DNA from: Candidatus Latescibacteria bacterium 4484_181 | GTDB taxonomy: Bacteria > Latescibacterota > MVCY01 | Direction of reading: 5' to 3' | Length of the DNA stretch: 19,272 nt | Assembly: GCA_002049985.1 (NCBI GenBank) | Contig: MVCY01000057.1 | Coordinates: 1-19,272, forward strand | Part shown: positions 1 to 19,272 of the stretch, one piece after another | How positions within the stretch are numbered: position 1 is the stretch's first letter | Layout of the letters: each line of letters starts with the position of its first letter | Notes under the pieces: generated by a model | The model's database searches: none | What the model saw: the letters and a program-made list of their open reading frames with translations, nothing else | Told to the model about the DNA's origin: nothing | Translations under genes and position numbers: made by a program

Positions 1-21
1 TTGAAAGGCAAACTTGTTCAT
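1..21 (-). CDS. 5' end of the next dcw-cluster gene (only the first 7 codons, MNKFAFQ, lie in the window); identity unknown
   Basis: ATG at 21..19 on the minus strand, one nucleotide after the murC stop (25..23). The operon-style spacing suggests the cluster continues. Too short to identify. Confidence 0.3.
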
Positions 22-22
22 C

Positions 23-1218
23 CTAACCTCTTTTCAATAGATTAAGAAACTCCTCTGCTGTCTTCCAAATATCGCCCGCACCAAAAGTGATTACCAAATC
101 TCCTGGCCGGGTAATCTGGAGCAGATACCCTGCAATTTCCGCTTTTTCGCGTATATAAGTAACAGCTGGATGACCACGTTTTCTGGCAGCGGCGGCTACG
201 AGTTCGCCGCTTACCTCAGGAATGGGAGGCTCCCTGGCGGGGTAGATATCTGTAACTACTATCACATCGGAGACAGACAGCGCCCGGCCGAAATCTTGGT
301 GGAAATCCCTGGTGCGGCTATAAAGATGTGGCTGCGGCAATCTCAGTAGGATGGTGTGCATAGTCATCTACTATGGTGATGCCTCTGACTGTACCTTTCA
401 CTTCGAATCTCCGGTGTACACCGCTGAATTCCTCCAAGGCCTTTTTAATCTTTTCGAATTTTATCTGTAGTTCCAGCCCTACAGCGGCTGCAGCCAGAGC
501 ATTTTTAATATTGTGAACCCCCGGGACCCGTAACCTGATCCCCCCAAGGTTCTCTCCTCGATAACAGAGGTTAAAGCTTCACGAACTCCAAGAACGCCGA
601 TTTGATCTGAGCCAGGTCTTTGTAGCAGTCCAGGTGGTCGGTCTCTATGTTGGTCACCACTGCCACGGTGGGAATGAGCTGTAGAAAGGAGCGGTCGAAC
701 TCATCGGCTTCGGCCACTAAGAATTCGCTGTTCCCCAGTTTTGCGTTTGTACCCAAACTGCGGATGCGGCCCCCAACAATTATGGTAGGGTCCAGTCCAC
801 CCTGGGTTAAGACGCGCCCTGTCATCCAAGCGGTGGTGGTCTTGCCATGGGTGCCAGCAATACCGATGCCGTACTTCATTCGCATCAGCTCTCCTAACAT
901 CTCGGCGCGCCGGATGATCGGTATCTTTCTCTCCCTGGCCCTTACCAGCTCTGGGTTAGAAGATTTAACCGCTGAGGAGTAAACCACTATATCTGCTCCC
1001 TCAACATTCTCTGGCTTATGACCTTCGGTAACTTTAATATCCAAGGACTCTAAATGCTCGGTGATAGACGTTTTCTTAAGGTCAGAGCCAGTCACTCGAT
1101 GCCCAAGGTTGTGAAGCACCTCAGCGATTCCACTCATTCCGATGCCGCCAATACCCACAAAATGAATATTCCTGATCCGCTTCAGCATCGGTTTTTTGTC
1201 TGAAGGAGTTCTCTGCAT
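23..1218 (-). pseudogene. murC: UDP-N-acetylmuramate--L-alanine ligase MurC, disrupted. N-terminal fragment 574..1218, internal out-of-frame fragment about 321..570, C-terminal fragment 26..367
   Basis: The N-terminal ORF has GIGGIGMSG, the GTHGKTTT P-loop and the TNIETDHLD motif, and ends at TAA 573..571 right after ...AFLEFVKL. The next frame reads ...VPGVHNIKNALAAAAVGLEL...RRFEVKG...ITIVDDYAHHPTEI and then hits a stop at 320..318. The third frame continues QPHLYSRTRDF...DIYPAREPPIPEVSG...ITFGAGDI to the stop at 25..23. Compared with E. coli and B. subtilis MurC, about 55-60 residues are missing between FLxxL and PGxHN, and about 18 between DDYAHHPTEI and QPHxYSRT. Confidence 0.8.
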
Positions 1219-1280
1219 AATACTTTTTGCTCTTCATACTATCTTAGTTTTCTCATCCCATCATTATTTAAAAAATCCAT

Positions 1281-2384
1281 CTATATCAGGCCATTCTTTA
1301 TCATTGTGCTGACAATAAGCTCTGCAGCTCTCGGGCGAGCTAACTTCCTGCTATTCTCAGCCATCTGCTGAAGTTCTCTTTTGTTATTTAACAATTCCCT
1401 GATGATGGTGGCAAGGCGTCTGCCATTCAACTCTCTGTCTGCGATTAGACGGCAAGCTCCGGCTTCAAGCAATACCCGGGCATTCTGTTGCTGGTGAAAT
1501 CTGGTGGCATATGGATAAGGGACTAGAATCGAGGGTAACCCGCATCTGGTCAATTCTGCAATAGTTGTGGCCCCTGATCTGGATATAACCAGGTCTGCCG
1601 CCCCCAACGCAGAGGCCATATCAACAATAAAGTCCCAAACAATAACAGGTAAACTAAAAGAGCGCGTCTTTTTTTTCACCTTGGGGTAATCCTTCTTGCC
1701 CGTCTGCCAGAGAATCTGAAGGTTACTGGCCCCGGAAAGCTCCCCGAGTGCCTCCAGCAGCGCCTGGTTGATTCTGCTAGCCCCTTGACTGCCTCCGAAA
1801 ACGAGCACAGTTTTCTTAGAGCTATCCAAGCCCAGCCTCCTGTGTGCCTCCGGTCTTGTGACCGTACCTATCTCTCTTCTAGTCGGATTGCCGCACACTA
1901 CCAGATTGTGGTAATTGGAGAGATATTTCTTTGTTTGCTCAAAGCTTACATTGACCTGTCGGGCAATCCTGGTCAGCATTCTGGTGGTTACTCCGGGCAG
2001 AAGGTTCTGCTCCTGAATAACCACTGGTATCCCCAGGAGCCAGGCAGTGGTCAACACCGGCCCGCTGGCGTATCCTCCCGTCCCTATCGCCACTCGAGGA
2101 CGATAGGTGATCACTATCCAGGCCGCCTGGAGGGTTCCCACCACCAACACCATCGGGAACATGAGAGCTCGCAGGGAAAACCCTCTGGGCAAGCTCCAAG
2201 CAGCTATAGTCTTAAACCTATACCCTGTCTGAGAGACCAGTTGGGTTTGCATCCCCCGGCGTGCGCCCACGAACAGTATCTGTGCTTCGGGATATCTACT
2301 TTTTATCTCATCGGCAATTGCAACAGCAGGGAATATATGTCCTCCTGTTCCTCCAGCGGCAAAAAGCACCCTCAGCCCTGCCAT
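1281..2384 (-). CDS. murG: MurG, undecaprenyldiphospho-muramoylpentapeptide beta-N-acetylglucosaminyltransferase (367 aa, looks intact)
   Basis: N-terminal glycine loop FAAGGTGGHIFPA, GT-B fold length, and position between ftsW and murC. Starts at ATG 2384. Confidence 0.9.
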   Translation of the reverse strand: MAGLRVLFAAGGTGGHIFPAVAIADEIKSRYPEAQILFVGARRGMQTQLVSQTGYRFKTIAAWSLPRGFSLRALMFPMVLVVGTLQAAWIVITYRPRVAIGTGGYASGPVLTTAWLLGIPVVIQEQNLLPGVTTRMLTRIARQVNVSFEQTKKYLSNYHNLVVCGNPTRREIGTVTRPEAHRRLGLDSSKKTVLVFGGSQGASRINQALLEALGELSGASNLQILWQTGKKDYPKVKKKTRSFSLPVIVWDFIVDMASALGAADLVISRSGATTIAELTRCGLPSILVPYPYATRFHQQQNARVLLEAGACRLIADRELNGRRLATIIRELLNNKRELQQMAENSRKLARPRAAELIVSTMIKNGLI

Positions 2385-2463
2385 ACCTGTTTTCCCTTCC
2401 TAGAAATACTGAGTAATATCCCTGTGCTTGCCAAAGAGGCAAGCAAAGAAGAGCCCCCATAGC

Positions 2464-3324
2464 TTATGAACGGCAGCGGTAATCCATAGCCACCGTTCCG
2501 ATAAAACCCCATTCTTCCCCTATTATGGAGTAGATAAAGTCGGTGTGGGGGGCAGGCAAGAAGAGGAATTTCTGCCTGCTGTGACCCAGTCCCAATCCCC
2601 GCAGACCCCCGCTCCCCAGCGCTACAAGCGATTGATACGTTTGGTAATTTATACCTTGAAGATTTTCTGCTGGATGCAAAAAGGCCTTCAGTCTGGCCAA
2701 TCTGTAGCCTACCTGAGATATAGAAAGATAGATAACGGGAACCGCTGCCAATACAAGACCTCCTAAATGGAGAAGCTTTATTCCGGCCAAGAAGAACATA
2801 GCCGTGACTACCGTCATAATGGCCACAGCGGTACCTAAAGCCGGCTCCAAGATAATCAAACCCACGGCCATAAGGAGAATCAATAGATGGGGTAGGAACC
2901 CCCAGACAAAACTCTTTATTCGATCCTGTCGCCTCGCCAGTGAATCAGCCATATAGATGATCAATGCGACTTTCATAAATTCCGAGGGTTGAAAATTGAA
3001 CCTGCCAATGTGAATCCAGCGGCAGACCTTTTGAGGCTGACCTGTAAACTTCGGCATTAACACCAGCACCAAGAGAAGAAATCCCAACAGCAGAAGAGAT
3101 ATTGCCGCTGTGCCAGAAAGCTTGCTGTAGTCAGTAAGCGAGGCCAGAATCATCACCGATGTCCCCAGTAGAACTATAAATAGATGCTTCTTCAGAAAGA
3201 AACTGCTGTCTTGGTACTTCACCTCCGAGATCACCGAACTGGAGCTGTAAACCATCACCACCCCTATTCCCACCAGTACTATAGTGACGGCTAATAGTGT
3301 GAGGTCAACGGAATTCTCCTTCAC
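2464..3324 (-). CDS. ftsW: FtsW (SEDS-family lipid II flippase/polymerase), C-terminally truncated at 286 aa
   Basis: Multi-TM protein with the SEDS motif ...PAPHTDFIYSIIGEEWGFIG, but the ORF stops about 10 residues later (DYRCRS*). The last two TM helices and the conserved PTKG..TLPF(I/L)SYGGSS block are absent. Only 79 nt separate the stop from the murG start, so the missing ~80 codons are not present in any frame. GTG start at 3324 is preceded by the Shine-Dalgarno-like run GGGGGAG. Confidence 0.75.
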   Translation of the reverse strand: MKENSVDLTLLAVTIVLVGIGVVMVYSSSSVISEVKYQDSSFFLKKHLFIVLLGTSVMILASLTDYSKLSGTAAISLLLLGFLLLVLVLMPKFTGQPQKVCRWIHIGRFNFQPSEFMKVALIIYMADSLARRQDRIKSFVWGFLPHLLILLMAVGLIILEPALGTAVAIMTVVTAMFFLAGIKLLHLGGLVLAAVPVIYLSISQVGYRLARLKAFLHPAENLQGINYQTYQSLVALGSGGLRGLGLGHSRQKFLFLPAPHTDFIYSIIGEEWGFIGTVAMDYRCRS

Positions 3325-3364
3325 TTTCTCCCCCTTCCAGGCATGGAAGAAAACCCCGCCGCTT

Positions 3365-4453
3365 TTATCTGATCTTAAGCGTACTTAAACTGAGCAGGGC
3401 AAAAAGTAGCCCCAGGATCCAGAAACGGATAACAATTTTAGATTCTCTCCACCCCTTGAGCTCAAAATGATGATGGATGGGAGCCATTAGAAATACCCTT
3501 CTTCCTCGCCACTTGAAGGAGGCAACCTGGATTATAACCGAAAGCGCCTCGATCACAAATACTCCTCCAATAATCACCAACAGTAACTCTTGCTTCACCA
3601 AGACAGCCACTATAGCCAGAGCTCCTCCTAAGGCCAGGGCGCCTGTATCCCCCATAAATACCTGGGCAGGATGAGCATTATACCACAGGAAACCCAGACA
3701 AGCACCTAAGGCGGACAGACAAAAGACCGTCAGCTCTCCTACTCCGGGCAGATAGAGGATATTCAGGTAATGGCTGAATACACTGTGGCCGCTCACATAA
3801 CTAAAAGCAGCGTAAGCGGCCACCGCAATGCCCACCAGCCCAATGGCTAACCCATCCAGACCATCGGTTAGATTGACCGCGTTAGAAGTCCCTGTGACCA
3901 CAAGGACTACTAAAGGGATGTAGAGCCAATGAAAATCAATAAGATAATTCTTTAAGAAAGGCAAATTTGTCTTAGTTGCCACCTGTTCAGAAAGAGGGTA
4001 AAGATAGAGAATGAGTCCAATTGTGAGACCTAAGCCAATCTGACCTAAAAGTTTGTATCTGCCAACTAATCCTTTGGGTGTTTTCTTGACCGTCTTAAGG
4101 TAGTCATCGACAAGGCCCACTGCGCCCATCCAAACTGTGGAGAAAAGAACCAGAAGCACGTATCGATTGGACAGATCCGCCCACAGGAGCGTGGGGAGAA
4201 CGATAGCCAGAAGGATTAGGATTCCTCCCATTGTTGGGGTCCCTTGCTTGGACCGATGCTCCTTTGGTACATAGCGGTTGATTTGCTCGCACAGTTGACG
4301 ACTCTTGAGTTTGCCGATAACCCAGGGACCGAAGACAAAACTCACAAGCAGGGCCGTTATGGCTGCATAGGCTGATCTAAAAGTTATATATCTGAAAATA
4401 TTAAAACCGGAGAAATACTTCAATAAGACCTTGTAAAAAAGACAATAAAACAT
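3365..4453 (-). CDS. mraY: MraY, phospho-N-acetylmuramoyl-pentapeptide transferase (362 aa, looks intact)
   Basis: Polytopic membrane protein with the motifs GLVDDYLK, NAVNLTDGLDGLA and APIHHHFE. ATG at 4453 is preceded by the Shine-Dalgarno-like GAAAGGGG. Confidence 0.9.
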   Translation of the reverse strand: MFYCLFYKVLLKYFSGFNIFRYITFRSAYAAITALLVSFVFGPWVIGKLKSRQLCEQINRYVPKEHRSKQGTPTMGGILILLAIVLPTLLWADLSNRYVLLVLFSTVWMGAVGLVDDYLKTVKKTPKGLVGRYKLLGQIGLGLTIGLILYLYPLSEQVATKTNLPFLKNYLIDFHWLYIPLVVLVVTGTSNAVNLTDGLDGLAIGLVGIAVAAYAAFSYVSGHSVFSHYLNILYLPGVGELTVFCLSALGACLGFLWYNAHPAQVFMGDTGALALGGALAIVAVLVKQELLLVIIGGVFVIEALSVIIQVASFKWRGRRVFLMAPIHHHFELKGWRESKIVIRFWILGLLFALLSLSTLKIR

Positions 4454-4532
4454 ATTTTTCCCCTTTCATGCCAAATATAGGCGAAACCCGCCAGAAGAGA
4501 TCACCAACGCCCCTCTGCTCTTCTCCCACATT

Positions 4533-5792
4533 TCACCGGTACTTGCCACAGTCTATATTTTCCATAATCTCTTCCATTCTCAGCCTCCGGGAACCTTTGA
4601 TCAAAATCACATCTCCCTCTCTCAAAAACTGGGAAAGCCACTCCGAAACTTCCTGGTTATCTTGGAAGTGCCTGGTCTTTCCGGTCATCCCCAGACTATC
4701 TGCCTTATGGGACGCCAGCTTCGACAATTCTCCCACGGTCAACAGATAGTCAATACTGCTTTCTGCCACATACTGGCCAATCTGTTCGTGAGCCTGTGGG
4801 CCGTGCTCTCCCAGTTCTAACATATCTCCCAACACAGCAATTCGTCGCCCTCACAGCAATTCGTCGCCCTTGAGGTTTAACTTCCAGAGAAATAAGCAAT
4901 TGCAGTGCAGCTTTTGTCGAATCAGGGTTGGCATTATAGGTGTCATTGATGAATCTGACACCGCCTTTGTCCAGCATCTGGCATCTGAGGGCCGGGGGCC
5001 GAACCAGCAGAGGACTTCTGCCTGGAGATCCGTCCTGGCCTTGATTCCAAACCCTACAAATCTTCCCTTAACTTCACTACTTATGGCCTGCAGGTATGGG
5101 TCGTCCATATTGAGCACCACAGGGCCTGAGTTGTTCAGATATCTTATCAGCTCTGCCTTGGACTGCGCTATCTGCTGGATGGTGCCGAAACCCTCAAGGT
5201 GAGCCGGGCCGATGTTAGTAATAAGACCCGTCTCAGGGGCAGCTAACTCTGCCAGTCGTCCTATTTCCCCCGGGGCACTTGCCCCTAACTCTACCACCCC
5301 AAACTCATGTTGAGGAGAAAGCCGTAAGAGCGTGAGGGGAAGACCAATGTGGTTGTTAAGATTACCCTCCGTCTTAAGTACCCGGAACCGGGTGCCCAGA
5401 ATCTCCGCAGTCATATCCTTAGTGGTAGTTTTGCCATTTGTCCCTGTAATAGCAACAAAGGGGATAGGGAATCTTCTCCTATAGGAGGCTGCCAGTCTTT
5501 GTAGAGCCAGCAAGGGATCATCCACCCTGATCAGCAATCCATCACTTTCTGCCAGCTTCGGATAATCTCGCCGGACAATGGCTGCACTGGCCCCTTTCTT
5601 GAGTGCCTGGGGCACAAACTGGTGCCCATCGAATCTTTCCCCTTTGAGGGCAAAGAATACCTGACCCCTCTGGAGTGTTCGGGAGTCTATGGAAACGCCT
5701 TGCGGTTTCCGGCTCAGAGAGGATGGAACAGAATTCCCTTCTGCCTGACCACCAACATCAACAATAATCTCTTCTATCGAAAGTCCCTTCAT
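4533..5792 (-). pseudogene. murF: UDP-MurNAc-pentapeptide synthetase MurF, split over three reading frames (about 5009..5792, about 4870..4977, 4536..4832)
   Basis: Frame 1 has the GTNGKTTT P-loop and reads through ...VGFGIKARTDLQAEVL. Frame 2 reads LDKGGVRFINDTYNANPDSTKAALQLL...GRRIAV. Frame 3 reads LGDMLELG...VILIKGSRR to the stop at 4535..4533. The 2-to-3 shift is caused by a perfect 19-bp tandem duplication. The 1-to-2 junction also lacks about 70 residues compared with E. coli MurF. Confidence 0.8.
4833..4870. repeat. Perfect 19-bp tandem duplication (cacagcaattcgtcgccct x2) inside murF
   Basis: Copy one is 4833..4851 and copy two is 4852..4870, identical. Removing one copy restores the MurF reading frame (...GRRIAVLGDMLELGEHG...). 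Confidence 0.9.
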
Positions 5793-7252
5793 AGTTCAGC
5801 CTGCAGAATTTCCCTCACTACCTGACGGTCGTCGAAGGGAAGAATTCGGTCTCGGATTATCTGGTAATTTTCGTGTCCTTTGCCAGCAATGACCACCGCA
5901 TCTGCCTTCTGGGCAATCTTCAGGGCAGAGGCAATCGCTTCTCTGCGGTCAGGCACGATCTGATAGGCCCCTTTCTTCATGCCATCAGTGATCTGTTTGA
6001 TGATCTGGTCAGGGTCTTCATTGCGAGGGTTATCAGAAGTAACGAAGCACAGGTCCGCCATCTGCGAGGCAACTTTTCCCATTAGCTGACGCTTGCCTTT
6101 GTCTCGATCGCCCCCACAGCCGAAAACCAAGATAACGCGGCCAGATGTCAGCTCTCTTATTGTCCCCAGCAGCGCCTCTAAAGCACCTGGGGTGTGAGCA
6201 TAGTCAACGGTCACTGAAAATGGTTGACCGCAATCTATTTGTTCAAAGCGACCGGGAATTTTCTCTATCTTTCCGATCGCCTCACCGATGGAGTCCAATT
6301 CGAAGCCGTTCACAAACCCCACTCCGATTGCTGCCAGAATATTCGTGACGTTAAACTTCCCTTTTAGACTTGACCTCACCCTAAGTCCTCCTCCTGGGGT
6401 TTTCACCAGAAGTTTTATCCCTTCCCAGTCAAGTTTGAAGTCAAGCGGATGGATCATCGCCTTCTGGGAGAGACCATAGGTCAGCACTGGTGCTTCTGTC
6501 CAGCGGAGGATCCATCCAGAGGCGGGGTCGTCTATGTTGACCACCGCATGGGCCCCGTCTGATACATCTAAGCTCCTGAACAGTTTACCCTTAGCCTTCA
6601 AATACTCTTCATAGCTTCTGTGAAAGTCGAGGTGGTCTCTGCTTAGATTTGTGAAAACAGCGGTTTGGAACCTAATACCATAGACCCTGTCTAATGCGAG
6701 GGCATGAGAGGAAACCTCCACTGCTGCCGCCTGCTGTCCGGACTCCAACATCCTCGCTAACATTCGGTTTAAGTCTAAGGACTCAGGGGTAGTTCTACTG
6801 GCAGCAAAAGAGTGCCCGCCCACCTGGTAGTTGATGGTGCCGACAAGTCCGGTTCTGATACCCATTCCTTCAAATAACTCTCTCACCAGGACCGAAACTG
6901 TGGTCTTACCATTTGTCCCAGTGATGCCCACTAGCTGCATCTTCCGAGAGGGATGTCCATAGAACTCATCTGATAAGATAGCAAGCGCCCTCCGAGAGTC
7001 AGGGACTTTGACGAAAGTTGCCTTCGTCGACTTTCGTGAGACGTCTTCGTGCTCCAAAACAACAGCTCTGGCACCTCTGGCCAGAGCTTCATCTATGAAC
7101 TTGTGCCCATTGGTCTGAAAACCCTTGATGGCGACAAAAAGGTCTCCTTCTGCCGTATCTCTGGAGTCATATTCGATCTTTTTTACCTCAATATGAGGGT
7201 CTCCACTCACCACTGCCTCTGGCAGCGACTTGAGTAAGGAACTGAGCTTCAC
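5789..7252 (-). CDS. murE: MurE, UDP-MurNAc-tripeptide ligase adding the third residue (487 aa, looks intact)
   Basis: GITGTNGKTT P-loop, a DNPR-containing C-terminal domain and Mur-ligase length. GTG start at 7252. The stop overlaps the murF start (ATGA at 5789..5792), which indicates translational coupling. Confidence 0.9.
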   Translation of the reverse strand: MKLSSLLKSLPEAVVSGDPHIEVKKIEYDSRDTAEGDLFVAIKGFQTNGHKFIDEALARGARAVVLEHEDVSRKSTKATFVKVPDSRRALAILSDEFYGHPSRKMQLVGITGTNGKTTVSVLVRELFEGMGIRTGLVGTINYQVGGHSFAASRTTPESLDLNRMLARMLESGQQAAAVEVSSHALALDRVYGIRFQTAVFTNLSRDHLDFHRSYEEYLKAKGKLFRSLDVSDGAHAVVNIDDPASGWILRWTEAPVLTYGLSQKAMIHPLDFKLDWEGIKLLVKTPGGGLRVRSSLKGKFNVTNILAAIGVGFVNGFELDSIGEAIGKIEKIPGRFEQIDCGQPFSVTVDYAHTPGALEALLGTIRELTSGRVILVFGCGGDRDKGKRQLMGKVASQMADLCFVTSDNPRNEDPDQIIKQITDGMKKGAYQIVPDRREAIASALKIAQKADAVVIAGKGHENYQIIRDRILPFDDRQVVREILQAEL

Positions 7253-7277
7253 TGTGATCTACCTTTGATTATGGCGG

Positions 7278-9245
7278 TTACTGTAAACCGTTTTCTGCCT
7301 CAATTAAGCAGACTGTGCCGGCTTTGACCTTAACTCCTGCCGGGGGGATTTGTCTTCGTACAACACCTGTGCCGACAATCTTCACCTTTATTCTCTGGCG
7401 GTGGAGGAGATCTACTGCTTCCCTGAGGCTCATCCCGGTCACTCTGGGCATGAGATGACCCCCATCACCATGGTCTGCATAAGCCCGTGATTGATTTCTA
7501 GTTTGCATTTCTAAGGGGGAGGAAATGAGAGAATCGGTGCGGACTGCAAGTGTTGCCGACTTTCCCCTTATCGGGCAGTCATTTAAACTGAGGATGCGGC
7601 TGATGATTCTCTTAAAAGTGGGGGCAGCTACCTGTCCGGCCCAGTGATTTTTTTGCGGTTCATCAATGCTCACCAAGCAAAGCAGCTGAGGCTCCTCGGC
7701 TGGTAGAAATCCTACAAAGGAACAGATTACCTTTTGAGGGTCGTATCCCCGGCCATTCTGTCGGCTTTTCTGCGCAGTGCCTGTTTTACCAGCTATGGAG
7801 AAGCCTTCTATCTTGGCCTCAACTCCGGTGCCCGACTCTACCACATCGCACAGAATTTCGGTAACTGTCCTAGCGGTTTTCTCTGAAACCACCTTTCGTA
7901 CCACCTCAGGAGATTGTTCCTTTATGAGCTTACCGTCTTTGCTGCTAATAGCCTTAAGGACATAGGGTTTCATCAAATATCCCCCGTTGGCAATAGCGCA
8001 GTAGGCGGTGGCGAGCTGAAGAGGGGTGGCGGATATCTCCTGCCCTATAGCTATTGTAGCCAGCGACCTCTTAGACCAAGAAGACGGGTGGTGCACAATT
8101 CCCTTTGCCTCACCTGGCAGTCCGATCCCGGTTCTGGTACCAAAGCCAAAGGCTCGGATGTAGTGGTAGAATCGCTTTTCACCGACCGCCTGAGCTATCT
8201 TTATCGCTCCGATATTGCTGGAGTGTTTAATCACATCCTTAAGGGTGAGCCATCCATAGCTGTGCCAGTCATGGATAGTCCCGCCGGCCACTTTCATCTT
8301 GCCGTTTTCACAGAAGATAAGGTCTGTGGGGTTCCTCAACCCCTCCTCCAAAACAGCTGAAATAGCAACCACTTTAAAGATAGAGCCGGGTTCGAAACAG
8401 TCCCTAATCGCTCTGTTCTTCCTGTTCCCTGGATTACAGGAAGCAGGATGATTAGGATCGTAAGAGGGAACGGAGGCCATTGCTAGAACTTCACCAGTCT
8501 TAGGGTTCATAATGAGAGCTGTTGCCGCCTTTGCGTCAAAACGGCGGACAGCGGCTTCTAACTCCTCTTCGGCGATGGCCTGGTATCTGGAGTCTATTGT
8601 CAGGACAACATTAAGGCCGTCGCGGGCTCCTTTTGGGCTATTCCCAAAGATAGAGAGCTTTCTTCCCCAAGCATCGACTCCCGAGACCGCCCATCCGTTA
8701 GTGCTTCGTAAGTACTTGTCAAAAGCGAATTCTACCCCTTCAATCCCCCGATTGTCGACATCGGTGCCCCCTATGAGTTGTCCTGCCACAGAACCCAGAG
8801 GATAGTTTCGCTTCGCCTCTTCTATCTCTCTTATTTCTGTCAGATTCAGAGAGTCGAGCCTTCTTGCTATCTTCCAGTCCAGCTTTCTGGCTAACCAGAC
8901 AAACGATCCCTTATGCTTTAGCCGTCTGAGAAACAGACTCTCGGGTTTCTCCGTGAGAGTGGAAAGACAAGCAGCTACTTTAGCCGGATGTTCTATCTCC
9001 ATCGGATTGGCTGCTAAAGAACGGGTAGAAATGTCGACGGCCAGACTGACACCATTTCGGTCCAGGATATTGCCCCGCTTGCCTCGCAGACTGATTCTCT
9101 GCTCACTCTGCCTTTTGCTCTTCCGCAAATAGGTCTTGCCGTTGAGCAATTGAATGTGGATCAGACGATTTGTTAAAAATAGCCAAACAATAACGATAAT
9201 GAGCCCTACGAGATAAAGCTTAGCTACATAAACTCGTTCCTTCAT
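7278..9245 (-). CDS. ftsI: FtsI-type class B penicillin-binding protein with a C-terminal PASTA domain (655 aa)
   Basis: N-terminal TM helix, a dimerisation domain, the transpeptidase motifs SIFK (SxxK), SSN and KTGT, and a C-terminal PASTA-like ~65-aa module. Confidence 0.9.
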   Translation of the reverse strand: MKERVYVAKLYLVGLIIVIVWLFLTNRLIHIQLLNGKTYLRKSKRQSEQRISLRGKRGNILDRNGVSLAVDISTRSLAANPMEIEHPAKVAACLSTLTEKPESLFLRRLKHKGSFVWLARKLDWKIARRLDSLNLTEIREIEEAKRNYPLGSVAGQLIGGTDVDNRGIEGVEFAFDKYLRSTNGWAVSGVDAWGRKLSIFGNSPKGARDGLNVVLTIDSRYQAIAEEELEAAVRRFDAKAATALIMNPKTGEVLAMASVPSYDPNHPASCNPGNRKNRAIRDCFEPGSIFKVVAISAVLEEGLRNPTDLIFCENGKMKVAGGTIHDWHSYGWLTLKDVIKHSSNIGAIKIAQAVGEKRFYHYIRAFGFGTRTGIGLPGEAKGIVHHPSSWSKRSLATIAIGQEISATPLQLATAYCAIANGGYLMKPYVLKAISSKDGKLIKEQSPEVVRKVVSEKTARTVTEILCDVVESGTGVEAKIEGFSIAGKTGTAQKSRQNGRGYDPQKVICSFVGFLPAEEPQLLCLVSIDEPQKNHWAGQVAAPTFKRIISRILSLNDCPIRGKSATLAVRTDSLISSPLEMQTRNQSRAYADHGDGGHLMPRVTGMSLREAVDLLHRQRIKVKIVGTGVVRRQIPPAGVKVKAGTVCLIEAENGLQ

Positions 9246-9247
9246 CG

Positions 9248-9529
9248 TTATTCTCTTAGTTCCACAAGAAGTTCCTCTGGTGGAGCGTCAGGGGGAAACA
9301 TTCCCAGTTTTTCTGAGGCTATTTTTTTGACCCTCGAGGCACCGGACAAACGAGCTATCTGGGTCTGTAGATGTCTTTTCTCCTCAATCAGTTTTTGCTT
9401 CTGAAGATATAGGGCATCGATCTCCTTTTTCAGGCTGGTCACTGTCACCTGTTCCCAGACATACGCTAACATACCCGCTACTAAAATAATGAACAGCAAA
9501 ACAAACCTCACAAATGTTTGCCGTTTCAT
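9248..9529 (-). CDS. ftsL: FtsL-like cell division protein (93 aa, one TM helix plus coiled coil)
   Basis: Small bitopic protein with a leucine-rich heptad region, sitting exactly between rsmH and ftsI. Its start overlaps the rsmH stop (ATGA at 9526..9529). Confidence 0.6.
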   Translation of the reverse strand: MKRQTFVRFVLLFIILVAGMLAYVWEQVTVTSLKKEIDALYLQKQKLIEEKRHLQTQIARLSGASRVKKIASEKLGMFPPDAPPEELLVELRE

Positions 9530-10302
9530 TTCGAATCCGCTGTCTTCTCTGCTACTCTCAGTTTAGCACTTCTTGCCCGCCGGTTGGCCTTTTTCTCCTC
9601 TTCACTGGGTAAGATTGGCCTTTTGGCAATCAACTTCAGTATCTTTTTCCCCCCGCATACACAAGTCGGAAGTCGAGGAGGACAGATACAGCCTTTAGAG
9701 TACTGAATGAATAACGATTTAATTGTGCGATCCTCCAAGGAGTGATAAGAAATAATACAAAGCCTTCCTCCGGCCTTCAGAAGGTTGATGCACTGTTCAA
9801 CAGAAGGCCTCAGGATTTCGAGTTCCAGCTCCTCTTCCGGATAGGTATTAACCACCTGCCAGGCCGTCTTTTGGGCCTGGGGATTCATCCTCATATCCAG
9901 CGGACCGCGGAACCTGTAGCTGAAACCACGCCTGGGAGAGTCAAGCTGATGGGAAGAGACTCCCAAATCGAGTAGTATCCCGTCTACAGCTTCAATGCCT
10001 TGCTGTTGCAAGATTGCCGGTAAGTTTTGGAATCCCGACAGATGAAAGCTGACTTTTTCGCCGAAGAGAGAGAGTCTCCTCTTGGCTGCCTGGATTGCCT
10101 CCGGGTCCTGGTCTATGGCGATCAGCCTTCCCCTCTCGCCTAAGCCGGAGAGAACCTGGTAAGCGTGCCCGCCCCCTCCCACCGTGCCATCGACATATAT
10201 CCCGTCCGGATTGGTGAGAAGATATTCCACCGTCTGCCTCAGAAGCACCGGAAAGTGAAAATCCTGTTGGGCAGTCATAGTTTCACACTTGGAACTCCTC
10301 AC
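9526..10302 (-). CDS. rsmH: 16S rRNA (cytosine1402-N4)-methyltransferase RsmH/MraW, abnormally short; the likely true start is ATG 10278 (the track ORF begins at GTG 10302)
   Basis: The SAM-binding motifs (DGTVGGGGHA, ILLDLGVSSHQLD) and the C-terminal GGRLCIISYHSLEDR and RARSAKLRV are present. About 55-60 residues between ...NTYPEEEL and ELEILRP..., which in other RsmH proteins include the HPATRTFQA(L/I)RI block, are missing in-frame. ATG 10278 lies 4 nt after the mraZ stop. Confidence 0.8.
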   Translation of the reverse strand: MRSSKCETMTAQQDFHFPVLLRQTVEYLLTNPDGIYVDGTVGGGGHAYQVLSGLGERGRLIAIDQDPEAIQAAKRRLSLFGEKVSFHLSGFQNLPAILQQQGIEAVDGILLDLGVSSHQLDSPRRGFSYRFRGPLDMRMNPQAQKTAWQVVNTYPEEELELEILRPSVEQCINLLKAGGRLCIISYHSLEDRTIKSLFIQYSKGCICPPRLPTCVCGGKKILKLIAKRPILPSEEEKKANRRARSAKLRVAEKTADSK

Positions 10303-10714
10303 TAATCTTCTCTAAAGCACCCTGGTTCTGCTGTTTATATTGCTCAAACCGCTCTGGATTCCAGAGTTCTATTCGGTCCAGAGCACCGGCTACGGTAACT
10401 TTACTGTCGATCTCCGCCCATTGCAATAGGTTCCTGGGTATAAGTATCCGCCCCTGCTCGTCCATCTTTGTTTCCCAGGCCTGGGAGGCCACTATCCTCA
10501 CATAGTGCCGCGCCCGAGTGGGAAGTTGGCGCAGTTTCTCTTCAAATTTTGTCCAGATATCTAATGTGTAAATTGCTAAGCACCTATCTAGACCACGGGT
10601 TACCACGAACGTCTTCTTAGCCTCAGGCGGAAGAATATCCCTGAAACTGGCTGGGATGTTCATCCTGCCCTTGGTGTCTATAGTGTACTCATACTCTCCT
10701 TTGAAGCTGGGCAT
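10283..10714 (-). CDS. mraZ: Transcriptional regulator MraZ (143 aa)
   Basis: Two MraZ/SpoVT-AbrB-type repeats (EYEYTIDTKGRMNIP... and ...MDEQGRILIPRNLL). ATG at 10714 is preceded by GGGGAAAG. The longer track ORF to 10822 would run through the gene's own operator and -10 element. Confidence 0.85.
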   Translation of the reverse strand: MPSFKGEYEYTIDTKGRMNIPASFRDILPPEAKKTFVVTRGLDRCLAIYTLDIWTKFEEKLRQLPTRARHYVRIVASQAWETKMDEQGRILIPRNLLQWAEIDSKVTVAGALDRIELWNPERFEQYKQQNQGALEKISEEFQV

Positions 10715-10771
10715 AAATCTTTCCCCGTTAATGAATAGATAATAGATGCTTACCATGGGGCTCCATTTGAG

Positions 10772-10796
10772 CCCACATTCACCCACATTTACCCAC
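10772..10796 (-). promoter_or_regulatory. MraZ operator: three direct GTGGG repeats on the minus strand (CCCAC on plus at 10772, 10782, 10792) with 10-nt periodicity
   Basis: Read directly. On the minus strand the sequence is GTGGGTAAATGTGGGTGAATGTGGGC. This matches the known MraZ binding-site architecture (TGGG/GTGGG repeats separated by 5-nt spacers), just downstream of the -10 of the mraZ promoter. Confidence 0.6.
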
Positions 10797-10801
10797 TTAC
10801 C

Positions 10802-10850
10802 ATAATAACTACCTCTTGACAAAAAGTCAAGAAAAAAATCGATATTTTTC
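10802..10850 (-). promoter_or_regulatory. Sigma-70-type promoter of the mra/dcw operon with an upstream A/T-rich UP-like element
   Basis: On the minus strand, -35 TTGACT (10830..10825), a 17-nt spacer, then -10 TATTAT (10807..10802). An A/T tract (10831..10850, near-palindromic around ATCGAT) sits immediately upstream of the -35. Confidence 0.55.
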
Positions 10851-10880
10851 GCCCGTTCGCAATTTTGTTAACAACGGGCG
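10850..10880. other. Perfect 8-bp stem (cgcccgtt/aacgggcg) with a 15-nt loop containing GTTAAC; a palindromic hairpin or protein-binding site between the divergent promoters
   Basis: Read directly. No clean U-run follows on either strand, so this is not a canonical intrinsic terminator. Confidence 0.4.
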
Positions 10881-11073
10881 GATTTCCTTCTCGGAGTGCC
10901 TTCAGTTTTGCCAAAAAGTGCTGAGATGCATTCTCTGAAGACTCTGGAGATTAAACATCCGTCTCCCGAGCTAAGCCTCGAGGACCTCTCCTATTAGAGG
11001 GTAATGGGGAGAACAACCCGAAGAACAAGTATCCAGAGAAAGCTGTTTTGGACAGAATGGGAAATATTTTTGC

Positions 11074-11102
11074 TTGACATTTCAAGAGAAGGATGTTATA
11101 CT
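11074..11102 (+). promoter_or_regulatory. Sigma-70-type promoter for the stomatin-like gene
   Basis: TTGACA (11074..11079), a 17-nt spacer, then TATACT (11097..11102). This implies a ~135-nt 5' leader before ATG 11247. Confidence 0.5.
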
Positions 11103-11246
11103 ATTTGTCAACAATCACTGAACTTCAGCTTATTTTCTGGCGAACTGACAGTAGCAGGGCAGAGAAGGCGAAACGACATAGATCAACACGGGGATCCAAA
11201 AGAAAATCCCTGGGCATCGAAGTGCATCAAAAGGGAGGTAATTGAG

Positions 11247-12020
11247 ATGGCAATTATGTGGATGTTTCTTCTATTTATCGGTATTATGCTCCTGAGCAGT
11301 GCCATCAGGGTCTTACGGGAATACGAGCGTGGGGTGGTCTTCAGACTGGGCCGATTGGTGGGGGCCAAAGGGCCGGGTTTGATTCTTCTTATTCCCATGA
11401 TCGACCGCATGACGAAAGTGAGCCTGAGGACAGTCACTATGGATATTCCCCCTCAGGATGTGATCACCAAGGACAATGTCTCCATTAAGGTTAATGCCGT
11501 GCTGTATTTCCGAGTAATAGAGGCAGAGAAAGCCGTGGTTGAGGTGGAAGATTATCTCTATGCCACCTCCCAGCTAGCACAGACAACCCTGCGCAGCGTG
11601 TTAGGAGAGGTAGAGCTGGACGAGTTACTCTCTGAAAGAGAGAAAATCAATGTGCGTCTGCAGGGTATCATAGACCAGCAGACAGACCCCTGGGGAATTA
11701 AAGTTTCCATCGTAGAGGTGAAACATGTGGATTTGCCTCAGGATATGCAGCGGGCAATAGCCAGACAGGCCGAGGCAGAACGGGAGCGCAGAGCGAAGAT
11801 CATCCACGCCGAGGGGGAACTGCAGGCGGCCTCAAAGCTCCTTGAAGCCTCTCAGTGTATGGCTAGGGAGCCCATAAGCTTGCAATTGAGATTTTTGCAA
11901 ACCCTAACCGAGGTGGCCTCAGAGAACAATTCCACCACCATCTTCCCTGTCCCCATAGACCTACTCACTCCCTTTATGAAACAAGGGGAAGGGAGGAGAA
12001 GACCTTCAGAGGAGAAATAA
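11247..12020 (+). CDS. Stomatin/prohibitin-family (SPFH, band 7) membrane protein, 257 aa
   Basis: N-terminal TM helix followed by an SPFH core ([12 protein letters not shown]..., TKDNV...V...YFRV, ...[26 protein letters not shown], and the coiled coil [13 protein letters not shown]). Collinear with archaeal and bacterial stomatins. RBS AAGGGAGG lies 7 nt before ATG 11247; the track ORF from 11004 carries an unsupported N-terminal extension. Confidence 0.85.
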
Positions 12021-12046
12021 CGAAATCCTAGGCAATAGGACAAAAA

Positions 12047-12077
12047 GCACCTCGTTGAAGAGGTGCCTTTTTGTTTT
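12047..12077 (+). terminator. Rho-independent terminator after the stomatin gene
   Basis: GCACCTC / GAGGTGC 7-bp stem with a 6-nt loop (GTTGAA), followed by CTTTTTGTTTT. An A-run on the 5' side could allow bidirectional function. Confidence 0.75.
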
Positions 12078-12103
12078 CGGTACCCTCTTGAAAGGGATTA
12101 AGA

Positions 12104-13306
12104 ATGCGCAGACCCTCGGTATTAGAATGGATTCTCATCGGTTTTCTTCTCGGAATTGTGGCTGGGGCTACAGTGGGGCCTTCCATTGCTATAATTAAGC
12201 CCTTGGGCACAGTCTTCATAAGACTATTGAAGATGCTGGTGGTGCCTTTGATATTCAGCACCCTAACCGTTGGGGTCTCTACCTCCAGCGGCGGCAAGCT
12301 GGGCAGAATGATAGGAAAGACCTTTCTCTTCTATTATGTCACTGGCATCTGTGCCCTCTTAATCGGATTGATCATAGCAGGGGTAAGCCGTGTGGGCACC
12401 GGGATGCAGTTGGGAGGAGTAAGAGAGGTGGCCCTCCAGAAGGCTCCGCCTTTGAGCCAGGTACTTCTGAATATCATCCCCACCAATCCAATAAAAGCCC
12501 TGGCTGAGGGGAATATCCTGCAGATAATCTTCTTCGCCATTCTGTTCGGGATAGCTATAAGCAAAGCAGGGAAAGCGGCCGAACCGGTTAAGGACTTTTT
12601 GCAGGCAGTGGCCCAGACTATGTACAGGTTAGTGAATCTTGTGCTTTACTACGCCCCCATCGGGGTGTTTTCTTTAATAGCCTGGACAGTGGGGACCCAC
12701 GGTCTGGGCGTTCTGAAACCTTTTGCCTACTTGATATTTCTGTTCTACTTGGGCTGCGCTATTCAACTTTTCTTGGTCTACGGAGGTTTACTCAGACTCT
12801 TGAAGATAAGACCCTTCAGGTTCTTTGGCCGAATCAAGGAGGCTCCCTTTTTCGCCTTTAGCACCTGCAGCAGTTCAGCCACCCTTCCGGTCACCATGCG
12901 GGTAGTACAGGGCACCGGGGTTTCGGCCACTACTGCCAGTTTTGTCCTGCCTATGGGGGCTTCCATTAATATGGACGGCACCGCCATCTATCAGGCTATG
13001 TGTGTGGTCTTTCTGGCCAACGCCTTTGGAATGCACCTAACGGTTGCACAGATGGCCATAGTCGGGGTTACTGCCCTGTTGGCCTCTATAGGAACCGCCG
13101 GCGTGCCGGGCTCAGGACTGATAATGCTTACGATGGTACTGGGCTCAGTGGGTGTGCCTGTGGAGGGTATAGCCTTCGTTGCCGGCATTGACCGGATAAT
13201 GGATATGGCCCGAACTGCAGTGAATGTGGTGGACGATAGCGTCGCCGCTGCCATGGTAGCAGTTACCGAGGGAGAAACTTTGTCAGAAGATATGATGATC
13301 AGCTAG
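12104..13306 (+). CDS. Sodium/proton:dicarboxylate (glutamate/aspartate/C4-dicarboxylate) symporter, GltP/DctA/GltPh family, 400 aa
   Basis: Collinear with the GltPh fold: LKMLVVPLIF, hairpin HP1 region TCSSSATLPVTMRV, the NMDGTA motif (GASINMDGTAIYQ), and HP2 SIGTAGVPGSG. The preceding AAGGGA looks like an RBS. Confidence 0.85.
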   Translation: MRRPSVLEWILIGFLLGIVAGATVGPSIAIIKPLGTVFIRLLKMLVVPLIFSTLTVGVSTSSGGKLGRMIGKTFLFYYVTGICALLIGLIIAGVSRVGTGMQLGGVREVALQKAPPLSQVLLNIIPTNPIKALAEGNILQIIFFAILFGIAISKAGKAAEPVKDFLQAVAQTMYRLVNLVLYYAPIGVFSLIAWTVGTHGLGVLKPFAYLIFLFYLGCAIQLFLVYGGLLRLLKIRPFRFFGRIKEAPFFAFSTCSSSATLPVTMRVVQGTGVSATTASFVLPMGASINMDGTAIYQAMCVVFLANAFGMHLTVAQMAIVGVTALLASIGTAGVPGSGLIMLTMVLGSVGVPVEGIAFVAGIDRIMDMARTAVNVVDDSVAAAMVAVTEGETLSEDMMIS

Positions 13307-14176
13307 GGATTGAATGCCAAGAAAAGAGAAAGCAGTTAATCCTCAAGCAATTTGTCTATCTTGCTCTTTATTCACGGATCCACTTTGAAAGTAGTCTTTT
13401 GATTGTCTGAGACCACTGTTCTTTTCAAAAATAGGTATAGAAAACTCCTTCTTTAAGGTCTCACTCAGCCGAGAGAATAGCTGATGTAAGGTTTTGGAAT
13501 GAATAGCCCTCCTACTGAGCCGGTTGTAGAAGATCTAGATTCTCTCCAGAAGACGAGAAGAATACGCAGATGGCGCAGGCTATTCTCAAAACGACCAGAG
13601 AGCTGTATATCTTGTTTCGTTCGCCTTTTTATCGCCACTTGCGGTCAGATCAAATTTTCGCGAGAGCGTGATCTTCGGTTTTCGTTGCTGAGCTACGGCT
13701 GGCTTTATCCTCGGAATCGGCCGCACTGCCCACTTGCCACGGCGGGGTTTAATCGCTTGAAATCAACGCTAAGGAAACTGAATGTTTGCTCCTATGTGAG
13801 TCTTAGCATGTGGTCTTTTCCCGGTTCAGCCTAATATCAACCTCATTCAACTCACCAAGAGTGTCTGTCTGCCGTTTTTGCCGGCCAAGCAATTTTCGAA
13901 AATCCCTACACGGATTGCCAGTCAGGCAGCCCGGGAGAACCTCACTCTCAGGCGATCACACATTGGGACATAAACCTCGCGGCTCATGCCACCTATCGCC
14001 CGACCGCTGGTAGTATTCCCACCGCGAATGGAGAATAGTTCCAGCTGGCACACCAGAAATGAAAAGGGAAATATACTAACTTGCTGACTATTCGAGAAAC
14101 ACATTCTGTTGTGGTCTCAGTATCTTTGCAGCAAGAAGCGGCTTTGTGTCCTTCTGGGGGCGGATTAAAGTTTCCC

Positions 14177-14205
14177 TTGACAAAACTTGATGTTTGTTGT
14201 ATAAT
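14177..14205 (+). promoter_or_regulatory. Perfect-consensus sigma-70 promoter upstream of map
   Basis: TTGACA (14177..14182), an exact 17-nt spacer, then TATAAT (14200..14205). GGAG sits 10 nt before the GTG start at 14241. Confidence 0.55.
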
Positions 14206-14240
14206 GACTTTTCCTAGCTTTACCGCGGAGCCCAATCAAT

Positions 14241-14999
14241 GTGTTTATTTTGAAGTTCTTAGGTGTGACACCGCAATATGATTTCCTTGCAACCTTGAGA
14301 AATCTGATACAGCCGGGGATAACTACCAAAGAGCTGGACCAAATAGCAGAGGACCTGATATTGAAGAAAGGCGCTGTCCCTGCCTTTAAGGGATACATGG
14401 GTTATCCGGCAGCTCTTTGCACCTCGGTCAACGAAGAGGTGATTCACGGAGTCCCAGGGCCTCGCCAGCTCAAACCGGGGGACATAGTGAGCTTGGACTT
14501 AGGGGTGAAGCTTGGTGGTTACTATGGTGATGCCACCATCACAGTGCCGGTGGGAGAGGTGAGCAAAGAGGCCGAAAGGCTGCTTCGGGTAACAGAAATG
14601 GCCCTGTATGAAGGGATAAAAATGGCCCGGGTCGGCAATCGACTTTACGACATATCCTATGCCATTCAATCCCTCGTAGAGTCCAATGGCTTCTCTGTAG
14701 TGAGAGATTTTGTGGGACACGGAATCGGTAAGAATTTGCACGAAGAACCCCAGATACCTAATTTCGGACGTCCAGGTCACGGCCCGCGACTCAAAGAGGG
14801 AATGGTGCTGGCGTTGGAACCTATGGTCAATGAGGGGGGATGGCAAGTGAGAATTCTGCCAGATGGATGGACAGTCGTTACTGCTGACGGTAAGCTGTCT
14901 GCACATTTTGAACATACCATAGCTGTCACTGACACTGACCCAGAGATATTGAGTCTCCCATCCTCATCAGGGGAAGGCCAGAAAATTCTGAGGAGCTGA
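14241..14999 (+). CDS. map: Methionine aminopeptidase type I (252 aa) with an atypical or shortened N-terminus
   Basis: The full pita-bread core is present ([35 protein letters not shown] metal ligands, [28 protein letters not shown]). The N-terminal region ([29 protein letters not shown]) lacks the usual ~12-residue EKMRxAGR(L/I)xAE segment between TPE and the KPG turn. GTG start at 14241; an in-frame alternative GTG lies at 14265. Confidence 0.85.
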
Positions 15000-15032
15000 A
15001 AGTGGAAAAAGACAGACTTAAGCAGCAGGTAG

Positions 15033-15932
15033 CAACATAACATAATAGCCACTGCCTCGGTAGGGGCAGCAATCGGTTTGACCGAGGTGATAAGTCACCT
15101 TAAGGGCACTATTCAGGTTATAGGCACCCCCGCTGAAGAGAGCGGTTGCGGGAAGAAGATCCTGGTAGAGAAAGGGATATTCAGCGGGGTGGACGCTGCA
15201 ATGATGGTTCACCCTTCCAATCGCACCTTGGTGGCACGGGGTTCCCTGGCTTCCCAACTGGTGGAGGTGAAATTTTACGGCAAGGCTGCTCACGCTGCTG
15301 CTTATCCAGAGAATGGCATCAATGCCTTAGACGGAGTCATCGAGACCTTTAATAACATCAACGCCCTTCGACAGCACCTGCCGAGTGATGTCCGCATCCA
15401 CGGTATTATCACGCACGGGGGAACAAGAACCAATATTGTGCCCGACTTCGCTGCCGCCCGCTTCCAGGTGAGGACCGCTGACGACGAATACCTTGATCAA
15501 TTGTTACAGAAAGTGGAAAACTGTGCTCGAGCGGCAGCTCTGGCCACAGGAGCCACCGTAGAATTCGTACTGAGTAACAGTCTTTACCAGGCTATGAGAC
15601 CCAACCGTGCCCTGGCCGAACTATTCGCCGCCAATCTTCGCCACCTTGGTGAGAAATTAGACGAACCACCACAGACCGGAACGATGGGGTCCACCGATAT
15701 GGGGAATGTGAGCCAGGCAGTACCAGCTATTCACCCATATATTGCTATCTGTCCCAAAGAGGTAGTGGCACATTCACCACAATTCGCTGAGGCTGCCATT
15801 TCTGACAGGGCGGATAGAGCGTTGATAACCGCTGCTAAGGCTTTGGCGATGACTGCTGTAGACCTGTTGAGCAATGCCGCTGTGATGAGTAGAGTGCAGC
15901 AGGAATTCAAATCGCACCATCAGAAATATTGA
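15033..15932 (+). pseudogene. M20-family amidohydrolase/peptidase (M20D-like) lacking its N-terminal ~100 residues
   Basis: The open frame begins right after the TAG at 15030..15032 and reads ...IATASVGAAIGL...LKGTIQVIGTPAEESGCG (the M20 GTPAEE motif), then the dimerisation and C-terminal domains to the stop at 15932. The N-terminal metal-binding region is absent. No ATG or GTG lies between 15033 and the TTG at 15078. Confidence 0.7.
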
Positions 15933-16023
15933 CGAGATATTAGTGGGCTCAACTCCCCATTTGCCAGTCACAAGTCAACAAGAGTCAAAACTAGTCGGCT
16001 TAGCGCCGGAGACTCGGTCAGCA

Positions 16024-16938
16024 GTGAAAATAGTAACCTTAGGAACAGGGGGGGCCATCCCTACCCCGGCCCGAAGTCTACCTGCAACCGCCTTGCAGAG
16101 AGAGGCAGAGATATTCCTCTTTGACTGCGGAGAAGGCACTCAGCTGCAGTTCCTAAAAGCAGATTTGAGTCCAGGAAAATTAAGGGCCGTCTTCATATCC
16201 CATCTGCACGGAGACCACATTCTGGGACTTCCAGGGCTGCTTATGACCCTGGCCCATCTGTCGCGAAAGGCTCCTCTCTCGTTGTTTGGACCGCCCGGGG
16301 TATCAGACTACATCCGCTTGACCTGTAGATGTCTTCAATTCAGTCCTGGATATGAGCTCATAGTCAAAGAATCAAGCGGAGGGCGGGTTTACAGTGGTCC
16401 TGACTACTGGATCGATGCAGTGCCTCTTGATCACACCGTGTTCACATTAGCCTATGTCTTTGAGGAAAAGGAGCGTCCCGGGAGGTTTCTCCTGGAACGG
16501 GCCCGACAGCTTGGTGTGCCTGAGGGGCCTTTGTACGGCAGGCTTCAGACCGGGACGGATGTCACCCTCAGCAACGGCAGAGTAATCCGGGCAACAGAGG
16601 TACTGGGAAAACCCAGAAGGGGAAGGAAGGTCGTCTACGCAGTTGATACCCGTCCCTGCCAACAGGTGAAAGAAATCTCCACCGGTGCAGATCTGCTGAT
16701 CCACGACGGGATGTTCTCAGACCAACTACGGGAGGAAGCCCGTCTGAAAGGACACTCCACCGCTGTTGAGGCGGCAGAGGTGGCCCAGAATGCCAAAGTT
16801 GAAAGACTTCTGCTCACTCACATAAGTCCCCGTTACCGCAATCAGGACGCACTTCTGCAGAAGGAGGCAATGACCATCTTCCCCCACACCACCGTCGCCA
16901 AAGACCTGATGCAGTTCAAAATCCAAGTGCACAAATAG
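16024..16938 (+). CDS. rnz: Ribonuclease Z / metallo-beta-lactamase-fold tRNA 3'-processing endonuclease (about 304 aa from GTG 16024; the track ORF starts at 15943)
   Basis: VKIVTLGTGGAIPT N-terminus, the HxHxDH motif (ISHLHGDHILGLPGLL), and C-terminal His/Asp motifs (LIHDGMF, LLLTHISPRY). GGAG lies about 12 nt before GTG 16024. Confidence 0.8.
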   Translation: MKIVTLGTGGAIPTPARSLPATALQREAEIFLFDCGEGTQLQFLKADLSPGKLRAVFISHLHGDHILGLPGLLMTLAHLSRKAPLSLFGPPGVSDYIRLTCRCLQFSPGYELIVKESSGGRVYSGPDYWIDAVPLDHTVFTLAYVFEEKERPGRFLLERARQLGVPEGPLYGRLQTGTDVTLSNGRVIRATEVLGKPRRGRKVVYAVDTRPCQQVKEISTGADLLIHDGMFSDQLREEARLKGHSTAVEAAEVAQNAKVERLLLTHISPRYRNQDALLQKEAMTIFPHTTVAKDLMQFKIQVHK

Positions 16939-17302
16939 ACGCCCCCAGGTAAGGGTATGGCTTATCTCCGCAGAAAAGTTCTCCGAAAAGCCCAACCTAA
17001 CTAGCGAAGTCTCCCACCTCAGACCGACAAGGCACAAGACCGGCGAAAAGAACCCGAACTCGAAGCTCGAAATTAGAAATGAATTCGAATGAAGAGAAAT
17101 CCTAACGCTCAAAACCAGGAGGCTTCTGCACAGAGTGACTCAAACTTTAGGATGTTCTGAATTTTGAACATCTTAATTTTGATATTGTCTCGATTGCAAG
17201 CTTCGGATTTCGGGATTCATAGCAGATTTTCTCTTCAAGGCAAAACTTGAACAGATTTTGAGATCTTGCCTTACAAAACGCATAGACGAAGTGAGAGGTT
17301 AG

Positions 17303-19003
17303 ATGCCTTACAAACCTGAGAATCCGATGGTTGTCCAGAGTGACCGGACTATTCTGTTAGAGGTAGACAATCCTCGTTACGAGGATGCCAGGGACCGGTT
17401 AGCAAGATTTGCTGAACTGGAGAAAAGTCCCGAACACATGCACACCTACCGTATAACTCCGCTTTCGCTGTGGAATGCGGCTGCCTCTGGGCTGAGCGCC
17501 TCTGAGGTGTTGGATACCCTGGGCCGTTTCAGTAAGTACGAGATCCCTCAGAATATTGAGGCTGAGGTGATGGAGTATATCTCTCGCTACGGGAAGTTAC
17601 AACTTTGTCGATCAGGAGAAAAGCTGGTCCTGAGCTCGACGGACGCCCACATCATCAAAGAGATCTGGCACAACAGAGAGGTGCGACCGTATCTGAAAGA
17701 ACTTGTCGACGGGAAGGCCATTCTGGTGGAACCCCGCTGCAGAGGCTACCTGAAACAAGAGCTCATCAAATTTGGTCTGCCGGTGGAGGATTTGGCGGGC
17801 TACGTCGAGGGCGCTCCTCTCACCTTACTGATACGTGAGAAAACGCGAAGTGGACGGAAGTTCCAGTTGCGACCATATCAGCAGCAAGCAGTTGAGGTTT
17901 TCCACGCCAGCGGAGGTGCAACTGGGGGTTCAGGGGTAATCGTGCTTCCCTGTGGGGCTGGTAAAACGATTGTAGGAATGGCTGCAATAGAGAAGCTCCA
18001 GACCCAAACCCTCGTCTTGGTGACCAATATCACTGCCCTCCGACAATGGGAGGAAGAACTGTTGGATAAAACCACTCTTTCTGCCGACCAAATAGGCGAA
18101 TACTCCGGAGAGAAGAAGGAGGTACGTCCTGTCACCATTGCCACTTATAACATCCTCACCTACCGAAGGAGCAGAGAGGAAGATTTTCCCCATTTTGAGC
18201 TGTTTAACCGGCAGAACTGGGGGTTGGTGATTTACGATGAGGTCCATCTGCTGCCAGCGCCGGTTTTTCGTATTACTGCCGAGATTCAAGCCAGAAGACG
18301 GCTGGGGCTGACCGCCACCCTGGTGCGCGAAGACGGAAGGGAGACAGATGTGTTCAGCCTCATCGGACCCAAGAAATATGATGTGCCCTGGAAAATACTG
18401 GAAAAGCAGGGCTGGATCGCGCCTGCCGAGTGCTGGGAAATAAGAGTGGAGCTTCCTCCACAATTGAGGCTCCGGTATGCAGCGACAAACCTGCGGAAAA
18501 AGTTCCGGGTCGCATCGGAAAACCCCGCCAAGGACGAATTGGTGATAAGGCTGGTGCACCAGCACAGAGGTGCCCAGATCCTGGTGATTGGACAATACAT
18601 CGCCCAACTGGAAAACCTTGCCCGAAAACTGAACGCGCCGATCATCACTGGCAAAGTGGGGAGTTGGGAAAGGATCAAGCTTTACAACATGTTCAAACGA
18701 GGCGAGATTAAACTGTTAGTGGTGTCCAAAGTGGCCAACTTCGCCGTCGACCTGCCGGATGCTAATGTAGCCATCCAGGTCTCCGGCACGTTCGGCTCCA
18801 GACAAGAGGAGGCTCAAAGGTTGGGCAGGATACTCCGTCCCAAGACAGATGGAAGTACAGCTCGCTTCTACTCCCTGGTTACTCGAAATACTACAGAACA
18901 GGAGTTCGCCGCAAACAGACAACTGTTCCTTACTGAACAGGGCTATAAGTACACGATTCAAGACGCGACAGTCTTCTTCAGCCTAAGAAGCCGGAGGCGA
19001 TAG
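17303..19003 (+). CDS. XPB/ERCC3 (Rad25)-like SF2 DNA helicase, 566 aa
   Basis: N-terminal damage-recognition-like domain, then helicase motifs: Q/I (LRPYQQQAV...LPCGAGKT), II (VIYDEVH), III with the XPB-specific RED motif (GLTATLVREDGRE), and VI (QRLGRILR). RBS GAGAGG lies 4 nt before ATG 17303. Confidence 0.85.
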   Translation: MPYKPENPMVVQSDRTILLEVDNPRYEDARDRLARFAELEKSPEHMHTYRITPLSLWNAAASGLSASEVLDTLGRFSKYEIPQNIEAEVMEYISRYGKLQLCRSGEKLVLSSTDAHIIKEIWHNREVRPYLKELVDGKAILVEPRCRGYLKQELIKFGLPVEDLAGYVEGAPLTLLIREKTRSGRKFQLRPYQQQAVEVFHASGGATGGSGVIVLPCGAGKTIVGMAAIEKLQTQTLVLVTNITALRQWEEELLDKTTLSADQIGEYSGEKKEVRPVTIATYNILTYRRSREEDFPHFELFNRQNWGLVIYDEVHLLPAPVFRITAEIQARRRLGLTATLVREDGRETDVFSLIGPKKYDVPWKILEKQGWIAPAECWEIRVELPPQLRLRYAATNLRKKFRVASENPAKDELVIRLVHQHRGAQILVIGQYIAQLENLARKLNAPIITGKVGSWERIKLYNMFKRGEIKLLVVSKVANFAVDLPDANVAIQVSGTFGSRQEEAQRLGRILRPKTDGSTARFYSLVTRNTTEQEFAANRQLFLTEQGYKYTIQDATVFFSLRSRRR

Positions 19004-19272
19004 GGAAAGAGGCAGAGTGGAGAGAAAACACATAGCACAGAGAGTAGGCAGTGAGCAGCGAGCAGCAAGCAGCAGTAAGGCCTTAGAAATAAGCAAGATA
19101 GAAGTGAAAATAACAGAGAAGAAGCAAGTGAAGCGCAGGTTGTAGAACCTAAGGTGTAGAGAACAGACATTCCAGAAGCCGTCACGAGGAGGTAACCCCT
19201 CGTGGTCGCCCAGGAATTAGGAAAGAAGACAACCAGAGGGTTGAGACAAGAAGGAGAAAGCACCGAGGGGCG
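19004..19272 (+). repeat. Strongly purine-rich (about 80% A+G) low-complexity tract running to the window edge, with GCA/CAG simple repeats (19051..19078) and one hairpin (19183..19204)
   Basis: Read directly. There are long runs without pyrimidines and the repeats GAGCAGC GAGCAGC AAGCAGC. The hairpin has stem CACGAGG/CCTCGTG with an 8-nt loop and overlaps a GAGGAGG Shine-Dalgarno-like motif and a GTG at 19202. Confidence 0.6.

Follow-up and report, generated by a model that had tools for sequence, protein, structure and literature searches.

Canonical MurC (UDP-N-acetylmuramate--L-alanine ligase) carries three Mur-ligase domains (PF01225, PF08245, and PF02875) in one polypeptide. In most bacteria murC is individually essential, as are murF, ftsW and the methionine-aminopeptidase-type gene. 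Genuine pseudogenes are well known from reductive genome evolution, e.g., in Mycobacterium leprae and in recent host-restricted symbionts. Real gene decay of this kind gathers substitutions, is common to the isolates of a lineage and spares the genes on which viability depends.

Local errors in metagenomic scaffolds have also been described. Scaffolding by IDBA-UD puts Ns between contigs, at times despite an overlap between them, and in a second type of error the overlapping flanks are retained as duplicated sequence at the scaffold join (Chen et al., 2020, Genome Res, PMC7111523). The script ra2.py was written to find such local assembly errors, of which one curated genome contained 13 per 1.13 Mb; when uncurated, they carry incorrect protein-coding sequences into public databases (PMC7111523).

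The window, that is, the whole stretch of DNA analyzed here, is a complete scaffold of 19,272 nt from the MAG 'Candidatus Latescibacteria bacterium 4484_181'. Its proteins are deposited at NCBI as OPX31815-OPX31830 (including OPX31826.1 and OPX31828.1), with locus tags B1H40_034xx. The MAG, ex4484_181 (SAMN06288098), originates from Guaymas Basin and is listed as Latescibacteria (WS3) in Table S3 of Dombrowski et al. (2017, PMC5569505), with a completeness of 54.03%, a GC content of 49.8%, a size of 0.995 Mb and 102 scaffolds. Raw reads were 125 bp long. IDBA-UD (mink 75, maxk 105) served as the assembler, and ESOM was used to bin the scaffolds with a length of 5 kb or more (PMC5569505). In the methods passages that deal with curation, contaminant scaffolds are removed, and neither an error-correction step nor N removal is mentioned (PMC5569505). 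The window contains zero Ns, so joins between contigs are not marked as gaps.

The minus strand of positions 1..10822 harbors the dcw cluster (mraZ, rsmH, ftsL, ftsI, murE, murF, mraY, ftsW, murG, and murC). In this cluster murC is distributed over three frames as a result of two clean DNA losses of 155 and 53 nt, which shift the frame because neither length is divisible by three. The exact positions follow from aligning the window with near-identical public contigs that encode an intact MurC of 467 aa; for each loss, the corresponding coordinates in one of these, L001, are given.

580..1218, minus strand: murC fragment A, codons M1-V213; TIGR01082 282.5 bits, profile positions 1-199
578..579, minus strand: junction of the 155-nt loss (L001 11807-11961), microhomology 1 nt
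336..578, minus strand: murC fragment B, codons S266-A346, second frame; TIGR01082 100 bits, profile positions 263-333
334..335, minus strand: junction of the 53-nt loss (L001 12206-12258), microhomology 2 nt
23..334, minus strand: murC fragment C, codons Q365-G467, third frame; TIGR01082 78.3 bits, profile positions 353-448

Residues 1-213 of fragment A are 100% identical to the intact MurC of L001. They span the Mur_ligase N-terminal domain and extend halfway through the middle domain, in which the P-loop GTHGKTT lies at residues 122-128. Past V213 the frame continues K-L-TAA, and the resulting ORF (571..1218, minus strand) ends ...AFLEFVKL with its stop at 573..571. The first loss amounts to 51 2/3 codons, from codon 214 position 2 to codon 265 position 3, and covers N214-S265 (NRVPFYG...FQGFSS): NRVPFYGTVILCLDEPGLQSIIPEVKKPLVTYGLSPDAAVQASQVHFQGFSS. 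Past A346, fragment B continues A-A-T-S-L-TAG to a stop at 320..318, the tail of the second-frame ORF being DDYAHHPTEIAAATSL. The second loss removes 17 2/3 codons, from codon 347 position 2 to codon 364 position 3 (A347-F364): ASLKAARDGWSNRIVSVF. Fragment C runs to the natural murC stop at 25..23. In a global alignment to the intact allele, 397 of 467 murC codons are retained, spread over the three frames.

This alignment bears out the original prediction that murC is interrupted twice by a deletion and a frameshift, down to the TAA that directly follows ...AFLEFVKL, the second stop (a TAG) and the third frame that picks up at QPHLYSRTRDF. The second deletion, placed at ~18 residues near 320..367, corresponds to the 53-nt loss. 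The first had been estimated at ~60 residues; the deletion and its frameshift are real, but its size is about 52 residues. The loss was thought to reach up to PGxHN, whereas the 17 residues before VPGVHN are genuine MurC sequence, and the terminal 'KL' and 'ATSL' are both out-of-frame read-through rather than MurC sequence.

The assignment of all three fragments to MurC is confirmed by TIGR01082 (the NCBIfam murC equivalog), which each of them matches. Its cut-off of 335.1 bits is passed by none of the three, and the intact L001 allele scores 540.4 bits. In fragment A, PF01225 is intact and PF08245 is cut off at position 111 of 200; fragments B and C carry PF02875 positions 1-29 and 53-127, respectively, in different frames and with positions 30-52 gone. 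The three domains are not found in one polypeptide in the window: the locus is murC-derived, yet no window ORF qualifies as a MurC protein. The intact MurC can be aligned over its full length with solved structures (8dof/29zm, at 457 bits, as well as 2f00 and 1p3d), and the 70 lost residues align to conserved blocks of solved MurC structures. The gene order in the intact contigs is murG-murC-murB, and both the P-loop and the position within the dcw cluster are those of a murC. The window gene resembles that of a canonical MurC in the share of codons that its fragments cover and in its place downstream of murG, but two parts are missing from it: residues 214-265, which make up the second half of the middle domain, and residues 347-364, with which the C-terminal domain starts. 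Translated literally, it could give rise to an N-terminal product of at most 215 residues, which would consist of the domain that binds UDP-MurNAc and of that half of the ATP-binding domain which contains the P-loop, and nothing beyond. By analogy with the domain architecture of Mur ligases, this product would be predicted to be inactive, with no ligase activity expected, because it stops midway through the ATP-binding middle domain and has no C-terminal domain at all.

Public contigs (ENA, Logan, JGI) were found by exact-protein look-up with the neighboring MurG. At the DNA level, twelve contig stretches of the same population are 99.9-100% identical to the window; they come from no fewer than eight samples. 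This part of murC is reached by five other contigs (L001-L004 and L092), on which the count of intact murC rests, and all five are lesion-free; the full 467-aa MurC is encoded by L001-L004, while L092 extends to the first lesion only. A single continuous MurC frame of ~460-480 aa, which the original prediction had named as the observation that would speak against it, is therefore what these four independent assemblies contain. The locus is indeed murC by sequence and not a different protein, but a gene disrupted in the organism, as the prediction implies, is unsupported, since it is intact elsewhere. Intact sequence across the 155-nt site is present in Ga0164318_10000437, and the deletion junction itself has no match in the metagenome-contig and viral-contig collections. 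The protein collections searched hold no record of the truncated MurC product, nor of the 250-aa RsmH and 566-aa helicase that result from two of the lesions listed below. Among the GTDB representatives there is no genome of this species, the best MurG match being 52% (Latescibacterota MAGs). In a homologue search with the 215-aa MurC fragment, the identical 467-aa MurC is not among the matches listed, though it occurs on public contigs, and the best relatives among the matches listed show 68-69% identity (JGI protein, Zixibacteria MAG). The 1,196 nt of murC in the window contain zero private substitutions and differ from some contigs at the shared polymorphisms 177 and 1205 only.

Compared with the public contigs, the window carries nine private structural lesions in seven genes, namely deletions of 2, 53, 61, 154, 155, 157, 195, and 260 nt and one 19-nt tandem duplication. 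Beyond murC, seven private indels are spread across six other genes (coordinates of the lost DNA refer to the intact contigs L001 and L005).

2486..2487, minus strand: 157-nt loss in ftsW, out-of-frame (L001 9742-9898)
4853..4871, minus strand: 19-nt tandem duplication in murF, GAGGGCGACGAATTGCTGT, with a TGA created at the copy junction
4872..5003, minus strand: 132-nt island between the two murF lesions, with substitutions at 4882, 4891, and 4899
5003..5004, minus strand: 154-nt loss in murF, out-of-frame (L001 7090-7243)
9825..9826, minus strand: 195-nt loss in rsmH, in-frame, 65 codons (L001 2073-2267); product 250 aa
14283..14284, plus strand: 61-nt loss in the M24 peptidase gene (methionine-aminopeptidase-type), out-of-frame (L005 12181-12241)
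15034..15035, plus strand: 260-nt loss in the M20 peptidase gene, out-of-frame (L005 12993-13252)
18971..18972, plus strand: 2-nt loss in the XPB/ERCC3-type helicase gene, 15 nt before the stop (L005 17190-17191); product 566 aa

The corresponding intact proteins in the public contigs measure 467 aa (MurC), 369 (FtsW), 464 (MurF), 315 (RsmH), 260 (M24), and 396 (M20). All nine lesions but one are out of frame, the exception being the in-frame loss in rsmH. In murF, the net effect of the 154-nt loss and the 19-nt duplication is a change of -135 nt that restores the frame, but the TGA stands at the duplication junction. The three substitutions in the 132-nt island, all of them transitions, are the only private substitutions of the window. 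A reading of 4853..5003 as a "151-nt read" was dropped, because 19 nt are the duplicated copy and the island proper measures 132 nt.

Against its closest contigs the window shows nine indels and five substitutions (two shared polymorphisms, three private), in contrast to the 74 substitutions and 5 small indels that separate the public contigs among themselves (Fisher test on the indel/substitution ratio, p = 3e-6). Neither selection nor a mutational mechanism has left a sign in the lesions: eight of nine are out of frame, microhomology is at chance level (mean 0.9 nt vs. 0.67 by chance; range 0-2 nt), inverted repeats do not flank them and the lost DNA does not lie elsewhere. Neither direct nor inverted repeats were found flanking the breakpoints when the window was compared with the intact contigs. 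Slipped-strand deletion and k-mer collapse between direct repeats are rejected on the 0-2 nt of microhomology and on 12-nt flanks that match no better than random, and polymerase jumping over hairpins on a longest inverted match between deletion ends of just 4-6 nt. Site-specific excision is rejected as well, since inspection of the junction sequences reveals no common breakpoint motif, and so is relocation, as no deleted segment is found elsewhere within the window.

Strain variation lies close to two of the lesions. In ftsW, one polymorphism (L001 9899) is at the edge of the lesion and another (9837) inside it (Poisson p = 0.004), and the M24 lesion is 8 nt away from a population polymorphism (window 14291; L005 12249); both fit with contigs breaking at strain-variable sites. 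The combination of polymorphic alleles in the window is an exact match to no public contig. Because of this, the window is an independent reconstruction; by itself, the allele mix is also compatible with a distinct real strain.

Both murC breaks are most probably artifacts of a draft metagenome scaffold, in the form of local errors in assembly or scaffolding, rather than mutations of a living lineage (estimated probability roughly 0.86), because every other assembly that reaches the site carries an intact gene. The organism's real murC would probably be the intact 467-aa gene. As is expected of local assembly errors, the source is uncurated scaffolder output and the lesions are blind to gene, frame and function and absent elsewhere. 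De Bruijn assemblers normally do not delete unique sequence without a repeat, and for this reason the errors must stem from the scaffolding or gap-handling step. The population may have assembled into about ten short contigs, some of them broken at strain-variable sites, which would then have been butted together without the intervening 2-260 nt, either by the scaffolder or by later removal of gap Ns. At one join, two contigs truly overlapping by 19 nt may have been butted unmerged, giving rise to the tandem duplication in murF. We infer that the exact step was the IDBA-UD scaffolder itself or a later removal of gap Ns. The likeness to the described IDBA-UD errors extends to the uncurated IDBA-UD source, to lesions that are short, local and ORF-breaking, to the duplicated sequence at a join and to independent assemblies without the lesions; in contrast to those errors, the density is unusually high and there are no Ns at the joins (PMC7111523). 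Nine errors in 19 kb, as opposed to 13 per 1.13 Mb (PMC7111523), implies unusually poor local coverage or strain heterogeneity. Such errors do not explain why three of the deletions (154, 155, and 157 nt) are nearly equal in size.

It is unlikely that the deletions are real, i.e., that a Guaymas Basin Latescibacteria strain, or a subset of genome copies, lost the function of murC, murF, ftsW and other genes by end-joining-type deletions; its cluster for wall synthesis and division would then have undergone true pseudogenization. The lesions do stand in the deposited sequence with no Ns, in an allele combination unlike that of every public contig, and non-homologous end joining also leaves blunt junctions with 0-2 nt of microhomology. 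However, the private substitutions are confined to the 132-nt island, although variation in this population consists mostly of substitutions, and no lesion recurs in any other assembly (at least eight samples). Several normally essential genes would have been affected simultaneously, together with unrelated peptidase and helicase genes, so the loss is not pathway-specific; the source, moreover, is an uncurated IDBA-UD scaffold. Like the pseudogenes of reductive evolution, the window murC combines recognizable homology with frameshifting deletions and premature stops (two of each, both deletions being out of frame). In contrast to them, its lesions come without accompanying substitutions or a second observation and affect normally essential genes: none of the five contigs reproduces them (L092 bearing on the first lesion only), and murC lacks the private substitutions by which relaxed selection would be recognized. 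A burst of end-joining deletions that hit murC, murF, ftsW, the methionine-aminopeptidase-type gene and others at once is more improbable still. Were the lesions real, the simultaneous knock-out of murC, murF and ftsW in a free-living sediment bacterium would be remarkable. Such a genome could persist only via complementation by intact copies, or else wall synthesis would have been lost very recently; the evidence speaks strongly against real lesions.

The chance that sequence handling after assembly, such as the stripping of gap Ns before submission, gave rise to the lesions is slimmer again, and this differs from a scaffolder error only in the step concerned. Removing Ns from an IDBA-UD scaffold would give blunt 'deletions' and an occasional tandem duplication such as 4853-4871, and the window is without any N; on the other hand, no N removal appears in the methods passages cited above (PMC5569505). 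With this variant counted in, an artifact is more probable than the scaffolding error taken singly. Single-base errors at the homopolymer runs 516..523 and 541..545, which the original prediction had suspected, and programmed recoding or a split-enzyme murC have nothing more to commend them than the presence of G-runs in the region and are refuted by the alignment to intact MurC, in which 335..578 agrees with the intact gene at every base, also in the G-runs, without a gap or mismatch, and in which 155 + 53 nt of conserved coding sequence are gone, so that no frameshifting could restore the 70 residues.

Read as scaffold errors, the murC breaks have little biological consequence, the organism having an ordinary intact MurC. 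The deposited MAG scaffold, on the other hand, calls for caution, as it would carry at least nine artifactual lesions in 19 kb. Taken at face value, these would make it look as if a candidate phylum had lost genes for peptidoglycan synthesis and cell division. Such lesions would also lower completeness estimates and let truncated proteins or false pseudogenes enter databases.

Other features of the window concern gene content. In this lineage murD is absent between mraY and ftsW (window 3324-3365; L001 8863-8904), and a Latescibacterota MAG (L012, 8743-8850) has the same order without murD, judged by ORF sizes only; murD must be located elsewhere in the genome or be absent. A search of the whole window yielded neither Rfam families nor tRNAs. 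The stretch 13307-14240 (~930 nt), which separates the SDF symporter from the M24 peptidase, has no gene called in any public contig and contains a 111-aa ORF (13499..13834). Positions 15943-16938 encode an MBL-fold protein that is named ribonuclease Z at NCBI and also matches PF23023 (Anti-Pycsar Apyc1) in precomputed annotations. The XPB/ERCC3-type helicase (17303-19003) contains Helicase_C_3, ResIII and ERCC3_RAD25_C, and in the intact contigs (L005 15521-19396) it is followed downstream by a second Helicase_C_3 protein, with which it forms a conserved gene pair.

Follow-up and report, generated by a model that had tools for sequence, protein, structure and literature searches.

The dcw cluster and its ftsW reading frame

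The stretch of DNA analysed here, called the window in what follows, comprises the 19,272 nucleotides (nt) of contig MVCY01000057.1 from Candidatus Latescibacteria bacterium 4484_181. The genes of its left half all lie on the minus strand and follow the dcw order mraZ-rsmH-ftsL-ftsI-murE-murF-mraY-ftsW-murG-murC, as they do in the intact contigs from other samples described below. The ftsW open reading frame (ORF; 2464–3324, minus strand) occupies the position of FtsW in this cluster, between mraY/murD and murG: mraY (3365–4453, minus strand, 362 aa) is found directly upstream and murG (1281–2384, minus strand, 367 aa) downstream, both of them intact.

Between mraY and ftsW, murD is absent in the window (3325–3364), in the corresponding stretch of one intact contig (L001, 8864–8903) and in a Latescibacterota relative at 84% identity (L015, 3684–5998), and the cluster has no ddl either (murC-murB-ftsQ). 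The missing murD was considered as a further lesion of the window and rejected, as the intact contigs and the 84%-identical relative share this gene order. The absence of murD and ddl appears instead to be a feature of the dcw cluster in this lineage.

As encoded in the window, ftsW yields 286 aa, of which residues 1–279 are native and identical to those of the intact 369-aa FtsW of locus L001, and the last seven (MDYRCRS) are a frameshift tail. The C-terminal end of the ORF reads ...GEEWGFIGTVAMDYRCRS and the terminal stretch of the 286-aa translation ...PHTDFIYSIIGEEWGFIGTVAMDYRCRS, each followed by the stop. This premature stop codon (TAA) is located at 2464–2466 and the ATG of murG at 2382–2384, which leaves a spacer at 2385–2463. 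The initial annotation had placed the stop about 10 residues after the GEEWGFIG motif, with 79 nt between it and the murG ATG. Both observations were confirmed, the ORF ending 10 residues past the motif and the coordinates giving a spacer of exactly that length.

FtsW proteins have ten transmembrane (TM) helices, among which TM8 and TM9 bind the transmembrane helix of FtsI, a class B penicillin-binding protein (bPBP), and they carry a putative catalytic Asp in ECL4 (Pa D275/Ec D297; Pa, P. aeruginosa; Ec, E. coli) (PMC7614612). In the window, the residue aligned with Pa D275 is D262, within the PHTDFIY motif (PAPHTDFIY). It belongs to the retained residues 1–279, so that the window ORF resembles P. 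aeruginosa FtsW in keeping the putative catalytic Asp. Nevertheless, the ORF ends within TM8 and does not reach the ten helices (boundaries were set by inspection of the hydrophobic stretches). The 286 residues match the Pfam profile FTSW_RODA_SPOVE (PF01098) over positions 3–270 of 356 only, short of the full domain, whereas the intact FtsW covers positions 3–354.

The internal gap in ftsW and its stranded 3' end

Compared with the intact sequence, the window lacks 157 nt at a junction between positions 2486 and 2487, with 1 nt of microhomology. The missing nucleotides correspond to positions 11207–11363 of the merged ERZ2433807 NODE_504 sequence, used as the reference, and the same absence is seen against loci L002–L004, L009 and L010. 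Codons 280–332 are gone and the frame is shifted by +1, the frame change being explained by the length of the gap (157 = 3 × 52 + 1). The 53 internal residues missing from the window FtsW (280–332; ILCLFLVFIWRGLKIAHSAPDLHGFLLASGLTTMIATYAAVNIGVATGVCPTT) were searched by tblastn in the whole window and found nowhere, and a search of the window by the same method for a second SEDS gene retrieved none.

In contrast, the native 3' end of ftsW is still present on the other side of the junction. In the +1 frame of the minus strand, positions 2375–2485 translate to GLPLPFISYGGSSLLASLASTGILLSISRKGKQVWQG followed by a stop, a stretch that takes in the 79-nt spacer as well as the ORF's final 22 nt. This orphaned 3' end (2372–2485, minus strand) holds codons 333–369 (GLPLPFISYGGSS...KQVWQG), out of frame, and the native TGA, at 2372–2374, which gives a 13-nt overlap with the beginning of murG. 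The 37-residue peptide is 100% identical to residues 333–369 of the intact FtsW (tblastn, 37 aa, frame -3), and it matches PF01098 at positions 324–355 with an E-value of 1.2e-9 and a score of 38.1 bits, the cut-off of the profile being 26.4 bits. The C-terminal P-x-(T/K)-G...LPF(I/L)SYGGSS block is accordingly out of frame: LPLPFISYGGSS is encoded at 2375–2485 in the +1 frame, and its PTTG part is deleted. When the two pieces of FtsW from the window are joined, positions ~270–323 of PF01098 are still missing.

These results change the interpretation of the locus. According to the initial annotation, the last ~80 residues of FtsW were not encoded anywhere and the spacer gave no SEDS-like sequence in the other frames; the former is contradicted by the native C-terminus encoded at 2375–2485 and the latter by the profile match of that same peptide. 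The alignment to the SEDS profile that it had proposed as a check bears out the incomplete coverage of the 286 residues, with the qualification that the missing block at 324–355 is present out of frame. As a general lesson, no sequence should be called lost until the "spacer" behind a truncated ORF has been translated in every frame.

The same annotation had explained the short ORF by a C-terminal deletion of the last ~80 ftsW codons that fused the gene almost directly to murG. On that reading, the organism would be without the SEDS C-terminal helices and would have to rely on another SEDS protein. The stop 10 residues past GEEWGFIG and 79 nt before murG, together with a Pfam coverage that breaks off at 270 of 356, is what such a deletion would produce. 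However, the +1 frame still holds the final 37 codons with their native stop, the missing part is the internal 280–332, and across the ftsW/murG junction the window matches the intact contigs at every base, with the native 3' end, the PFISYGGSS block and the 13-nt overlap all untouched. The presence of both the native C-terminus and the native junction indicates that the lost piece is internal. There is no second SEDS gene in the window on which the organism could rely, but the intact allele in all other assemblies makes one unnecessary. We therefore regard a loss of the C-terminal codons as very unlikely. What stands of that proposal is that a deletion disrupts ftsW and that the encoded product has no C-terminal SEDS blocks; the lesion itself consists of an internal loss of 157 nt and a frameshift.

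The deleted residues 280–332 align to residues ~293–348 of P. aeruginosa FtsW. Read from the hydrophobic pattern, the deleted stretch would comprise the second half of TM8, a cytoplasmic loop and TM9, together with the PTTG motif at the beginning of ECL5. The window copy thus differs from SEDS FtsW (PF01098; PDB 8BH1/8P1U) in the absence of residues 280–332, in its frameshift and in having no TM9, ECL5 or TM10. If made, the 279+7-residue FtsW would keep the catalytic loop; since the FtsI docking helices (TM8/TM9), ECL5 and TM10 would be lost, this product should be inactive. Taken at face value, such a truncated FtsW would suggest division without a septal peptidoglycan polymerase.

Intact alleles in other samples

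An exact look-up of the MurG protein, a look-up of an RNase Z-like gene and a 50-mer scan provided ten comparison loci (L001–L010) from at least eight samples, namely ERZ2433807, ERZ27227322 and ERZ27227317 from ENA, SRR6301444 and SRR6478754 from Logan, and 3300005098, Ga0164310 and Ga0164318 from JGI. In every collinear block, these loci are 99.9–100% identical to the window (blastn), and comparing the intact contigs with one another over the window region gives 0–6 SNPs and 0–2 indel bases. Each locus spanning ftsW contains an intact 369-aa ftsW, and each locus covering any of the positions deleted in the window carries the segment that the window does not have. The identical MurG protein is present on at least six public contigs, where the adjoining FtsW is the intact 369-aa form, and the neighbours on the intact contigs are an RsmH of 315 aa, a MurF of 464 aa and a MurC of 467 aa; in the window, these three proteins and FtsW are all shortened or broken into fragments. 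Exact look-ups of the 286-aa FtsW, the 250-aa RsmH and the 215-aa MurC fragment of the window found none of them on record. The 50-mer beside the ftsW junction had 0 matches in the genome contigs scanned and was found in two metagenome contigs, both intact.

Over residues 6–360, the intact FtsW of this population can be aligned from one end to the other with the P. aeruginosa protein (structures 8bh1 and 8p1u; E ~3e-65), with no interruption at 280–332. Candidatus Latescibacterota MAGs at 80–84% identity and more distant relatives also match FtsW over residues 1–369. These alignments bear on whether the other contigs could have gained the 157 nt, for instance as a mobile or intervening element, with the window retaining the ancestral state. 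The bare difference in length would fit an insertion, but the segment encodes TM8b-TM9, aligns ungapped with the P. aeruginosa FtsW and RodA structures, and corresponds to Pfam positions ~270–324; it is present in all of the relatives at 80–84% identity and in the more distant ones, and the reading frame is broken without it. An insertion can be set aside as practically negligible in probability, and was rejected on the Pfam, PDB and relatives alignments. As the segment is present in all three kinds of alignment, the 157 nt are ancestral and it is the window that carries a deletion.

Going by the sequences of these contigs, the organism has a normal ftsW. The source of the window is a Candidatus Latescibacterota-like bacterium with an ordinary dcw-cluster ftsW; both its FtsW, as a SEDS protein, and the dcw cluster around it are of the standard type, and nothing about them is novel. 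That the copy in the window lacks the full domain length, the ten helices and an in-frame C-terminal block is due solely to the 157-nt loss.

Private lesions of the window and their origin

The ftsW deletion is one of seven deletions (53, 155, 157, 154, 195, 61 and 260 nt) that are private to the window in comparison with the intact contigs. Two of them affect murC (window 23–1218), with 53 nt missing between 334 and 335 and 155 nt between 578 and 579, so that the gene is split into ORFs of 215 and 114 aa, where the intact MurC has 467 aa. In murF (4533–5792), the gene is broken by a 154-nt deletion between 5003 and 5004 and by an abutting duplication of 19 nt. The deletion in rsmH (gene 9526–10302; 195 nt between 9825 and 9826) is in frame and removes 65 codons, leaving 250 aa instead of 315 aa from the same start codon, although the longest rsmH ORF in the window, starting at an upstream GTG, reaches 258 aa. 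Two further deletions fall within 14241–15932: one of 61 nt between 14283 and 14284, towards the 5' end of the methionine aminopeptidase gene map, and one of 260 nt between 15035 and 15036, after the first few codons of an M20 peptidase gene, which encodes 396 aa when intact and is reduced to a 284-aa remnant ORF. The lengths of the seven deletions modulo 3 are 2, 2, 1, 1, 0, 1 and 2, that is, six out of seven are out of frame and there is no in-frame preference. In addition, a private 2-nt deletion between 18972 and 18973 changes the final few codons of an XPB/ERCC3-like helicase gene and extends the helicase ORF to 19003.

Several properties of the seven sites were considered as possible causes. 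Repeat-mediated deletion was ruled out, as the microhomology at all seven junctions is only 0–2 nt, and so was an odd composition, as the missing sequences have a GC content of 0.44–0.55. Assembly bubbles at strain-variable sites are not indicated either: of the 18 sites with natural SNPs, only 2 lie where sequence was deleted, approximately the level expected by chance. Neither composition nor strain bubbles explain the placement of the gaps.

The piece of murF that precedes the 154-nt deletion (4853–5003) has a peculiar structure. It is exactly 151 nt long, and its first 19 nt (4853–4871) repeat the preceding 19 nt: the two pieces share 19 nt of the reference sequence and are abutted, not merged. 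It also contains four private transitions (4871, 4882, 4891 and 4899; C>T twice and G>A twice), all within its first 47 nt, and is otherwise equal to the reference. This looks like a single read or mini-contig that was joined into the scaffold with its overlap unmerged. No private base substitution occurs in the window outside this piece; its remaining SNPs, at 9063 and 14291, are natural variants that other contigs also carry. The variant at 9063 is common to the SRR6301444 contigs and the one at 14291 to the ERZ27227317 and SRR6478754 contigs, a mixture of variants from different samples that fits a mixed-population consensus or recombination.

The ftsW lesion is very probably a defect of the sequence record, arising in assembly, scaffolding or amplification, a technical cause that we infer from the combination of features above. 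The lesion is absent from the independent assemblies wherever these cover it, and the window shows several lesions irrespective of gene function and frame in an otherwise identical background; seven private deletions in such a background make an artefact much likelier than a biological loss of FtsW. The comparison itself shows that 157 nt are missing inside ftsW, between 2486 and 2487, in this copy of the sequence alone, and that six similar losses accompany them; the loss of residues 280–332 and the shift of frame lead to a stop after seven wrong residues, and the true C-terminus (the PFISYGGSS block, TM10 and the native stop) is left stranded out of frame in what appears to be a 79-nt spacer. 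The loss belongs to a series in which the gaps are on the scale of a read length and one overlap was not merged. Candidate processes are the collapse of scaffold gaps to zero length, the dropping of stretches that had no coverage, or chimeric amplification. Collapsed gaps or unmerged overlaps are suggested by the read-length scale of the losses, by the abutted 151-nt piece and by the private errors that cluster at a single junction.

As in known assembly and scaffolding artefacts, the window has losses of 53–260 nt, three of them of 154–157 nt, without repeats at the junctions, and a duplicated overlap heading a piece with clustered errors, and the sequence between its junctions is otherwise identical to that of independent assemblies. 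Artefacts of this class are diagnosed from reads. The window differs from them in having no runs of N, and the complete lack of N characters counts against an artefact, as do the ordinary GC content of the deleted segments and the small number of natural SNP sites within them. Moreover, a de Bruijn assembler normally does not skip ~155 nt where there is no repeat.

The same lack of N characters, in a sequence that reads as a single continuous contig, is what one would expect if the deletions were real. They could then represent recent, multiple end-joining deletions (e.g., NHEJ after double-strand breaks) or a lineage that is starting to lose peptidoglycan and division genes, with ftsW as a fresh pseudogene. 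The 0–2 nt of microhomology at the junctions are as expected from end joining, and four of the seven deletions are located in three cell-wall or division genes (murC twice, murF and ftsW). The window also resembles recently host-restricted or degenerating genomes with their fresh pseudogenes, in that deletions shift the frame of several genes lying close together, cell-wall genes among them. However, degenerating genomes gain substitutions as well and still differ from their free-living relatives, whereas the background of the window is 99.98–100% identical to intact genomes of many samples, without a private isolated substitution. Mutation-accumulation studies show bacterial spectra in which substitutions are far more frequent than large deletions outside repeats, and the window presents the reverse, with seven deletions of 53 nt or more and a duplication set against essentially zero private isolated substitutions. 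Furthermore, three separately essential genes would have been knocked out at once, with murG, mraY, murE and ftsI free of any private change, and the simultaneous loss of separately essential genes argues against viability. Unrelated housekeeping genes (map, rsmH and the M20 peptidase gene) are damaged too, all but one of the deletions are out of frame, none of the seven occurs in any other sample, and the 151-nt piece with its clustered transitions looks technical. Likewise, gene decay is not what the comparison indicates, as the lesion is found in no other sample and all SNPs outside 4853–5003 are shared polymorphisms. Taken together, real deletions are improbable. Even less probable is their most specific form, a burst in a Latescibacterota cell line that lost murC, murF, ftsW, rsmH, map and the peptidase gene by end joining before it acquired one substitution; if true, it would represent a burst of double-strand-break repair or a first step towards a wall-less state.

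With the sequence record as the probable site of the defect, the main use of the ftsW finding is as a warning about the quality of the window sequence. The window carries at least eight defects, and inferences of gene loss drawn from it (ftsW, murC, murF, rsmH, map and the M20 peptidase gene) need to be discarded or verified with reads.

Two minor observations concern the right half of the window. The ~930 nt between an SDF-family transporter gene and map (13307–14240) contain no convincing ORF, Rfam match or tRNA, the Rfam and tRNA scans of the whole window having found nothing, and the equivalent stretch of an intact contig (L005, 7043–8015) has no called gene. The helicase gene extended by the 2-nt deletion (17303–19003) encodes a bacterial XPB/ERCC3-like protein with Helicase_C_3, ResIII and ERCC3_RAD25_C domains. 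In the intact contigs, this gene is followed by one (L005, 13458–15236) for a 592-aa protein with a Helicase_C_3 match and a faint match to Tfb2, and the two may form an XPB-partner gene pair.

Follow-up and report, generated by a model that had tools for sequence, protein, structure and literature searches.

Local errors in metagenome assemblies have been described in detail by Chen et al. (2020, Genome Res.; PMC7111523), who reported that errors at scaffold joins include duplicated flanking sequence and that uncurated errors carry broken genes into databases. In practice, local errors of the assembler IDBA-UD are corrected with ra2.py (PMC7111523). The locus analyzed in this study resembles these IDBA-UD errors in several respects: a duplicated flank at a putative contig join is accompanied by missing sequence at others, genes are broken and have been propagated to databases, and the sites concerned are those at which strain variants break the graph. 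It differs in that the copies described by Chen et al. are separated by Ns, whereas the copies observed here abut and no runs of Ns are present in the deposited scaffold. Moreover, lack of read support is the defining criterion in the published work, whereas the present case was judged from sequence comparison.

The window, i.e., the complete stretch of 19,272 nucleotides analyzed, represents an entire scaffold (MVCY01000057.1) of the metagenome-assembled genome (MAG) Candidatus Latescibacteria bacterium 4484_181. This MAG, published as ex4484_181, originates from Guaymas Basin sediment and comprises 0.995 Mb on 102 scaffolds, with 54% completeness as deduced from marker genes (PMC5569505). 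It was binned from scaffolds computed by IDBA-UD, an assembler including a scaffolding step, with the parameters --mink 75 --maxk 105 --step 10, from reads of 2x125 bp and inserts of 360-420 bp (PMC5569505). The dive-4484 reads are deposited under BioProject PRJNA362212.

The locus in question lies on the minus strand, starts with an ATG at position 5792 that overlaps the murE stop codon, and ends at approximately position 4533. It is located between murE and mraY in a cluster with the gene order mraZ-rsmH-ftsL-ftsI-murE-murF-mraY-ftsW-murG-murC, which the window shares with all related loci, and thus occupies the position of murF in the dcw cluster. Inside this gene, the 19-mer CACAGCAATTCGTCGCCCT occurs twice, head-to-tail (coordinates of all features are compiled in Table 1). 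Tandem Repeats Finder reported a single array at 4833-4870 with a period of 19, 2.0 copies, 100% matches and no indels, in agreement with the perfect tandem duplication described in the initial annotation of this sequence. The duplicated unit corresponds to nucleotides 1077-1095 of the murF gene. A third copy was not found in the window, even with up to 3 mismatches permitted, and 200 dinucleotide-preserving shuffles yielded no match to the 19-mer. At the junction of the copies an in-frame TGA arises (…KGDELL, followed by the stop), and frame translation thus confirmed that the duplication shifts the murF frame, as had been recognized initially. Likewise, removal of one copy brings back the local reading …KPQGRRIAVLGDMLELG…, as had been predicted, but murF remains frameshifted by a second lesion.

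This second lesion, overlooked in the initial annotation, is a deletion of 154 bp located 152 bp upstream (in murF orientation) of the duplication. Nucleotides 790-943 of the gene, corresponding to codons 264-315, are absent. In a three-frame translation, approximately 50 codons containing the conserved …INDTYNANPDS… motif were located in a different frame than both ends of MurF, and therefore two frame-changing lesions have to be present. Alignment to intact relatives confirmed both of them and showed that nucleotides 1-789 of the gene are intact. Translation of the 152 nucleotides between the two lesions proceeds out of frame until the TGA is reached. Hence, only residues 1-263 of the deduced protein OPX31818.1 are genuine MurF, while its final 50 residues, up to the TGA at the copy junction, are out-of-frame. 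The two remnants of the gene share the same frame because the net change of -154+19 = -135 nucleotides equals -45 codons. When both lesions are mended by taking out one copy and inserting the 154 bp, the resulting murF is 100% identical to the gene of a related locus, L011 (sample SAMN06251742).

Table 1. Features of the murF locus and further lesions in the window. The assignment of segments to contigs is putative.
Feature	Position in window	Strand	Remarks
Copy 1 of CACAGCAATTCGTCGCCCT	4833..4851		Presumed last 19 bases of the shared left-hand contig; end = SNP-1
Copy 2 of CACAGCAATTCGTCGCCCT	4852..4870		Presumed start of the retained part of the next contig; overlap incompletely trimmed
Putative tail of the 237-bp bubble contig, 152 bp	4852..5003		End 5003 = 4899+104 (k-1)
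Four-site variant cluster	4871 T, 4882 T, 4891 A, 4899 A		Minority haplotype common to the window and L011 only
154-bp deletion junction, murF	5003..5004		Microhomology 0 bp; lost part includes the GLHNIYN motif region
murF 5' remnant	4851..5792	-	313-aa ORF = OPX31818.1, 'hypothetical protein B1H40_03420'
murF 3' remnant	4533..4835	-	End of Mur_ligase_C domain; same frame as the 5' part
53-bp deletion junction, murC	332..333		From alignment to relatives
155-bp deletion junction, murC	577..578		From alignment to relatives
157-bp deletion junction, ftsW	2485..2486		Left end one base before a population SNP
195-bp deletion junction, rsmH	9824..9825		In-frame, 65 codons
61-bp deletion junction, 5' end of map (methionine aminopeptidase)	14283..14284		From alignment to relatives
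260-bp deletion junction, M20 peptidase gene	15034..15035		Left end one base before a population SNP
2-bp deletion junction, XPB-like helicase gene	18971..18972		Last codons frameshifted

In order to classify the encoded products, they were compared with TIGR01143, the family model of MurF (UDP-N-acetylmuramoyl-tripeptide--D-alanyl-D-alanine ligase), for which the curated cut-off is 288.6 bits. The intact MurF of L011 reached 434.4 bits, whereas the fragments deduced from the window scored 266.2 bits (313-aa) and 73.5 bits (100-aa) and hence fail the whole-protein cut-off. All three Mur ligase domains are complete in the intact relative; no ORF of the window contains the three together. The middle domain covers profile positions 1-155 of 200 only, and the C-terminal Mur ligase domain (profile positions 44-127 of 127) is located on a separate ORF. 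Accordingly, the locus can be assigned to murF by descent, although a complete MurF cannot be deduced from its sequence as written. It corresponds to an ordinary dcw-cluster murF, since mending yields the sequence of an intact MurF of 464 aa, and differs from members of the family in being split into parts of 313 and approximately 100 amino acids, in lacking residues 264-315 and in scoring below the cut-off.

Related loci were retrieved by exact-protein look-up with the MraY, MurE and metallo-beta-lactamase (MBL)-fold proteins of the window, which yielded 18 loci from ENA, NCBI, JGI and Logan assemblies, all 99.9-100% identical to the window. Comparison with related genomes, as advised in the initial annotation, did not recover the two-copy state at all: the duplication pattern was absent from all 18 loci, including independent assemblies of the same population, and a single copy of the 19-mer together with a 464-aa murF was present in every one of the loci L001-L014 covering the site (approximately ten independent assemblies). 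The single-copy junction reads GTCGCCCT[T/C]GAGGTTTAAC. Furthermore, rsmH (315-aa), ftsW (369-aa), murC (467-aa or 457-aa), map (260-aa) and the M20 peptidase gene (396-aa) are intact in the relatives covering the respective region. The same genes are intact in a sister lineage sharing 96% DNA identity, in which 17 contigs encode an identical intact MurF; the three sister-lineage loci that were read possess one copy of the 19-mer and an intact murF. Among members of the respective protein clusters (NCBI and JGI), the truncated products occur on one contig only and intact MurF on many. The lesions are already contained in the public GenBank record, and the possibility of planted or synthetic lesions was therefore dismissed. 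Exact scans of genome, metagenome and viral contig collections for the 38-mer CACAGCAATTCGTCGCCCTCACAGCAATTCGTCGCCCT, and of genome and metagenome collections for a single-copy 40-mer (whose haplotype occurs only in L011), returned no matches; these collections evidently do not include the contigs concerned.

The two lesions in murF are not the only ones. In total, nine private lesions, namely the duplication and eight deletions of 53, 155, 157, 154, 195, 61, 260 and 2 bp, were identified within 19.3 kb, affecting murC (twice), ftsW, murF (twice), rsmH, map, the M20 peptidase gene and the helicase gene. By contrast, ftsI, murE, mraY and murG of the same cluster are 100% intact. The list of differences was derived from a global alignment in which NODE_504 of ERZ2433807 served as the reference, and the same lesions were called against every reference used. 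Substitutions relative to the reference amount to five aligned mismatches plus site 4871, i.e., approximately 6 SNPs, corresponding to a divergence of approximately 0.03%. The deletion junctions are blunt, with a microhomology of 0-2 bp, representing chance level. None of the deletions exceeds 260 bp, and all are hence shorter than the library insert size.

Several observations concerning the neighboring genes were made in the course of the comparison. In the window, mraY adjoins ftsW without an intervening murD (spacer at window 3325-3364, L001 11089-11130 and L019 12563-12604), and ddl is absent between murC/murB and ftsQ. All related contigs as well as the sister lineage show this layout without murD and ddl, which is therefore regarded as the native arrangement in these Latescibacteria. 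Between the gene for an SDF-family transporter and map, a region of 934 bp (13307-14240) is located in which no gene is called in any relative. Neither Rfam nor tRNA scans returned a match in the window, including this region. Moreover, it represents the part most diverged from the sister lineage (9.1% compared to 3-8% in neighboring genes) and therefore gives no indication of a conserved RNA; the region is possibly a decayed gene. The plus-strand gene at 15943-16938 encodes a 331-aa MBL-fold protein with matches to Pfam PF23023 (Anti-Pycsar Apyc1) and Lactamase_B, which may be an RNase Z-like or MBL housekeeping enzyme. It is located upstream of the XPB/ERCC3-like helicase gene at 17303-19003 (plus strand; Helicase_C_3, ResIII, ERCC3_RAD25_C). 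In relatives (L015, 11385-15236) a second gene follows the helicase gene, the 592-aa product of which matches Helicase_C_3 and, faintly, Tfb2; this arrangement suggests a two-gene XPB-type module. The window stops before this second gene. Finally, the Band_7/SPFH gene at 11004-12020 (plus strand) encodes 257 aa in most relatives and 338 or 364 aa in some (L007, L019), and the long N-terminal extension of the ORF in the window is probably untranslated.

The positions of the lesions were evaluated relative to the variation within the population. Among the related loci, 24 variable sites were recorded in 20.3 kb. Four of these form a cluster at 4871, 4882, 4891 and 4899, where the other loci of the same population carry C, C, G and G. 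Site 4871 directly abuts copy 2, and the 19-mer consists of exactly the 19 bases preceding this site. The minority haplotype could not be established as the allele of the sister lineage, since it matched at 2 of the 4 sites only. SNPs are also present at window positions 2486 and 15035; at these sites and at 4871 (reference positions 8965, 22062 and 11488, respectively), the sister lineage differs as well, and within the main population two of the three SNPs occur in L011 only. These shared variants hint at co-occurrence of the two lineages, recombination between them, or a chimeric consensus in both L011 and the window.

In a de Bruijn graph of k=105, the published maximum, left ends of lesions are predicted either one base before a SNP or 104 bases (maxk - 1) past the last SNP of a cluster. 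Left ends at SNP-1 were observed for three lesions (the duplication, the 157-bp deletion and the 260-bp deletion), while the 154-bp deletion starts 104 bases past the last SNP of the cluster (5003 - 4899 = 104). Thus, the left ends of 4 out of 9 lesions are located at positions dictated by the graph, compared to an expectation of 0.04; four matches were not obtained in any of 2,000,000 random placements (Poisson P ~1e-7). The last SNP was taken as reference because it fixes the end of the bubble contig, and the offset measured from it yields k=105, whereas matches to k=113 and k=122 stem from earlier SNPs of the same cluster. The fit is confined to left ends. No rule could be derived for the right-hand offsets (85 bp trimmed, 154 bp lost), and the occurrence of 85 among the k values used may be a coincidence. 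The remaining 5 of the 9 lesions have no SNP at their borders in a catalogue built from only about ten other assemblies, and variant sites of the sister lineage added no breakpoint coincidences beyond the three already known. An origin of the unit length as k-1 of a k=20 graph (the default mink of IDBA-UD) was rejected, as the study used k = 75-105.

Based on the private nature of the duplication, the eight other private indels in a nearly SNP-free background and the location of junctions at graph positions, it is highly likely that the duplication arose as a local error of the IDBA-UD scaffolding and not as a mutation. An assembly artefact, the outcome which the initial annotation had itself set against its reading, thus appears to be the best-supported explanation from the comparisons available. 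Path assembly in IDBA probably joins contigs by estimated and not by verified overlap. The following course of events is proposed. Two haplotypes differing at the four murF sites (window 4871-4899) would have been present in the sample. In the k=105 graph, the contig shared by both would end one base before the first SNP, and the minority haplotype would form a 237-bp 'bubble' contig (unitig) extending from 104 bases before the first SNP to 104 bases past the last one. These contigs would then have been chained according to distances estimated from read pairs, in place of their true overlaps of 104 bp. At the left join, 85 bp instead of 104 bp may have been trimmed, and the last 19 bp of the overlap (104-85) would consequently have been retained twice; at the right join, just past the end of the bubble contig at 5003, 154 bp would have been lost. 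The restriction of the fit to left ends could be explained if the scaffolder retains the complete left contig and shortens the following one at its start by the estimated distance, and deletions shorter than the insert size would be expected of joins spanned by read pairs. The seven other deletions are of the same artefact class as the duplication and would have been produced by the same scaffolding process.

A real tandem duplication that arose recently by replication slippage or template switching in a genotype of the dive-4484 sediment and was assembled faithfully, with murF being a pseudogene or a minority or defective variant, is considered improbable; replication slippage had been favored in the initial annotation. 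The perfect and exactly adjacent copies are those expected of a very young duplication, and the rare T,T,A,A background was recovered independently in L011, so that heterogeneity of the population at this spot is real. The locus also shares with natural slippage pseudogenes the perfect head-to-tail arrangement, a length that is not a multiple of three and a premature stop. It departs from them in being private within its population, in having graph-set boundaries and in being accompanied by eight other private indels. A recent slippage origin is thus unsupported for a duplication that occurs in no other assembly than one IDBA-UD scaffold with junctions at k=105 graph positions: the boundary of the unit lies exactly, to the base, at a graph node defined by a SNP, and the neighboring lesion lies at SNP+104. 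Moreover, a viable lineage would not be expected to combine eight additional private indels in essential genes with a near absence of substitutions, and the single-copy ancestral sequence has no flanking direct repeat and no repeat at the borders of the unit.

It is very improbable that all nine lesions are real, reflecting either a sub-population that dismantles its cell-wall and division cluster or abundant defective or relic DNA; the match to k=105 would in this case be coincidental. Even less credence is given to a true decay of the dcw cluster, with murF, murC, ftsW, rsmH and map inactivated and peptidoglycan synthesis being lost. Several cell-wall and division genes are indeed struck together, and marker genes indicate a completeness of only 54% for the MAG. 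However, the inclusion of map, the M20 peptidase and the helicase among the affected genes argues against pathway specificity, as do the intact ftsI, murE, mraY and murG against decay of the cluster. In addition, a divergence of approximately 0.03% from intact relatives is too low for nine indels under relaxed selection, and the junction positions follow the k of the assembler. A functional switch, either by a phase-variable copy number, as suggested initially, or by programmed ribosomal frameshifting yielding full-length MurF, has a negligible probability: the net change of -135 nucleotides is a multiple of 3 and leaves the N- and C-terminal parts in one frame, but the 19-mer is unique, occurs exactly once in every relative with no other copy-number state and is not part of a simple-sequence tract, the 152 nucleotides separating the lesions are in a different frame that ends in a TGA, the central domain lacks 52 residues, and in all relatives MurF is encoded by a single continuous frame of 464 aa, no conserved two-frame organization being present in homologous loci. 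An essential housekeeping ligase is no plausible contingency locus.

The scaffolding error, as the preferred explanation, has consequences mainly for databases, in which the 'hypothetical proteins' OPX31816.1 and OPX31818.1 stand where MurF should be. Errors of this kind can lower completeness estimates and could be misread as pseudogenization, loss of peptidoglycan synthesis or phase variation. The practical worth of the locus is that it provides a checkable example of uncurated IDBA-UD scaffolds seeding databases with broken genes. Moreover, it provides a diagnostic that does not depend on reads, since junctions at SNP-1 or SNP+(k-1) for the k of the assembler can flag artefacts. For the biology of the organism the duplication is unimportant: it very probably possesses a normal murF encoding an intact MurF of 464 aa.

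Follow-up and report, generated by a model that had tools for sequence, protein, structure and literature searches.

Several kinds of described sequence come close to a long gene-free stretch in a bacterial genome: ordinary intergenic spacers that carry a sigma-70 promoter, decayed pseudogene or rearrangement-junction DNA, and large structured non-coding RNAs such as OLE, GOLLD, ROOL, HEARO and raiA. With the ordinary spacer and promoter, the interval between the symporter and map genes analysed here shares consensus −35 and −10 elements, the 17-nucleotide spacing between them and their location about 70 nucleotides before a start codon, as well as a promoter that is kept across relatives while the surrounding DNA drifts, but the interval (13307-14277) is about 5-10 times longer than typical gaps in the locus. 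It resembles decayed pseudogene or rearrangement-junction DNA in its neutral rate, in its frameshifting indels, in being lineage-specific and in lying at a synteny break; unlike such DNA, the spacer has no nameable ancestral gene, no protein similarity and no codon bias. By contrast, only the size class (several hundred nucleotides) and the gene-free setting are held in common with the large structured RNAs, from which the spacer differs in having neither a covariance-model match at E ≤ 10 nor excess stability, in not being conserved beyond about 96% ANI and in showing no reduction in rate.

With a coding density of 88%, this bacterial genome is one in which a functionless spacer of about 1 kb is unusual. 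Within the window (the whole stretch of 19,272 nucleotides that was analysed), the explanation that we regard as quite probable is a neutral, functionless spacer (13307-14083) joined to the map promoter region (14084-14277). The initial annotation had proposed an eroded remnant of a deleted gene, a novel non-coding RNA or a regulatory region for this stretch. Its non-coding character was retained, as was the regulatory option at the right-hand end, but neither the link to deletions elsewhere in the window nor the non-coding RNA was upheld. A candidate non-coding RNA or pseudogene is thereby struck from the list, and the interval matters little in itself, being an ordinary spacer with a promoter; within it, selection acts only on a textbook promoter and a short block in front of it.

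Extent and coding potential of the gap

The symporter gene (SDF family) occupies 12104-13306 on the + strand, with its ORF ending at position 13306, and the next real gene is map. A gene-free stretch of about 870 nucleotides had been described at this place; genes are indeed absent from 13307 onwards until the canonical ATG of map is reached at 14278, giving the gap a true length of 971 nucleotides. It is the largest gap in a locus of 21 kb, followed by gaps of 490 and 388 nucleotides, in agreement with its description as an unusually long intergenic span in a dense genome. The A/T-richness noted for its first 200 or so nucleotides was also recovered, with a GC content of 37.0% in 13307-13506 compared with about 52% in the flanking genes (52.1% in the symporter) and 50.1% in the whole window. 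In a tie, this opening segment shares the lowest GC content among 200-nucleotide windows of the sequence.

Six near-identical metagenome contigs (L001-L006) were retrieved by an exact-protein look-up of the symporter. Their identity to the window is 99.9-100%, and their source records, for samples of marine sediments and seeps, give the organisms as Candidatus Latescibacteria/Latescibacterota. In none of these contigs did gene callers place a gene in the 971-nucleotide gap that separates symporter and map. Given that positions 13307-14277 of the window are 100% identical to L001, the stretch is not an artefact of the window sequence.

A recognisable frameshifted pseudogene of a known protein-coding gene would fit the length of the gap, which suits a gene of about 300 amino acids, and would sit well with the broken appearance of several genes in the window. 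However, translation of the six frames with stops masked yielded nothing at E ≤ 1 against 5.8 billion proteins and nothing at E ≤ 10 against Pfam, so that the translated searches revealed no known gene in any frame. Likewise, tblastx of the gap against the locus itself, the neighbouring DNA, two related contigs (L007 and L167) and 1.45 Mb of related loci returned nothing beyond the promoter. A codon-usage log-odds score trained on the genes of the window itself reached a maximum of 0.077 in any frame of the gap, below the average maximum of shuffled gap sequence (0.129), with a mean of 0.235 for true genes. Furthermore, the broken genes elsewhere are explained by deletions private to the window, and the spacer is intact in every assembly. 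Such a pseudogene is therefore very unlikely. That a much older gene, decayed beyond this point, was the source of the spacer would be conjecture, with no protein similarity, no residual codon bias and no ancestor that can be named.

The gap contains sixteen ORFs of 24-111 amino acids, leaving room in principle for a missed small protein gene of less than 60 amino acids. A comparison with the sister lineage described below showed that 12 of the 16 are broken there, having acquired indels or premature stops or lost their start or stop codon; the remaining four are open and display no excess of synonymous changes where they could be scored, and none of the sixteen has a homologue. A missed gene of this kind is thus exceedingly unlikely. 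The longest ORF (13499..13834, + strand), which had been judged to lack protein-like character, does exist and encodes 111 amino acids, with no Pfam match and no homologue in an exhaustive phmmer search of 1.84 billion representative proteins. In the sister lineage (L172) it runs into a stop at codon 7 and carries indels of 1 and 2 nucleotides, and we regard it as spurious. With six-frame searches empty and a codon-usage signal absent, the assessment that all frames are non-coding was borne out.

Divergence, known elements and folding of the spacer

A sister lineage (L172-L178) was found by looking up the closest map cluster (P0001). Its genes are about 96.5-97% identical to those of the window and stand in the same order, and its symporter-map gap is 978 nucleotides long, with no gene called in the five contigs that span it (L172-L175 and L178). 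The gap aligns end to end between the two lineages, with differences at 82 of 971 sites (8.4%) and five indels of 1, 1, 2, 1 and 2 nucleotides. In eleven flanking genes, 177 of 2157 fourfold-degenerate sites (8.2%) are different, and the figure for codon positions 1 and 2 of the flanking genes is 2.0%. The agreement between the gap and the fourfold sites indicates neutral evolution of the gap; the ratio of gap to neutral rate is 1.03 (95% interval 0.82-1.28), an interval compatible with up to about 150-180 nucleotides under constraint, and the known promoter region itself diverges by 10% at the same scale. Taken separately, the spacer (13307..14083) diverges by 8.0% (62/774), and its AT-rich opening (13307..13506) by 8.2% (16/194), the same as the neutral value. 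No conservation island was seen in the spacer when the window was compared with the sister lineage, and the longest invariant run in the gap, 52 nucleotides, matches the 52.4 expected with random placement. Within the lineage of the window, three SNPs were found over 3.3 kb, two of them in the spacer.

The symporter gene shows a divergence pattern of its own. Between the two lineages its fourfold divergence is 0.171, about double that of every neighbouring gene (0.04-0.09), and divergence at codon positions 1 and 2 is also raised (0.041), with the spacer directly after it at the background of 8%. This pattern suggests a recombination tract that would end inside or at the end of the symporter. 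Separately, three sister-lineage assemblies (L173, L176 and L177) break at one place in the spacer, equivalent to 13953-14013: in L173 a run of N covers the equivalent of 13953-14012, and L176 and L177, both from sample 3300017593, stop at 13994 and 14013. Strains may differ by a structural variant at this shared break, or the assembly graphs may branch there.

Searches for known elements were consistent with the earlier remark that no tRNA T-loop, RNase P, tmRNA or SRP signature could be recognised. ARAGORN found neither tRNA nor tmRNA, and 4227 Rfam models run over the whole window gave no match at gathering thresholds. Lowering the Rfam cut-off to E ≤ 10 over 13200-14350 produced only three chance-level matches, with 14-16 bits against thresholds of 39-55 and E values of 1.7-9.6. 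No tandem repeat was found in the spacer, and blastn against plasmid and phage collections and two pattern scans of viral contigs gave no match to it. As for a replication origin or dif site, there is no cluster of DnaA boxes (the best boxes mismatch at 2 of 9 positions), the sign of the GC skew does not switch at the gap, and no 28-nucleotide XerCD (dif) site is present, the best match carrying 8 mismatches in 28. Sigma-54 and IHF motif scans of the gap returned nothing notable. The promoter scan of the gap gave the map promoter as its sole strong match, along with a single minus-strand site of 9/12 where the symporter ends. No clear intrinsic terminator consisting of a GC-rich stem-loop followed by a T-run was found after the symporter; two weak 5-bp candidates (13658-13671 on the + strand and 13577-13563 on the − strand) compare with a shuffle mean of 1.3 such sites.

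The short inverted repeats listed in the initial annotation are all present, in a size and number that chance would give. They comprise a 7-bp repeat with a 42-nucleotide loop (TGAGACC at 13408-13414 and GGTCTCA at 13457-13463), the palindrome TTTTCGAAAA at 13893-13902, and the arms CGCGG (13978-13982) and CCGCG (14022-14026). About 0.9 ten-nucleotide palindromes and 2-3 seven-nucleotide inverted repeats within 50 nucleotides are expected per 870 nucleotides. The hairpin formed by the 7-bp repeat (13408..13463, + strand) is also at chance level in its folding, its region having an MFE z-score from −1.0 to +0.6 relative to shuffles. In the sister lineage one of its pairs has undergone a compensatory change from C-G to U-A and one end pair is broken, and compensatory pairs over 13395-13480 amount to 1 of 27 in a comparison of only two diverged lineages, which leaves covariation tests of the spacer with almost no power. 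A role for this hairpin as a terminator was ruled out by the missing T-run after its stem and by its ordinary folding energy.

Folding of the whole spacer (777 nucleotides) gave z-scores of +0.59 for the + strand and −0.62 for the − strand. In a scan of both lineages with 120-nucleotide sliding windows, 56 across the two strands, and with dinucleotide shuffles as the baseline, one of the 56 windows fell below −2 in both lineages (13778-13896, minus strand, z −2.4 and −3.7). Refolding of this candidate at 171 nucleotides brought the z-score to −0.45, and compensatory pairs over 13770-13940 of the minus strand were 0 of 42, again between only two diverged lineages. The structure was rejected, as its marginal signal disappeared on refolding.

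These folding results bear on the possibility that part of 13307-14083 is transcribed as a young, lineage-restricted non-coding RNA, or as a functional long 3' or 5' UTR, and acts as a regulator. The long gene-free stretch, its nearly equal length in the two lineages (971 and 978 nucleotides), the single compensatory change in the 13408-13463 hairpin and the z-scores of the minus-strand window at 13778-13896 all speak for it. They are countered by the empty Rfam search even at E ≤ 10, by a neutral substitution rate devoid of conservation islands, by the scattering of the five small indels along the stretch and by ordinary folding energy at 71, 171 and 777 nucleotides. In addition, the map promoter is the only promoter-like site, the terminator-like sites are weak, and the next relatives have no homologue. 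A regulatory RNA or UTR of this type is accordingly unlikely. A narrower version, in which a species-restricted regulatory RNA or a functional symporter 3' UTR within 13307-14083 is too young or too small (less than about 150 nucleotides) to mark the rate, is similarly improbable. Thus, for the novel non-coding RNA once listed as an option, the absence of an Rfam match, the ordinary folds, the neutral rate and the absence of homology in the next relatives all point the other way.

Another perfect inverted pair of the window, the 10-nucleotide arms CTGAGACCAC (13407-13416) and GTGGTCTCAG (14111-14120), could be taken as the boundaries of a small non-autonomous mobile-element remnant, and the breaks of the sister assemblies L173, L176 and L177 inside the stretch could reflect a repeat or structural variation. 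Nevertheless, a 10-nucleotide inverted pair is expected about 0.5 times by chance within 1 kb, and each arm has three substitutions in the sister lineage with the loss of 4 of the 10 pairs. Neither the 21-kb locus nor the 1.45 Mb of related loci contains a second copy, the plasmid, phage and viral collections hold no match, and no transposase remnant was found. We therefore consider a mobile-element remnant highly improbable, and the stretch 13307..14083 is best described as a lineage-specific non-coding spacer for which no function was detected: it has no Rfam, tRNA, protein or Pfam match, no coding signal and a neutral divergence.

The map promoter and the junction in relatives

The right-hand end of the interval carries a sigma-70-type promoter of map on the + strand (14177..14205), in which TTGACA (14177-14182) and TATAAT (14200-14205) are separated by a 17-nucleotide spacer and match the consensus at 12 of 12 positions. 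It lies about 70 nucleotides upstream of the map start codon. The sequence AAGTTTCCCTTGACAAAACT and the motif GTATAAT do not vary between the lineage of the window, its sister lineage and the next relatives L167 and L168, and the two hexamers together with the flanking AAGTTTCCC...AAAACT are likewise invariant across L001, L172, L167 and L168. The promoter employed by organisms annotated as Latescibacteria thus seems to be of the canonical sigma-70 kind and invariant across relatives.

Upstream of the promoter, the block 14084..14176 (+ strand) is weakly conserved and represents candidate regulatory DNA for map. In an nhmmer search, positions 14085-14161 alone align to the collinear positions 2331-2411 of L167 with an E value of 0.0026, and inclusion of the promoter brings the match to L167 to 1.4e-11. 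Given the collinearity and weak conservation that 14084-14176 shows with respect to L167, in front of an invariant promoter, the regulatory-region option of the initial annotation is supported for these last 90 or so nucleotides of its interval and not for the rest (13307-14083). Downstream of the promoter, 14206..14277 (+ strand) forms the putative 5' untranslated region of map, the ATG at 14278 having been assigned from the L001 map gene (12175-12957) and the alignment. Judged from sequence, the segment 14084-14277 is functional and consists of the promoter, the upstream block and a leader of about 70 nucleotides; the promoter would be expected to fire, and the upstream block may bind a regulator.

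Farther relatives show where this arrangement ends. In L007, whose symporter is 91% identical, the order dcw-Band7-symporter is kept and a different gene follows the symporter. In L167, whose map is 91% identical, the genes map-M20-MBL come after a GXGXG-domain gene and a gap of 678 nucleotides with unrelated sequence. The different neighbour of the symporter in L007 and the different sequence upstream of map in L167 indicate that the symporter/map junction is specific to the species-level lineage. The spacer 13307..14083 could not be aligned to either contig, and its sequence is not conserved beyond relatives of about 96% ANI. Alignment to the syntenic region in relatives thus gave a neutrally evolving gap in the sister lineage and, beyond it, 14084-14223 as the sole alignable part, in the next relatives L167 and L168 (map about 91% and 86% identical). 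Neither nhmmer nor blastn matched the gap to anything in 160 related loci, which were gathered via the symporter from a genome collection and via map from a metagenome collection. In most map relatives, map directly follows adk or secY, and synteny is uninformative there.

We infer that the spacer most likely arose when a block of map, M20 peptidase and MBL hydrolase genes came to lie downstream of the Band7 and symporter genes that adjoin the dcw cluster in this species-level lineage. The spacer itself may be junction filler or sequence that has decayed past recognition. It would have a passive role at most, as an untranslated tail of the symporter transcript, whose 3' end 13307..14083 may include, and as distance between two transcription units. 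By contrast with this neutral spacer, the segment 14084-14277 would drive map and the genes that follow it through its promoter, upstream block and leader.

The gap upstream of map in L167 has features of its own. A clear-cut intrinsic terminator, AGGCGCTG...CAGCGCCT with TTCTTTTCC after it, is present at positions 2258-2300 of L167 and at the start of L168. It lies about 130 nucleotides upstream of the conserved map promoter and is preceded by about 390 nucleotides of unannotated DNA; the lineage of the window has no counterpart of it. Rfam models gave only chance-level matches on the equivalent L167 gap. That L167 also has a long gap (678 nucleotides) upstream of map could hint at a position-dependent role in the absence of sequence conservation.

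Private indels of the window

Several genes of the window are interrupted by deletions that the comparison contigs covering each site do not have. About 154 nucleotides are missing at 5003/5004 in murF, about 195 at 9825 in rsmH/mraW, about 60 at 14280-14287 in the 5' end of map, immediately behind its ATG, and about 260 at 15035 in the M20 peptidase gene. A 2-nucleotide deletion at 18971 in the XPB helicase gene and a 19-nucleotide insertion at 4853 are also private to the window. Among the six near-identical contigs and the sister contigs, which are otherwise 96.5-100% identical to the window, none that covers the respective site has any of these indels. The initial annotation had connected the stretch with this deletion pattern, as an eroded gene. 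Since the deletions are private to one sequence and the gap is the same in all contigs, they are unrelated to the gap, and a common deletion process behind the gap and the broken genes was rejected. The private indels suggest an artefact that arose in assembly, amplification or processing, and not a natural decay of genes, and their presence in essential genes calls for caution with gene-decay readings made from the window sequence alone.

Microhomology at the junctions of the private indels is slight or absent, and two of the junctions have mismatches clustered next to them. As a result of the deletion of about 60 nucleotides, the canonical map ATG at 14278 is out of frame and reaches a stop after 6 codons. 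The open frame at 14241-14999 uses an upstream GTG start, and the first 25 or so residues of map (MIILKTSREIELLRESNRIVADV...) are replaced in it by unrelated sequence. Near the left end of the window, murC (region 1-1218) is present as two fragments of 215 and 114 amino acids, and ftsW (2464-3324) is short, with 286 amino acids compared with 369 in L001. Additional deletions private to the window probably account for both; the reference contigs used cover it only beyond its first 2.4 kb.

Downstream of the M20 peptidase gene, the MBL-fold gene at 15943-16938 (14161-15156 in L001) has a precomputed Pfam match to Anti-Pycsar Apyc1 and tRNase Z-like domains. It is followed by two tandem XPB/Helicase_C_3 genes at 17303-19003 (15545-19396 in L001).
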